Assembly: GCA_963705255.1 (NCBI GenBank)
Contig: OY970061.1
Span: 2,304,001 to 2,368,000, forward strand
Length of the DNA: 64,000 bases
Direction of reading: 5' to 3'
From: an uncultured Methanoregulaceae archaeon
GTDB taxonomy: Archaea; Halobacteriota; Methanomicrobia; Methanomicrobiales; Methanospirillaceae
Below are positions 1 through 64,000 of this stretch, in pieces. Every line of letters begins with the position of its first letter. The first letter of the stretch is position 1. A program made the translations under genes and the position numbers. The notes below the pieces were generated by a model. It saw only the letters and a list, made by a program, of their open reading frames with translations. It had not been told where the DNA came from and did not search any database.

Positions 1-2
1 TC

Positions 3-1199
3 ATGATCGGCCAGTCACGGTTTTCTCCTGCGGTCTTCCGGAACGTCTCGGTGACAGCATTCGTCTCCCCGGACTGTTCTGACGGGCTGTTCGCTTATGT
101 CGTGAACAATGCCACAAAGGAGATCCTGCTCAACGTGTACGAGTTCTCAAGCCCGGCGATGGGGGAGACTCTCATGGCGGCGCATAACCGTGGTGCTGAC
201 GTGCAGGTCCTCGTTGAAGGCGGGCCGGTGGGCGGGATTTTGCCCGAAGAAAAAGATGCCCTCTGGCAGATGAACCGGAGCGGGATCCCGGTCTCTGCGA
301 TGGTCTCTTCAAAGGACGTGCACGCCCCGTACCGCTACGACCATGCAAAATATGCCGTCATTGACCGGAGGGCGGTCCTGCTGACGAGCGAGAATTTCAA
401 ATTCAGCGGGTTTGCGGAAACGGGGACGACCGGCAACAGGGGGTGGGGTGTCTACCTTGAGGACCCGGCGCTGGCCGGCTATTTCTCAACCGTTTTCCTG
501 ACGGATATGAAAAGCCCGTCAGTTGTTTCCTATAGCGGGGCAGCCGGAAATCCGGAATCGCCCTCGACCGTCAAATATGCCGCTGAGTTCGCGCCCCGGA
601 CGTTCGATAATGCCACGGTCGTCCCGGTCCTTGCGCCCGATACAAGCGGCCAGATCGCGGACCTGATTAACTCGGCAGAAGTGAGCATCGAGATCGAGGA
701 GGCGTACATAACCAATGAGACCCCCCTCGCCCTGAACCCGTACCTGTCCGCCGCCATCAATGCCTCGCGGCGTGGCGTCCGTGTCAGGGTACTGCTGGAC
801 TCGTACTGGTATAACGTTGATGGCCGGAACGACAACGACGAGATGGTTGCGCTTATCAACCGTATCGGCGCCGCTGAACATATCCCCCTGGAAGCCCGGT
901 GTGCAGACCTCGATACCAACCGGATCGAAAAGATCCATAACAAGGGGGTCATTGTCGACGGCCGGAACGTCCTGGTGAGCAGCATCAACTGGAACAGCAA
1001 CTCGCCTAATTTCAACCGCGAGGCCGGCGTCATCATCGACCATCCCGCCGTGGCGCAGTACTTCCTCGGTGTATTCGAGGACGACTGGAACCCGTCCGTG
1101 AAATCACCGGGAATAAAAACCGATCATCTCAAAATTGCTGCGGCTGTACTGGTCATCGCGGTCCTGCTGATGATCTGGTACCGCCGGCACCGGGTATGA
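3..1199 (+). CDS. Phospholipase D-like (PLD/cardiolipin synthase superfamily) membrane-anchored protein, probably 5'-truncated by the window
   Basis: Two HKD motifs (HAKYAVID, HNKGVIVD ... SSINWN) and a C-terminal TM helix followed by basic residues. Confidence 0.85.
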   Translation: MIGQSRFSPAVFRNVSVTAFVSPDCSDGLFAYVVNNATKEILLNVYEFSSPAMGETLMAAHNRGADVQVLVEGGPVGGILPEEKDALWQMNRSGIPVSAMVSSKDVHAPYRYDHAKYAVIDRRAVLLTSENFKFSGFAETGTTGNRGWGVYLEDPALAGYFSTVFLTDMKSPSVVSYSGAAGNPESPSTVKYAAEFAPRTFDNATVVPVLAPDTSGQIADLINSAEVSIEIEEAYITNETPLALNPYLSAAINASRRGVRVRVLLDSYWYNVDGRNDNDEMVALINRIGAAEHIPLEARCADLDTNRIEKIHNKGVIVDGRNVLVSSINWNSNSPNFNREAGVIIDHPAVAQYFLGVFEDDWNPSVKSPGIKTDHLKIAAAVLVIAVLLMIWYRRHRV

Positions 1200-1252
1200 C
1201 AAGCTTCACGGACCACGGATAGCTGGGGTAATTTTTTTAAAAGAGCCGTAAT

Positions 1253-1567
1253 TCAGAACCTTTTGAGTGCGCACTGGCACACATCGCATAAGTTGATGTC
1301 GCTCTCACCGGTTACTACGGCCATTGCCCAGCGGTCGATGATACTGTCGAGTTCGGAAGATATCTGTACTTCCCCTGCTCCCCGCTTCCTGCTGATGTAC
1401 TGGGACACTGCGGCCCGGGTAACGCCAAGCCTTCTTGCGGCATCGCTCTGGCTGAGCCCCTGCCTCTGGACCAGCCGGAATACCATCTCCGCTCTCATCG
1501 GGGGCAGAAGGTTCCGGACCATGGTGTCACAGTGCATCAGGGTACAGGTATGCTTCATCATACGCAC
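1253..1567 (-). CDS. HTH transcriptional regulator (COG2522-like) with Cys/His motifs
   Basis: GLSQSDAARRLGVTRAAVSQYISRKRG HTH; C-terminal CxxC. Confidence 0.8.
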   Translation of the reverse strand: MRMMKHTCTLMHCDTMVRNLLPPMRAEMVFRLVQRQGLSQSDAARRLGVTRAAVSQYISRKRGAGEVQISSELDSIIDRWAMAVVTGESDINLCDVCQCALKRF

Positions 1568-1803
1568 GCCGGTTGCAGCTTTCCCGTCTCGGCAGGTCTC
1601 TGCTGGTAGATGATCTGTCTGGCGTCGCGGAAATTGAACTTCTCGATGATGAGCTGGTGCTCTTTGAGTTTTTTCAGGGCATATCGCACGGTCCGCGGCG
1701 CGAGGTGGCTCTTCTGCACGAGGTCCTTGTGGGTCATCGCGCCACCGGCATCCAGGATCTCAAGCACCGTCTTTGAGGAGGGTGGTAAGGTTGTAGGATA
1801 CAT
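1558..1803 (-). CDS. Small winged-helix DNA-binding protein
   Basis: LPPSSKTVLEIL...MTHKDL...LAPRTVRYALKKL...DARQ, typical archaeal wHTH; overlaps the downstream regulator. Confidence 0.8.
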   Translation of the reverse strand: MYPTTLPPSSKTVLEILDAGGAMTHKDLVQKSHLAPRTVRYALKKLKEHQLIIEKFNFRDARQIIYQQRPAETGKLQPACV

Positions 1804-1872
1804 GATAAAATGTTAACACTGTTAACATATCAATCTGTCGGTAATTTAAACCCGGGTCCTCAATACACGATC

Positions 1873-2244
1873 ATGTTCGTGCGCCAGGAACGGATAGCAG
1901 CGCTGCTTCTGGTCGGTGTTGCAGTCGTGGTGATCGGGGTCCACCTGGTACTGGATTCTGTCGGGAAACAACCCTTTGCCCGGATGTTCACCAATGCCTC
2001 TGCGGACGGGGAACTTGTCTATGCCGAAGGTACCGTCAGCCAGGCCACCCTTACCCGGAGCGGCGGGCACCTGGTCCTGAGCCTAGACGAGGTGACGGTT
2101 TTTGTACCTGCACAGGCTGCGGAAGGGCTGACCGTGCACAAAGGGGACCGGATATCGGTGTACGGGACTGTCCAGTCGTACCAGGGGAAAAAAGAGATAC
2201 TCGTAAGCTCGGGCAGGGATATCCGGATTATGCCGGCGGAGTGA
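1873..2244 (+). CDS. Membrane-anchored OB-fold protein
   Basis: N-terminal TM; GHLVL...KGDRISVYGTVQSYQGKKEI OB-fold pattern; start set at ATG 1873. Confidence 0.65.
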   Translation: MFVRQERIAALLLVGVAVVVIGVHLVLDSVGKQPFARMFTNASADGELVYAEGTVSQATLTRSGGHLVLSLDEVTVFVPAQAAEGLTVHKGDRISVYGTVQSYQGKKEILVSSGRDIRIMPAE

Positions 2245-2305
2245 ATGATCCGGAATCGGTGCTGCCATATGAGGAACCCTGACCGGCTGGAACGGTGCCG
2301 GCGGT

Positions 2306-2904
2306 TCAACCCGCCTTCTGTTCAGGACTCCCCGCGTTCTTCTTTGCTTTTTCCTTCCCGATCGATTCAAGGGCGTTTCGTGCGGTCTCCCGGACTTCCG
2401 CATCAGGGTCCGTAAGGATTTTTGTGAGAGCGGCAGCCGCCTGTTCATCCGCGATAGCGCCGAGCGCCCACGCCGCATTCTTCCTCACCTGTTTTTTCTT
2501 GTCCTCGAGCAGTGGAATGAGCGCAGGAACAGCGGACGGGTCCATGAGTTTTCCGAGTCCCCATGCGGCCCCGGCCCTCATCCATTTTTCATCGGATTTC
2601 AGCGCGCTGATGAGGGGCCCCGCGGCGCGGCGGTCCCCGAGTTTTCCCAGGGACTTCGCTGCCAGCCACTGGACGTCGACATAAGGATCGCTGAGCGCCT
2701 CGATCAGCGGCCCGACGGCAGTGCTGTCCCCTTCGTCACCCAGGGCCTCTGCGGCACGCCAGCGATAATTGAGGTTATCGTCCTTCAGGAGGGTGATGAA
2801 CCCCCGGACCCGCAGCTTCTTCGTTCTTCAGTTCCGGCAAGCTCTTCCGGTGTTGGTTCCGGTGGAGTTCCTGCCGCAGGAACCGGTGAATCAGCGTCCC
2901 CCAT
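2306..2904 (-). CDS. HEAT/PBS-lyase repeat protein (one indel near 2820)
   Basis: Repeats WRAAEALG, WLAAKSLG, RAGAAWGLG, RKNAAWALG; ATG 2904 is out of frame with the repeat frame. Confidence 0.75.
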
Positions 2905-3023
2905 CCAGACTCAACAGCCACCCATACGTGGTGTCGGACTATTAATTTTTTCTCTTGATTCCCGGGCTATTTGAGAGGATCCCGCACAGGTTCCGTGCAG
3001 AAGTATGACTGCGGGCTGCCCGG

Positions 3024-3893
3024 CTATTTTTTCTCTTCCGGGAAAATTTCGAGATTTACGGAAAAGTTTTTCACAGTATGGGTGAGTGCCCCCATGCTGA
3101 TGACGTCAACCCCGCAGGCCGCATATTCCCCGATGGTGGACTCATTGATCCCGCCGGAGAGTTCGATGACTACACGGCCTCTCAGCCCTGCATCGTCAAG
3201 CGCAGCGAGCGTCTCCCGTACCTGCCCGGGTCCCATGTTATCCAAAAGAATAATATCTGCTCCGGCTGCTGCAGCGCTGAAGGCATCGCCCGGGGTCTCG
3301 ACCTCAACTTCGATCTTTTTGTAGGCCGTGCTCTTCTTCGCAGCATGTATCGCTTCTTCGAGTGGGATGAGGGCGAGGTGGTTATCCTTGATCAGGAACC
3401 CGTCGCTCAGGTTCATGCGGTGGACCTCCCCTCCCCCGATCCGGACCGCCTTCTTGTCGAGTGCCCTGATCCCGGGGCAGGTCTTACGGGTCGCTGCCAC
3501 CCGGCAGTGTGGGTTCTTCGACCTGACGATGCCGGCCATCCTGGCGGTCTGGGTGGCTATCCCGCTCATCCTGCCGATGATGTTGAGCGCGGTCCGCTCG
3601 ACAAGCAGGATCTTTTTTGCACTGCCGGTGAGCGATAGCACAATGTCTCCCGTGTTCACAACATCCCCGTCAGTTTTCCCCCGGGCGACAGAAATACCGA
3701 AATGGGAGAAGAGTGCGGACGCTTCCTCAAGCCCTGCAATGATCCCGGCCTGCTCGGCCCGGATCGCAGCCCGGCAGGTGACGTCCGGTATGATCGCGTC
3801 CGAAGTGATGTCCCCTCCCGGTGCATCTTCCTCTATAAACTTCAGCAGGTAATCGACTGAAACCATGACTGCTGCCACCGGCTTTTTCGTCAT
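3024..3893 (-). CDS. nadC: Nicotinate-nucleotide pyrophosphorylase (quinolinate phosphoribosyltransferase)
   Basis: ATRKT, HRMNLSD, LIKDNH, IEVEV, ILLDNM, SGGI motifs. Confidence 0.95.
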   Translation of the reverse strand: MTKKPVAAVMVSVDYLLKFIEEDAPGGDITSDAIIPDVTCRAAIRAEQAGIIAGLEEASALFSHFGISVARGKTDGDVVNTGDIVLSLTGSAKKILLVERTALNIIGRMSGIATQTARMAGIVRSKNPHCRVAATRKTCPGIRALDKKAVRIGGGEVHRMNLSDGFLIKDNHLALIPLEEAIHAAKKSTAYKKIEVEVETPGDAFSAAAAGADIILLDNMGPGQVRETLAALDDAGLRGRVVIELSGGINESTIGEYAACGVDVISMGALTHTVKNFSVNLEIFPEEKK

Positions 3894-4648
3894 GTCCCGA
3901 GGACTATCGGGTCACTCAGTTTTTCAAGGAGCGAGAGGATGGAGAGGGCGGCAAGGTAACTCGTCGCAGGATTGTCGGGGCTCGGGAAGTTGGTCACCCG
4001 GATGTACGCCTCCCCGAAATCCCCTTCAAAGAAGAGTTCGTGCACGTTCCGGTCTACCGACGGATCGACCCAGAGCTCCACGTCGGTTTCCTGGCCGGCC
4101 GCAAGACTCATGGCAACCGAGACGTTCACATTTTTTGGGAACGCCTTGATGCACTCGTTGGCCTTGCCGCTGAAGATCCTCTTTTTTGTGTCTGCTTCAA
4201 TCCCGAGCGACGCCGGGCTCTTGGTGGTCTTGAGGAGCAGCCGGCTGATCGTGGAAATCCGCCCGACCTTGAGATTGTCGAGCCCGAAGATTGCCCCGCT
4301 GGGGACGTAGACCTTTTTTGCGGATGCCTGTGCGGCCGTACGGATCTTCTCCCTGAATTCCGCATCTGTCAGGGCGCCGACACTCATGATGACCATGTCC
4401 TTGCGGTGGGCCAGGACTTCGATCGCATAGGCCTTTGCCGCACTGACAGACGCCGCTTCTACGACAATATCAATATCTGCATTGATGAACGACCCGAAGT
4501 CCTTGCAGACCCGTGACCCTGAGATCGCCGCGATCTCCTGTGCCCGTCCGGGCACCTTATCGAATACGGCAGAGATCTCGAAGCCGCTGGCATGCGTTGC
4601 AATAATATGCCCGATATTGCCGCAGCCGAGCAGCCCGATCTTTATCAT
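3890..4648 (-). CDS. nadX: L-aspartate dehydrogenase
   Basis: GCGNIG Rossmann motif, PSGAIFGLD, FPKNVNVS, NPATSYLA; coupled to nadC. Confidence 0.92.
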   Translation of the reverse strand: MIKIGLLGCGNIGHIIATHASGFEISAVFDKVPGRAQEIAAISGSRVCKDFGSFINADIDIVVEAASVSAAKAYAIEVLAHRKDMVIMSVGALTDAEFREKIRTAAQASAKKVYVPSGAIFGLDNLKVGRISTISRLLLKTTKSPASLGIEADTKKRIFSGKANECIKAFPKNVNVSVAMSLAAGQETDVELWVDPSVDRNVHELFFEGDFGEAYIRVTNFPSPDNPATSYLAALSILSLLEKLSDPIVLGT

Positions 4649-4876
4649 GGTTAACAGATTATGGGTACAATCGGTTAATGGTTGCGTTCACAACCGACTG
4701 CGTCGTGAAACCGGTTTTTTCCGGTACCCTTTGCCGGGTTGGTACTCCCTGCACCTCCGGATGGTGTCCCTCTCTCCTGAATACCTGCTGGCGGGGGCTC
4801 ACGACCGTCTGCCGGGTCGAAGTGCCAGCTTCAAGACTTTATACGCATCGCGTTCAATGGATCCGGTGGCTGTGCT

Positions 4877-6146
4877 ATGGCGACACCTTACCGGGGCAAC
4901 CCGTCAGGAAATTTTTCCGGAGAAGGGGCGATAGATTTCCTTCGCGACCGGCGGGTCTTTGTCGAGACCTACGGGTGCCGCTACAATTTCGGCGACACCG
5001 CAAAACTCGTCGAGGTCCTGAAACAGAACGGGAATGCGATCGTGGGATCAGAAGACCTGGCCGACACGATCATCATCAATACCTGCACGGTGGTCGGACC
5101 TACGGAGCGGCGGATACTGAGGCGTCTGTCGCAGTTCCGGGACCGCAACCTCTATGTTACCGGGTGCATGCCGGCGGTCCAGCTCGAGGCGATCCGGGCT
5201 GTCTGCAGTCCTGTTGTCATCCCCCCCGAATCCATCCATGAAAGCTACCGGAAGGTAAGGACCGTACCGGACGGGCCGGTCGGAATAGTCCAGATCGCCC
5301 GGGGGTGCTCGGGAACCTGCACCTACTGCATCACCCGCTCCGCACGCGGCCAGCTGAAAAGTTGCCCGGAACGGGAAATCCATGACGAGGTCCTGGCATT
5401 TGTACGGAAAGGCACACCGGAGATCCAGACTGACTGCACAGGACGTAAGTTCCTATGGCCGGGACACCGGGCGGTCGCTTCCGGAACTGTTGCACCGGAT
5501 CGGGGACCTGCCAGGGCATTACATGCTCCGGGTCGGTATGATGAACCCCGCGACCGTCAGGAGGGATCTTGACCGCCTCATTGAGGCTTTCGGAAGCGAC
5601 CATATCTTCAAATTCATCCACCTGCCGGTCCAGTCCGGGTCGGATATGGTTCTCGGGCGCATGGGTCGGGGGTATTCAGTCGCCGATTTCGAGGAGATCG
5701 TTGCCGCATTCCGTGAAACGTACCCGGAAATGACGCTGATGACCGACATGATCGTGGGGTTCTGCGGTGAAACCGATGACGACTTCAACCAGTCGCTTGA
5801 ACTCATCCGCCGTATCCGGCCGGACAAAGTGAATATCACCCGCTATTCCCCGCGCCCGTTCACCCCGGTTTTCCTGGAAAAAGATTTTCCCGACTCGGTC
5901 AAGAAGGACCGCTCGCGCAGGATGAACTCCTGTGCGGAACAGATCTACCATGAACTCAACCGGCGATACCTGAATACGACCGTGCCCTTCGTAGTGACCG
6001 AATCCGTCCGGGAGGGGTCGGTCATGGCACGATCCCCGGATTATCTCGGCATCGTGATCAACGAGGACCTGCCGATGGGCTATGAAGGGCGGGCAGTCCT
6101 GAAAAAAGCCCGGAACTATTTCTTTATCGGGGAACGGGTTGCCTGA
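4877..6146 (+). CDS. MiaB/MtaB-family radical SAM tRNA methylthiotransferase (extra base near 5430)
   Basis: ETYGC, NTCTV, CSGTCTYC, HLPVQSGS, TDMIVGF motifs split across ORFs 4877..5572 and 5382..6146. Confidence 0.88.
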
Positions 6147-6264
6147 CCTGCATGGTTATTGCCGGATGCGGGGGGGAGTCCCGATGCGGAAACGAGCGGT
6201 TTTATAGGCAGAGCATAAAACCTTCTTATCTTTTTATGAAAACCGCCGGAATGAGGGTGAAGAT

Positions 6265-6792
6265 ATGGACGAGATAGAAAAAGGCTTTGAAAAACTGATG
6301 AAGAAGATCGAGGAGCTGCAGGAAAAGAACGCGACGCTTTCTGAGAAGGTCAGGACAAATGATGCAAAACTTCTCGCGAAGATGAGTGCATCCGCGGTCC
6401 CGGTCGTAAAAATAGTCGGTCTCAATATGCTCAGGATGGGCAAGCAGGACACCAAAGGCGAGATCTACGACCCGGTGTACTACCCGCAGAAGATGATCCT
6501 GCTCGGGAAGTCCGAACCCGCCGCGTTGCGTCCCGATGACCCGTCAAAAAAAATAACCGACCAGTTCTGCGTGCTGTCGGAAGACGGGGATTTTTTCGAG
6601 CTGATGTACAGTTTTGACGGGTTCCTCACGGATTCGTATCTCAACCCGGTCGATCCGAAGACGGCGCTCGACCGGTACGGCTACGATATCCTGTTCATGC
6701 TCTACCGGGCAATGCATGACTACCTGAAGGGGGAAGAGGCACTCATTGAGGCTCTCGAAAAAGTGGTAGGATACGTTTTTGCCCGGGCATAA
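6265..6792 (+). CDS. Conserved hypothetical protein, N-terminal coiled coil
   Basis: 175-aa ORF with host-like codon usage and an upstream GAGGGTGA RBS-like site. Confidence 0.7.
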   Translation: MDEIEKGFEKLMKKIEELQEKNATLSEKVRTNDAKLLAKMSASAVPVVKIVGLNMLRMGKQDTKGEIYDPVYYPQKMILLGKSEPAALRPDDPSKKITDQFCVLSEDGDFFELMYSFDGFLTDSYLNPVDPKTALDRYGYDILFMLYRAMHDYLKGEEALIEALEKVVGYVFARA

Positions 6793-6943
6793 CGGCGGAA
6801 TCCAGATCTCTATCTCATCTTTTTTCCAGAAGAACGGTGCCCTGCCCGGATGGTTCCGTATGTTCACGCGCTGCTTTTCCGTGTTCCCCCGGCGAAAGCG
6901 GACACTACGGGTTCGGGAAAGAAAAACAAAAGAAAAACCCTGA

Positions 6944-7018
6944 TGGGCCCGATGTGATTCGAACACATGACCTCCCGGTTATCGAGCCGGGCGCACCACC
7001 TGGCTATGCTACGGGCCC
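6944..7018 (-). tRNA. tRNA-Ile (GAT, or CAT/Ile2) with an apparent 8-nt anticodon loop
   Basis: GGGCCCGTAGCATAGCCAGGTGGTGCGCCCGG-CTCGATAA-CCGGGAGGTCATGTGTTCGAATCACATCGGGCCCA cloverleaf. Confidence 0.85.
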
Positions 7019-7152
7019 AAAAGCTACTGAATTTACCCTAATATCTACTGCATCAGAGTTTTTATAGGTTGTGAATCCATGGGCAGGCTTCCGGGAACCT
7101 TCAGATAGGGATATGTGCAAAAAAACTACGATACTAGTACGGGAATGGGATC

Positions 7153-8919
7153 ATGGAACGAAGATATCTTCTCGGGAACGAAGCGATTGCACATGCCTGT
7201 CTTGAGTCGGGTGTCGACTTTGTAAGCGGCTATCCCGGTACGCCGTCATCGGAAGTGATCGATGTGCTGCGGGCCCGGCCGGACTGGTCGTATTATGTCG
7301 AATGGTCGGTGAATGAAAAAGTGGCACTGGAGAACGCCCTTGCAGCAGCATGGTGCGGCATCCGCGCACTCTGCACCATGAAGCATGTCGGGCTGAATGT
7401 GGCTGCCGATCCCCTGATGACCAGCGCGTACACCGGCGTGACCGGCGGTCTTGTGATCATGAGCGCGGACGACCCGTTTGCCCACAGTTCCCAGAACGAA
7501 CAGGACACCCGCTGCTACGCCCATTTCGCCCGGGTGCCGTGCCTCGACCCCGCAAGCATCCAGGAAGCCCATGACATGATCCGGTCCGCGTTCGAACTTT
7601 CCGAGGAGTTCGGGCTCCCGGTACTCTTCCGGCCCACGACCCGCATCTGCCATTCGAAAGGTGACGTGGAGCTGGGGCCCGCTGTCCCGGGCCTGAGGAA
7701 AGGGGAGTTCCACAAGGACCCCCGGCAATACGTCGTGATCCCTGCCCATACCCGCGTCCTCCACAAAAAACTCAACGAAAAACAGCCGGCGATCCGGAAG
7801 CGGCTCGTCGGAGCGGGTTTCAACCGGTACGAGATCCGCGGAGAGACCGCGGTCATAGCTGGCGGGATCGGGGTATCCTATGTCCGGGAACTGTTGCCAG
7901 AGGGCGTTTCCTTCATGAAGATCGGTGCGTACCCGATCGACGAGGAGTGGATGGGGGATTTTGTCAGGAAGCACGAAAAAGTCCTTGTCATCGAGGAGCT
8001 TGCCCCTGAGATCGAAGAGACGGTGCGTCAGGTCGCCGGGTGTACCCCGGTATTCGGGAAGAAGAACGGGTACGCCCCCTATGAGGGGGAGTTATCGCCC
8101 CAGGTTGTTGCGGCCATCTTGGAGAAGGCAGGATTCCTGAAAAACCCGTTCCCGCCCGCTGAACCGGTACCGGGCCTGCCGCCCCGCCCCCCGATCCTCT
8201 GTGCAGGCTGCCTGCACCGCGGGGCATTCTATGCGATAAAAAAGGTCTTCAAGGACGCGATCTATCCAAGCGATATCGGGTGCTACACGCTCGGTCTCCA
8301 GCTCGGGGTAGTCGACACCACAATCTGCATGGGCGCATCGATCACGGTCGCGAGCGGCATCGCGCACTCCGGTGAGACCCGGGACATGGTATGCACGATC
8401 GGCGACTCCACGTTCCTTCACACCGGCATCCAAGGCCTGATGAACGCCGTCTATAACGGCGCGGACATGACCGTCGTGATCCTTGACAACCGGATCACGG
8501 CGATGACCGGCCACCAGCCGAACCCGAATACCGGTGCAACGGCCTGCGGTATCGAGACGCCGCCGGTCTCGCTCGATGCCGTCTGCCGTGCGTGCGGCGT
8601 CAGGTTTGTCGAGACCGTCGATCCTTACGATATCACCGGCATGGTGAACGTGCTCCAGGAGGCAAAGAAGCGGAAGGGCGTCAGGGTCGTCATCGCCAGA
8701 CAGATGTGCGTCATCTCGGCCCGCCGGGCCGGGGTAAAACGCGGGAGGTACCTGGTTGATTCCGAAGCCTGTACCGGGTGCGGGACCTGCGTGCGATTCG
8801 GCTGTCCTGCCATCGAGTTCGAAGATGAGAAAGCCCGGATCAACGAGCTGTGCAGCGGGTGTGCGGTCTGTGCCCAGCTCTGTCCCGCGGGTGCCATTGT
8901 GCGGGAGGGGAAGCGATGA
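7153..8919 (+). CDS. iorA: Indolepyruvate:ferredoxin oxidoreductase alpha subunit
   Basis: GYPGTPSSE, MKHVGLNVAADP, SSQNEQD, TPP motif GDSTF..., C-terminal 2x[4Fe-4S]. Confidence 0.95.
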   Translation: MERRYLLGNEAIAHACLESGVDFVSGYPGTPSSEVIDVLRARPDWSYYVEWSVNEKVALENALAAAWCGIRALCTMKHVGLNVAADPLMTSAYTGVTGGLVIMSADDPFAHSSQNEQDTRCYAHFARVPCLDPASIQEAHDMIRSAFELSEEFGLPVLFRPTTRICHSKGDVELGPAVPGLRKGEFHKDPRQYVVIPAHTRVLHKKLNEKQPAIRKRLVGAGFNRYEIRGETAVIAGGIGVSYVRELLPEGVSFMKIGAYPIDEEWMGDFVRKHEKVLVIEELAPEIEETVRQVAGCTPVFGKKNGYAPYEGELSPQVVAAILEKAGFLKNPFPPAEPVPGLPPRPPILCAGCLHRGAFYAIKKVFKDAIYPSDIGCYTLGLQLGVVDTTICMGASITVASGIAHSGETRDMVCTIGDSTFLHTGIQGLMNAVYNGADMTVVILDNRITAMTGHQPNPNTGATACGIETPPVSLDAVCRACGVRFVETVDPYDITGMVNVLQEAKKRKGVRVVIARQMCVISARRAGVKRGRYLVDSEACTGCGTCVRFGCPAIEFEDEKARINELCSGCAVCAQLCPAGAIVREGKR

Positions 8920-9500
8920 GCGGCAGTTTCGATATCCTGATCGTCGGGATCGGTGGGCAGGGCACCATCCTCGCTTCGAACATCCTTGGCGAAGCCTGCC
9001 TGATCGAGGGGAGGCACGTGAAAGGTGCTGAGACCCACGGCATGGCCCAGCGCGGCGGTTCGGTGGAGAGCCACATCCGGATCGATGGGCGGTACGGCCC
9101 CCTGATCGCCCCCGGGCAGGCCGATCTCCTCATCTCGTTTGACCTCCTCGAAGCCCTCCGCTACTCGCATTACCTCAAAAGAGGCGGCAGGATCGTGGCG
9201 AACAGCCATCTCGTGCTCCCGACGTCCGTCTATACGCAGAAACTTCCGGCCCCGACTGAAGGCGAGATCATCGCGGCCCTGAAAAAGTACGATCTCTGTC
9301 TCCTCGATGCGGACAGGATCGCGACCGGGGCAGGCAGCCCGCTCTCCCAGAACGTCGTGATGCTCGGCGCCTCGTCCCGGTGGATGCCCCTGAAACCGGC
9401 AACCCTCCTTGAATCGGTCAGGCGCCTCGTCCCGAAAAAGACCGTGGAGATCAACACGAAGGCCTTCGAGATGGGCAGGGAAGCCGGCGGGACGGGCTGA
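8916..9500 (+). CDS. iorB: Indolepyruvate:ferredoxin oxidoreductase beta subunit
   Basis: GIGGQG, ETHGMAQRGGSV; ATGA overlap with iorA. Confidence 0.93.
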   Translation: MSGSFDILIVGIGGQGTILASNILGEACLIEGRHVKGAETHGMAQRGGSVESHIRIDGRYGPLIAPGQADLLISFDLLEALRYSHYLKRGGRIVANSHLVLPTSVYTQKLPAPTEGEIIAALKKYDLCLLDADRIATGAGSPLSQNVVMLGASSRWMPLKPATLLESVRRLVPKKTVEINTKAFEMGREAGGTG

Positions 9501-10228
9501 TGGAACCCCGGCTGGGTGCATTCGAAGAGGACACCCTCTACGAAGGGGACGCACTCAGGCTCATGCCGGAGATCCCGGCCGCATCCATCGATCTCATCGT
9601 CACCGATCCCCCGTTTGCAATCGATTTCAAGGCGCAGAGGCTGAATTACAACCGGACGGGGAGCAACGTGCTCGAAGGCTACCGGGAGATCCCGGAGGCC
9701 GAGTACCCGTGAGTTTACCCGACAGTGGATTGCCGAGGCCTACCGCGTGCTTTCACCCGCAGGAAGCATGTATATCTTTTCCGGCTGGAACGGCTCCGCG
9801 ACATCCTCGAAGGAGTTGACGATGCCGGGTTCACGACGGTCAACCACCTGATCTGGAAATACCAGTTCGGGGTCTTCACGAAGAAAAAATACGTCACCAG
9901 CCACTATCACATCCTGTTCGTGGCAAAGGACCCGAAACGCTACACGTTCAACAAGATCGACCATTACCCGGAAGACGTCTGGGTCATCAACCGCGAGTAC
10001 TGGAAGGGGAGGAAAAAAACCCCGACCAAACTCCCCTCCGAACTGGTGAAGAAGATCCTTTCCTATTCCAGCAACCCCGGCGACCTTGTCTTTGACCCGT
10101 TCCTCGGTTCCGGGACGGTCGCGGTTGTTGCGCACCAGTTGGGACGGCACTTTCTTGGTTTCGAGGTAGTCCCTGAGTATTGTGCCTTTGCCCGGGCAGC
10201 CCTCTCAAAAAAAGCCGGTACCCGCTGA
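9500..10228 (+). CDS. Orphan beta-class N4C/N6A DNA methyltransferase (two compensating indels near 9707 and 9790)
   Basis: TDPPF catalytic motif at the N-terminus and DPFLGSGT SAM motif at the C-terminus; the middle segment EFTRQWIAEAYRVLSPAGSMYIFSGWN is in another frame. Confidence 0.85.
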
Positions 10229-10308
10229 TCTTCCCCGCACCCGGATCGCAGGATTCCATCCGGCATCAAAACGGAAAGGGCAGACTGATCCCATTAAAAA
10301 TAGACGTT

Positions 10309-10714
10309 GGGGGGGGGGGTGCCCGGCTCCCGCCTTCAACTTACATTTCCACCAGATATTGGCGACAACACTCCTACCAACTCTGGTACCAGACGGGGGG
10401 TCATGCCCTACTTACAATCCGGAATGTGGGGGGGTCACCCCCCTCCTGAAAAAAAAGTGGAGGGGGGGTCAGCGGTCGACCCCCCGACTCAATCGTGAGT
10501 AATGTATATTTTTTCGTATGCGTGACTCTTGCATTTCCTCTGGGACTCCTGACGTGCTGGACAAAATTCCAGTAATACCCACATTTGAGTAGGGGGGTCA
10601 ACCGGGCCTGAGGGGGTGGGGGGGTCGGATCGCATTTGAAAACCAATTGAAGGGGGGGTTACCCCCCACGTGAAAATGAAACAGGTGGGGGGTCAGCAGC
10701 CAACCCCCCCCCCT
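10309..10714. repeat. G-tract/palindrome module array (~35-bp period)
   Basis: Repeated G6-11 tracts, GGGGGGT(C/T)ACCCCCC palindromes and TGAAAA spacers; modules shared with 62278-62406. Confidence 0.75.
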
Positions 10715-10737
10715 TCAAAACCAGAAAATAACAAAAA

Positions 10738-10821
10738 CGCTGAGGAGGGGAATTGAACCCCCGAGGCACTTTCGCACCACAGGCTTTCCAGGCCTGCGCC
10801 TTACCGCTAGACTACCTCAGC
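10738..10821 (-). tRNA. tRNA-Ser(GGA)
   Basis: GCTGAGGTAGTCTAGCGGTAAGGCG-CAGGC CTGGAAA GCCTG-long variable arm-GGGGGTTCAATTCCCCTCCTCAGCG. Confidence 0.95.
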
Positions 10822-10856
10822 AAAAAGTGTATCCTATGTGTACGCCGGGTATTTTT

Positions 10857-11969
10857 TTAATGGTATCTCTTTTTCCGGAACTGCCGGTCGGGTTTTTTGC
10901 CGGGTTTTCTGTCCGGTTGCGCGGCTTGCACGGAGTCCGGCTCCCCCGTTTTCTTTCCGGAAGATGGCCGCGGTATCGCCGCGAATTTCCAAGGTTTCTT
11001 CTGCGCAGCCGGTGCCGGCTTTGCTTCCTGTTTTTTCTTTTCGGGGAACTCTTTTCCGGACTTCGTCCACCCACGGGGGTACGTGCCGGGCGACATGAAA
11101 ACCGTTGTCGGCGCGATAACCAGCCCGGTCTCGCCGGGCCTGAACGAACCGGAAGGAACGAGCGCCTGCCCGAGACAGATGAACTCCTTCTTCTGCGAGA
11201 GGACCGCAACGGTCTGGTCTTTGCCAAACTCCATGCAGCTGACAACACCGACGCCTGCAAGGACGGCCCCATGGCAGAGCGCGTCGATTGCGGAGTCGCG
11301 GACGACCACGATCGGCAGGTCGGGGACCGCTGCGTCCACCGGGAGGATCATGGCCGCAAGCGCGGTACAATCGCCGTCCCGTGCAGCAATTGCTGCATCC
11401 TGCACGTCGTGGAGCGTGTGCATCGATTCCTCCCCGAAGGTACCGGAACGGGTGCGGCGCAGCTCCTGCATGTGGGCGCCGACCCCGAGCGCCAGCCCTG
11501 TGTGGTGGCAGAGCGAGCGGATATACGTGCCGGCATCGCACTCCACCCGGAACAGGACGAGGCGGTCTTCGATGTCGAGGATCTCCAGCTTCCGGATCTC
11601 CCGGATGCGGAGGTTGCGCCTGACCGCACTCTTGCGGGGAGGGCGCTGGTAGAGCCTGCCGGTGAACTCGGCTGCCATCTGGTCGATCCTTGCCCGGTCG
11701 ACTGTTCCGTGCAGCCGCATCAGGCAGATGTATTCCTTGTCGTGCTGGAGGAGCAGCGGGGCGAGCCGGACGGCATTCCCGAGCATGACGAGCAGCACGC
11801 CGGAGACCTGCGGGTCGAGGGTGCCCGAGTGGCCGACCTGGCAGCCCAGCATCCTCCCCACCCATGCGGCGACCTCGTGGCTGGAAGGGCCTCGTGGCTT
11901 ATCGATGACGAGGATCCCCGCATGGCTCCACGCGTGGACCGGTTCCTTTTGTGCTGAATCTCCGGTCAT
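10857..11969 (-). CDS. cbf5: H/ACA RNA-guided pseudouridine synthase Cbf5 with basic C-terminal tail
   Basis: DKPRGPSSHEV, GHSGTLDPQVSG, GTYIRSLC, PUA domain. Confidence 0.95.
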   Translation of the reverse strand: MTGDSAQKEPVHAWSHAGILVIDKPRGPSSHEVAAWVGRMLGCQVGHSGTLDPQVSGVLLVMLGNAVRLAPLLLQHDKEYICLMRLHGTVDRARIDQMAAEFTGRLYQRPPRKSAVRRNLRIREIRKLEILDIEDRLVLFRVECDAGTYIRSLCHHTGLALGVGAHMQELRRTRSGTFGEESMHTLHDVQDAAIAARDGDCTALAAMILPVDAAVPDLPIVVVRDSAIDALCHGAVLAGVGVVSCMEFGKDQTVAVLSQKKEFICLGQALVPSGSFRPGETGLVIAPTTVFMSPGTYPRGWTKSGKEFPEKKKQEAKPAPAAQKKPWKFAAIPRPSSGKKTGEPDSVQAAQPDRKPGKKPDRQFRKKRYH

Positions 11970-12658
11970 CGTGCATTCCCCGTACCGGCGAGGCGGGCAT
12001 TCAGCGCTTTCAGGGTTCCTTCAAGCGACCCGTCTCCCACCACGGCCGGATCGGTCCCCCCTTTGCGCATGGCGGCAGCCGTGATATCCCCGATTGCCAT
12101 CACCAGGAGGCCGGGTCGCGGTATCCACTCGGCTTTTGCATATGACATGGCGCTCGTGAACAGGATCGCATCGGCCGGTTGCAGGTCGAGAGGATCTCCG
12201 GTCGGCTCCAGCCCGTAACACCGGAACTCGTGGGCAATCCCCCCGGCAGCACTGATGGATTCGATCAGGGCGGGGTTGGGGACATCAGCCCGGGGGATGC
12301 CGATATGTTTCCCCCTGATCCATTCTCCAAGGAAGGGCACGAAATCCCGCGAGTAGAAACCGGGAAGCGTTTCGCAGCCGATATGAAACTGCCGGAGCTC
12401 ACCTGCCGTCTGTGGCCCGATCGCAATCACGCGGGGATATCTTTTCAGGAGGGGTGCGATGATCTTTGCCGGGAGGGCGCTCGTGAAGAAAAGGCAGTCA
12501 AACGCGCCGCTGTGCACGGCATCCACGAATGCCGTGATCTCCTGCTGTCGGATCTCCGACCGGAGCGGGTGGACGCTGTAACAGGAGTGCCCGAATTCCG
12601 CGCAGCGTGCCGCATCGCTCTTCTCCTTTCCAGCAAGACGGGTGACTGCGATTTTCAT
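11966..12658 (-). CDS. hemD: Uroporphyrinogen-III synthase
   Basis: MKIAVTR, FFTSA, IAIGPQTA, LFTSA, AIGDITA; start set at 12658. Confidence 0.85.
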   Translation of the reverse strand: MKIAVTRLAGKEKSDAARCAEFGHSCYSVHPLRSEIRQQEITAFVDAVHSGAFDCLFFTSALPAKIIAPLLKRYPRVIAIGPQTAGELRQFHIGCETLPGFYSRDFVPFLGEWIRGKHIGIPRADVPNPALIESISAAGGIAHEFRCYGLEPTGDPLDLQPADAILFTSAMSYAKAEWIPRPGLLVMAIGDITAAAMRKGGTDPAVVGDGSLEGTLKALNARLAGTGNAR

Positions 12659-12736
12659 GTGGGATGTGTCGCCCCGGTATGATATGATGGTATGCATTTC
12701 GGTTGATTTATGTCCATTCTCCCGCATCTCTGATCC

Positions 12737-13951
12737 ATGATAGAGATCCTGCTTGGCACGGCCCTCGGTGTGGTCCTCGGTACTGCCAGCGGGATAATTC
12801 CCGGCGTGCATGCGAATACGCTTGCCGGTGCCCTGCTCAGCCTCCAGGTCGCCCTCCTCTCGTTTCTTGGACCCGTCGCGCTTGCCGCGGCAATGTTTGC
12901 CGCCCTTATCACGCACACATTTGTTGACGCGATACCCAGTACGTTCCTGGGAATACCGGATACTGATACCTCCCTTGCCGTGCTCCCTGCACATGCTCTC
13001 TGTCTCCAGGGCAATGGCGAGGAAGCCGTCCGGATCGCCGCTCTTGGCAGTGCCTGCGCCATGATCATTGCCATCCCGCTCTCGGTACTCTGTTTTTTCC
13101 TGCTTCCAGCTCTCCAGCCGTATTTCGACTGGTGGATTGGGATCCTGTTGATCGCGACGGTCGGCTTCATGATAGTCACCAGCGAGTCGCCGGCCTGGGC
13201 GCTTGCGATCTTTTCCGTGTCCGGCATTCTGGGGTTATTTGCACTCCGGTACACATTCCTCAGCTGGCACACCATTGGAGGAGGCAGCGCGATCCTGATG
13301 CCCCTGCTCACCGGGCTGTTCGGCATTTCCGTCCTCCTCACGGCGTCCCGCGGGTCATTGCCGGAGCAGGTGTTCCGGGGGATCCGGATGGAGGACGGGA
13401 CCGTGATGAAATGTTCCCTCCTCGGTACCCTGGCCGGCGTTGCCGTCGGGTGGCTCCCCGGGCTCTCTACGGCTTCTGCCAACGGCGTTCTTGCATCTGT
13501 CATCGGCTATGAGAAAGACCGGCGGGCGTATATTCTTGCAACCAACGCGGCCAATACCGCGAACGCTTTCATCGGGCTGGCGGCTCTCTTCGCGCTCTCC
13601 CGGATGAGGAACGGGGTGATGGTCGCGCTCTCCGAGCTCCCGCTCCCATCGATGAGCGAGCTCATGGTGACCGGGGTGCTTGCCGCATGTGCTGCATACC
13701 TTATCACCGTTCGGCTCTCCCGTTCGGCTCACCGGCTGTGCGGTATTGACAGCCTGCTGCTGAACCGGGCGGTGATTGCATTTGTTGTACTCCTTTGCAT
13801 CGTCCTTACCGGGCCCTTCGGTGTCGTGATTCTTCTCCTGGCAACAGCCACCGGGCTTGTCCCCTATCTCGTGAACGTCCCAAGGGTTTACTGCATGGGT
13901 GCCATCATGTTCCCTGTAATGCTCTACTCATTCGGGGTGGCCGGCGTATAA
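12737..13951 (+). CDS. TctA/DUF112-family tripartite tricarboxylate transporter permease-like membrane protein
   Basis: GIIPGVHAN, IPSTFLGIPD...VLPAH; many TM helices. Confidence 0.8.
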   Translation: MIEILLGTALGVVLGTASGIIPGVHANTLAGALLSLQVALLSFLGPVALAAAMFAALITHTFVDAIPSTFLGIPDTDTSLAVLPAHALCLQGNGEEAVRIAALGSACAMIIAIPLSVLCFFLLPALQPYFDWWIGILLIATVGFMIVTSESPAWALAIFSVSGILGLFALRYTFLSWHTIGGGSAILMPLLTGLFGISVLLTASRGSLPEQVFRGIRMEDGTVMKCSLLGTLAGVAVGWLPGLSTASANGVLASVIGYEKDRRAYILATNAANTANAFIGLAALFALSRMRNGVMVALSELPLPSMSELMVTGVLAACAAYLITVRLSRSAHRLCGIDSLLLNRAVIAFVVLLCIVLTGPFGVVILLLATATGLVPYLVNVPRVYCMGAIMFPVMLYSFGVAGV

Positions 13952-14018
13952 CCCAGGGTGTCCGGTGGGAACGGCGATCTATGGTTTTATACGGGTGCAA
14001 ACCCCTTAGTTTCCTATC

Positions 14019-14906
14019 ATGCCATCCTACTGGTTCGGGGATATTGAGGACGGGCGTTGCACACCGTTCACCGGAGACCCGCCCGCTATTGCCGGCCGGG
14101 TCCGTTCCATCCATACCGACATGGACACGTTCGTCCCGCCGGACTGGAAAGCGGCAGTAAGGTGTGGTGCCTGCAAAGACCGGGGAGAATACCTCTCGCG
14201 GCTCCGGGAGGTATGTTTTGCCGCTGCAGAACGGGGGATCCGCGACCAGTACGCCGGGAAAGATGCCGAACTGCTCCAGATGGTAAGAACACTGGACGGG
14301 ATGGACGAGGCGATCAACCTGCTCTCCGGGCGGGTGGCGGAGTGGCACCAGATCCTGCACCCGGCCTTCTCCCGCAAGTACCGGAGGACACCGGCACATG
14401 TCCTCGTGAAAGGGATCTCCCGGAACGGGAGGGGGGCACTAGGGAAAGTCGCGGCCCAGATCGAGGAGCTTGCGGCTGCACGAACCGAGCTTGCAAAAGA
14501 GGTCTCTGCACGGGCAAACCGGGTCATGCCCAATACGAGTGCCCTGATCGGCGGGCTGGTGGCAGCCCGGCTCATATCCCGGGCAGGGGGGCTCCTCCCC
14601 CTCTCCCGGCTTCCGGCGAGCGCCATCCAGGTCCTCGGTGCACGGACGGCCCTCTTTGCCCACCTGCGGACCCGGTCCCCCTCACCAAAGCACGGCATCA
14701 TCTTCCAGCACCGGCGGGTCCACAACGCCTCCCGCCAGCTCAGGGGCAGGGTCGCCCGCGTGCTCGCCGGGAAACTTGCTATTGCCGCACGTATCGATTA
14801 TTTCCGGGGTGTGGCTGCACCGGAGTTCCTCGAATCGGCACAGGCCTCTATCGATGCTGCCGGGAAAGGGGCAGGTGCGACGAGCGCGGGGGAGGGTGAA
14901 CCGTGA
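14019..14906 (+). CDS. nop5: Box C/D RNP protein Nop5 (Nop56/58)
   Basis: PASAIQVLGARTALF, PKHGIIFQH, GKLAIAARID; upstream of fibrillarin. Confidence 0.9.
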   Translation: MPSYWFGDIEDGRCTPFTGDPPAIAGRVRSIHTDMDTFVPPDWKAAVRCGACKDRGEYLSRLREVCFAAAERGIRDQYAGKDAELLQMVRTLDGMDEAINLLSGRVAEWHQILHPAFSRKYRRTPAHVLVKGISRNGRGALGKVAAQIEELAAARTELAKEVSARANRVMPNTSALIGGLVAARLISRAGGLLPLSRLPASAIQVLGARTALFAHLRTRSPSPKHGIIFQHRRVHNASRQLRGRVARVLAGKLAIAARIDYFRGVAAPEFLESAQASIDAAGKGAGATSAGEGEP

Positions 14907-15523
14907 TCTGGATCGGGGACGTGCTGGTCTCCCGGGGCGAGGGGGGTGTCTATAATGAACGGATGCTCGGGGGTGCACGGGTCTGGGACCCGTACCGGAG
15001 CAAGCTTGCAGCCCTTTACTACACCGGGACCGGCAGAGAGATTACTCAGGAAATGCGGGTACTGTACCTTGGTGCTGCGAACGGTACAACCGTTTCCCAT
15101 GTTGCAGATTGTGCGGAGGTGGTCTATGCCGTGGAGTTTGCACCCCGCCCGATGCAGGACCTGCTGGAAGTCGCACGGCGGCGCAGAAACGTTGTCCCCA
15201 TCATGGCCGATGCCGCCCGCCCTGAACAGTATGCCCCGCTCGTGGAAGCGGTCGACCTGCTCTACCAGGACGTGGCGCAGCCGGAACAGGCAGCAATTGT
15301 CCTCAGGAACTGTGCATTTTTAAAAACCGGAGGCGACCTGATCCTTATGCTCAAGACCCGGAGCGTGGACGTGAGAAAGGAACCGGGGGAGGTGTTCCGC
15401 GACACGGCTGACGCGCTTGAAGCCGGCGGGCTGGAGATCACCGAATCCGTCTGGCTTGCCCCGTACCACCAGGACCATGCCGCCATCGTCTGCAGAAAAA
15501 TCCGCACCGGGGGATCCGTGTGA
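14903..15523 (+). CDS. flpA: Fibrillarin-like rRNA 2'-O-methyltransferase
   Basis: WDPYRSKLAA, VLYLGAANGTTVSHV, YQDVAQP. Confidence 0.95.
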   Translation: MIWIGDVLVSRGEGGVYNERMLGGARVWDPYRSKLAALYYTGTGREITQEMRVLYLGAANGTTVSHVADCAEVVYAVEFAPRPMQDLLEVARRRRNVVPIMADAARPEQYAPLVEAVDLLYQDVAQPEQAAIVLRNCAFLKTGGDLILMLKTRSVDVRKEPGEVFRDTADALEAGGLEITESVWLAPYHQDHAAIVCRKIRTGGSV

Positions 15524-16234
15524 CCGACGGGATCCGGTTGTATCCGGGAGGGGCGCTCCCGTTCATCGCCATCCTCCTCCTCATAGGGCTGGTCATCGTC
15601 ATCATCCCGCTGCTCTTCCTCGGGCTGGTCGGCGCTGCGTTCACCCGGCTGGGGTTCTCCTGGACTGCAGCGCTCGCGGTAGTCCTGCTGATGCTGTTCG
15701 GGAGTTTTATCAATATACCCCTCTCTACGGTTCGGCGGGAGATGGTCCGGGCAGGGCACGGGGAGTTCTCCTATGACGGCACGAATACCCGGGCCTCAGC
15801 GCCGGTGTGGGATACGGTCATCTCGCTCAATCTCGGCGGGGCCCTCATCCCGGTCATCGTATCATTCTATCTCCTCTCCCGTGCGGTTTCACTTATGGGC
15901 CCATCAGTACCTCATACCGGTGGTAACCGGCATCGTGATCGTGGCAGTGATCGCGTATGTTGCCACCCGTTCAGTGCCCGGGTACGGTATCAGGGCACCG
16001 CTATTCATCCCCGGGCTTGCAGCACTGCTCTGCGGGCTGCTGCTCACCGGGGGGACCGGGTTGCCGGCAGGTGTCACCGCGTTTGTTTCCGGCACGGCCG
16101 GCACGCTTCTCGGTGCCGGTATTGCCCGGCTCCCTGCTATAAAGGATCTTGAAGTCCCTGAAGTGAGCATCGGCGGGGCCGGTATGTTCGGTGCTGTGTT
16201 CCTCGCATGCGTCCTTTCAGCTCTTGTCGCATGA
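15520..16234 (+). CDS. DUF1614-family membrane protein (extra base near 15910)
   Basis: GSFINIP, NLGGALIP, SIGGAGMFGAVFL across two frames. Confidence 0.75.
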
Positions 16235-16296
16235 TACAGGACGGGATGCAGATTTAAAAATCGGGATTTTCCGTCAGGAAAACTGCACAAAAGAAG

Positions 16297-16369
16297 TAGC
16301 CCGGAGCAGATTCGAACTGCTGTCGGGGGATCCAGAGTCCCCCATGATTGACCGCTACACTACCGGGCT
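16297..16369 (-). tRNA. tRNA-Gln(CTG)
   Basis: AGCCCGGTAGTGTAGCGGTCAATCAT-GGGGA CTCTGGA TCCCC-...GTTCGAATC...CCGGGCTA. Confidence 0.95.
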
Positions 16370-16425
16370 GTCTGACCCATATTTTTTGCCGCTGTTGCCT
16401 AATTAAGGTGACGGACAGATGCGGG

Positions 16426-17151
16426 TCACACGGATTTTGCCCGGTCGCAGCGCCCGCAGGCCCGGCAGACCTCCCGGACCGGATGGATCAGCGTCCCCTT
16501 CCCGCAAAACGGTTCGATGTCATGGACGTCCCGCAGGTAGTAAATATGGGGGACAAGGGAAATGTGGGTGTAGGTCCCGCACGGGACCCCGAGCTGGCCG
16601 GCGATGGATCCCTGGAGCTGGACGAGCGCATACATGTTCGCACCGGCTGCGGTGAGCATATCGTTTGAGCGGAAGACCACCCGCATACCCAGCCTGCCCT
16701 GCCGCAGGACACACTGGACGAGCTGGAGGCAGGGGCAGTCATCGAGTTTTTCGTCGATGACCGGGTTCCAGGTGATCGCGATCGCACGCCGGGATACCGG
16801 CGACGTTTTGAGTTTGTCGACAATATAGGCAATCTGGTCGATATGCACGGGCTGCCCGCCAGTCACCAGCCGTTCTCCCCAGTCAAAGAGCCTGCCATGG
16901 TAGTCGTACTCGAAGGAGGCATGGGAGCCGTGGAGCAGGTCTTTTGCATACTGTTCCACGAACTTCTGCTGGAACCGGGAGTGCGGGCTGGTCATCGGTT
17001 CCGCAAGCGGGGTATCGACCTGCAGGGCGACCTCTTCGAATTCGACCGTCGCTTCGGCATCCTCGGTCTGGAGCACCCAGCCCTTCTCCAGGATCATCCT
17101 GATGACCTGCTCGTGTGCCAGCCCGATGCTCGGTGCCCGGATAATTCTCAT
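16426..17151 (-). CDS. thyA: Archaeal-type thymidylate synthase
   Basis: FEYDYHGRL, SRRAIAITW, PCLQLVQ, FRSNDM...AN, HIY; start set at MRIIRAP. Confidence 0.88.
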   Translation of the reverse strand: MRIIRAPSIGLAHEQVIRMILEKGWVLQTEDAEATVEFEEVALQVDTPLAEPMTSPHSRFQQKFVEQYAKDLLHGSHASFEYDYHGRLFDWGERLVTGGQPVHIDQIAYIVDKLKTSPVSRRAIAITWNPVIDEKLDDCPCLQLVQCVLRQGRLGMRVVFRSNDMLTAAGANMYALVQLQGSIAGQLGVPCGTYTHISLVPHIYYLRDVHDIEPFCGKGTLIHPVREVCRACGRCDRAKSV

Positions 17152-17680
17152 ACCCAGGTATTTGTCATCCGATATTGTATATTTGTTGAAATCAGAACCG
17201 GCCACTACATATGGTTATTGCCTGCACCATATAGTCTGAATATTGAGGAACAGGCGATATTGGTCCACAACAAAAGTGCCGGTGTTGATTTAAGCATCCG
17301 TAGTAATTCTAATTCTCTTATAAAAAAATTGAATATTCACCAGACTGTAATACTGTACATACAGTCCCCACAATAAACAGTACCAGCATGCGCGAGTTAT
17401 ATACTCTGCACAGTCCCGTCAAAGTGGCATTCCCGGTTTATCATGGGGCCGGGTGCGGGACAAAAAATTTGATTTTATTGTCCTGATTGCCAAAAAGGGG
17501 ACGCATCTCCCCCGGAATTACTAGAAAAATCAACCACAAAGGATATATTGGCTCTTTTACAAATACTGTTTCATATTCCGTCTAAACGGAGTATGGGGCT
17601 CGTAGAACCGTTATTCGGCATTTGTCGAATACTGTTCCCGGCTTGAATTGTATGATGTAAACTTTGGAGGAATTGAACAC

Positions 17681-20401
17681 ATGACTAAGCGATTAACGAT
17701 TGCACTTGTTGCACTTGCGTTGTTCGTTCTCGTTGCAGTACTGCCGGTAGCGGCTACTGATTACATTATGAATACGGGAGTCAACCAAGGCGCACAAGTG
17801 TTCATTGGGGAAGAACATTTAAACCTGACCCATGCATTTAACGCGGCTCAAGGCATTGGACCCGCGAGTGCATTAGATACCACTACGCCGAATACGAACA
17901 ACATGACGATCGGCTGGTGGGCATCAGCAGCGTCCATTACCCAGACTTCACCCAGTCAGACGGCCAATCTTGGCACCTCTTACACCTCATTGACCGTTGC
18001 ACCGTCCACCTTCGTCGGGTACACCGGTGTCTGGTATCTCGTGAACCCGGCTACGGGTAGTGCATGGGCAGGTCCGATACCGGTCATCAGCGTGCAGGAC
18101 CCATCCCTTACTCTCGGAGTCTGGGACTTCGACCAGTCGGTCGATGTAACCGGAGGCTCGGTCCCCCAGGGAGAGAACCTCGGGTTCACGGTTGGAACCA
18201 ACATGTATGGGGTCTACCCAAGCCGTTACACGGAAACGTTTTCAGGGGTTCCCGCACAATCTGCAGGATACATTACCATCAATGCTATTCCCGCTTCGGG
18301 AACAACGCTTGTTGCACTGTACAATGCGAGTTACACCGGCAGTCCTTCCGGTACCACTTTCGGTATCCAGAGTCTTGTCCAGTTGCCCGTTGCCACCTCG
18401 CCGTACCGATGGGGTGCGTCCAACGGTAACAACGCCCCATGGGCTACCGGCCTTGTTAACAACGTAAATGGTAATGGCCAGTACTATTACCCTGCAGGGA
18501 CGTACACGCTCTACGCAGAGTCGGACCTCAACAACATGAAGGCCAACTACCTGAACGGCGGAGCAAGCTTCACCGGGAAGACCATCAGCGCGACCCAGAC
18601 CGTCACCCTTGTCTCCAACACGGTGAAGATCGAGGCCAACATGGATACCGTCGTCCGGACCAAGCCATTCTCAGTCACCATCACGGGTAAGCCCTCGCAG
18701 AGCTACAATGTCTGGGTCAAGGACACCCAGGGCTTTAGCAACGCGGTTGACAGCGCGGCCCCGTTCATCGACACCAACCAGAACAGCGTCAATGTCACTG
18801 ACCCGATAACCGGTGCGTACACCTACCAGAACTCCCAGCAGACTGTCGCACAGGATACACAGGACAACACGCGCTATGCGAACGTAACCCTTTCCAGCTC
18901 CGGTACCAGGACCGTCCAGCTCCTCACGACCAACTGGACCAAGGCACAGCAGTACACGATCCGTGTAGAACAAGACTTCGGATCCGCTGCAGCAGGCCAC
19001 AACTACAAGTATGACGAAGTCACCGTGACTGTCCAGAAGGGTACCGTTACCGTTGTAGCGGCAGGCGACCAGAGCTACTACCTCGGCGAAGAGATCCTGT
19101 TATCAGGTACCAACACCGAGTCAGCCACGACCTACCTGCTCCTCTTCGGCCCGAACCTCGGGACCACCGGCGGGATGCTTTCCCAGCCGCACACGGCAAT
19201 CGCTACCGGTGTTACAACCAACTTCGACACTGCTCCTGTCCAGGGCGACAATACCTGGTCCTTCAACTGGGGAACAGCAGGCCTTGAACTCGATGCAGGG
19301 ACCTACACAGTCTATGCAGAGAGCCAGGCTGTAGCAGCAGGTGACCAGAAGAACCTCGCCAATGAAGCGTACGGAACCGTCTCAATCGTCATCAAGAAGC
19401 CGTTCGTCTCTGCAACCGCATCCTCGTCAGTAATTGCACAGGGTGACACCATAGACATCACCGGTACTGCAGAAGGCAACCCGACACCCGGCATTGCAAT
19501 CTGGCTCATCGGTACGAACTATGCATTCTACACCACCCAGAGCGTGAACGCTGACGCATCGTTCGACTACCAGCTCAAGCAGGCCAATACCGCCGGTCTT
19601 GCGGCAGGCCAGTACTTCGTCGTTGTCCAGCACCCGATGCAGAACAACAAGTTCGATATCGTTCCGCAGACTGCCTCCGGAGGATCCATAACCGGTCTGC
19701 TGTCCGGCACCCCTGTCTGGGTTGTCAACCTGCAGTCGACAGTAAGCACGGGTACCAACTACAACGCATCCCGCATCTTCCAGATCGCAGGTGGAAGCAG
19801 CCTGCAGGGATCCGATGCAGCCGAGGCACTTGTCGAGGGCATTACCAACGCTAATGTCGACGACACCTACACCAAGCTCCAGTTCCTCGTCGAGGTACCT
19901 GCCATCACGATCAACCCGATCCCTGATGCGCACGTAGGCGACAAGTTCACCATCACTGCAACCACCAACCTCGCAGTCGGTGACCAGGTCCTCGTCCAGG
20001 TCTACTCATCATCATTCAAGCCCACTGACAAGAGCCAGAGCGGCGAGTTCAGCGGCGCAACCGGCACGGTCGCAGTCGCACAGGGCACCAATGGCCTGAA
20101 CACGATCTCGTTCCCAGTTGACGCATCGACGTTCAAACCGGACGAGTACATCGTTCAGGCATCAGGTGTCCTCCAGCAGGCCACCGGCACTGCACTCTTC
20201 AACGTCCTCGAAGGCGCTGCCCCGACGGTAGCACCAACGGCCGTTGTAACGACCGCAGCAGCCGTCACGGCTGTCCCGACAACCGTTGCAATGACCGCCG
20301 CACCAACCCCGGTCCCGACCACCAAGTCGCCCGGCTATGGTGCACTGATCGCATTGATCGGTCTCGGTGCAGTTGCATTCATTGTCGTGCGCAGGCACTG
20401 A
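17681..20401 (+). CDS. Major S-layer glycoprotein (Methanomicrobiales type) with Thr-rich linker and PGF-CTERM-like sorting signal
   Basis: Signal peptide, VFIGEE motif, many NxS/T sequons, Thr/Ala/Pro linker, SPGY-TM-RRH end, strong C-ending codon bias. Confidence 0.88.
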   Translation: MTKRLTIALVALALFVLVAVLPVAATDYIMNTGVNQGAQVFIGEEHLNLTHAFNAAQGIGPASALDTTTPNTNNMTIGWWASAASITQTSPSQTANLGTSYTSLTVAPSTFVGYTGVWYLVNPATGSAWAGPIPVISVQDPSLTLGVWDFDQSVDVTGGSVPQGENLGFTVGTNMYGVYPSRYTETFSGVPAQSAGYITINAIPASGTTLVALYNASYTGSPSGTTFGIQSLVQLPVATSPYRWGASNGNNAPWATGLVNNVNGNGQYYYPAGTYTLYAESDLNNMKANYLNGGASFTGKTISATQTVTLVSNTVKIEANMDTVVRTKPFSVTITGKPSQSYNVWVKDTQGFSNAVDSAAPFIDTNQNSVNVTDPITGAYTYQNSQQTVAQDTQDNTRYANVTLSSSGTRTVQLLTTNWTKAQQYTIRVEQDFGSAAAGHNYKYDEVTVTVQKGTVTVVAAGDQSYYLGEEILLSGTNTESATTYLLLFGPNLGTTGGMLSQPHTAIATGVTTNFDTAPVQGDNTWSFNWGTAGLELDAGTYTVYAESQAVAAGDQKNLANEAYGTVSIVIKKPFVSATASSSVIAQGDTIDITGTAEGNPTPGIAIWLIGTNYAFYTTQSVNADASFDYQLKQANTAGLAAGQYFVVVQHPMQNNKFDIVPQTASGGSITGLLSGTPVWVVNLQSTVSTGTNYNASRIFQIAGGSSLQGSDAAEALVEGITNANVDDTYTKLQFLVEVPAITINPIPDAHVGDKFTITATTNLAVGDQVLVQVYSSSFKPTDKSQSGEFSGATGTVAVAQGTNGLNTISFPVDASTFKPDEYIVQASGVLQQATGTALFNVLEGAAPTVAPTAVVTTAAAVTAVPTTVAMTAAPTPVPTTKSPGYGALIALIGLGAVAFIVVRRH

Positions 20402-20417
20402 ACTAACATCAAAATCT

Positions 20418-20427
20418 CCTTTTTTTA
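20418..20427 (+). terminator. Oligo-T archaeal terminator of the S-layer gene
   Basis: T8 tract about 20 nt after the stop codon. Confidence 0.5.
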
Positions 20428-20608
20428 AAGTCCCGTTCCACAAAAAATTATCCGGCTTATTCCGGGCCATCTGGTGCGAAAGCAACCGGTTATGTGCTTC
20501 CCGGGTTCCGGCTGCCTGTGTGGCATCGTTTTTTAATGTCCCGGGAGTCAACGTAGATGTGAAAAATGTATCCTGCCGGATACGTTGTCATCTGTGGTGA
20601 TGTGAACA

Positions 20609-22133
20609 ATGAAACTGGTTGCAAAAATTCTCGACATCGCGACGCGGGGTGTGTTGTTCAACACGCTCGACGCCCGCAGTATGGGCGTTCTCAACGGCGA
20701 TCGTGTCCAGGTGATAAACCCGAAGAATGGCGTTTCAGTCGCCGCATTTGTAGAGACGACATCCACCATTATTCAACAGGGAACAATCGGCATATACCGT
20801 ATAACGAACGAACGCATGCATATCGAAGAAGGCGCGGAAATAGAAGTCCGGGAAGCCGGCCGGCCCCTGTCACTCGATTATATCAAAAAGAAGATGGATG
20901 GTGGCAGGCTTACCAAGGAGGAGACCCTGACAATCATCAAAGATGTGGTGAGGGATGACCTCTCTTCGGCAGAACTCACGGCATTCATCACAGCATCCTA
21001 TGTAAACTCCCTTGATATGGATGAGGTGGAACACCTCACGAGAGCCATGGTAGAAACCGGTGAACAGATCAAGTTTGCATCACGCCCCATCGTCGATAAA
21101 CACTCCGTCGGCGGAGTCCCCGGCAACAAAATCTCATTGCTTGTTGTCCCGATAATTGCCGCAAGCGGACTGAAGATCCCGAAAACGAGTTCGCGTGCAA
21201 TAACCGGTGCCGGTGGAACGGCGGATCTTATGGAAGTTCTGGCGTTTGTCGAATTCTCATCCAGTGAAGTGCAACAGATGACCGAAAAAGTCGGTGGTTG
21301 TATCGTATGGGGCGGTGCCACCAATATTGCTCCTGCCGATGACCGGATCATCATCCAGGAATATCCCTTCAAGATCGATGCCCGTGGCCAGATGCTTGCA
21401 AGTGTGATGGCAAAAAAGTTTGCCGTTGGTGCAAACCTTGTGGTGATCGATATACCGGTCGGGCACCTGACCAAAGTTGCGACTATGCAGGAAGGAAGAA
21501 AACTAGCGCGGGAATTCATTGAGCTCGGGGAACGGCTCAACATGAAAGTCGAATGCGCCCTGACGTACGGGGACATCCCCGTAGGTCACAGCATCGGCCC
21601 GAAACTGGAAGTGATCGAAGCCCTGAGGGTGCTTGAGGGTGCGACCGAGCCCAATTCTTTCCTCCAGAAAAGCGTTTCAATCGCCGGTATTGCACTTGAG
21701 ATGTCCGGCAAAGCACAACGGGGCTCAGGGTGCGGCAATAGCACAGGACATTCTCACCAAAGGCAAAGCACTTGAAAAATTCCGGAAAATGATCGAGATC
21801 CAGGGGGGCGATCCCAACGTAAAATCGTCCGATATTGTTCCGGGTGAGCACCAGTTTATTGTGAAGTCTCCCGCATCCGGATATATTATCGATATGAACA
21901 ACCGGTCGCTTATCAGTCTTGCCCGCACGGCGGGCGCTCCCCACGACACGGGTGCAGGGATCCTCCTGCATGCAAAGAAGGGAAAACTGGTGAAGGAAGG
22001 GGAACCGCTCTTCACGATTTATGCTGACAGGAGCTGGCGTCTCCAGAATGCGATTGAGGAAGGGCGTCGTCTTATGCCGGTATTTGTAGAGGGAATGCTT
22101 CTGGACCGGGTCCCTTCGATATCGGAGATTTGA
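20609..22133 (+). CDS. AMP phosphorylase (thymidine phosphorylase family; extra base near 21724)
   Basis: [41 protein letters not shown] across two frames. Confidence 0.92.
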
Positions 22134-22137
22134 ACCG

Positions 22138-23566
22138 ATGTCCTCAAATATGAGCAGTGGGCGATATTTTAGTATGTATAGGTATAAATATCGTTTGCTT
22201 TTTGCTTTGCTGTGCATTATCCTGCTCTTCAGCGCTGTACAGGCAAACACCCTGCAGGTAACCGTGCAGGATCGTTTCGATAATTCTACCATCCCTCATG
22301 CTTCGCTCTTCCTTAACGGAGTAAATTACGCCCTGACTGACAACAACGGCCAGGCCCTGATAACCGACAATGGTCTGAACAACCTCGACATCCGCGTCTC
22401 CATTGCCGGGTATAATACCTGGGAAACGATGGTGGATCCAAACACGACGAATCTCATTGTCAGCCTGACCCGGCAGGGTCTTACCCTCAAGGTTGACCTC
22501 ATCGACTCTGATACACTCGCGCCGGTCTATGGAGCGAACGTCACGGTCTCAGGGACAAATCTGACACAGAAAGAACAGACGGATGTCTCGGGTTCTGCAA
22601 GCTTCGGCGTTACGGCCGAAACGTTGTATTCAATCGATATCACAGCGGCAAATTATCAGCCGCGGAGCACCACGCTTGCCATGGGCACCGATGATCAAGA
22701 GGTCCAGTATTATCTGTTGTCCAGTAACCGCTTCTCATTTGTTGTGATCGACAAGGATACCAGTTTACCTGTTGTCGGCGCGGAAGTCCTGCTCAATTCA
22801 GTTCCTGTCGGGATGACCAATACAAAGGGAACGCTCATAACACAGGTCACCCGCGGGAAATCCTATGTCATTGAAATAACGGCTCCGGAATACCAGACAT
22901 TTTCCGAAACGCGGACAATCAGTGAGACAGATGCACTGGATTCCGTGGTATCTCTCGAAGGTCCCTGTCGGCGCATTTATCTACGCAGTTGATGAAAGTC
23001 AGGCCCCTGTTGCAGGGGCGAACGTCTACGTCAACGGAACCCTTTCAGGCACCACGAACCAGTACGGACGGGTAAGTTTACCGGACCTCGTTTCCGGCTC
23101 CTATCTTATCGAAATCGGAAAACCCGGATATGTTACCGTGAGCCAACCGATATCAGTCTCGAACCAGAGCGAGGATTATCCTTTTACCCTGCAGCCTGAA
23201 AATGCAGCTCTTACTGTCCTGGTCCTGGACAAAGACCAGCAGATCGTCCCCAATGCCACCATCGCCATAGATGGCAGCATCGTCGGGGCTACCGATGTTC
23301 ACGGCCAGTACGCTACTCAGGTCGAATTCAATACATCCTATAATATCACTGCGTCCAAGGACGGGTATCGGCCATCATCCGTCCAGGAACAGGTAAGCCC
23401 GGTGAATTCATCTGCTTCCGTCACCCTGACCCTGGAGAAAAGTATGGATTTTGGGCTTATTACCCTGATTGTCGTCGGCGTCATTTGTATCTTGGTCCTG
23501 TTCGCCGCCATCAGGATGTTCGGTCACCGGAAACGCCGCCATGTGGTGAGAAGGAACGAAATTTGA
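22138..23566 (+). CDS. Surface protein with PEGA/carboxypeptidase-regulatory-like repeats and C-terminal TM (extra base near 22950)
   Basis: Signal peptide, repeated GA(N/E)V...G.T...G beta modules, TM helix plus basic tail. Confidence 0.75.
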
Positions 23567-23666
23567 CCTCTCATCACAGGAAACCTGTCATTTTTCGATC
23601 CGGGTGAAATACAACCCTCATAATTTTTTTAAAATAATATCATCGGACGTGAGCGAAAGTTCTGAC

Positions 23667-23906
23667 GGATCTATAGAAATCATTGGCTTTTATTATAGAC
23701 GCTCTTGGGGGAGACTGCTGTTCCCGAAGGGAAGAGCAGGCTGGAGAAGAACTCGTCAGAGTTCTTCGATTTTCGAGGAGGTTCATCAGAACCTTGAGGA
23801 TAAGAAGAAGTCGTCAGAGTTCTTCGACTTGGGAGAGGGGGTCACTCTCATAACCGTTGAAAAATGTAAGCGAATCACACGATATAATAGGATTTCTAGA
23901 GAAGCC
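23667..23906. mobile_element. MITE-like element, copy 1 (three internal hairpin cassettes)
   Basis: Imperfect TIRs GGATCTATAGAAATC ... GATTTCTAGAGAAGCC; interior nearly identical to 49876-50058 plus a ~60-bp expansion. Confidence 0.7.
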
Positions 23907-23937
23907 GTTCTGACAATCATTCCTGTTTTGGTAAAAA

Positions 23938-24009
23938 CGGACCCAGCGGGAATCGAACCCGCGTCCTTGGGTTCGAAGCCCAAGAGGATATCCTCTACCC
24001 CATGGATCC
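23938..24009 (-). tRNA. tRNA-Arg(TCG)
   Basis: GGATCCATGGGGTAGAGGATATCCTC-TTGGG CTTCGAA CCCAA-GGACGCGGGTTCGATTCCCGCTGGGTCCG. Confidence 0.93.
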
Positions 24010-24065
24010 TTCTCATCTTCTTTACATCAAAAGATATTAAGTATTTTCTCCCGAAAAACTAAGCA

Positions 24066-24504
24066 ATGATTCTTTCTGCATCTGAGTTTGTCCGCCGCCG
24101 CGATCTGGATTCTATGGCAGGAAAACTTGTGATCAACCCCTATAATGGCGATTGCCAGCAACCTGCCTCCTACGATCTTCGTTCTGCGTCAGATATGACT
24201 CTCCCCCGGGGAACCTGTACTCTTCTGCCGACCCTCGAGTGGATTCGAGCTCCCTGCCGACCTTGCAGGAACACTCCGGTGTAGATCATCGTTCGGGCGG
24301 CGCGGGATCCTGCTGGGCGCCGGATACATCGACCCGGGATTCCGCGGGCAGCTGACCTTATGCCTTTCCAATCTGGGATGCGCTGATATTATTGTCCAGA
24401 AAAACGACCGTATAGTACAGATTATCCTCCATGAAGTCCGTGAGGGGAATGAGAGATATTCGGGGCGGTACCAGGACAACCTTGGCATCGTAGAGGCGAA
24501 GTAA
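24066..24504 (+). CDS. dcd: dCTP deaminase (extra base near 24245)
   Basis: MILS...QPASYDLR, RSSFGRRG, GYIDPGFRGQLTL, YSGRYQ. Confidence 0.85.
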
Positions 24505-24505
24505 T

Positions 24506-25456
24506 ATGATTCGTACAGAAAGAAAATATATTGAAATTTTACGGATTCTTAAAGAGCACAAGGATCCGATGGGAGCAAAACGCCTTTCTGAGCTTATGAC
24601 TGAAAGGGGATTTATCCTGAGTGACCGCGCAGTCCAGTATTACCTCAGTTACCTTGATACCATGGGCTTCACCGAAAAAGTCGGGAACCAGGGAAGGATA
24701 CTGACTGCCGCGGGAATGAAAGAGACCGATAATGCTCTTGTGGATGACCGGATTGGCTTTGTTATTTCAAAACTTGAACGACTAGCCTATCGCAGCACAT
24801 TCGATCCTGCAACCAGCACCGGAGACGTGGCATACAACCTATCCATTGTACCGGAGGAATTCGCTGAAAAGGTGAAGTCCGCTTTTGATGAAGTTGTCAG
24901 GGCAGGATGCGGTTTTTTTAATTCTTACCGTATCATAGACCATGATCCCCGGGTCCCCTCAGGCTCGGTCGGGTTCATTACCCTGTGCAGCATCTCAATG
25001 GATGGTGTATTCCAGCGAAAAGGCATCCCTGTCAGGATGGCGTTTGGCGGAAGACTTGAGATTGAAAACGGCGTCCCCCGGCAATTCAGGGATCTCATCG
25101 CCTACCGCGGGACAACCATCGATCCCCTCGAACTATTCATTTCGGCCGGTCTCACCTCCATATCCGGTTTTGCCCGGTCAAAAACTGGTATTGCTCTTGC
25201 AAACGTCAGACAGGTACCGTGTGCTGCCAAAAAGCACGTGGAGGAGACAATCCGTATGATGAACGCCTGCGGATTTGTTTTTCCGGTGACCCTGGGAAAC
25301 CAGGTTTTTAACCTGCCCAGCAGCCCTTACCGTCTCTCCATTGTTGCCTTCAGCGGAATGAATTACATCGGGAATACTGTCGAACATGGCATTCCGATAA
25401 AAACGGAGATCGGGGCTGGCAATATTCCCTTCTCAAAGGTGATAGGACCGAACTGA
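24506..25456 (+). CDS. NrpR-like regulator (wHTH plus one DUF128/NRD domain)
   Basis: IEILRIL...GAKRLSELM...RAVQYYL...GRILT; CSISMDGVF, DPLELF. Confidence 0.8.
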   Translation: MIRTERKYIEILRILKEHKDPMGAKRLSELMTERGFILSDRAVQYYLSYLDTMGFTEKVGNQGRILTAAGMKETDNALVDDRIGFVISKLERLAYRSTFDPATSTGDVAYNLSIVPEEFAEKVKSAFDEVVRAGCGFFNSYRIIDHDPRVPSGSVGFITLCSISMDGVFQRKGIPVRMAFGGRLEIENGVPRQFRDLIAYRGTTIDPLELFISAGLTSISGFARSKTGIALANVRQVPCAAKKHVEETIRMMNACGFVFPVTLGNQVFNLPSSPYRLSIVAFSGMNYIGNTVEHGIPIKTEIGAGNIPFSKVIGPN

Positions 25457-25475
25457 TCAGATCCAGGAAATATCA

Positions 25476-27790
25476 TCATGTTTTAATGTTTTTCCCCTCT
25501 TTTTTCTGGGGTTCTGACACTGCTTCGCCTTCAGCAGTCCGGACCGTGTCCGCGTCAGGACTCTTCGCACTCCTGTCCGGTCTTTTCTGTTTCAGGCTCG
25601 TGTGCATAAGCGAAGTATCCCTTACCTTTGGAATGGCACTTCCCTGGATTTTTTTCCCGTCGAAAATTTCATCTTTTACCCTGAAGCCCGGCTCCTTCAG
25701 ATCGACTGTCATTTTATCCGGCGCCTCCTCCGGCACAGAGTTACCAGATACCCTTTCTGGTATACGTTCATCCGTAGCTGCACTTTCATGTACCGGGGTA
25801 TCCGGGACAAGATTTTCCTGCGAATGCAACACGGGTTTTCTCTTTTGCAGAATAATCGTCTTTTTTTCCATCTCGGACGACCGCAGTTTTTCGGATGAGA
25901 CGGTTGCGTTCAGAATCTCCTGCGTCAATCCGGAAGTTCCCGGAGTGGTTCGGTCAGGTTCTGAATTGGCATTATCAGGTTTTGCTGCTTTGCCTGAGAT
26001 TGCAATCATCCGCTGCCGCTGTAACTCCTGTTCGATTCTGTGCCGTGCGATATCTTTCGTCCGTGCAGCTGAATCAGACACCGGCCGGGCCTCACGTCCC
26101 TCATCTGGGCCATAGGAGATTATTTTTCCGGTCTCTTTTTTCGGGAGATGCGAACTCATTGAGGAGGACTCTCGTATCCGCTGGTCACGTGGGTCATTTC
26201 CAGGTGTATTATCTTTTCCCAGAGTAACAATGACCCGGCGCTTTATTACTTGGGGACGGTCATCCGTCACGTGATATATTTTCTCACCTGCTACTTTTTG
26301 TGATAAAAGCTCTTCTTTCCTCTGGCTTGTCCCCGATATTGGACGCTGGCTGCCTTGTGGCAGAGAAGAATCCGTTTCAGGTACGCGCCCCCGAAGCCCT
26401 CTATATTCGCCGGTCTCCCGGCCGTGTCCCGGATTTCCGGCATCATCAGGAGAATCGTAACCGTATCGTTCCTGCTTCATTTTCGTGGGAAGGATGATCA
26501 TCTCGTCTTTGCCGTTTCCCGCACTACGAATCGAGGGAGATATTTTACCACGGCCTGTTTTCGGATCTGCGTCCTGTCCCGGTGCTCCTTTCCCTGCAGG
26601 CGCCGACCGGATATCGCCATGCCGGGATCTGGTACTGTATTGTGCCCGGATTTCCCGGAGCTCGCTGATACGGGGGATATTTTCAAGTCCGGACAGCATG
26701 ATGATGATGGCAACATTCTTGGTATTCATCACCGGATAATCCCCGGACGGGTCTCAAGTCCCCTGATGCTCCGGTCTATCCATTTCCTCACCGTCATATA
26801 TCCTTTCATGGAGAGCTCATGTGAAGGGCCCGCTACAAGGATAAGCGCCTTATGGGCGCTCGTCATGTCACATGGTGTTGATATCTCGTGATAAATTGCC
26901 TGTTTTGCGAGCTCAACAATACGCGAGGCCTTCTTTTTGCTCTCTTCATTGAATATTCCCGCCGGTTTCCACTGGGTAAGGAAACCCAGCGGATTGGGAG
27001 AGAGACGTTCAACAGCATATCCAATTGTGATGAACCCCATCCCTTTGATGGTGTTGAGTACCTCACCGGAATCCAGGACTACCTCTGCCAGATCAATCCC
27101 GCCATCGGCCCTGAACTCTCCTGCACGGAGGATCAGACTTATTCTCCTGACTATCGTTTCATTGAGGAGGAGGTAGGTAGCAAGTTCCGATGAGATTTCC
27201 GGCTCTGCCTTCCCGAACCCGAATCTCCTTGCAATTCCAGCCTCTTTCTTTCGAAGGTGAGTGCTCCGTGCTTTGATTTTTTTATACCATGTCTCATTAT
27301 CAAAGAGGATCATGCCGTCAAGGAGTGGTGAAAGGATATCAATATCATCTGATGCTTTTGCAGATCGCTTCTCCCCTTCGGCAAGGCAGGGCAGGGTGAC
27401 CAGTCCGAAAATGGGTTCCACGATCGATGCCCGCAGGCTGGTAATGACATGCGGAACAATGTCTGCCATGCTCCCGCCAAGCCCGCAGCAGATAAAAATC
27501 GCGTCAGTTTCCCCGGATTCAAAATTATGGATCCTTGAAACAATCTCTCCGATATCGATGGTGGCGGTCGGACCTGCCCCTCCTGAAGTTTCATGGCGGT
27601 CCGGATCGAGCGAAGGGAAGAATATCTTTGAAGGTTCCGGAAGACCTTCGAGCTGTTTTAACGTGGTTTCGTCAACGTCTACAGCAAGGCCCTGGATACA
27701 TGCCACTTTACTGCTGTGCCGGTCAGTCGTGTAGAGACTATCGACTATCCTGCATCCCGCCCCGCCAAATCCGATTGCCACTATCCGCAT
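25476..27790 (-). CDS. Tubulin/FtsZ-family (CetZ-like) protein with long charged C-terminal extension (one base missing near 26745)
   Basis: IGFGGAGCRI, degenerate GLGGS signature, LFDNE, EVVLDSGEV; (S)GDYPV junction joins ORFs 26729..27790 and 25476..26732. Confidence 0.8.
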
Positions 27791-28131
27791 AGAATTGACC
27801 TATAAAACCGATCGACCCCGGGGTCTACGTATTCATTCTATATATTTTCCAACCGGAGTTCAATATCTTATAGGATAATTGTTCCGGCAGAAAAAAGGTT
27901 TTCCTGCAGAACGGCGCTCATGTGTTCAGATCCGGTCGTGAGGAAACCTCAAACGATGCCTGAATGGTGAGATCATCCTGCGTTCAACCCGGCTGTGAAG
28001 GGGATTCCGGAGGATATTTCGGAACTGGGGCAGAATTGGCTGATTTGTGAACGGATCATCAAAAAGTGCCAACGTAAAATGATAATTTATTTAAATACGT
28101 GCACGGTAATACTCAATGAGGTGAACAAGCC

Positions 28132-29121
28132 TTGACATATGGAATAGAATTCGTACCAGGAAATGTCAATGTAAAGCAAGTTGTCAACTTCTGTAAACTT
28201 GCAGAATCCAAAGACATAGATTTCGCATGGATCACAAACCACTACAACAACCGCCACTGCTACCCCACCCTCGCCGCCATCGCGCAGGCGACCACGACCC
28301 TGAAGATGGGCCCGGGTATTATGAACTCATTCACGGACACCCCTGCCGCAATGGCATCGTTCTTCTGTACGCTGAACGAGATCTCCGACGGACGCGCAGT
28401 CCTCGGTATCGGGCCCGGCGACCTCTCCACCCTCCCAAAACTCGCGATAAAGGCTGAAAAGCCGGTCGCCCGTCTGGAAGAAGCGATAACACAGATCAGA
28501 GCTCTCTGCGCTGGTGACCAAGTGAACAAGTCAGGGAAGGTATTCTTTGACTATGATGGTGCCAAGCTGACCGGTGTCAACCTTCCGGACAAGAAGAAGG
28601 GAGTCCCAATCTATGTCGGTGCACAGGGACCCAAGGTTCTCGAGCTCGCCGGAAAAGTCGGAGACGGTGCGCTGATCAACGCATCCAACCCCAAGGACTT
28701 CGCAATCGCGATCCCGATCATCAAGGCAACCTGCGACAAAGTCGGCAAGAAGAACTTTGATATCGGTGCATACACTGCAATGTCCATTGACCGCAGCGAG
28801 AAGAAGGCACGCAACTCCGCAAAGATCGTTGCAGCCTTTATCGCCGCCGGCTCCCCGCCCGACCTTCTGACCCGCCACGGTCTTGACCTCAACAACGTTG
28901 CCAAGATCAAGGCAGCACTCGCAAAGTTCGACTTTAAGACGGTCGGAGAACTCGTCGGAGACAAGGAGATTGACGCATTTACCATTGCAGGTACCCCTGA
29001 AATGGTAAAGGCAAAGTGCGATGCCCTCACCAAGGCCGGTGTGACCCAGATCATCTTCGGTTCACCGCTTGGTCCGGACATGACCACCTCTATTCGCCTT
29101 CTCGGCAAATACGTCGTATAA
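28132..29121 (+). CDS. mer: F420-dependent methylene-H4MPT reductase
   Basis: YGIEFVP, WITNHYNNR, GRAVLGIGPGD, GAQGPK, GSPLGP; TTG start after a GAGGTGA RBS. Confidence 0.95.
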   Translation: MTYGIEFVPGNVNVKQVVNFCKLAESKDIDFAWITNHYNNRHCYPTLAAIAQATTTLKMGPGIMNSFTDTPAAMASFFCTLNEISDGRAVLGIGPGDLSTLPKLAIKAEKPVARLEEAITQIRALCAGDQVNKSGKVFFDYDGAKLTGVNLPDKKKGVPIYVGAQGPKVLELAGKVGDGALINASNPKDFAIAIPIIKATCDKVGKKNFDIGAYTAMSIDRSEKKARNSAKIVAAFIAAGSPPDLLTRHGLDLNNVAKIKAALAKFDFKTVGELVGDKEIDAFTIAGTPEMVKAKCDALTKAGVTQIIFGSPLGPDMTTSIRLLGKYVV

Positions 29122-29284
29122 GTGCGGAACTCGGTTTCTGCCGGCTACGACGAACAAGGCAATGGTGCCTTGGAAAAACCTTTTTTCTTTGGTGTGTCCC
29201 CCTCCAAACGGGAACGTCTGCCCTCAATAGCCTGTTCATTCATGTGCAAATGACTATCTGTTCCTGTCGGAAATATAACCATGA

Positions 29285-30220
29285 ATGGGAATGTTTTCAG
29301 TCAGAGAAGTGATCACCCCTTCAGGGACGTTACAATACCGTGAAGAGCAATTTACCGGGCTGAGATGCAGGATCAGTCCTGATCGCTCGAAGCGACATAT
29401 CGATCAGGCATCGTATAATCCCCCGGACCCGGGGGACTGCCCTTTTTGCCGGGAGAATGTTTTTTCTGTCACACCGACATTCCCGGACGGTTCACGGATA
29501 ACCTGCGGAGAAAGCGTGACATTTCCCAACCTCTTTCCTTTTGGGGAAGGACATGTTGTTACCGTGATTACCCGGGATCACTGGGTGACATCGTTCACCA
29601 GACACCAGATTATCGATGCACTCTCAGGGCAGATCGAAGCTCTTCGCCGTTACAAGGGCTATGCCAGCATCAACTGGAATTTTCTCCCGTCAGCAGGGGC
29701 AAGCCTGGTGCATCCTCATATGCAGGGGCTTTGTGATTCAACGCCATCCAGGATTGTCGAACGGTATCTGGCCGCCGGCAGGCAATACCGGCACCAGTAT
29801 GGCAGGGCCTACTGGGAAGCCGTAAGGGATGCGGAGAAGGCATCTGACCGCTATTTATTCGGGGAGGAGATCGTCTGGTCAGCCCACGCTGTCCCCCAGG
29901 GAGAACGCGAAGTGCGGGGGATCCTGCCGGTCTCGTCGCTCGGCGAAGTTGATCCGTACGTGGACCTTCTGGCCGGTGGGATCCTCGAAATTCTTTCCCT
30001 GTACAGGAAGTTCGGGACCTGCGCATTCAACCTGTCTCTTTTTTTCAACAAGGACGGAGAGGACGGCGATCTCTCTGCATTCTGTTCTCTTATCTCCCGG
30101 ATCAACCCGAATCCGTTGGCGACAAGCGACTCCGCGTTCATGGAGCGGCTGCACCTTGAGCCGATCATCATGACACTCCCTGAAGACCTGGGAAATTTCT
30201 ACAGAAACACAAAAAAATAA
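29285..30220 (+). CDS. galT: Galactose-1-phosphate uridylyltransferase (GalT/HIT family)
   Basis: CPFC, FPNLFPF, AGASLVHPHMQ. Confidence 0.85.
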   Translation: MGMFSVREVITPSGTLQYREEQFTGLRCRISPDRSKRHIDQASYNPPDPGDCPFCRENVFSVTPTFPDGSRITCGESVTFPNLFPFGEGHVVTVITRDHWVTSFTRHQIIDALSGQIEALRRYKGYASINWNFLPSAGASLVHPHMQGLCDSTPSRIVERYLAAGRQYRHQYGRAYWEAVRDAEKASDRYLFGEEIVWSAHAVPQGEREVRGILPVSSLGEVDPYVDLLAGGILEILSLYRKFGTCAFNLSLFFNKDGEDGDLSAFCSLISRINPNPLATSDSAFMERLHLEPIIMTLPEDLGNFYRNTKK

Positions 30221-30226
30221 AAAAAT

Positions 30227-31066
30227 TTACTCGAATTTTGCAACGAGTTTCTTCTTGTTGACGATAATACCATCTTTCTTGTGGGGCTGGCGGAAGACGC
30301 TGTCTCCTGCCTTCTCGAGCTCCCGGGCCTGGTCGCAGAGTTGTGCCGCGACCTTCATCATCTCGTGAGCGCTTGCAACGATCGGGATGTATTTCTCCCA
30401 TTCCTTGGTCATGAAGCAACCCTTGACGTTCTGGCCTGCAACAGCCATTGCAATTTCGTGGGCAGCGCGTGCCTTTGCAAGCGCGTAGGGGTTGGTGAAC
30501 TCGCCATCGACAGCCTTGTCAGTGGTCATGATGACCTTCGGCAGCTCAATTGCGTCGCCTTTCTTTCCGGCCTTGACCTGGTCGATGACCTTGTCGAGGG
30601 CAAGCTGCATCTTGCGGAATGCACCGGTAAGTGCCAGCACTTTGACGAGGTTGCCGTTGTAGTCGGCCATCTCGACGGGGTCGAGGAACTCGCGGCGTGC
30701 ACCGATCATGGAGTCTGCCTTCATGATGATGTACCCGAACTTGCTCGCCTTGACACCTTCCCACTCCTTCTTCGTGGTTACATCATCAGTGATGATGACA
30801 ACCGGGATGCCTGCTGCAGCGAGCTGTTCGCGGGCACCGGTCGGTCCTGGAAGAACCCCGTTGGGTGAGACTACAATACAGAAGTCCGGTTTATATGCCT
30901 TCAGGTTGGAGACCACGCGGTCAACATCCGCCGGCTCGAGTTTAGTCCCGCTGGTCGCCATGAATGTCTGCATATCTTCACGGTCTGCTCTCTCATCGAG
31001 GAGCAGCTCTGCCATCACACCACTTGCAATGTTGCCTAATTTGGCAACGCCTACTTTAACAACCAT
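30227..31066 (-). CDS. mtd: F420-dependent methylene-H4MPT dehydrogenase
   Basis: [34 protein letters not shown]. Confidence 0.96.
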
Positions 31067-31267
31067 CTAATATCACCTCGATATTTTTTATAACACGTTA
31101 TATGACCCGGTATTCATATAAACATTTTGAAATGTCCCGTCTCCCAAAAAACGGGGAAAATCTATTTTTGATTTTATTAAAGACTTTCCCTGCGATTCTG
31201 GCAGTCAAAGGATCTGAATTGCGATGTTAACGAAAAGTGTTTAAGTTCAGATGGAAAAATTGATACT

Positions 31268-31672
31268 ATGAAGGAGGGGTTGCTCACCGATCGCCAGATG
31301 GAAGTTCTCAGGTATCGAAAGCAGGGTCTGACCCAGCAGCAGATAGCTGACATCATCTCCACATCAAAGGCGAATGTCTGCACTATCGAAAAGAGCGCCA
31401 TGGAGAACATCCGTCGGGCAAAAGAGACGCTCGAATTCCTCTACACCCTTGATGCGACACACCTCTGTACAATACCGTCAGGAACGGACCTTTTCAACGT
31501 TCCTGCAATCATATTCGGGGAAGCAGAGAAGATCAATATCAAGGTCAAATACGATACCATTTCCCTGATAAACCGGTTGAGGGAGTCGAGGTCCCAGGCA
31601 TGCAAGGCCCGTGTTGTGTGCGAGGATATCAGCGTATACATAACCGACCAGGGAGAACTGTATTTTGGGTAA
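31268..31672 (+). CDS. tfx: Tfx-family DNA-binding protein
   Basis: LTDRQMEVLRYRKQGLTQQQIA...SKANVCTIEKSAMENI. Confidence 0.85.
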   Translation: MKEGLLTDRQMEVLRYRKQGLTQQQIADIISTSKANVCTIEKSAMENIRRAKETLEFLYTLDATHLCTIPSGTDLFNVPAIIFGEAEKINIKVKYDTISLINRLRESRSQACKARVVCEDISVYITDQGELYFG

Positions 31673-31732
31673 AAGATACAGCGACCTTCCGGATTTGATG
31701 AGGAACCTCAGAACCTCTCCCCAAAACTGGCA

Positions 31733-31744
31733 TATATTTATATT
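31733..31744 (+). promoter_or_regulatory. TATA box of the ribosomal operon leader
   Basis: TATATTTATATT about 25 nt upstream of the 5' end of the structured element at 31765. Confidence 0.6.
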
Positions 31745-31764
31745 CTTTTCTCTGCAATAATTAT

Positions 31765-32221
31765 GGAAGCCGATATGAGGTTATCCTTTGCGGAGTCCGC
31801 GTGCCTGACGTACGGTGCATGCCGGATTTTGCATACGGCGGGACCTAGCCTCCGGACACAGGAGCGGTTCTGCCGTGGGTATACCTCGATTGGTGGAGAC
31901 CCTCCCGGGCGGGAGGGTACCCGAGAAGGAGTTGTGATTTATCACAACAGGCTGACAGAGTGGGTCTGATCAGGCGCATGGGCGGACGTTCGTGCAACGA
32001 GCCCGGTTCTTCTGCTGTGAAATACGGCAGAAGGAAGCGCAATAGTCAGGATCTTCTTTCGCGAGACAGGGACGCTGGTGCACACCAGCAGAGCGATGAG
32101 CTGGTCTCATACGCATAACCAGAGCCGGGTGAAGCATTCGTCCAGAACAATCGTGCAATCCGTCAGAATGACTGCACGGCATCTGCACTCGATGAAGCAC
32201 CCGTGTCGCGTGTCGGCTTCT
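31765..32221 (+). ncRNA. Large structured RNA or 5' leader upstream of rpl3
   Basis: Closing stem GAAGCCGATAT/GTGTCGGCTTC and more than 10 internal helices with G-U pairs consistent with the + strand; no credible ORF. Confidence 0.65.
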
Positions 32222-32310
32222 AGAGAAGCGGAGTTATCACACAATCTCGGATTCATCTCAATTCGTGTCGCAATGAGAATAACCTACACGCAGAAAGGAT
32301 TGATTTACAC

Positions 32311-33324
32311 ATGCCAAAAATAAACAGACCACGCCGTGGTTCTCTTGCATTCAGCCCAAGGAAGCGTGCAAAGAGCCCAATCCCGAAATACCAGTCGTGG
32401 GCCCCCAGCCAGGGAGCACCGATCCTGCAGGGGTTTGCCGGATACAAAGTAGGTATGACGCATGTTGTCATGGTGGACGATCACAAAAACAGTCCTACCG
32501 AGGGGAAAGAGATCATGGTGTCCGTCACCGTTATCGAAGTCCCCACCATGAAAGTTGCCGCAATCCGTGCCTATTCACGGGATACCTATGGCAAACACGC
32601 CTTGACGGAGATATGGGCAGATCAGCTTGACAGCGTGCTTGGGCGCAGGATTACCCTGCCCAAAGACTACGACAAGGAAGCAGCCCTCAAGAAATTTTCG
32701 GATGCCTTAAAAGCAGGTACGGTAGCCGAGATCCATGCTCTTACGTATACACAACCGGCATCTCTCTCCGGTGTTCCCAAGAAAGTTCCCGACCTGATGG
32801 AGATCAAGATCGGGGGTGCAGACCTCGGCAAACAGTTTGAATTTGCCCAGGGTCTTCTCGGGAAAGAAGTATCCCTCGAAAGTGTGGTCCAGACGGGTGC
32901 CTATGCGGACATTACCGCAATAACAACCGGTAAGGGGACACAGGGCGTCGTAAAGCGCTGGGGAGTCGCCCTGCGAAAGCGCAAACACGCAGTCGGCGGC
33001 AAAGAGCGCCACATCGGCACTCTTGGCCCGTGGAACCCGCACCACATCCGCTGGGAAGTTCCCCAGATCGGACAGATGGGATTCCAGCAGCGAACCGAAT
33101 TCAACAAGCGGATCCTGAAAATCAGCGAGGATGCCAGTGAGGTAACCCCGGCCGGTGGATTCCTCCATTACGGTGTACTCAAGAACCCGTATGTTCTCAT
33201 AAAAGGGTCAATTCCCGGCCCGGTAAAACGGCTCATCCGTATCCGTCCGGCAATCCGCCAGGGTGAACATGTCGTCAGGATGCCGACAATCCAGTTCGTG
33301 AGCGTCCAGAGCAAGCAGGGATGA
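32311..33324 (+). CDS. rpl3: 50S ribosomal protein L3
   Basis: [25 protein letters not shown]. Confidence 0.98.
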
Positions 33325-33330
33325 TCAGAG

Positions 33331-34077
33331 ATGAAAGCACAGGTTAAATCACTTGACGGCGGAGTCACAAAAGACATCGAACTCCCGGAGATCTTTTCCG
33401 AGGATTACCGCCCCGATCTGATCAAGAAGGCAGTGATGGCCCTCCAGAGCACACGGAGACAGCCTCACGGGACATACCCGTATGCAGGTATCTGTTCATC
33501 GGCAGTCGGCTGGGGAAGCGGTCGCGGTTCATCCCACGTTCCCCGTATCAAGAACGGGTCGCGTGCAGCAAAAGTCCCGCAGGCAAAAGGTGGCCGCGAG
33601 GCACACCCCCCGGTCGTTGCGAAGATATTGATCAAGGAGATCAACCAGAAGGAAAAACAGAAGGCCTTCCGGTCCGCTGTTGCCGCAAGTATCAGCCAGG
33701 ACCTTCTCAAACTCCGGGGACACACCTTCGAAGGTGCAGTACCGATCGTCTTTGAGGATACGTTCGAGTCACTCGGCCGCACGCAGGACGTCATCTCTGC
33801 ACTTACCACTGCAGGTGTCTACAACGACATCGAACGGGCAAAGGAGAGCAAGAAGGTCAAGGCAGGAAGAGGCAAGATGCGCGGGCGCAGGTTCAAGCAG
33901 CGCAAGAGCCTCCTGATCGTGACTGCAGAAAAACCGCTTGTTGCAGCACGCAACCTTTCCGGCGTGGATGTCGTTACCGTTGACCAGCTGAACGTTGAGC
34001 ACCTCGCACCCGGCATGCAGGCCGGACGGTTGACCGTCTGGACAGAAGGTGCACTCATACGCCTGGAGGGGAGGTAA
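33331..34077 (+). CDS. rpl4: 50S ribosomal protein L4
   Basis: RPDLIKKAV, WGSGRG, GGREAHPP. Confidence 0.98.
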   Translation: MKAQVKSLDGGVTKDIELPEIFSEDYRPDLIKKAVMALQSTRRQPHGTYPYAGICSSAVGWGSGRGSSHVPRIKNGSRAAKVPQAKGGREAHPPVVAKILIKEINQKEKQKAFRSAVAASISQDLLKLRGHTFEGAVPIVFEDTFESLGRTQDVISALTTAGVYNDIERAKESKKVKAGRGKMRGRRFKQRKSLLIVTAEKPLVAARNLSGVDVVTVDQLNVEHLAPGMQAGRLTVWTEGALIRLEGR

Positions 34078-34326
34078 ATGACCCTCAAGTACCCGTTTGT
34101 GACAGAGAAAGCGATGGTCCTCCTGGAGAACCAGAGCAAACTCCAGTTCCTCGTCACCCGCGAAGCAAGCAAGGACGACATCAAGCGTGAGATCGAAAAA
34201 GCATTCGGGCAGAATGTCAGGAGCGTCCGCACCCTGATGAACACGCACGGCCAGAAGAAGGCAATCGTGAGCTTTGAGAACGACAAAGCCGCCGAGGAGA
34301 TCCTCAGCCGGCTCGGTATAATGTAG
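34078..34326 (+). CDS. rpl23: 50S ribosomal protein L23
   Basis: YPFVTEKA, KKAIV; synteny. Confidence 0.97.
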   Translation: MTLKYPFVTEKAMVLLENQSKLQFLVTREASKDDIKREIEKAFGQNVRSVRTLMNTHGQKKAIVSFENDKAAEEILSRLGIM

Positions 34327-34335
34327 GTGGGGAAC

Positions 34336-35052
34336 ATGGGACATCGAATCACAACACAAAGCCGGGGCAAGGGAGGCCCGACATACCGGGCACCATCCCA
34401 CCGGTACAAGGCGGAACTTAAGCACATCGGCGACGACACGCTGAAGATCACCGGGACGGTCATCGATATCGAACACGATCCCGCCCGGAATGCGCCGATC
34501 GCGCTCGTAAAACTCGAAGACGGGGAAAAAGTCTACATGCTCGTCACCGAAGGGCTCGGAATCGGCGAAGAGATCGTCTGGGGATCCAGCGGGGAAGTCA
34601 AGAACGGCAACACGCTCACACTCCAGAATATTCCCACCGGTACATTCATCTGCAATATCGAAGCCCGGCCCAACGACGGCGGCAAGTTCGTGCGTTCATC
34701 GGGAGTCCAGGCCGTCGTTGTCGACAAGATTGAGGACCGCGTCGGCGTCAGGATGCCCAGCGGCAAGACGAAATGGTTCAACCACCGCTGCCGTGCAACT
34801 GTCGGAATCGTTGCCGGTGGCGGCCGTGTCGAGAAGCCGTTCGTGAAAGCAGGCAACAAGTACCACAAGATGCAGAACACCGCATCCAACTGGCCACGCG
34901 TCCGTGGTGTCGCGATGAACGTCATCGACCACCCGTTCGGTGGCGGCGGGCACCAGCATACCGGCCGCCCCAAGACCATTGCGCGGGGAACCTCCCCGGG
35001 CAGGACCGTCGGCCATGTGGCAGCACGCAGGACAGGTAAGAGCAGGAAGTGA
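34336..35052 (+). CDS. rpl2: 50S ribosomal protein L2
   Basis: WPRVRGVAMNVIDHPFGGG. Confidence 0.98.
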   Translation: MGHRITTQSRGKGGPTYRAPSHRYKAELKHIGDDTLKITGTVIDIEHDPARNAPIALVKLEDGEKVYMLVTEGLGIGEEIVWGSSGEVKNGNTLTLQNIPTGTFICNIEARPNDGGKFVRSSGVQAVVVDKIEDRVGVRMPSGKTKWFNHRCRATVGIVAGGGRVEKPFVKAGNKYHKMQNTASNWPRVRGVAMNVIDHPFGGGGHQHTGRPKTIARGTSPGRTVGHVAARRTGKSRK

Positions 35053-35057
35053 TGGGT

Positions 35058-35477
35058 ATGGCAGCACCTAAAAAGACACAGAAGAGAATGCCAAGACGGC
35101 GTGAGGAGTTCACCTATCGCGGCTACAAGATCGACGAGCTGAAAGCGATGGGGATGAGCGAACTCCTCCCCCTTATGCCAGCCCGTCCCCGCCGCAAGAT
35201 CGTCCGCGGGTTCTCCCGTGGTGAAGAGACATTACTCGCTAAGGTTCGCGAAGGCGACGAGAAGATCCGGACTCACCTCCGTGAAATGATCGTCATGCCG
35301 GAGATGGTAGGCAAAACCATTGAGATCTACAATGGCAAGGAATTCGTGAAAGTCGAGTTCCAGCCGGAGTCGGTCTTCCACTATCTCGGAGAGTTTGCAC
35401 TGACAAGGAAGAGGGTCTCTCATGGGAGTGCCGGTATCGGTGCGACCAGAGGCAGCAAGTACGTTCCGCTGAAGTGA
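35058..35477 (+). CDS. rps19: 30S ribosomal protein S19
   Basis: [30 protein letters not shown]. Confidence 0.97.
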
Positions 35478-35482
35478 TGGAC

Positions 35483-35947
35483 ATGGCACGCATTGATTAT
35501 TCAAATAAGATCAAGGGCGACAATGTGGCAAAAGCAAAGGCCAACGAAATTAACGTGTCGCCAAAGCATTCGATAGAGATCGCCGGGTTCATCAGGAACA
35601 AACGGGTGAATGAAGCAATTGCATACCTGAATGATGTCGTCAAGTTGAAAAAGGCGGTCCCTTTCAGGTATTTCAACCGGAATGTTGCGCACAAGCGCGG
35701 TCTTCCCGGTAACTGGGATGCAGGCCGGTACCCGGTCAAAGCGTCAAAGGAATATATCCGGATCCTTGAATCGGTCAAAAAGAATGCCGAGTACATCGGC
35801 CTTGATGCAGAAAACCTCGAGATCATCCATGCGTCGGCGAACCGCGGGCGGGCACAGAAAGCCTTCTTCCCCCGTGCGATGGGAAGGGCAACCCCCAAGG
35901 TCCGCGAAACCGTAAACATTGAGATCATTGTCCGAGAGGTGGCGTAA
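35483..35947 (+). CDS. rpl22: 50S ribosomal protein L22
   Basis: [17 protein letters not shown]. Confidence 0.97.
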
Positions 35948-36642
35948 TGGCGGTAGAGAGAAAATTCATCGATGAGGGTGTCAGGAAAGCCCGTGTCGAA
36001 AAGTACCTGTCCAAGGAACTGAAACGCGCCGGCTACGGGGGTATGGATATCGCCCGGACTCCTCTCGGTACCCAGGTCACCATCTTTGCCGAGAAACCGG
36101 GGATTGTGATTGGCAAGGGCGGCAAGCTGGTCCACCAGCTCACCCTGGACCTTGCCCAGAACTACGGTGTCGAATCGCCGCAGATCGAGGTCCAGCAGGT
36201 CACCAACCCCAGTTTCAATGCCCAGATCATGGCCGAGAGACTTGCAAACGCCCTTGAGCGCGGCTGGTACTTCCGCAAGGCCGGAACAAGCATCCTGCGC
36301 CGCGTCATGGACTCCGGTGCGCTCGGGTGTGAAGTCGTCATCGCCGGGAAACTGACCGGGGCCCGCGCCCGTACCCAGAAGTTTACCGAGGGGTACATCA
36401 AGCACTGTGGCGAACCGAGCAACACACTTGTCGAGAAAGGATATGCGGTGGCGATAAAGAAACTCGGCGTCATCGGCGTCCAGGTCAAGCTCGTTCCTGC
36501 CGGAGCAAAACTGCCCGACCACTTCTCGGTCATCGAACAGGAGAAGAAGAGACAGGCCCCGGCTGCCGTGGTCACCGCCGTTGGCGATACCGATACCGAA
36601 GAGCCCGCACTTCCTGATGAGAAATTAGGGGAGGAACAGTGA
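35947..36642 (+). CDS. rps3: 30S ribosomal protein S3
   Basis: KH domain PGIVIGKGG, GKLTGARAR. Confidence 0.98.
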   Translation: MAVERKFIDEGVRKARVEKYLSKELKRAGYGGMDIARTPLGTQVTIFAEKPGIVIGKGGKLVHQLTLDLAQNYGVESPQIEVQQVTNPSFNAQIMAERLANALERGWYFRKAGTSILRRVMDSGALGCEVVIAGKLTGARARTQKFTEGYIKHCGEPSNTLVEKGYAVAIKKLGVIGVQVKLVPAGAKLPDHFSVIEQEKKRQAPAAVVTAVGDTDTEEPALPDEKLGEEQ

Positions 36643-36845
36643 TGGCGATATTCAGGGCGCATGATGTCCAGCAGCTGTCAGATATCGAGCTGCAGGAACA
36701 GATGGGAAAACTCCGGATGGAACTTATCCAGCACTACGGCAAGGTGAGTGCCGGTGGCGCTACCGAAAACCCTGGACATATCCGCGAACTGAGGCGGACC
36801 ATCGCCCGTATGTTGACTGAGCAGAACCGCAGGAGAACTGCATGA
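36642..36845 (+). CDS. rpl29: 50S ribosomal protein L29
   Basis: ENPGHIRELRRTIARMLT. Confidence 0.96.
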   Translation: MAIFRAHDVQQLSDIELQEQMGKLRMELIQHYGKVSAGGATENPGHIRELRRTIARMLTEQNRRRTA

Positions 36846-37126
36846 TCTCTTCCCAGAATGTCCTCCGCCACGAACTGATCGGCCTGGACGTTCTGGTCTC
36901 TGGAGCCGCAAACCCCCTGCATAAGGGAATATCCGGTCGCATCGTCGATGAGACAAAGAACATGCTCGCAATCCAGACAGGCCGCGGGATCCGGCGCATC
37001 CCCAAGATGCACAGTACATTCCGCGTACGTCTTCCGGGCAGTGAACTTGTTGAGATAGATGGATCCGTGATGGTTCTGGCTCCTGAAAGAAGGATCAGCC
37101 TGCACGAAAAGAAGAGGATACCATAA
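36842..37126 (+). CDS. rnp1: RNase P protein component 1 (Rpp29)
   Basis: [21 protein letters not shown]; synteny. Confidence 0.93.
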
Positions 37127-37452
37127 TGGCACTAAACATTGGATTGAACGTCCAGGCACCAAAAGAGGCGTGCAAGGACGTTAATTGTCCGTTTCACGGC
37201 ACTTTACCGGTGCGCGGCCAGGTGATCACCGGTAAAGTCGTGAGCGATCGAATGATGGGGACGGTCGTGGTTGCACGGAACTACATGCACTACGTCCGTA
37301 AATACAAGCGGTACGAGAAACGAAGCTCGAAACTCCATGCCCACAACCCGCCCTGCATCCAGGCCAAGGTCGGGGACATGGTGAAGATAGCCGAGTGCAG
37401 ACCGCTCTCGAAGAGCACGACCTTTGTCGTTGTGGAGGTGCAGAAGCCATGA
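37126..37452 (+). CDS. rps17: 30S ribosomal protein S17
   Basis: [13 protein letters not shown]. Confidence 0.97.
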
Positions 37453-37847
37453 AGGCAAAGCAGTCCAAGACGCCGAGATCCCTTGCGACGGGGACGAGAC
37501 TTGCATGCGCCGATAATACCGGTGCAAGGACCGTGCAGATCATCTCTGTCTTCGGCTACCATGGTGTCAGGCGCCGTCAGCCCAAGCTGGGGCTGGGGGA
37601 TCTCGCCACCGTGAGCGTCCAGAAAGGCACCCCCGACATGCGCCGCAAGCTGGTGCGTGCAGTGGTCATCCGCGCGAAGAAGGAGATGCGCAGGCCCAAC
37701 GGCATGCGGGTCTCCTTTGATGACAACGCTGTTGTCGTCGTGGATGAGAAGAACGAACCCAAGGGAACTGAGATCAAAGGACCCGTTGCGCGTGAAGTCG
37801 CGGAACGTTTCCCCAAGCTCGGTTCGATGGCAACGATCATCGTATGA
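37449..37847 (+). CDS. rpl14: 50S ribosomal protein L14
   Basis: [23 protein letters not shown]. Confidence 0.97.
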
Positions 37848-37857
37848 GGTGTGCAGC

Positions 37858-38223
37858 ATGGTAAGAATCAAAAGCGAACAGCCAAGAAAACAGAGAAAGG
37901 CCCGCTACAGTGCACCGTCACACGTGAGGACAAAATTCCTGAACGCACCCCTATCAGAGGACCTGAAGGAGAACTACAAAAAGAAGACGCTGCGTGTCAT
38001 CAAGGGAGACACCGTAAAAGTGACCCGTGGGGATTTTGCAGGAGACGAGGGCCTGGTCGACGCTGTCGACACCGTAAAGGCAAAGATCGTCGTCCACGGA
38101 GTCTCGTCCACCAAAGCCGACGGCACAGAAGTCCCGCGCCTGATTGACGCATCGAACGTGCAGCTCACCAAACTGAACCTCGCAGACAAACGCCGCGTGG
38201 CAAAACTCGGGGAGGCCGAATAA
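37858..38223 (+). CDS. rpl24: 50S ribosomal protein L24
   Basis: QPRKQRK, KOW motif KGDTVKVTRG. Confidence 0.97.
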   Translation: MVRIKSEQPRKQRKARYSAPSHVRTKFLNAPLSEDLKENYKKKTLRVIKGDTVKVTRGDFAGDEGLVDAVDTVKAKIVVHGVSSTKADGTEVPRLIDASNVQLTKLNLADKRRVAKLGEAE

Positions 38224-38948
38224 TGTCAGAACACCTGAAGCGACTGAATGCCCCGGACTCGTGGCACATCGCAAAGAAGACCACGAAATTCATTACCAAG
38301 ACCGCGCCGGGCCCTCACAACGCAAATGCGATGCCGATCGCCGTCTGGCTCCGTGACCACATGGACTATGCACGGAACATGAAGGAGATCAAGCAGATCC
38401 TCGGCCAGAACGATGTGATCATCAATGGCCGGCCCTGCCGCAATCCCAAGATGGGGATCGGCATCTTCGATATCATCGCCCTGCCGAAAATCAACAGGTA
38501 TTACCGCATCCTGCGCGACAGGAACGGCCGCCACGTCTCCATCGAGATTGATGCAGAGGCTGCCAAGACCCGGCTGTGCAAGGTCACGAACAAGACCGTT
38601 GTCACCGGTGGCAAAGTCCAGCTGAACCTGCGGGACGGCGCCAACCTGCTCGCAGACAATACTTACAAGGCCGGCGATTCGGTCGTGCTCTCCCTGGAAC
38701 CCGGGAACCGGTTCACGATCCTCGATCACTTCCCGTTCGCTGTCGGCAACATGGCCATGGTCATCGGTGGCCGCCACTCCGGCAACGTCGCACGGATCGT
38801 TGAGATCGTCAAGATGCCCGGGAGCGTCCCCAACAAGATCGTTCTCGAGGACGAGAAGACGGGCACCCGGTTCGACACGATCGCTCCCTACATTTACATG
38901 GTAGGAAAGCAGACACCTGCGATTGCAAAATGGGGGCATGAAGAGTGA
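38223..38948 (+). CDS. rps4e: 30S ribosomal protein S4e
   Basis: [18 protein letters not shown]. Confidence 0.97.
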
Positions 38949-39451
38949 CCTCGATGCGCGATGTCTACATCGACAAGATCGTCGTCCACATGGGAGTAGG
39001 CGAGAGCGGTGAGAAGCTGGTGAAAGCGGAAAACATTATGAAGACAATCACGAAGCAGACACCGATCCGGAGCATTGCCAAGAAGACGCAGCCTGCCTTT
39101 TCCATCAGGAAAGGTGCCCCGATCGGCTGCAAGGTAACCCTCCGCGGCAAGCCTGCCCGTGACTTCTTCGAGACCTCCTTAAAGATCGTCGACAAGACGC
39201 TCTTTGAGAGCCAGCTTGACACGAGCGGGAATTTCTCGTTCGGTATCGAGGAGCACACGGACTTCCCCGGTATGTCCTATGATCCGCAGATCGGTATCTA
39301 TGGCATGGATGTGAACGTGGTGCTCGAACGCAGAGGTATACGGATCACCCGCAGGCGCATGGAGCAGAAGAAACTCCCGGCAAAGCAGCGCGTCAGCAAA
39401 CAGGATGCGATCGCGTTCCTCAAGGACACCTATCAGGTAGAGGTGCGCTAA
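38945..39451 (+). CDS. rpl5: 50S ribosomal protein L5
   Basis: [30 protein letters not shown]. Confidence 0.97.
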
Positions 39452-39606
39452 TGGCTGGAGAAAGGAAGAAGATCTACGGTCGCGGTGCGAACGAATGCAA
39501 GATGTGCGGCCGGAAGCAGGGCCTCGTGCGCAGGTACCATATCATGTTCTGCCGGCAGTGCTTCCGCGAGTGGGCCCAGAAGATGGGTTTCAAGAAGATG
39601 AGCTGA
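39451..39606 (+). CDS. rps14: 30S ribosomal protein S14 (zinc-binding); not in the ORF track
   Basis: Hand translation [51 protein letters not shown]. Confidence 0.95.
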
Positions 39607-39619
39607 GGAGTGAGCAAGA

Positions 39620-40012
39620 ATGACACGACTGAATACAATAGCAGACGGGATGTGCACCCTGAAAAATGCAGGGGATACCGGGAAGTCCGTATGTATCATC
39701 GAGCCCGCAAGCAAACTCCTTGGCGCAATGCTCCGCATTATGCAGGATGCCGGCTATATCGGCAGCTTCGAGTTCGTGGAGGATGGCAGGGGCGGACAGC
39801 TCAGGGTCAATCTCACGGGCAGGATCAACCGCTGCGGTGCAATAACGCCGCGGTTTTCCGTACAGCTGGACGAGATGGAATACTGGGAGAAGCAGTACCT
39901 GCCCGGCAAGAACTTCGGGCTCCTGATGCTTTCGACCTCGCGTGGTGTCATGTCCCACGAACAGGCGAGGAAAGAAGGTATCGGCGGCGAACTGCTCGGG
40001 TACGTCTACTAG
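39620..40012 (+). CDS. rps8: 30S ribosomal protein S8
   Basis: [29 protein letters not shown]. Confidence 0.97.
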
Positions 40013-40023
40013 GGGGTGCGAAG

Positions 40024-40548
40024 ATGTCAGCAGTACGAAAAGTGAAGATTCCCGAGGGTGTAAAAGCCCAGCTTGACGGAACGCAGCTCAAAGTGACAGG
40101 TCCCAAGGGGCAGCTCACCCGCAATATGCGGTTCCCCCAGGTCACCATGACCTGTGACGGCAGCGAAGTCACCATCTCGACCGATTCCGGGAGAAAGGAG
40201 ATCACGGCAATGGTCGGTACCCTTGAGGCACATACGAAGAACATGTGCCGTGGCGTCAGTGAAGGGTTCGAGTACCGAATGAAAGTGGTGTACAGCCACT
40301 TCCCCATCCAGCTCAAGCTGCAGGGAAACCGGCTTGAGATTGCCAATTTCCTTGGCGAGAAGAAGGCGAGGTACGCACGGATCGAGTCCGGCGTTGTGGC
40401 AAAAGTGGCGAATGACGAAGTTGTTCTCACCGGGATCGACCGCGAACTTGTCGGGAACTCGGCAGCAAACATCGAACATGCCACTCATATCCGCAACCGT
40501 GACCCGCGGGTGTTCCAGGACGGAATTTACATGGTCCAGAGAGGCTGA
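40024..40548 (+). CDS. rpl6: 50S ribosomal protein L6
   Basis: VYSHFP, NFLGEK, DPRVFQDGIY. Confidence 0.97.
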   Translation: MSAVRKVKIPEGVKAQLDGTQLKVTGPKGQLTRNMRFPQVTMTCDGSEVTISTDSGRKEITAMVGTLEAHTKNMCRGVSEGFEYRMKVVYSHFPIQLKLQGNRLEIANFLGEKKARYARIESGVVAKVANDEVVLTGIDRELVGNSAANIEHATHIRNRDPRVFQDGIYMVQRG

Positions 40549-40552
40549 AGGG

Positions 40553-41308
40553 ATGACAACAGAAGTAAAGCGACTGATCCGGGTGCGCACAGAGAAGGGC
40601 GCAAGCTTCAAGCGCGACGGGTTCGGTAAGAAACGACAGCTCTCCGACTCATGGAGAAAGCCCCGTGGACAGCACAACAAGCAGCGGGAGCAGAAGAAGG
40701 CAAAGGGCGCTCTCCCGAAGCCGGGATTCGGCAGCCCTCTTGCCGTGCGGAACATGCACCCGAGCGGCTTTTTCGAAGTGCTCGTCTCCTCCGTAAAGGA
40801 AATCGAGGGCCTGGACCCGAAGACCCAGGCGGTGCGGATTTCAGCGACCGTTGGCGACCGGAAACGGGTCGGACTTCAGGAAGCGGCAATCGGTGCAGGT
40901 CTCAAGGTCCTGAATGCCCGGAACGTAAAGCCCAGGGCAGAGAAAGAACCGGGAAAGGCAGCCGCAAAGGACGAAGTGAAGCAGAAAAAAGAAGAGAAGA
41001 AACCCGCAAAGTCCAGAAAAACTGCCGCCCCGGCAAAGAAGGAAGCCAAGAAGGAGAAACCGGCTCCTGTGACTGATGAGAAGAAGAAGGCACCGGCAGC
41101 CGCAAAGAAGTCTTCCCGGCCGAAGGCGGAACCTGCCGGGAAGCCTGCAGAAAAACCCGCAAAGAAAGAAAAGGCAGCGGCAAAGCCCGCAGCGAAGGCT
41201 GCAAAGCCAAAGGCCGAGAAACCTCAGGAAAAGACTGAAGCAAAACCCAAAGCAGTCTCAAAACCGAAGGCAAAAAAGAGCGGTTCAGGAGTGAAGAAGA
41301 ATGAGTGA
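40553..41308 (+). CDS. rpl32e: 50S ribosomal protein L32e with ~125-aa Lys/Ala/Pro/Glu-rich tail
   Basis: WRKPRG, GFGSP, HPSG core followed by a low-complexity extension. Confidence 0.93.
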   Translation: MTTEVKRLIRVRTEKGASFKRDGFGKKRQLSDSWRKPRGQHNKQREQKKAKGALPKPGFGSPLAVRNMHPSGFFEVLVSSVKEIEGLDPKTQAVRISATVGDRKRVGLQEAAIGAGLKVLNARNVKPRAEKEPGKAAAKDEVKQKKEEKKPAKSRKTAAPAKKEAKKEKPAPVTDEKKKAPAAAKKSSRPKAEPAGKPAEKPAKKEKAAAKPAAKAAKPKAEKPQEKTEAKPKAVSKPKAKKSGSGVKKNE

Positions 41309-41753
41309 CGTCGCCAGCCAGAAACGCATTGCCGCGTCCATCATGAAATGCGGGGTGAACCGCGTCTGGTTCGATCCGGCCCGTCTCTCCGATATCGAGA
41401 ACGCAATCTCGCGTGAGGACCTACGGGGACTCGTAACGGATGGCGCGATCAAGGCACGCCAGAAGAAGGGCGTCAGCCGCGGCAGGGCCCGCGCACGGAT
41501 CGCCCAACGGTCCTACGGGCACCGCAAGGGTGCAGGAAAACGGAAGGGTGCAGCAGGTGCCCGCAACCCGAGCAAGACCGCATGGGTCCAGAAGATCCGT
41601 GCGATCAGGAAAGTGCTCGTTGAACTGCGCACGGCCGGTACCATTGACCGGCACATGTACCGCCTCCTCTACCGTAAAGCGGCCGGGGGCCAGTTCAGGA
41701 GCGTCGCGCACATGAAGGCGCAGATGGAGATCCTCGCAGGGAGGATGAAGTAA
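41301..41753 (+). CDS. rpl19e: 50S ribosomal protein L19e
   Basis: QKRIAASI, GKRKG, LYRKAAGG. Confidence 0.97.
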   Translation: MSDVASQKRIAASIMKCGVNRVWFDPARLSDIENAISREDLRGLVTDGAIKARQKKGVSRGRARARIAQRSYGHRKGAGKRKGAAGARNPSKTAWVQKIRAIRKVLVELRTAGTIDRHMYRLLYRKAAGGQFRSVAHMKAQMEILAGRMK

Positions 41754-42278
41754 ATGGCAACAGGACCACGGTACTTTGTCCCCTTCCGGAGACGGAGGGA
41801 AGGCAAGACCGATTATTACCAGCGGACCCGGCTCGTGGTCGCGGATGTGCCCCGGATGGTTGTCAGGAAGACAAACCGGCACATCATCGTCCAGCTCGTC
41901 GTTGCAGAGATGGAAGGCGACCGCACGCTCGTTGCAGCAAATTCCGCTGAACTCGAGAAATACGGGTACAAAGGATCGACTTCCAGCACACCGGCAGCCT
42001 ACCTCACGGGCATGCTCTTTGCCGTAAAGGCAAAGAAAGCCCGGCAGGACAGTGCAGTCCTGGACATCGGGCTCAACCGTGCAACACCGGGGGCCCGGGT
42101 ATTCGCTGCCCTCAAGGGTGCAGTCGATGCAGGGCTGGACATCCCCTATGGCGAGGAGATCCTCCCCTCGGATGAGCGCATCAAGGGGGCGCATATTGCG
42201 GCATACAACAAGGATGCAGGCGATATCGTCAGGGTTGTCGAGCAGGTGGCAGATGCCATAAAGAAGGAGATGGCGTAA
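41754..42278 (+). CDS. rpl18: 50S ribosomal protein L18
   Basis: [23 protein letters not shown]. Confidence 0.97.
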
Positions 42279-42896
42279 ATGGCGTACGAACGAGAAGAAT
42301 GGCATCCGGTCACCGGTCTTGGCAAACTTGTCGCTGAGGGAGATATCAAGAGCATCGATCAGGTCCTCGCAAGCGGCAGACCGATCAAGGAACCCCAGAT
42401 CGTTGACACGTTCCTTCCCGATCTTGAGGACGAAGTCCTTGATATCGCGATGATGCAGCGGATGACTGACTCGGGCCGCCGTGTCCAGTTCCGTGCAGTC
42501 GTCATAGTCGGCAACCGCAACGGCTACATCGGGTTCGGCCAGGGCAAGGACGTGCAGGTCGGCGATGCAATCAAGAAGGCGATCGTCAAGGCAAAGATGA
42601 ACCTCATCAAGGTCCAGCGCGGCTGCGGCAGCTGGGAATGCGGGTGCGATGTTTCCCATTCGATTCCCATGCAGGTCACCGGTACCGCCGGCAGTGTCAA
42701 GGTCACCCTCAAGCCCGCGCCCCAGGGAATCGGGCTTGTCACCGGTGACATCAGCAAGAAAGTGCTCGAGCTCGCCGGTATCAAGGATGTCTGGACATTT
42801 GCACGGGGACAGACCCGCACCACCATCAACTTTGCCAAGGCGACCTTCAACGCACTCAAGGAGACCAACATGATCAGGACAGGGAGGTCTCAGTAA
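42279..42896 (+). CDS. rps5: 30S ribosomal protein S5
   Basis: [24 protein letters not shown]. Confidence 0.97.
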
Positions 42897-43358
42897 ATGT
42901 ACGCAGTAGTTCAGGTCCGCGGGGTAGTGAAAACCCGGCGGGACATCAAGGACACGCTCAAGATGCTGCGCCTGCACCACATCAACCACTGTGTGCTCGT
43001 GCCGGACTCTCCCGAAAACCTCGGCATGATCCGGAAAGTAAAGGACTATGTCGCCTATGGCGAGGTCGATGCAGCGACCATCGAGACGCTGCTCCAGACC
43101 CGGGGCCGGGTTATCGGCGATGCACCGCTCACGGATGATTACATCAAGTCAAACTCAACGTACAGCGGTATTGCCGAATTCGCAAAAGCGCTAGCAGGCG
43201 GGGAGACGAAACTGCGCGATGTACCGGGGCTCAAGCCAGTACTCCGGCTTCACCCCCCGCGCAAGGGATACAAGACCACCAAACGCACCTTCCCACAAGG
43301 CGGAGCGCTTGGCTATTATGGTCAGGAGATCAATACTCTCCTCTACAAGATGAGGTGA
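42897..43358 (+). CDS. rpl30: 50S ribosomal protein L30
   Basis: RLHPPRKG, GGALGY. Confidence 0.96.
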   Translation: MYAVVQVRGVVKTRRDIKDTLKMLRLHHINHCVLVPDSPENLGMIRKVKDYVAYGEVDAATIETLLQTRGRVIGDAPLTDDYIKSNSTYSGIAEFAKALAGGETKLRDVPGLKPVLRLHPPRKGYKTTKRTFPQGGALGYYGQEINTLLYKMR

Positions 43359-43363
43359 TGAGG

Positions 43364-43792
43364 ATGCCAACCAACAAACGTTCAAAATACCGCGGATCGC
43401 GGACATGCGGTGGCGGCACCCACAAGAACCGCCGGGGTGCAGGCAACCGCGGAGGCAGGGGCCGTGCCGGTATCAACGCCCACCACTTTGTCAAGTGGTA
43501 CAAGGAGATGGGTGGACCGGTATTCGGTAAGGACGGGTTCTGCAACCCGACCGGAACCGAAGTAACAGCCATCGATGTCGGGGCACTGGATCAGATCGTT
43601 CCTTCGCTCCTTGCACAGGGTATTGCCAGGCAGGAGGGGGACGCAGTCGTGATCAATATCGCCGATATGGGCATTGAAAAAGTCCTTGGAAGCGGGAAGG
43701 TCACCCGAAAGATCAACATCTCTGCCGAAGCATTCTCCGATACCGCAAAGGCAAAGATCGAAAAGATGGGCGGAAAAGCACAGGTTGTTTAA
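43364..43792 (+). CDS. rpl15: 50S ribosomal protein L15
   Basis: RGAGNRGGRGRAG, KVLGSG. Confidence 0.97.
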   Translation: MPTNKRSKYRGSRTCGGGTHKNRRGAGNRGGRGRAGINAHHFVKWYKEMGGPVFGKDGFCNPTGTEVTAIDVGALDQIVPSLLAQGIARQEGDAVVINIADMGIEKVLGSGKVTRKINISAEAFSDTAKAKIEKMGGKAQVV

Positions 43793-43822
43793 CGACCATA
43801 CAGACAATTTTTTGGTGAAACA

Positions 43823-45256
43823 ATGGGAAACCTGCTGGATCGAATGGAACCCCTGCTTGCTGCGATGCCCGCAGTCAAGAGCCCTGAGGGACACGTTCAT
43901 TTCAAGAATAAACTGATCTGGACGCTGGGAATATTGATTCTGTATTTTGTCCTGACGAATATCCCGATTTTCGGTCTTTCTCCCTCAAGTCAGGATTTAT
44001 TTTCGGCATGGCGTGCACTCCTCGCCGGTGCCAGTGGATCGATCGTTCACCTTGGTATCGGGCCGATCGTCACTGCGTCCATCGTTCTCCAGCTGCTGAA
44101 AGGTGCAGATATCCTTCACATTGACACGAGCGAGACACGCGGGCAGGTCATGTACATGGGACTGCAGAAGATCCTCATCATGGTGATGATCGTGATCGAG
44201 GCAGCGCCAAACCTTGTCGGCAGTTTCATGCAGCCCAATCCGACCATTGCCACCCAGTTCTTTGGCGGCAACCTGTTTGCCGTATCCCTCCTCATCTTCA
44301 TCCAGATCTGCATCGGGGGGGTCCTCATCTTCTTCATGGATGAAGTGGTGACCAAATGGGGCATCGGATCCGGTGTCGGTCTCTTCATCATTGCCGGAAT
44401 CTCCCAGGCGCTCGTCAGCGGGTTCATCAACTGGGCAAAGGTACAGGACCAGTATCCGACCGGGTTCTTCCCGCGACTCATCGCCATCGGGTTGGACGGG
44501 GGCAGTTATCTCACGTACTTCGGTACGAATATCCTCGCGTTCATCACGACGATCGCCATCTTCCTCATCATCGTATACGTGGAGTCCACGCGGATCGAGA
44601 TCCCCCTTGCTCATGCGCAGGTGCGGGGCGCCCGGGCCCGTTTCCCGGTCAAACTGATCTATGCGAGTGTCCTCCCCATGATCCTCGTGCGGGTACTGCA
44701 GGCAAATATCCAGATGGTCGGGATGTTCTTATCCAATGTCGGTATCACCATGTTCGGGACGTTCAGCGGCTCGACACCCCAGAATGGTATCATGTGGTAC
44801 CTTGCCCCGATCAATGGTCCGAGCCAGTGGATGTGGTGGACGACTGATCTCGGGCATGCGGTATGGCAGGTGCTATTACGGATGGGAATAGATATCACAT
44901 TCATGGTAGTCGGAGGTGCGATCTTTGCACTCTTCTGGATCAAGACTGCCGGGCTCGATTCAAAGGATGTGGCCCGCCAGATCCAGCTGTCCGGCATGTC
45001 CATCCCTGGCTACCGGCGGAACCCGCAGGTGCTTGAAAAGTACCTTGACCGGTATATTCCCCGTGTCACCGTTATCGGTGGTGTCTTTATCGGTGTGCTC
45101 AGTGTCATTGCAAACCTCTTTGGTGTCATCGGTGCGGTGAGCGGGACAGGGTTGCTCCTGACCGTAAGTATCACGTACCGTCTCTACGAGGAGATTGCAA
45201 GCCAGCAGATCATGGAAATGTACCCGTTCATGCGGACCTTCTTTGGCAAAGAGTAA
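43823..45256 (+). CDS. secY: Preprotein translocase SecY
   Basis: LGIGPIVTASIVLQLL, WGIGSGVGLFI, IPGYRR, SGTGLLL. Confidence 0.98.
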   Translation: MGNLLDRMEPLLAAMPAVKSPEGHVHFKNKLIWTLGILILYFVLTNIPIFGLSPSSQDLFSAWRALLAGASGSIVHLGIGPIVTASIVLQLLKGADILHIDTSETRGQVMYMGLQKILIMVMIVIEAAPNLVGSFMQPNPTIATQFFGGNLFAVSLLIFIQICIGGVLIFFMDEVVTKWGIGSGVGLFIIAGISQALVSGFINWAKVQDQYPTGFFPRLIAIGLDGGSYLTYFGTNILAFITTIAIFLIIVYVESTRIEIPLAHAQVRGARARFPVKLIYASVLPMILVRVLQANIQMVGMFLSNVGITMFGTFSGSTPQNGIMWYLAPINGPSQWMWWTTDLGHAVWQVLLRMGIDITFMVVGGAIFALFWIKTAGLDSKDVARQIQLSGMSIPGYRRNPQVLEKYLDRYIPRVTVIGGVFIGVLSVIANLFGVIGAVSGTGLLLTVSITYRLYEEIASQQIMEMYPFMRTFFGKE

Positions 45257-45272
45257 CAGGAAAGGGACGAGG

Positions 45273-45845
45273 ATGGTTGGAAAAAAGGTCATCATAACCG
45301 GCGTACCGGGTGTCGGTAAGACAACGGTTGTCAACGAGGCATTAAAAAAACTCAAAACAATAGGCGTGGAGTACCAGTCGATCAATTTCGGCACCTTCAT
45401 GTTCGAGGTTGCAAAGAACGACAATCTCGTTCAGGACAGGGACCAGATGCGCACCCTGGACCGTGCAGACCAGAAGCGTCTCCAGCAGCGGGCAGCACAG
45501 GCTATCGCGCAGGTCCCGGGAAACGTGCTGATCGATACTCACGCGTCGGTCAAAACACCAAAAGGTTACCTTGCAGGGCTGCCCGAATGGGTGCTCCGCG
45601 AGATCATGCCGGATATCATCATCCTTGTTGAGACCGATGATGACCAGATCCTCATCCGCCGGCTCACGGACGAGACGAGAGCCCGGGACAAAGAGGGGTC
45701 CCGGTCCATCTCAGAGCACCAGCAGTTCAACCGCTCCATTGCCGCGGCATACGCGATGATGACCGGGTGTACGATAAAAATTATCACGAACGCTGATTTC
45801 CTGCTCGAACGGTCCTCAACCGAACTTGCAGAAGTCCTCAGGTGA
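45273..45845 (+). CDS. adk: Archaeal adenylate kinase
   Basis: GVPGVGKTT P-loop, RDQMR, IDTH, GYLAGLP. Confidence 0.95.
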   Translation: MVGKKVIITGVPGVGKTTVVNEALKKLKTIGVEYQSINFGTFMFEVAKNDNLVQDRDQMRTLDRADQKRLQQRAAQAIAQVPGNVLIDTHASVKTPKGYLAGLPEWVLREIMPDIIILVETDDDQILIRRLTDETRARDKEGSRSISEHQQFNRSIAAAYAMMTGCTIKIITNADFLLERSSTELAEVLR

Positions 45846-45849
45846 ATAA

Positions 45850-46461
45850 ATGAATTTCCACAAGATCTGGGATCAATACAGTATCTGGCTCACCTTCGGC
45901 TTCATGTTCCTCATGATGTGGGCATATACGGTCCCGTGGCTGCGTCAGGATGTCGGCCAGAACATGGACGCGGCGTTTGCCCCGTTTGTCACAGAATTCA
46001 ATATCCCCTTTTATGTCCTGATCATCGGCCTCTCAGGTCTCACGGGCCTGTACTCGTCTATCGTCCAGAAGTACACGATCGATTATGAGAAGATGACCGA
46101 GTCACAGGAACGGATGAAGGAGTTCCAGGCAGAGTACCGTGAAGCCCAGCTCTCCCAGGACGAAAAGAAGATCAAGAAACTGGAAGCGAAAAAAGACCGG
46201 GTCATGAAGGAACAGCTCGAGATGTCCCAGCAGCAGTTCAAGCCGATGGCGTATATCCTTGTCCTGACCGTCCCGATCTTTTTCTGGCTTCTCTACCGCC
46301 TGAGCCAGATAAAGAGCACGATAACCATGCCGTATCTCGGGACCCATAACCTCCCTGAAGCGGTCATCTGGGTGATCCCGGCGTGGATGATCTGGTACAT
46401 GGTCTGTTCTATCACCTTAAGCCAGGTCATCCGGAAGTCCTTAAACATCGGAGGACTCTAA
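45850..46461 (+). CDS. DUF106 / EMC3-TMCO1 (Oxa1 superfamily) membrane protein
   Basis: TM-coiled coil-FKPM-TM, WMIWYMVCS; conserved adk-cmk context. Confidence 0.88.
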   Translation: MNFHKIWDQYSIWLTFGFMFLMMWAYTVPWLRQDVGQNMDAAFAPFVTEFNIPFYVLIIGLSGLTGLYSSIVQKYTIDYEKMTESQERMKEFQAEYREAQLSQDEKKIKKLEAKKDRVMKEQLEMSQQQFKPMAYILVLTVPIFFWLLYRLSQIKSTITMPYLGTHNLPEAVIWVIPAWMIWYMVCSITLSQVIRKSLNIGGL

Positions 46462-47004
46462 ATGAGGATCACCGTGAGCGGGCTGCCCGGAAGCGGGACA
46501 ACCTCACTCTCACGGTACCTTGCGGAGCGCCACGGGTTTTCCATGATCTCTGCGGGAGAGGTCTTCCGCCAGCTCGCACAGGAACACAACATGGAGCTGG
46601 CCCGGTTCGGCAACCTTGCCCGGCAGGATCCCTCCTATGATAAGATGATCGATGCCCGCCAGAAAGAGATCGCACAGGAGCGGGACGACATCATTGTTGA
46701 AGGCAGGCTCTCCGGCTGGATGGTTGATGGTGCGGATCTCAAAGTCTGGCTCTATGCCCCCATCGGCTGCCGGATACAACGGATTGCCACCCGCGACAAC
46801 GTGGCTGATGAAAAAACAGCAGCGGCGCTCACACTGGAACGGGAACAGTGCGAGGCTGACCGCTATCGCTCGTACTATTCCATCGATATCTCGGATCTCT
46901 CCATCTATCACATCATCCTGAACTCGGAACACTGGGGTGTCGAAGGATTGGGTGCGATCATTGATACGGCGATCGCCCGGCTGAAACCTGATGAAACCCG
47001 ATAA
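46462..47004 (+). CDS. cmk: Cytidylate kinase
   Basis: SGLPGSGTTS, SAGEVFR, VEGRLSGW. Confidence 0.93.
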   Translation: MRITVSGLPGSGTTSLSRYLAERHGFSMISAGEVFRQLAQEHNMELARFGNLARQDPSYDKMIDARQKEIAQERDDIIVEGRLSGWMVDGADLKVWLYAPIGCRIQRIATRDNVADEKTAAALTLEREQCEADRYRSYYSIDISDLSIYHIILNSEHWGVEGLGAIIDTAIARLKPDETR

Positions 47005-47112
47005 CCGTTTGTTCTGCGGTAGAGCCGCAGGCCCGATGACTTCTCTGCAGGCCGGTGATGGTATATCCGGAGAACTTTTTCGTGAGCACGCACATAATCA
47101 CTCCTGCGGAAG

Positions 47113-47544
47113 GTGACTGGATTGGACGATGAAATTGCCATCCGGCTGGTTGATACCTGGGACAAGGACGAGATTGTCCAGCTCTATCGCGCAGGCGGGT
47201 GGTGGAAGGACGAATATGATCTTGACTCGCTTCCCGGCCTGATCCGGGGCAGCTTCGCCTTCGCTGTCGCGATCGATCGGAAAACCGGGCATGCGATCGG
47301 GATGGGGAGGGTTATCTCTGACGGCGTCTTTGACGGGTACATCCAGGATCTTGTCGTTCTTCCCGCCTACCGGAAGAGGGGGATCGGTGCGGGGATTATT
47401 GCGGCGCTGGTCGCTCGATGTACCGGTTCGGGAATCTCCTGGATCGGGCTCATCGCGGAACCCGGCACCCAGTCATTTTACCAGCCCCTGGGGTTCTCTC
47501 CGATGAAAGGGTATATCCCCCTGCTGCTGAAGAGGGATCCATGA
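47113..47544 (+). CDS. GNAT-family N-acetyltransferase
   Basis: IGMGRVISDG, DLVVLPAYRKRGIG, FYQPLGF. Confidence 0.88.
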   Translation: MTGLDDEIAIRLVDTWDKDEIVQLYRAGGWWKDEYDLDSLPGLIRGSFAFAVAIDRKTGHAIGMGRVISDGVFDGYIQDLVVLPAYRKRGIGAGIIAALVARCTGSGISWIGLIAEPGTQSFYQPLGFSPMKGYIPLLLKRDP

Positions 47545-48437
47545 TGCTTACCCAGGATAATTTCAGGCCCGTGACCCTTGCAGACCGGGAATTTTTCGAG
47601 AAGCACTATGCCCATTACCCTCAGGTCCACAGTGATAACACCTTCACCAACATGGTCTGCTGGAACCATTATGCCTCATACAGTTTCGCCTATGTTGAGA
47701 AAAATGTCGTAATTGCAAGCACGATCGGCAGCGTCACGAGGTTCCGAGCCCCGATCGGCCCCCGGAACCCGGCACTTCTCCGGTCCCTGATCCGCTTGGC
47801 ATCGGACGTCAGTGACAACGAGCCTGTCGTCCTGATCGATCCCGAGACCGCCATCTGGATGCGGGAAGTCTGTCCCGGGATCAACCTGGTCCCCGACCGG
47901 AACCACTTCGAATACGTGTACCGCTCCCTCGACCTCGCGGAGCTTCCCGGAAAAAATTACCTGACTATCCGCCGCCAGGTCAACAAGTTCCGTCGTACCT
48001 GCGCGAACACGGTCGAGCCGATCTCACGGGAAAACTGGGAGGAAGTAAAACGGTTCCTCATCGAGTGGTGTGAATGGAAAGGCTGCGAAGGCGACCCGGT
48101 CCTTGCGCACGAGAAGGAAGCGGTTTTTTTTGCCATCGACCATTTCGACGAGCTCCCGCTCAGCGGGCTTATTATCCGGGTCTTCTCCAAGGTCGGCGCC
48201 ATCGCGCTCTTCGAACCCATGACCGAGGATACGGCGCTCGTGCATTTCGAGAAAGGCCTGCCCGACTGCGAAGGCATCTACAAGGCGATCAATACTGAGA
48301 CGGCCGCAATTCTTGCAAAGCGGTTTGCCTACATAAACCGCGAAAGCGACCTCGGCGTCGCCGGCCTGCGGGAGGCGAAGATGAGGTACCACCCGCACCA
48401 TATGGTGGAAGTCTTCTCGATGAAGCGGGATTCGTAA
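47541..48437 (+). CDS. DUF2156 (aminoacyl-phosphatidylglycerol synthase C-terminal-like) protein
   Basis: YVY...LAELPGK, VHFEKG, YINRESDLGVAGLREAKMRYHP. Confidence 0.85.
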   Translation: MMLTQDNFRPVTLADREFFEKHYAHYPQVHSDNTFTNMVCWNHYASYSFAYVEKNVVIASTIGSVTRFRAPIGPRNPALLRSLIRLASDVSDNEPVVLIDPETAIWMREVCPGINLVPDRNHFEYVYRSLDLAELPGKNYLTIRRQVNKFRRTCANTVEPISRENWEEVKRFLIEWCEWKGCEGDPVLAHEKEAVFFAIDHFDELPLSGLIIRVFSKVGAIALFEPMTEDTALVHFEKGLPDCEGIYKAINTETAAILAKRFAYINRESDLGVAGLREAKMRYHPHHMVEVFSMKRDS

Positions 48438-48468
48438 CCGGACCTGTTTTCAAAAAAAAAATATCCGG

Positions 48469-49062
48469 TCAATGAACGGTTGCCATTGCCATCACGCCCG
48501 AAGCGATGATCTTGATGGCAATGGCCGCAACGAGCATGCCGAGAACCTTGCCCATGATATCGGTGACAACTTCGCCAAGTACGCGCTGGATCAGTTCAGA
48601 ATAGTACAGGATGAGCCAGGTAGCGAGGAGCGAGAGGGTGATTGCGATAAATGGGATGAGGAGCCCGTAATCCTTTGAAAGGAGCATCACGGTAGTGATC
48701 GTCCCCGGTCCGCAGAGGAGCGGTGTTCCGATGACCACGCCCGCTGCGGTTTTTGCCCGATCTTTGCAGTGGCCTATCTCGATCCCGAGCGCCTCCTGGA
48801 TCCCGAGGAGGAAGAGAAGGATGCCGCCGGCTATCTGGAAACTCGGCAGGGTCAGCCCGAGGATATCAAAGATCGTTTTGTTGAAGATGAGGAAAAGGTA
48901 CATCAGCCCCCCTGCGACAGAGACTGCAATGAACGCCTGTTTATGAATTTCTGCCGGGGTCTGCCCTTTCGTCATCGCAGCAAATATGGGTACGGAGAGG
49001 AGAGGGTCCAGGATGATGAACAGGGCGGCGAAGGAGTAGATAATACCGGGAATGAGGTCCAT
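48469..49062 (-). CDS. MarC-family membrane protein
   Basis: LFIILDPL, FQIAGGILLF, PLLCGPGTIT. Confidence 0.9.
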   Translation of the reverse strand: MDLIPGIIYSFAALFIILDPLLSVPIFAAMTKGQTPAEIHKQAFIAVSVAGGLMYLFLIFNKTIFDILGLTLPSFQIAGGILLFLLGIQEALGIEIGHCKDRAKTAAGVVIGTPLLCGPGTITTVMLLSKDYGLLIPFIAITLSLLATWLILYYSELIQRVLGEVVTDIMGKVLGMLVAAIAIKIIASGVMAMATVH

Positions 49063-49262
49063 TTTCGTCTGATCAGGAATATACGCTCTTATCTGGGATA
49101 AAATTAGGGTTCAGCCGTCCTGCGGACCCGTGCGGGCTGCACGGTACGGTCCGGCCGTTTTGCATTATTCATAATATATAAAAGCCGGCACTCTCTATGT
49201 TCAAGTAAAGCGGAACCTTTCCTGCAATGGCAGAAGAGAGAGGCCGCGATGGTGAAGTTTTC

Positions 49263-49839
49263 ATGGCAAAAGCAGCAACATCGTCGAAAAAAGGTGGTCT
49301 GAAGAAGGCCACGAAACCTGCGGCAGCGAACAAGCGATCTGCATCCGCGGTGAGGAAATCCGTACCTGAGAGGAAGGCCCCTGCGAAGAAAACGACCGCG
49401 ATAAAGAAGGGGGCGACGAAAGTCTCCCCAAAAAAGAAGGCTGGAAAAGCGGCATCAAAGGATATGACACGGTACAAGTGCAGACTCTGCGGGTACGTCT
49501 ATTCGCCCTTCCGTGGGGAACCGCACAACGGCATCCCTGCAGGTACTGCTTTTGAAGATCTCCCGGAGACATATGTCTGTCCGGTGTGCGGAATGGAGGG
49601 AAAGGGGAAGATTGGCAAGTGGGGCTTTGATGAATGGCGGTCCGACCCGCTATATCTGTTCCATGTGCGATTATATCTATGATGAAAAACGCGGCGAACC
49701 CCATCGTGGTATTAAACCCGGGACAAAATTTGAGGACCTTCCGGATGATTATGTCTGTCCTGTCTGTGCAACTGATCCTAAAATTGTATTACGATATGGG
49801 AATGTTGTCAAGCAGGGTTTTTCACCGTTGTATGATTGA
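49263..49839 (+). CDS. Tandem-rubredoxin protein with Lys/Ala-rich N-terminal region (extra base near 49640)
   Basis: [10 protein letters not shown]...GTAFEDLP...CPVC and [10 protein letters not shown]...GTKFEDLP...CPVC in two frames. Confidence 0.8.
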
Positions 49840-49875
49840 GATAATCCCAAATCTTTTTCACGAAATGTATTTTTT

Positions 49876-50058
49876 GGTTCTGGAGAAATCATTGGCTTTC
49901 ATCACAAACGCTCTTGGGGGAGACTGCTGTTCCCGAAGGGAAGAGCAGGCTGGAGAAGAACTCGTCAGAGTTCTTCGACTTGGGAGAGAGGGGGTCACAC
50001 TCATAACTATTTAAGAATATAAGCGAATCACACGATAAAACCGGGTTTCTACAGAGCC
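49876..50058. mobile_element. MITE-like element, copy 2 (single hairpin cassette)
   Basis: TIRs GGTTCTGGAGAAATC ... GGTTTCTACAGAGCC; ~70 nt essentially identical to 23699-23769. Confidence 0.7.
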
Positions 50059-50299
50059 CATTTTTTTAATACTCGCACAATCATGCTCTGAATATGAACA
50101 ATCCCTGCACTTCCCCGTTGTATCCGTCTCCTTTTCCGGAGTGATATTCGGCAATTCCCGAGTGAACCCGGCTTCGTGTTCGAATGTGTCGGACTATGGA
50201 TGTATCGAAGTCAACACCGCCCCTGTCCAAACCCGAACCTTTTATTGGGTGGACTGGTTTACAGTAAAGGTACAGGATTGGCTGTCAGGAAGACTGACG

Positions 50300-50641
50300 A
50301 TGACACTCTGCACCACAGAAAACGAGGGGGAGATCATTTTTGTCCATATGCCCCCCCAGATCGACCACGTTATGGCGATGGGCCTGGACCTTGAGCTCAA
50401 AGGTTGGGTTCTCGAAGGGCCACGAGTGCTGCTCTGTGACTTTTCCGGGACCCGGTACATCTCGAGTTCCGGGCTCCGGGTCATCCTGGCGATCGCAAAG
50501 ATGATGAAGAGTTCCGGAGGGAGGTTCGGAATATATTCCCTTTCGCCGTTTGTTGCCCACATCTTCAGCATGTCCGGGTTCTCTCAGCTCATTTCCATCT
50601 ATGCATCCAGACCTGACGCGGTCCGGGCTGTATCCACCTGA
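50300..50641 (+). CDS. STAS-domain (anti-anti-sigma-like) protein
   Basis: DFSGTRYISSSGLRVIL...IFSMSGF. Confidence 0.85.
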   Translation: MTLCTTENEGEIIFVHMPPQIDHVMAMGLDLELKGWVLEGPRVLLCDFSGTRYISSSGLRVILAIAKMMKSSGGRFGIYSLSPFVAHIFSMSGFSQLISIYASRPDAVRAVST

Positions 50642-50959
50642 CAGTCCCCCTGTGCGGTATGAAAGAGCGACTGGTCTTCCGGAGAGTACCCGGCCCTCCT
50701 GAATTTTGCGATACCTCACCGGACAAACCCTTCCGGGCAGGGAATAACGGGCTGCCGCCCGTTGTCCCGGTGAGCCGGCGAGGGTGCCTGGCTCATCGTC
50801 ACACTACTCTTCATTTCCTTTATGCCTGAACGGAGACTCCACAGCTGTCACGTATCCGCGTCAACTCCAACGATTGTATCGAACCATATCTCAGGGTTGC
50901 GCCGGTATCACCATAATTATAAACCTCCTGGCAGTTTAAATTTGAAACGAGGGATCTCT

Positions 50960-51655
50960 ATGGGCCTGTTCAATACCTTTCGGAGTATCGCGCCGGGTAT
51001 AGTTTTTCTCTCTCTTCTCGTGAGTGCCATTGTGCTCATCGTCTGGGTCTCGGCGGCGGACACGAGTAATACCTACGAAGGGTATCTTGGGGATACCATC
51101 GACCTCCACGGAGTGTCCTACAAAGGAGATCAGGTATACCTGTTCTTTACCGGCCCGGGCCTGCCTGATAACGGGGTCACTCTCGATGATCCTTCATTGC
51201 GTGCAGACCAGGGACATTTCACGATTGTCGGCCTCAACAGCAACCAGCAGTGGGCGATGACATGGGACACGTTCAGGATTGAAAATCAGATCAGTCCCGG
51301 TTCGTACACCGTCTATGTGGTGACCAGTCCTGTCGATAAATCCGGTCTCGCCGGCGCCAGCTACCAGACCCTGACCGTGGATCTGAAAAATCCCGAATCA
51401 CCGGGGTATTCTTCATCTGCAGGGACCGAGTATACGCTCAATCCGGAAAAGTTTACCAGGGATTCTGAGACACCAGTTCCCCCAACGACAACCATCGCCC
51501 CTGTCAGAACGCCGCCTACGGTCGTACCGGTAAATCTGTCAACCACTCTCTCAGCGAGCACAGCCCCCACCACGCAGAAATCCGCCCTATTCCCGTTCCA
51601 ATCTCTCCTTGGTGTGACCTGTGCCCTTGTGGCATTCCTGTACAGAAAAAGTTGA
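50960..51655 (+). CDS. Secreted/surface protein with one S-layer-like domain and Thr/Pro linker
   Basis: Signal peptide; YLGDTIDLHG...YLFFTGPGL...W...WDT...GSYTVY resembles an S-layer segment; C-terminal hydrophobic anchor. Confidence 0.7.
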   Translation: MGLFNTFRSIAPGIVFLSLLVSAIVLIVWVSAADTSNTYEGYLGDTIDLHGVSYKGDQVYLFFTGPGLPDNGVTLDDPSLRADQGHFTIVGLNSNQQWAMTWDTFRIENQISPGSYTVYVVTSPVDKSGLAGASYQTLTVDLKNPESPGYSSSAGTEYTLNPEKFTRDSETPVPPTTTIAPVRTPPTVVPVNLSTTLSASTAPTTQKSALFPFQSLLGVTCALVAFLYRKS

Positions 51656-51809
51656 GGCCCCAGGGCCAGCCCCTCCTTTTTGCCGGTTATTCAGAAGGAT
51701 CTTCGGGTTTCGCTGCATTTCCACTTCTCCCTGAGAAGGGGGAATCACCAAAAAGAAATTTCCCTCCATACAACAGGAAGGTATTATCATACCCCGTGTG
51801 AATGGTAAT

Positions 51810-52445
51810 ATGAGTGGTATGGACATCCCCGCAATGCTTGACAAGGCGCACATCCTCGCGAAGACCGGGCGTTATGACGATGCTATTTCCCAGTATGACA
51901 ATATCCTCAAGATTGACGGGAACAATACGGTGGCGCTTGAAAACAAAGGCAAGGTCTATTACTACCTCGGCAGGCACGAGGATGCCATTGCCTGTTATGA
52001 CAAGGCGATTGCCATCAATCCGGACCTCGTCACGGTCTGGTACGAAAAAGGCTACACCCTGCGAAAGATCCGCCGGCATGAAGAGGCGATAGACTGTTTC
52101 GATCATGCCCTCTCGATCGATCCGGAGTACAGCTTCGCTCTTTCCAACAAGGGATATTCCTTAAACGAGCTGGGGAGATACAAAGAGGCGATCACCTGCT
52201 TTGATCTCATACTCGAATCCAGTCCGAAAAACATCCGGGCAATGACGGCAAAAGGGATTGCCCTCCGGGAACTCGGGAAAAATGAAGAAGCCCTCAGATA
52301 TTTCGAAAAAGCGATTGAATCCAACCCGATCAATTCGTTCGTCTGGTACAATAAGGCGATAGCGCTCCGCAACCTCGGGAGGTTGAAGGAAGCGGACGAG
52401 GCGATAAGGATCGTGAACTTCCCGCAGCGAACGGGGAGAACATAG
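51810..52445 (+). CDS. Tetratricopeptide repeat protein
   Basis: About six TPRs (NKG...LGR.EEAI.C(Y/F)D.A). Confidence 0.9.
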   Translation: MSGMDIPAMLDKAHILAKTGRYDDAISQYDNILKIDGNNTVALENKGKVYYYLGRHEDAIACYDKAIAINPDLVTVWYEKGYTLRKIRRHEEAIDCFDHALSIDPEYSFALSNKGYSLNELGRYKEAITCFDLILESSPKNIRAMTAKGIALRELGKNEEALRYFEKAIESNPINSFVWYNKAIALRNLGRLKEADEAIRIVNFPQRTGRT

Positions 52446-52590
52446 GGAAATCGCTCATCCCGGCACCCGGGAGGTTGCCAATTCATTTTTCAGATCAGTT
52501 CCCTGATGACAGTGATTATGGCAAAACCCTTCGCAGACAGATAAACGGAGGGAGCAAAAACCGGAATCAGGTCTCGGATGTAGTGACAGT

Positions 52591-52734
52591 CTAATAATAC
52601 ATCTTGCATCCAAGAAACCCGAGATACAGCCCGCCTGCTATAACAGTCAACGAGGTGAAGCCTGCAAGGAGGAATGCGAACCATACCATCCCTCCGCCGA
52701 TTATCTCTATCTCGTTCTTTGTCTGTTCATTCAT
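52591..52734 (-). CDS. Small membrane protein (47 aa)
   Basis: MNEQTKNEIEIIGGGMVWFAFLLAGFTSLTVIAGGLYLGFLGCKMYY, hydrophobic. Confidence 0.4.
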   Translation of the reverse strand: MNEQTKNEIEIIGGGMVWFAFLLAGFTSLTVIAGGLYLGFLGCKMYY

Positions 52735-52873
52735 CTGAATAGGACCACGGTTATGCCGTCGTAAAAATGGTATACGGCCAGGATCTGATGCATCTGCTGG
52801 TGGTTTGTGAATTTTTCCCCTCGAAAGAATTTTTACATCAACCGCAGACGCGCCAGAACCGATGCCGGGCAGG

Positions 52874-53692
52874 TTATGCTCCCGCCCTGCGTTCATGCGT
52901 CCAGTTCCCTGCACCTGTGAACCCTGGGTGCGATGAGGTCTGGTTGCCGGAGCCCGCATGGTGCGGCTGGAACGAGCTTCCCTTCTGCCACCGGGTGCTG
53001 TTGCCGCCGTGCCAGCTCGTCCCGTTCGCGTTGGGATGTGCCGTATGGTACGCGGCCATCCACTGCATCACTCCATTCACGTTGCCGGAGGCGAGATCAG
53101 CCTGTACCCCGCTCACATCAACCCCTTGCTGTGCAATCTTCGTGACTCCGCTCTGGAGCCGCATCGCCAGCTGCGTGCTGTTTGCCATTATGCCCGGATG
53201 ATCCTTGTGCAGGGCCATCAGCTCCTGCATCGCGCCGGTGATGTTACCGGCGGCAAGGTCGGCCGTGGCCTGGGATACATCCACTCCCTTCTGGCTGAGG
53301 TTTGTGAGAACGGTCTGGAGACGGGCTGCCTGTGCTGTGGCATTCACCGCGTATTGCCGTGGGCTGTTTATTGCAATATCCGGGTGATCGTTATGATAGG
53401 CCATGAGCCACTGGGCAGCCGCCGTTACATTGCCCGCCGCAAGGTCAGCCTGGGCCGTGCTAGTGTCCACGCCCTGCTGGGTGAGGTTGGCAAGGACCGT
53501 CTGGAGCCGTGCCGCCTGCCGGGTGCTGTTGAATGTATGATGATAGGCGGTATTGCCCGCTGGAGTCCCTGCAGGGTCTCCTGAGGGAGAGAAGGCAGTC
53601 GCCGCGCTGACCGGGCTCATAATAAGTCCGATCACCGACACTACAATTGCAATGATGGCGACTACCCGGTAACTGGGTGTAGGTAGTTTCAT
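52874..53692 (-). CDS. Secreted protein with three ~55-aa helical repeats
   Basis: Signal peptide; repeats RLQ..L.NL.QQGVD.S...ADLA.GN...A.Q.LMA.H..HP. Confidence 0.75.
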   Translation of the reverse strand: MKLPTPSYRVVAIIAIVVSVIGLIMSPVSAATAFSPSGDPAGTPAGNTAYHHTFNSTRQAARLQTVLANLTQQGVDTSTAQADLAAGNVTAAAQWLMAYHNDHPDIAINSPRQYAVNATAQAARLQTVLTNLSQKGVDVSQATADLAAGNITGAMQELMALHKDHPGIMANSTQLAMRLQSGVTKIAQQGVDVSGVQADLASGNVNGVMQWMAAYHTAHPNANGTSWHGGNSTRWQKGSSFQPHHAGSGNQTSSHPGFTGAGNWTHERRAGA

Positions 53693-53882
53693 TCGTGTAT
53701 CATCTCTCTGGAAGAATTCCTGATGCGGGCTGAGTGGTGTGTACCCGCATCTTGTAAAGTATATGTTACATTTTGTAATATAAACTTTATGTTGTGTTGA
53801 ATATCACACCCATACCGGATCCTGAAGAAGGGTTTGAAGGCAGGTATGCGGATTGTGGGTCGAAACTACCCGATAGTCGGAA

Positions 53883-54065
53883 TTCGCAGAACTCTGACGA
53901 GTTCTTCTCGTCCTCGAATTTCACTTCGCTCAATTCTTCGCAACTCGAAGAAATTTGAGAATTTCTTCTCTAGCTCGAATCGCACTACGTGCGATTCTTC
54001 GGAATTCGAAGAAACCTGATGGTTTCTTCTCGAATGAATCTTCTCGCTACGCTCGAAAATTCATT
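53883..54065. repeat. Array of three 61-bp double-hairpin units
   Basis: Units start at 53883, 53944 and 54005; each is (T/C)TCG(A/C)AG-stem-TGAN-stem-CTTCTC followed by a second hairpin. Confidence 0.8.
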
Positions 54066-54075
54066 TAAAAAAATT

Positions 54076-55113
54076 TTAAATGAGTTTGAAGATTGGATGG
54101 TTATCTGCCTTGACATCGATACCGAGCGGGCGCACTGCCTCAAGGACAGCGATGTCTGTATAGGCCTGTGCAGTGATCATTGCTTCTACGTTCTCAATGG
54201 GACCGTACATAATGAGGTCTGCACCAAGCGTGCTTGCGATCATGTTGCAACCGATATCGGGTGCAGACCATGCAGCCTGCTTGATACCTTCTATGCCACC
54301 AAGGTAGTGGTGGGACATCTGCTGGAGGAGGGCGTCTTTGCCCGCATATCCTGCTGCCAGTAAGGAGGGGGTTTTGCTCGTCCCCTTCCAGCGGCGGAGC
54401 CATGTCCAGGCAACGGTCATGTTGTGGTACGCTCCACCGGTCGGGTAGCCGTGGATAGCCTTACAGGCAAGGATCTCACGGTATGCACTTCCTGAACCGA
54501 GACCGAGCGGGGTCGCTGCAGTGTCGAGGATCGGGCGTTTGATACCGCACTCTTCTGCAATCTGGAGCATTCCCTTGGCCTGCCCTGCCACGCCACCCTC
54601 TACGAGCACTTTCTCCCTGCCTGCGACCGACGGGTCTGCAGGGTTGAATGCGAGGACGATGGCTGCGTCCACATCACTGTTCTTTAGTGCCTCAATGCTC
54701 TCCGGTGTGATCGAACCGTTGATTGAGTTGTAGATCGCACGGTGTGCAAGCCCGACATCAGTCACATATTTGCATGCATGGGCAAGTGCCTTCGGTACCG
54801 ATGAGTCCATCAGGAACGCGGTCTTGTTGTCGATGCTGTCAAACCAGCTGATGTATTTCTCGAACGCCTCTGGATATTCTGCGAGGATCTGGATGAAATG
54901 CGGAATTCCTACGGTATCAGAGAGTACCTGACAGCGGTTCCACAGTGCTTCTGCCTTTGCCTTGTCAATCTGTCCTGTCTTGTCATCAAGCACGACCTCA
55001 TGCTTGTTGTAGAATATTGAGGCCGCTAATACGGTCGGGTACTCACCGGGCTGTCCACCGATCTTGGTGCCGTTGAAGTCCCAGACACTCTGTTCTTTCT
55101 CGAATTTGAACAT
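54076..55113 (-). CDS. mtrH: Methyl-H4MPT:CoM methyltransferase subunit H
   Basis: MFKFEKEQ, IGGQPGEYPT, YNSIN, ADLIMYGPIE. Confidence 0.97.
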   Translation of the reverse strand: MFKFEKEQSVWDFNGTKIGGQPGEYPTVLAASIFYNKHEVVLDDKTGQIDKAKAEALWNRCQVLSDTVGIPHFIQILAEYPEAFEKYISWFDSIDNKTAFLMDSSVPKALAHACKYVTDVGLAHRAIYNSINGSITPESIEALKNSDVDAAIVLAFNPADPSVAGREKVLVEGGVAGQAKGMLQIAEECGIKRPILDTAATPLGLGSGSAYREILACKAIHGYPTGGAYHNMTVAWTWLRRWKGTSKTPSLLAAGYAGKDALLQQMSHHYLGGIEGIKQAAWSAPDIGCNMIASTLGADLIMYGPIENVEAMITAQAYTDIAVLEAVRPLGIDVKADNHPIFKLI

Positions 55114-55130
55114 GTTATTTTACACCTCCA

Positions 55131-55865
55131 TTACACCATTGTCATCAATTTCTGGTACAAAAACAGCAGCATCACAAATACGATAACGCCTGCCATGAGG
55201 CCGTACAGTATGCCGATATCCCGACCAATCTTTCGTCCAACACGCTGTGCAACCTCTGCATCCACGAACTCGATCTTCTTCTCGATCTTGTCGAGTTTCT
55301 TCTCGAGTTCGAGGAACTGCGGGTTTGCAGCTGCAGAGGCAGCTTCAGCGCCACCTGCTTCCTTGACTTCAACGACGATGGGGTCAGCAGCGAACGCGCC
55401 CGGGTCACGGGCCTTGAGTTCGTTGATCTTCGCCTTGATGGCGCCCAGGTCTTCGCTTTCCATGATATTGACGACTTCCGTCTGTTCCTGGAAACGCTTG
55501 ATATGGACGTCCGTGAGGTTTTCGATGAAGGGAATAGCACCTTCAGCGCCGACGACCCTGCCTTCCTTGACACCGTTCTTGTGGAGTGCCCCGAAGGTCT
55601 GGCCAGAGAGGTGGCCCTTGACTTCCGTACCGCAGAACAGGACGAACCTGATGTTGGGGTTGGAGATAACGTTGGCGATGACTTTCTCGAGGCCGAGGTT
55701 TTCCGTCTTACAGGAACCGCAGAGAGCGGCGCCTGCATCGCAGAGGCCCTTTTCGTCGAGGTGAGATCCCATGGTGACAACAGCCACGGGGCTGTTGGCG
55801 TCACCGGAGATAAAGTCACCCTTGATGAGCGGCCATCCGCTTGCTGGTGATTTCTTGTCTGCCAT
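55131..55865 (-). CDS. mtrA: MtrA-MtrG fusion subunit
   Basis: MtrA domain ([21 protein letters not shown]) joined to an MtrG segment ([10 protein letters not shown]...[16 protein letters not shown]). Confidence 0.93.
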
Positions 55866-55875
55866 TTCTTTCACC

Positions 55876-56079
55876 TCATCCCACCAGTAATGCAGGCAGC
55901 ACGATCAGGATCAATGCAACGAGCAACCCTGCCATAAAGCCGATCAGACCGGATGCAGTGACTGCTGAGTCAATCTTGTTGGTCCTTGCCAGGATCTGCG
56001 ACTTGTAGCGGATATTCTCCACCATGTTTTCGATCGCCACCATCCTGACGGGTCCTGTTGATTTTGCTTCTTCTGCCAT
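55876..56079 (-). CDS. mtrF: Mtr subunit F
   Basis: [16 protein letters not shown] plus TM helix. Confidence 0.92.
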
Positions 56080-56085
56080 CTCATC

Positions 56086-56808
56086 TCACCTCAACATCAG
56101 GAATCCGACCAGGGCAAACGAGATGATCAGACCGATCATCAGGCCTTCGATCTTACCTGCATAGACCCCGGCGGCAAACTTGTCCCGGTATCCGATATCC
56201 GTGACCATCTTTTCGATGACTTTGATGCGGGCAGTGATGAGTGCCATCTCGCCTGAGAGCGGACGGACTTCGCCGCCTGCTTCTTCAGCGCCACCTCCGG
56301 CTTCCTTGACCTCGACGACGACGGGATCGCCGGCGAACGCACCCGGGTCGCGGGCCTTGAGTTCGTTCATCTTCGCCTTGATGACGCCCAGGTCTTCGCT
56401 TTCCATGATATTGACGACTTCCGTCTGTTCCTGGAAACGCTTGATATGGGCTTCAGTGAGGTTTTCGATGAAGGGAATAGCACCTTCAGCGCCGACGACC
56501 CTGCCTTCCTTGACACCGTTCTTGTGGAGTGCCCCGAAGGTCTGGCCAGAGAGGTGGCCCTTGACTTCCGTACCGCAGAACAGAACGAACCGGATGTTGG
56601 GGTTGGAGATAACGTTGGCGATGACTTTCTCGAGGCCGAGGTTTTCCGTCTTACAGGAACCGCAGAGAGCGGCGCCTGCATCGCAGAGGCCCTTTTCGTC
56701 GAGGTGAGATCCCATGGTGACAACAGCCACGGGGCTGTTGGCGTCACCGGAGATAAAGTCACCCTTGATGAGCGGCCATCCGCTTGCTGGTGATTTCTTG
56801 TCTGCCAT
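56086..56808 (-). CDS. mtrA: Mtr subunit A
   Basis: [23 protein letters not shown] plus TM helix. Confidence 0.96.
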
Positions 56809-56810
56809 AG

Positions 56811-57104
56811 TTAGCCCACCTTGATCAGCTGGAATGCAATGATTCCTGCAATGAATAGTCCAACGGCAAGCCCGTACCAGAACGACGTGATGGTGCCACC
56901 GATCTTCAGCCCGTGATCCCTGTTGGGGAACGACGCGAGGAAATTGCCTTCTCCCGAGAGCATGTTGACGAGATCGTCACTGGTTGCTTCAATGACTGCG
57001 ACCTTCTCGATGACGGGTGAGAGCGATTCCCCGGCTGATGTCACGAGACCGACTATCGGGTCTGCGACAAGCCCGAATTCCGGGAGTACCTGAATGTATG
57101 CCAT
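56811..57104 (-). CDS. mtrB: Mtr subunit B
   Basis: [19 protein letters not shown]. Confidence 0.92.
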
Positions 57105-57105
57105 G

Positions 57106-57954
57106 TCAGTGTCCCTCCACTTCAGGAATCGGTTTTGCATCGAGCCATGCAGCGGCGTCGCGCTTCGATAATATCATGTACTCCTTATACGTGTACGCCC
57201 AGCCGATGAGTGCAATGATCAGCGAAATGATAGCTGAACCGGCACTGATCAGGGCAAAGGACATGATTGCGGCAACGGCCATGCTCAGGAAACCGCATTC
57301 CGCGGTGAGCATGAGCATGCGGTCCTGTTTCCAGCCGGGCCCGAGCGTTGCGTTGAACGGGTGCTGGATTGCGATCGCACCGAGCAGGAAGGCTACGGCG
57401 ATCAGGCAGCCGCCAAGGAATGACTGCTGGTTGGTGAGCAGGGTCTGTCCGAGAACAGATACTGTTCCGGTCGTCAGTCCGGCAAAGGTGAATCCACCGG
57501 TGATGAGCGCTGCAAATCCCATAAGGGTGAGTGCACCAACGACTGCCATCTCCGTGAGTGCCTGGACCATTGCCGGGATCCTCATGTTCAGGATGTTGTT
57601 TGCCGTATACCCGAGGATGAACCCGATGACGGCCGCAAGGACCAATGCTACGACTGGAGCGAGGTTACCGAACTTGGTTGCCAGCAGCATTGCCATCACA
57701 CCCGAACCGAATGCGATCATACCTGCGGACGGCACACCGGTACCGATACCATAGCTGCAGAGCACCTTGATGGTGTGGCTGCCCCAGATCAATGCTGCAA
57801 CCACGGCAAGTCCACCGAAGAACGAGAACATCTCGGTGTTGGTGAGTACATTGAGGTACGTAAGGTAGAGACACACGAGGGTGCTCACGAGGCCCGCGAT
57901 CAGGATCTTATTGTGCGGAACGCCCCCTTCAATTACTTCAACTTTTACTGTCAT
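57106..57954 (-). CDS. mtrC: Mtr subunit C
   Basis: YGIGTGVPSAG, HPFNATLGP. Confidence 0.95.
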   Translation of the reverse strand: MTVKVEVIEGGVPHNKILIAGLVSTLVCLYLTYLNVLTNTEMFSFFGGLAVVAALIWGSHTIKVLCSYGIGTGVPSAGMIAFGSGVMAMLLATKFGNLAPVVALVLAAVIGFILGYTANNILNMRIPAMVQALTEMAVVGALTLMGFAALITGGFTFAGLTTGTVSVLGQTLLTNQQSFLGGCLIAVAFLLGAIAIQHPFNATLGPGWKQDRMLMLTAECGFLSMAVAAIMSFALISAGSAIISLIIALIGWAYTYKEYMILSKRDAAAWLDAKPIPEVEGH

Positions 57955-57964
57955 CTTCAACACC

Positions 57965-58804
57965 TCACCATGCAACGATCAGGACCGCCACGAGACCGCA
58001 TAGCGCGGATGCTACGGCGGATGCAACGATCGCCCGTGGCCAGCGCTTGAATTTCGGGTCGTGGGGACCTTCGATGGTTCCCGTGATATTGTAAGCGGTG
58101 AGAACCGCGTTCACAAGGAATAAGCCCACGGCAAATATCCCTGCCATCGATACGGCGATAGGGGTCACCTGGGCTGCAGTCACGGTCATGACACCGGGGA
58201 GCGTTGCCTTGTAGAGATTGAGGAGCTCGAGGTAAATGAGTGTACCGCCGGCACCTCCGAGGATACCTCCTGTAACGCCGCCGACGAATGAGACGAAGGG
58301 AAGGCCGTGACCTTCGGTACCCTGGGACTTGTACTCTGCCTGGGTGTCACCGGTGATCGGGTCCCTGGCAACCTTACCGGATGCTGAAGGGATACCCATG
58401 CCGAAGACGTAGACAAAGTTCACCATCATACAGGTGATGGCCATCATGAGGTCGCCGCCGACTCCGCCGGATATGATCACAACGGCCATACCCTGGCCCG
58501 AGGCAGCTGCCCATGCGCCACCAAAGAGACCGGCGAGGCCGGCACCGGCTGCGAGCATCGCGACACCGGTCGCAATACCGGGGGCCTGTCCCATAGCTGC
58601 GGGAGCACCGCCGACCGGGACGAAGTGGGTGCCGAAACCGATCAGGACACCACCGATGACTACACCGACGAGTGCCATAAGGCCCATGCCCGGCGATACG
58701 TACCAGCAGATTGCGAGCAGGATGATGAGCAGGACAACGCCGACGCCCATTGCGGTCGGGTTCATTGCTGCACCTGCCTGGGGTTTTGCTGCTACTGCGG
58801 TCAT
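57965..58804 (-). CDS. mtrD: Mtr subunit D
   Basis: HFVPVGGAPAAM, GTEGHGLP, GTIEGPHDPKFKR. Confidence 0.96.
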   Translation of the reverse strand: MTAVAAKPQAGAAMNPTAMGVGVVLLIILLAICWYVSPGMGLMALVGVVIGGVLIGFGTHFVPVGGAPAAMGQAPGIATGVAMLAAGAGLAGLFGGAWAAASGQGMAVVIISGGVGGDLMMAITCMMVNFVYVFGMGIPSASGKVARDPITGDTQAEYKSQGTEGHGLPFVSFVGGVTGGILGGAGGTLIYLELLNLYKATLPGVMTVTAAQVTPIAVSMAGIFAVGLFLVNAVLTAYNITGTIEGPHDPKFKRWPRAIVASAVASALCGLVAVLIVAW

Positions 58805-59700
58805 GCTGATGCCTCCTTGGCCTCAGTGTATGGTCCGTAGTTCCTGCGGGCCCAGACCTCGATGTACCGGTCTACGACCGTGAAGATGAGGATGATCAGG
58901 ATACCGGCGATGATTGCACCCCACCCGGCGCTGACCTGCTCGAAGAGGACAGTTCGCCAGAGTTCAAGGAAGACAATCAGACCGAAACAGACACCGGATG
59001 CGGAACCGCCGATCTTGGTGGTGAACCAGCCGTTGTCAATCGAGTTGCGCTCGCCTGCTTCGGCATAGCGGACGATGTTACCGGACGCCGAGATCGGGAC
59101 ACCTGCACCGAACTTCTGGTTCTGGTACTGGCGTTCCTTCCCGTAGTACGGGTTGCCTGTCGCAGATCCCGCTGCACCGAGAGCGATACCCCAGACCAGA
59201 CCGAGCAGCGGCAGCGGGAACGGGTGTCCCAGTGCGCTGTTCATCAAGTGACAGAGTGTAACGGTAGCGAAAATTGCGATAAAGGCATGTGCCATGGTAA
59301 CCGTCGTCATGGACTTGAGGATGTCCACGTAGATCGGCTGCCCGAACTTGGCGAGACTTGCCGTCCTGCCCAGGTATGCTGTGGTAGCATAGACGCCCTG
59401 TACCAATACTGCGAGTACAGAGCCCAGGACGATAGCAAGGACCGCGTTCATCTGCATCGCCATGAATGCCCATGCCAGGCCTGCGCCCAGGCAGCACCAG
59501 AGACCGTATGCCGGGGGTTCACCAGCAACCGCCTTGTTAAAGATGCGGTGCAGGAATCCCATCTGCGGCGCGAGCTGAACCTGTGAGTTCGGGTCACCCT
59601 GGGACCCGATGTTGGATTCAGTATCTTCCGCAGCACCGGCTACAGTGGCAAGAGCTCCAGCCAATGCAGTAATTCCAATGCCAAATACAATATGTTCCAT
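58801..59700 (-). CDS. mtrE: Mtr subunit E
   Basis: EDTESNIGSQGDPNSQVQLAPQMG, NKAVAGEP. Confidence 0.97.
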   Translation of the reverse strand: MEHIVFGIGITALAGALATVAGAAEDTESNIGSQGDPNSQVQLAPQMGFLHRIFNKAVAGEPPAYGLWCCLGAGLAWAFMAMQMNAVLAIVLGSVLAVLVQGVYATTAYLGRTASLAKFGQPIYVDILKSMTTVTMAHAFIAIFATVTLCHLMNSALGHPFPLPLLGLVWGIALGAAGSATGNPYYGKERQYQNQKFGAGVPISASGNIVRYAEAGERNSIDNGWFTTKIGGSASGVCFGLIVFLELWRTVLFEQVSAGWGAIIAGILIILIFTVVDRYIEVWARRNYGPYTEAKEASA

Positions 59701-60000
59701 TTAGCCTCCTCCCTACGTGCGAATGCACGAGAGTATTCAAAATGCAATGCCACGCACAACGAGTAGATACTCTTTGTGGTTAGTGTAAAATTGGCGACCG
59801 CCCGATTAAAAGGTTTCGAATTTATTTCGGCGATAGAAGAGTATATTAAGCCCGAATTAAAAATTAGGCGCCGTTTTGGGATTTTTTAATCATGTGGATT
59901 TGTGTTAAGGAAAATTAAGTTGTGTTGGAGTCAATAGGGGTTGCGTTATCGACGGAAGGTGTCAGGTGATTGAAAATCCTGAAAAAACAGGCCGGGAAGA

Positions 60001-60260
60001 GGGGGTGTAGGACCTCTCCTCCCGGGCAAAACCTTGGGGGCTAGTCGAAGAACTCCGTTCACTCGAAGGCCCTCTGCCTTCTCATGTCTCGGGCCCGACA
60101 TCCCTCAACAGGTCGAAGAACTGCGTTCTTCTCCTGCTTCGGGTCTGATGACCCTCAGCATTCTCCAGCCTCACCCTTTCAGGGTTCGGCTCAGGCCAGC
60201 GCCGTCACCCCGTCCGCCCAGGTTTCGATCCGTGTGCGGATCGCGTCGTCCTCGTAAGAC
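60001..60260. repeat. Degenerate hairpin-cassette cluster related to the MITE interior (opposite orientation)
   Basis: AGTCGAAGAACTC, CGAAGGC-cctct-GCCTTCTC, CGAAGAAC-tgc-GTTCTTCTC, GGGTC-TGAT-GACCC, TTCTCCAGCCT. Confidence 0.6.
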
Positions 60261-60286
60261 GAGATGGTCACCTGCTGGCGGGATCT

Positions 60287-60510
60287 CTCAATTTGAATTC
60301 TCCTCAATATCAGATTGAACGATAGATTCCGATGAGGTTAGAAAGAAGATCCTCTCAATTCCTTATTCGGAATGGAAAAAACATGGATTCTCCAAAGGTG
60401 GCTCAAATTATATGAAGAAGAATGTGGAGAGTGATAAGTCGTTTACTCTAAATAAGCATGTCAGGGTGCGGTTGGATCAGTGGAATGAGGGTGTAAAAAC
60501 TCAAACATAA
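60287..60510 (+). pseudogene. 3' remnant resembling the C-terminal HTH of methanogen stand-alone Cas1
   Basis: Hand translation LNLNSPQYQIER/DSDEVRKKILSIPYSEWKKHGFSKGGSNYMKKNVESDKSFTLNKHVRVRLDQW; no start codon, one frameshift; family recognised from memory. Confidence 0.65.
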
Positions 60511-60615
60511 TGGCTAATATCGGGTTCGCAAATTGAGAGAGGAGTGTCGGCGGGCTAACGAGAAAAATAATATCGAAGAAAAAGTCTTTCATCGATTAAA
60601 ACCTTTTTTATCGTA

Positions 60616-61641
60616 ATGGTAATTAGAAAGAACATCAAGAAATTTCGGGAGTCTATCAATAAATTTGATATAAAAAGGCTGAAATTAGGGAGAAGGAAAG
60701 ATGGAAAAAATGGGGCTGCCCTTTCCGCGTCTCCTAATAGCAATAGAGAAACGACAGACGATGGTATTTTTTTATTTTTTCGAGAAAATGCTGATATTTT
60801 AGCCGCTATTGGTCTAATCGGGACAATGATATCGCTGATGCCTTCATTTCTTGAAAAACTTAATGACGATGTTTGGTTAGGAACATTTTCTAGTTTTCAA
60901 ATAACTTCTTTATTCTTATCAATAGTTGCGGGTATTATCTTCATTTTTTTACTTTTTTTAACCATTTGGGACAAATATTATCAAGCAAATGTCGAATTAC
61001 CGTTCGCGATTCTTCTTTTATTTTTTAGTATTTTTTTGATAGCCTTTTTACTTTTAATTTATTCAGCGATCCTGAAATATTTGTATGTTCAAGTTCTCCT
61101 TTTGGTAATCTACAGTTTCTTGGCGTATTTTTTAATATGTAATCTTAAAAACGAGACGAAAAAATCTAAAATTTTTTCAGTATTAGTGATTATTTTTTTA
61201 GTCATTTTGATTCTAATTAGCAGTATTGCTGGTTCGATTACAGTGTTTTCTATTGGAGTTGCGATCCCAGATTCAAACAATACAAAAATTCAAGCGGACG
61301 TGAATTATTATTCCCCGTTAATTCCTCAAACATATGGAATAGGGTTTTCACCGACTACGAACAAAAAAATATCTTTTAATAATTATAACATAACTTGGAC
61401 GACTGATTTTGGATATTTTTTCATTTTCGACGCAAATTATGACAGAATTAAATATTTAGGAAATTCTACAATAAATCATGGTCAAGTAGTTTATTGGACT
61501 TATGATAAAGAAAAAATTGGGCAAAATAAACCCGTAGTTAACGTATCAATGATAATAAAAAATCAATCCAATGAAACTTTGACAACATCATTCTTACAAA
61601 TAAATTGGTCTAATATTGATATGGCGCATGTAATTACATGA
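60616..61641 (+). CDS. AT-rich hypothetical multi-pass membrane protein (likely horizontally acquired)
   Basis: 341-aa ORF, about five TM helices plus an Asn-rich C-terminal domain; markedly lower GC than the rest of the window. Confidence 0.7.
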   Translation: MVIRKNIKKFRESINKFDIKRLKLGRRKDGKNGAALSASPNSNRETTDDGIFLFFRENADILAAIGLIGTMISLMPSFLEKLNDDVWLGTFSSFQITSLFLSIVAGIIFIFLLFLTIWDKYYQANVELPFAILLLFFSIFLIAFLLLIYSAILKYLYVQVLLLVIYSFLAYFLICNLKNETKKSKIFSVLVIIFLVILILISSIAGSITVFSIGVAIPDSNNTKIQADVNYYSPLIPQTYGIGFSPTTNKKISFNNYNITWTTDFGYFFIFDANYDRIKYLGNSTINHGQVVYWTYDKEKIGQNKPVVNVSMIIKNQSNETLTTSFLQINWSNIDMAHVIT

Positions 61642-61779
61642 TACCATTTTCTTTTTTACTTTGATACTTTTGCAGAACAGTGATATCAATCGCGATGTAG
61701 AATGTGACGTGTGGCATTTTGCAGATACCTATAACCCCCCTTAGTTAATGCGAGGGTTATGATTCGAACCTCCAGATTT

Positions 61780-62406
61780 TCCATCCCCCTCCAGACCCCC
61801 TCCTCAGAGGGGTCCCCTACCCCCTACTCCTCCGGGCATGGGAGGGGTACCCCCCGCTCTGCTGAGGGAGGGGTAGCTACCCCCCTGTCTGACAGCCCCA
61901 GCACCTGCCCTTCCCCTGGAATATCCGACGGTATATTCTGTTTTTGCCGGCCCAGATAAAAGGGGGGGATACCCACCCCACCTTGCCTGAGGGGGGTACC
62001 CCCTTGTCCTGTGCAGGGAGGGGTACCCCTCCCCCCTGCCCCCCTTTGCTCAGACCACTCCCTCCACCCCACCCGTCCCTCAGTGAGAGGGGTAGGTACC
62101 TCTCTCGTGTTGCATGCCCGTGATCTTAAATTCGCGTGGAGTTCCCGTCGGTGAATCCGGTTTCCGGGCGGGTCCTGATCAAGGGGGTACCCACCTCTCA
62201 TATGCTAAGAGGGGTACCTACCCCCCCTTCCCCTGCCTCATTAGAAGGGGCACCCCCATCCCCGCAATCCAGCAGCAGGGGGGGGTCACCCCCCACGTGA
62301 AAACCAAACGGAGGGGGGGGTCGGATTGCGTCTGGAAAAAAGTTGGAGGGGGGGTTACCCCCCTGTTGAAAAATAAACGGGAGGGGGGTCGACCGTTGAC
62401 TCCCCC
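61780..62406. repeat. G/C-tract palindrome region (GGGGTACCCC-type hairpins, then ~35-bp modules)
   Basis: More than 10 G-tract/C-tract palindromes, e.g. GGGAGGGGTACCCCTCCC near 62016; modules shared with 10428-10714. Confidence 0.75.
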
Positions 62407-62501
62407 ATTGCTTTTGGGCCGGGCGGGGCCAGCCAGTGTATCACAGAGGCATTATGGTAATCTGTATGACAAGGTAATATACGAAAAGACCGGGCGTTTG
62501 C

Positions 62502-62716
62502 ATGCTTGTCAAATTCGAGTTCTATTCAGATGGTACATTCTGGTGCGGCCGGGTACCGGGGTCGATATCTTTACGCAGGGAAAGACTCTTGACGAGCTTG
62601 CGGCGAACATCCGGGAAGCGGTAGAACTCCGTTTTGCAGACGCACTGGAAAAGGGGGAGACCATCCGTATCCTCTCAATATCCGGGGCTGAGGTCGATAA
62701 TGATGTCCAGGCTTGA
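62502..62716 (+). CDS. HicB-like (UPF0150) antitoxin, one base missing near 62548
   Basis: MLVKFEFYSDGTFWC.../GVDIFTQGKTLDELAANIREAVEL. Confidence 0.7.
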
Positions 62717-62870
62717 TGAAATCGTAGTGGAGGAATATCCCCCCGATGCAGATCTTACTGACGAACTTCTGTCCGATGAAGAGATCGAGGATATGAAGGC
62801 AAGCACGGACGATATCAGAGCCGGGCGGGTAAAGACGCTCAAGACCGTCCGGGATGAGCTCCATATCTGA
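62700..62870 (+). CDS. Small acidic antitoxin-like protein
   Basis: LSDEEIEDMKASTDDIRAGRVKTLKTVRDEL resembles the C-termini of archaeal RelB-like antitoxins. Confidence 0.5.
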   Translation: MMSRLDEIVVEEYPPDADLTDELLSDEEIEDMKASTDDIRAGRVKTLKTVRDELHI

Positions 62871-62998
62871 TTACACAAAAAGATCTGCACGGATTATTGA
62901 TCCGGTTTTCCAGGCCCCACACCCTTGCACACAATCGATACCTTAATGCCGATGCATGTATCCGATATTCAGTACCGCAACCATTCTCCTTGACAGAG

Positions 62999-64000
62999 GT
63001 GCCCGAAATCGCTCAGCAGGAAAACCGACCGGAGAAAAACCACACCCCCTTCATTGACTTCCCGGGAAAGGGGGACGATACCCGGCTCGGGGCCGTTATA
63101 GCATTCCTCATCGCGGTCATCTTCATCTTCGATATCGTGACCCCGCTCAGCCTCGTGGTCTGGACGCTCTACCTCCTGCCGCTCTTCCTGACCGTGTACG
63201 CCCGGCAGCGGTTCGCCCCTGTGTACGTCGCATTCGCGGTGATCCTGCTCTCCATCATCGGTATTTTTCTTTCGTACCCGGATGTCCCGATCACGAATGC
63301 GCTGGTCAACCGCGTCTTCTTCTCCATGGTGCTCGTTGTCCTCGCCTACTTCATCTGGAATTACCGGGAAAATGTATCGGCCCTCGGCGAAAGCAGGGAA
63401 AGGCTCCGGCAGGCCAACGCCCTGCTCACCAGCCACATGGGCAACTCCCCGCTTGCCATCGTCGAATTCGATGCGCAGTTCCGGATCACCCGCTGGACGG
63501 GCGAAGCCACCCGGATTTTTGGCTGGACAGCGGATGAGGTGATGGGGAAGGCTATCGGTGAGTTCCCCTGGGTCTACGAGGAGGATGTCTCCCGGGTGAC
63601 CGCGATCTCTGCCGCCATGCTTGAAGGGAAGAGCCCCAGCAACATGCACGCCAACCGCAACTACCGGAAGGACGGAACGGTAATCGAGTGCGAATGGTAC
63701 AACTCGGCCCTCCGGGACAAGGAGGGAAACCTCGTCTCGATCTTCTCCCAGGTACTGGAAGTGACGGCGCGAAGGCGTGCGGAAGCAGAAATCAGGAAGA
63801 AAAATACCGAACTGAACGCCGCCAACGAGGAGCTGACGGCTGCACAGGAAGAACTCAGGCAGAACGTCGACGAACTTGGGAAAAAAGAGCAGGAACTGAC
63901 CGAACAGAACGAGGAGATGAAGGCGCTTAACGAGGAGCTCACCTCGACTCACGAAAAACTGGTCCAGAACTTCGATGAACTCGCCCGGGCGGAGACTGCC
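62999..64000 (+). CDS. Membrane PAS-domain sensor (histidine-kinase-like), 3'-truncated by the window
   Basis: Open frame from GTG 62999: about four TM helices (FIFDIVTPL...LYLLP), PAS/PAC (NSPLAIVEFD...W...IFGW...NYRKDG..IECEWYNS), coiled coil ELNAANEEL. Confidence 0.85.
   Translation, partial: MPEIAQQENRPEKNHTPFIDFPGKGDDTRLGAVIAFLIAVIFIFDIVTPLSLVVWTLYLLPLFLTVYARQRFAPVYVAFAVILLSIIGIFLSYPDVPITNALVNRVFFSMVLVVLAYFIWNYRENVSALGESRERLRQANALLTSHMGNSPLAIVEFDAQFRITRWTGEATRIFGWTADEVMGKAIGEFPWVYEEDVSRVTAISAAMLEGKSPSNMHANRNYRKDGTVIECEWYNSALRDKEGNLVSIFSQVLEVTARRRAEAEIRKKNTELNAANEELTAAQEELRQNVDELGKKEQELTEQNEEMKALNEELTSTHEKLVQNFDELARAETA

Follow-up and report, generated by a model that had tools for sequence, protein, structure and literature searches.

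The long leader of an archaeal rpl3-rpl4 operon is a remnant of a PF02598/COG2106 gene with an RF03135 core

In the window, i.e. the whole stretch of 64,000 nucleotides that was analysed, tfx and rpl3 are separated by a spacer of 638 nt (31673-32310), within which the mRNA of the rpl3 operon has its non-coding leader (Table 1). Of the three ORFs on the + strand of this spacer, two were scanned (31763-31969 and 32078-32323) and gave no Pfam match, and the ATG at 31763 is not conserved in relatives. The strong TATA box described in the first-pass annotation of this DNA is indeed present 22 nt upstream of GGAAGCC at 31765. The box and the 5′ block show no variation in any of the 19 genus sequences (pattern GCATA..T.TATAT), and the same promoter layout precedes the intact PF02598 gene of a relative (locus L031, see below). 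The order tfx-spacer-rpl3 was found in 73 of the 76 loci examined from the order, with a spacer of 491-983 nt in all 71 order loci that have tfx and rpl3 and lack an intact PF02598 gene.

Table 1. Features of the rpl3 leader and its neighbourhood (window coordinates)
Feature	Coordinates	Strand	Details
tfx	31268-31672	+	Upstream neighbour, outside the RNA; Pfam TFX_C, 112.3 bits
Promoter, archaeal type	31730-31745	+	TATA box TTTATAT at 31737-31743; chance expectation 0
Entire non-coding leader (rpl3 operon mRNA)	31765-32310	+	Predicted start about 31765
5′ domain	31765-31896	+	5′ block; GCCGAT/ATTGGT; TGAGG..TATCC/GGGTA..CCTCG; variable hairpin P3; hairpin ACGGCGGGACC/GGTTCTGCCGT
Hairpin ACCCTCCC/GGGAGGGT	31899-31918	+	5/7 pairs changed on both sides; 63% of cells paired, MAFFT alignment poor here
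Relic of PF02598/COG2106 gene	31922-32065	+	Residues about 107-159, OB-fold insert; 2 in-frame TGA
Invariant hairpin GTTGTGAT/ATCACAAC	31931-31948	+	97.7% paired; 7/8 pairs never vary
RF03135 (L4-Archaeoglobi) three-way junction	31966-32049	+	48.6 bits vs cut-off 34.5; model positions 1-85 of 85
Conserved block GATCTTCTTTCGCGAGAC	32050-32067	+	91.9% mean pairwise identity, 16 species
Hairpin GCTGGT/ACCAGC	32074-32089	+	84% paired; both sides changed in 3 pairs
Variable 3′ subdomain	32093-32203	+	Closed by CGGGTG/CACCCG; identity about 40%
Conserved 3′ arm TCGCGTGTCGGCTTC	32204-32220	+	Partner is the 5′ end, or AGGCTGAC (31949-31956) + CGCG (32059-32062)
rpl3-proximal part	32221-32310	+	CTCGG, hairpin CGTGT/ACACG, purine-rich AGGATTGAT, then ATG
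rpl3	32311-33324	+	Pfam Ribosomal_L3, 288.3 bits; first gene after the leader
rpl4	33331-34077	+	Pfam Ribosomal_L4, 128.7 bits; second gene after the leader

Evidence for transcription comes from metatranscriptome contigs of relatives in four runs. Two of these contigs (1717 and 1500 nt) begin ~15-25 nt from the equivalent of 31765 and continue into rpl3, contaminating DNA and true 5′ ends being beyond the reach of such data. The listed RNA runs contain 0.04-0.06 of the sampled words, and the host organism is in none of them. No weight is given to the parts left uncovered by the contigs (31650-31865 and 32109-32189), to their depths or to missing back-joints. Some short RNA contigs over the core show a word depth above that of the rpl3 contigs; contig depth cannot rank regions.

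The first-pass annotation had described the element as an uncharacterised RNA, naming a match to a known Rfam family as the result that would count against this description. Such a match was found for the central 84 nt of the leader, which belong to RF03135, and the rest remained unmatched. The cut-off of this family is also reached in 14 of 18 loci of relatives. No other Rfam leader family matched the leader; NiCo-AnGGAG, TCV_H5 and sR7 appeared at E 1.7-8, far below their cut-offs, and were treated as chance. In agreement with the earlier reading, neither RNase P RNA nor SRP RNA matches at the locus, and both were found elsewhere in the genome. Across the phylum the motif is present in 97 of 151 sampled genomes, once per listed genome, and exceeds the cut-off in 87. 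It lies 379-622 nt upstream of rpl3 in each of 30 phylum loci examined, with rpl3 downstream in all of them, and 262 nt from the rpl3 ATG in the window. Outside the host genus, 64 of the 69 order loci searched have retained it.

All 14 sequences that were folded singly adopt the RF03135 three-way junction (-37 to -63 kcal/mol). Among 90 distinct sequences, 20 of 29 motif pairs changed on both sides, with 450 double-changed cells vs 119 ± 12 in shuffles, and 92.5% of cells are paired vs 27-48% when the pairing is slid; because this alignment was fitted to the covariance model, its pair counts lean towards structure. An alignment made from sequence alone (MAFFT and RNAalifold) covered 24 of 30 coding motifs, i.e. 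28 phylum loci plus L025 and L031, after six near-duplicates were dropped. It recovered the outer helices only (21 pairs, 4 compensatory), and the variable hairpins were recovered by the single folds and the model-based alignment. Inspected by eye, the RF03135 consensus contains an open frame ending in G-E-R-V-T-V-R.

The complete leader folds at -221.2 kcal/mol on the + strand (z -3.88; 0/100 shuffles as good) and at -191.8 kcal/mol on the - strand (z -2.99). A model of 96 pairs was evaluated on 27 genus sequences, giving 89.7% paired cells vs 37-44% when slid. Changes on both sides affect 35 of these pairs, and the 142 double-changed cells compare with 56 ± 6 in shuffles (0/500 as high). Because the aligned sequences are relatives of each other, shuffle controls overstate significance for the leader and the motif alike. 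An independent run of RNAalifold found compensatory changes in 23 of 90 pairs, and in another genus (g5) the conserved core sits within a large fold, with changes on both sides in 36 of its 206 pairs. The leader region is thus under RNA-level selection, and conserved helices in relatives, on which the earlier proposal depended, do exist in the genus as well as across the 90 motif sequences.

Helix by helix, the support is uneven. The 5′ domain is restricted to the host genus, with partial presence in g12. One of its helices (alignment columns 7-24/130-148) is 97.7% paired and has four pairs with changes on both sides, 7-13 double changes per pair occur at the base of hairpin P3, and hairpin ACGGCGGGACC/GGTTCTGCCGT is 89.6% paired with three such pairs in the 27 genus sequences. 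In the same set, 10 of 11 pairs of hairpin TCTGCTG/CGGCAGA changed on both sides. Most of the local hairpins proposed at first are therefore real and covarying, and GTTGTGAT/ATCACAAC is paired yet invariant. The proposed long-range helices fared differently. CGGGTG/CACCCG was upheld, with three pairs changed on both sides and 64% pairing in a stretch that MAFFT aligns poorly. GGTTAT/ATAACC (68% paired) does no better than shuffles, and GTGCCTGA/TCAGGCGC (38% paired) clashes with the RF03135 fold. Closer to rpl3, CTCGG (32247-32251) is the predicted partner of CCGAG (31921-31925), and a hairpin CGTGT/ACACG is predicted at 32264-32290; the pairs of both are invariant and carry no covariation signal. 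The purine-rich AGGATTGAT at 32296-32304, upstream of the rpl3 ATG, may be a Shine-Dalgarno site, going by the 16S 3′ end. No pairing is predicted over the rpl3 start region, as RNAalifold leaves 32291-32310 unpaired. A bacterial-type scan of the + strand found no terminator-like site and no hairpin with a U-tract, and no canonical k-turn was seen by eye in the RF03135 internal loop or in the GTGAT...CTGA stretch.

The 11-bp terminal stem of the first-pass annotation occurs in the MFE fold, and 92.3% of its cells are paired in 27 sequences, with one compensatory pair and four C-A mismatches. Its score was equalled by 42 of 500 shuffles, and its arms have rival partners: GCCGAT/ATTGGT is 100% paired and AGGCTGAC/GTYGGCTT 96.8%. 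These rival pairings are at least as good as the terminal stem, so that the stem stands as a predicted helix and loses its claim to be the unique closure of the element. The combined alternative is GCCGAT/ATTGGT plus AGGCTGAC/GTCGGCTT. This bears on the suggestion that a separate, stable ncRNA of ~455 nt is cut out via the terminal stem and acts in trans. The pairing and the compensatory change in the stem would suit such an RNA, as would the deeper short contigs over the core, with the restriction on contig depth given above. Conversely, the two RNA contigs of relatives run unbroken from the element into rpl3, and no second promoter-like TATA box was seen by eye between 32220 and rpl3 (the program scan covers the bacterial promoter type only). 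No back-joining joints are listed, which carries no weight for contigs of relatives. Moreover, the 3′ arm and the 5′ domain belong to one genus (the latter partly to g12), unlike the phylum-wide core. We regard an excised RNA as improbable; excision had been offered on the strength of a stem that has no unique support.

The origin of the leader became apparent from the gene-bearing relatives. RF03135 lies inside an ORF of 274-419 codons, a full-length homologue of the L031 protein, in 28 of the 30 best loci; the other two are cut short, and one of them (L055) was otherwise seen intact. In a scan of named genomes, which returned haloarchaeal loci throughout, the motif again lies inside the gene in 11 of 11 loci, occupying bases 1847-1949 where the gene start is at 1501. 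For the L031 protein, the PF02598 profile scores 194.6 bits, and PDB 1k3r is a homologue at E 3.8e-40. The PF02598/COG2106 gene ends just upstream of rpl3; in most gene-bearing relatives 0-13 nt separate its stop from the start of rpl3. COG2106 genes have been reported within ribosomal protein operons of diverse archaea (PMC2584109), and the OB-fold insert of the SPOUT enzyme has been described (PMC1829167).

In the window, a tblastn search with the L031 protein retrieved the relic at E 2.4e-6, with stops. About 50 codons are recognisable and the SPOUT halves are missing; reading frames and stops vary among the 19 genus sequences. Block GATCTTCTTTCGCGAGAC derives from V-R-I-F/S-S-R codons with a 2-nt insertion, hairpin GTTGTGAT/ATCACAAC is coding sequence in the intact L031 gene, and GCTGGT/ACCAGC has a homologous hairpin in the L031 coding sequence. 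Further matching stretches suggested by a global DNA alignment of the leader with the L031 gene (ACGGCGG, CTCGATTGG) were given no weight because the order of the blocks differs between the two. Words resembling GGAAGCCGA among haloarchaeal N-terminal codons are probably chance, since the block is part of the 5′ untranslated region in L031. The PF02598 profile had no match in the single-contig host genome, a result that reads as "not found" rather than as proof of absence because the genome is 89.5% complete by marker genes. Among 121 genomes of the order, five have a long open PF02598 match (four full length, one ended by the contig end), 21 have short pieces only, and 95 have none. The leader is a remnant of a PF02598/COG2106 SPOUT methyltransferase gene: the homology is present and the coding capacity is gone. 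It is this origin from a lost gene that is new here, the motif itself being already known as RF03135. The origin also accounts for a leader far longer than ordinary ones. Since two GTDB families contain both intact and decayed states, the host gene was apparently lost more than once in Methanomicrobiales-like lineages.

A relic of this kind could be no more than a decaying pseudogene whose structure is left over from coding sequence; the stops and frameshifts in the homologous codons fit this notion, as do spacer parts that drift freely (31788-31834 and 32093-32203, 35-40% identity). Neutral-like divergence is confined to these two parts. The core blocks are 92.6% (31920-31965) and 91.9% (32050-32067) identical among 16 species, comparable with second codon positions of rpl3 and far above third ones (86.4/92.3/54.7% for positions 1/2/3). 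In addition, compensatory changes are widespread in leader and motif, each of the 71 gene-less loci has kept a spacer of several hundred nucleotides, and the motif persists in nearly all order loci searched outside the genus. Mere decay is very unlikely on these grounds. Judged from these identities, RNA structure and flanking blocks have remained under strong purifying selection after decay of the frame.

The conserved blocks might act as DNA instead, e.g. as sites for Tfx or another factor of the operon promoter. The adjoining tfx gene in the order is compatible with this, and invariance leaves several of the best-conserved blocks with no covariation signal. Still, haloarchaea conserve the motif to the same degree with a tRNA gene and not tfx as upstream neighbour in the examined loci, 150-300 nt separate the promoter from the core downstream of it, and helices with compensatory changes indicate RNA. 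A DNA-level role is the least probable of the readings considered.

With loss of the host gene and persistence of the RNA, the latter appears to be needed independently of the protein; the retained motif suggests a job of its own, probably in control of the ribosomal operon. We consider it probable that the element is a gene-relic 5′ leader of the rpl3-rpl4 operon whose RF03135 core is retained as a cis-acting operator. Among the options listed at first, the "giant autoregulatory leader" fits best, given the conserved promoter, the reach to rpl3, the RNA-level selection and the curated motif; autoregulation as such stays a proposal. In related archaea the PF02598/COG2106 gene is the first gene of the ribosomal operon, and the codons for the OB-fold insert of the enzyme contain the three-way junction. 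In the host genus and most of the order the reading frame has decayed and the RNA structure has been kept, the remnant being rebuilt around the retained core into a large, covarying, lineage-specific fold. The core would then serve as operator within this mRNA, its most likely ligand being a ribosomal protein encoded further along the operon. Translational coupling could be the mode of action in gene-bearing relatives, most of which have the gene's stop so close to the start of rpl3. In the host genus the operator would have to use a long-range fold, mRNA stability or premature termination, and the distance of 262 nt to the rpl3 ATG, far for a translational operator, weakens the operator reading. 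The broader proposal is that RF03135 is a dual-use RNA operator in rRNA-methyltransferase codons throughout the phylum, and that in Methanomicrobiales-like lineages the RNA outlived its host gene, whose remains became a structured ~0.5 kb leader; we favour it with some reserve.

The structure may alternatively stabilise the operon mRNA or serve in its processing rather than act as a ribosomal-protein operator. Either a structured 5′ end would shield the polycistronic mRNA from 5′-3′ exonucleases, or a defined cleavage site would separate the output of the enzyme from that of the ribosomal proteins. The same facts would be explained, i.e. the cis position, the single copy per genome and the survival of gene loss, and the high stability of the motif and its distance from the rpl3 start, here and in relatives, are in line with such a function. 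So is the absence of rRNA mimicry in our searches. The best matches between leader and rRNA operon in blastn-short were 10-mers of 20.3 bits, no better than those of 40 shuffles (20.3-34.2 bits), which leaves the rRNA mimic of the first-pass annotation without a basis. Searched with the motif covariance model up to E 1, the rRNA operon gave no match, a sequence-level result with shape-only mimicry outside it. Some ribosomal-protein leaders likewise lack rRNA mimicry (PMC7247131). Against a stabiliser or processing element stand the invariant single-stranded blocks in 31920-31965, which such elements seldom need and which resemble the binding site of a specific factor. The contigs of relatives, a kind of data that cannot reveal processing sites, showed none. 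We judge this explanation unlikely.

To our knowledge, few cis-regulatory RNAs are known in archaea. Comparative support for RF03135, published as a borderline candidate, is now much stronger: one and the same three-way junction persists whether or not the sequence is coding, with covariation among 90 sequences. At the loci studied here that have the motif in a coding context, the "leader" is the inside of a gene, which bears on annotation and on the search for motifs, since screens of intergenic regions only will miss it. If the proposed history is true, it would be a clear example of how a coding gene can become a regulatory leader, and a natural experiment separating RNA function from protein function. 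Haloferax volcanii, matched by both RF03135 and PF02598 in control searches, is a tractable model with motif and gene family.

The closest known system is the L4-Archaeoglobi leader, RF03135 (Eckert and Weinberg 2020, PMC7247131), rated "borderline" by its authors in Table 1, where L4 is proposed as ligand by analogy with bacteria, in which it is a known ligand. The element in the window shares the whole model, the three-way junction and the position upstream of rplC-rplD-rplW-rplB on the same strand. The main text of PMC7247131, as distinct from its supplement, has no mention of RF03135 inside PF02598 coding sequence, and in the literature on the motif, COG2106 or archaeal L4 autoregulation we found no paper placing the motif inside a COG2106 gene or describing a relic; the supplements of PMC7247131 may bear on this. 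In contrast to the family as defined, the motif here is one domain of a ~545 nt leader with about 10 further helices, and it occurs in another class than the one that gave the family its name. Over most of the phylum, moreover, the motif sits inside an intact PF02598 gene and not, as in the window, in an untranslated leader with no intact ORF. The PF02598/COG2106 methyltransferase gene itself (MT0001, PDB 1k3r; human C9orf114/SPOUT1) shares the position directly upstream of rpl3 and the OB-fold codons, but the frame is broken here and 545 nt are left vs about 830 needed. The L1 operator of Methanococcus mimics rRNA and sits at the start of the gene it regulates. It resembles the present case in that an RNA structure overlaps coding sequence where a ribosomal protein operon begins, and differs in that no mimicry was found here and the host gene encoded an enzyme, since lost. 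The S10 leader of Escherichia coli is a structured RNA that heads the operon for L3, L4, L23 and L2 and is regulated by L4. The element described here has no sequence or model similarity to it, is about three times longer, lacks a terminator-like hairpin with a U-tract by the bacterial rule, and has an origin from a decayed gene that is without counterpart there; binding of L4 is putative here. Still, both are structured RNAs heading an L3-L4-L23-L2 operon, and the likeness to this established L4 leader (PMC7247131) suggests that feedback by an operon product may operate in the host as well.

RF03135, the "L4-Archaeoglobi" ribosomal protein leader of Rfam, is matched at 31966-32049 (48.6 bits over all 85 model positions; cut-off 34.5 bits), within the noncoding leader that precedes rpl3 (31765-32310). 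Of 18 loci searched in relatives, 14 have the match too. The large RNA proposed as uncharacterized in the first-pass annotation is therefore not wholly so, its centre belonging to a known family. That it is neither RNase P RNA nor SRP RNA is borne out, both being found elsewhere in the same genome. The leader region is present in one copy (2.6 Mb genome, single contig). Its + strand (31760-32310) folds at -221.2 kcal/mol (z -3.88), equalled by 0 of 100 shuffles, and the - strand at -191.8 (z -2.99). TATA box and GGAAGCC block are without variation in 19/19 sequences of the genus. The order tfx-spacer-rpl3 is kept in 73 of the 76 loci fetched from the taxonomic order (L062-L137), with spacers of 491-983 nt in the 71 lacking the PF02598 gene discussed below and of ~1075 nt in the two that have it.

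Coordinates of features in the window, in the window genome (G000) and in one haloarchaeal locus
Feature	Position	Strand	Remarks
ORF of 311 residues	29285-30220	+	no Pfam match; adjoins mtd gene
mtd gene	30227-31066	-	MTD, 354 bits
tfx-type regulator gene	31268-31672		upstream neighbour of spacer
tfx-rpl3 spacer	31673-32310		638 nt
TATA box TTTATAT	31737-31743		22 nt before GGAAGCC at 31765
rpl3	32311-33324		rpl4 next downstream
four tRNA genes	6944-7018, 10738-10821, 16297-16369, 23938-24009	-	only other Rfam matches in window
archaeal SRP RNA gene	G000:C1:2301055-2301365		RF01857, 165.7 bits; ~2.6 kb before window start
RNase P RNA	G000:C1:657561-657899		
RF03135 in L143 (example)	1847-1946		inside gene match 1501-2331

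Across the phylum, RF03135 was found in 97 of 151 genomes sampled, exceeding the cut-off in 87, and once per listed genome. In the 30 best phylum loci rpl3 always follows on the same strand (gap 379-622 nt), and in 28 of them the motif is located wholly within an ORF of 274-419 codons; in most of these best loci 0-13 nt separate the ORF end from the rpl3 start. All 28 ORFs match, near full length, the protein of L031, a relative's locus with an intact gene (blastp E 1e-20 to 1e-77); the other two loci are incomplete, one of them, L055, being intact by eye. The L031 protein is assigned to PF02598 (194.6 bits) and is a homologue of MT0001 (PDB 1k3r, E 3.8e-40) and human C9orf114, i.e. the host gene family is COG2106 SPOUT. 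PMC1829167 describes this family as an OB-fold domain set into a SPOUT domain, and PMC2584109 notes its occurrence in operons for ribosomal proteins in diverse archaea, with a proposed role as 23S m3U methyltransferase. In 11/11 named haloarchaeal loci the motif (68.9-77.3 bits) occupies bases 1847-1949 with the gene match starting at 1501, roughly codons 116-150, and 1-2 tRNA genes on the opposite strand lie upstream instead of tfx (gene context from haloarchaeal and other phylum loci, L141-L220 and L032-L061). As RF03135 is typed as a cis-regulatory leader, Rfam-based annotation puts a "leader" within a gene in those loci. In gene-bearing lineages the inner hairpins carry amino acid changes on both arms and stay complementary, so that selection acts on the structure in addition to the coding constraint. 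Among the controls, Haloferax volcanii matches both RF03135 and PF02598, and Methanosarcina acetivorans and Methanocaldococcus jannaschii are matched by neither; hence, gene and motif may have been lost jointly in some lineages.

In the genus of the window organism the PF02598 gene is dead. The recognizable remnant comprises ~50 codons (31922-32065, residues ~107-159 of the L031 protein) and contains two in-frame TGA codons in the window. The REGVV and GSD...AWVDV pieces occupy different frames across the 19 sequences of the genus, in which the stops also vary in position, and the leaders of close relatives differ by one-nucleotide indels. The leader measures 545 nt versus the ~830 nt needed for the gene, and holds no trace of the two SPOUT halves. 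The PF02598 Pfam model gave no match in the window genome (89.5% complete by marker genes), i.e. the gene is not found, its absence being unproven. Five of 121 genomes of the order carry a long open match to the gene, four at full length (g7, g78 and one g70 genome) and one (g70) ending at a contig end; 21 hold short pieces only, many with stops, and 95 none. Because the GTDB families f2 and f4 each include both intact and decayed states, we infer at least three separate decays, provided that both families are monophyletic. In L031 the intact gene has its start codon ~10 nt downstream of the same 5' block, so the 5' end of the leader in the window is the former 5' untranslated region of that gene.

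The gene relic is under selection as RNA. Mean pairwise identity among 16 genus species reaches 92.6% (31920-31965), 91.9% (32050-32067) and 88% (5' block), with 35-40% in variable leader parts; codon positions 1/2/3 of rpl3 in the same species show 86.4/92.3/54.7%. A 96-pair model tested on 27 genus sequences has 89.7% of cells paired versus 37-44% with partners slid, and 35 pairs are changed on both sides (142 cells versus 56 +/- 6 in shuffles, reached by 0 of 500). An independent RNAalifold run predicted 90 pairs, 23 with compensatory change, including a stem with strong covariation at the foot of P3, the variable hairpin of the 5' domain. The RF03135 domain forms the same three-way junction in 14/14 single folds (z -1.65 to -5.44), that of the window and those of 13 sequences taken from lineages with the gene. 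R1, a covariance model trained on genus sequences, recovers the domain at full length in 91 of 100 sources (64/69 order loci outside the genus, 5/7 older loci, 21/22 gene-bearing phylum loci, and the window). In the R1 alignment 20/29 pairs are changed on both sides (450 cells versus 119 +/- 12; 0/500) and 92.5% of cells are paired, figures that are overstated, the alignment having been fitted to the model and its sequences being related. The single folds and a sequence-only genus alignment agree with these counts in direction.

In the architecture of the leader, support is good for both junctions, the three-way one of the 5' domain (31765-31896) and that of RF03135, and for three hairpins (31899-31918, 31931-31948, 32074-32089). 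The terminal stem by which the first-pass annotation closes the element (31766-31776/32210-32220) fares less clearly: 92.3% of cells are paired with one compensatory change, but it shows four C-A mismatches and is equalled by 42 of 500 shuffles. Its competitors are two pairings, GCCGAT/ATTGGT with 100% of cells paired and AGGCTGAC/GTYGGCTT with 96.8%, the latter converting the four mismatches into U-A pairs. Stem and competitors could represent alternative conformers, and the data favour neither. Two long-range helices of the first-pass annotation were rejected, GGTTAT/ATAACC, whose 68% pairing does not exceed that of shuffles, and GTGCCTGA/TCAGGCGC (38% paired). RNAalifold predicts further long-range pairs, CCGAG/CTCGG and CGCG/CGCG, which are invariant and thus give no covariation signal. 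Promoter, 5' block and core (the RF03135 junction with flanking conserved blocks) are order-wide; 5' domain, 3' arm and rpl3-proximal blocks occur in this genus alone, apart from a partial presence in genus g12. Genus g5 (nine sequences, L118-L126) shows its own large fold round the same core, with 206 predicted pairs, 36 changed on both sides. Its leader (~640 nt) has a different 5' block (AAGAAACCGCTCTG) and a near-invariant core of ~190 nt, longer than that of the window's genus and ending ~290 nt before rpl3.

As no public RNA run contains the window organism, transcription was judged from contigs of relatives (80-99% alike) in four metatranscriptomes, which cover the core and the rpl3 start. 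One run yields two contigs, of 1717 and 1500 nt, that span core and rpl3 and whose starts extrapolate to ~31780-31791; shorter contigs from three runs reach ~31768-31784. A start at the leader 5' end and co-transcription with rpl3 fit these contigs, which prove no 5' end and may derive from library DNA. In three runs (X1, X3, X4) short contigs over 31920-31973 and 32028-32081 are deeper in words than rpl3 contigs (32298-32378), e.g. 165 versus 24.5 in X1; contig depth being no basis for ranking regions, this gives no more than a hint that a leader fragment is stable or attenuated.

The analysis shows that a cis-located conserved RNA fold outlived its host gene. We infer that this fold would act on the operon mRNA as an operator. 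Where relatives have the gene, the whole operon could be controlled via translation of the first ORF, as its stop and the rpl3 start nearly abut; relic lineages would require another link, e.g. a long-range fold, mRNA stability or premature termination. No terminator-like site was found in the leader by a bacterial rule, and RNAalifold predicts no pairing over the rpl3 start. The main rival explanation takes the conserved fold as an mRNA stabilizer or processing signal. For the operator, L4 as ligand is a proposal by analogy; the rRNA mimicry suggested in the first pass was not found. Overall, the initial observation is confirmed in part and its interpretation partly supported.

A literature search, covering the main text of PMC7247131, returned no description of a gene-relic origin or of the in-gene placement seen in the loci examined. 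In that paper (Eckert and Weinberg 2020), RF03135 is given for Archaeoglobi, before rplC, rplD, rplW and rplB, the motif is graded "borderline", and L4 is named as ligand solely because it is a known ligand of a bacterial leader. At its core the element is a member of this known family, but its overall form here is new and much larger.
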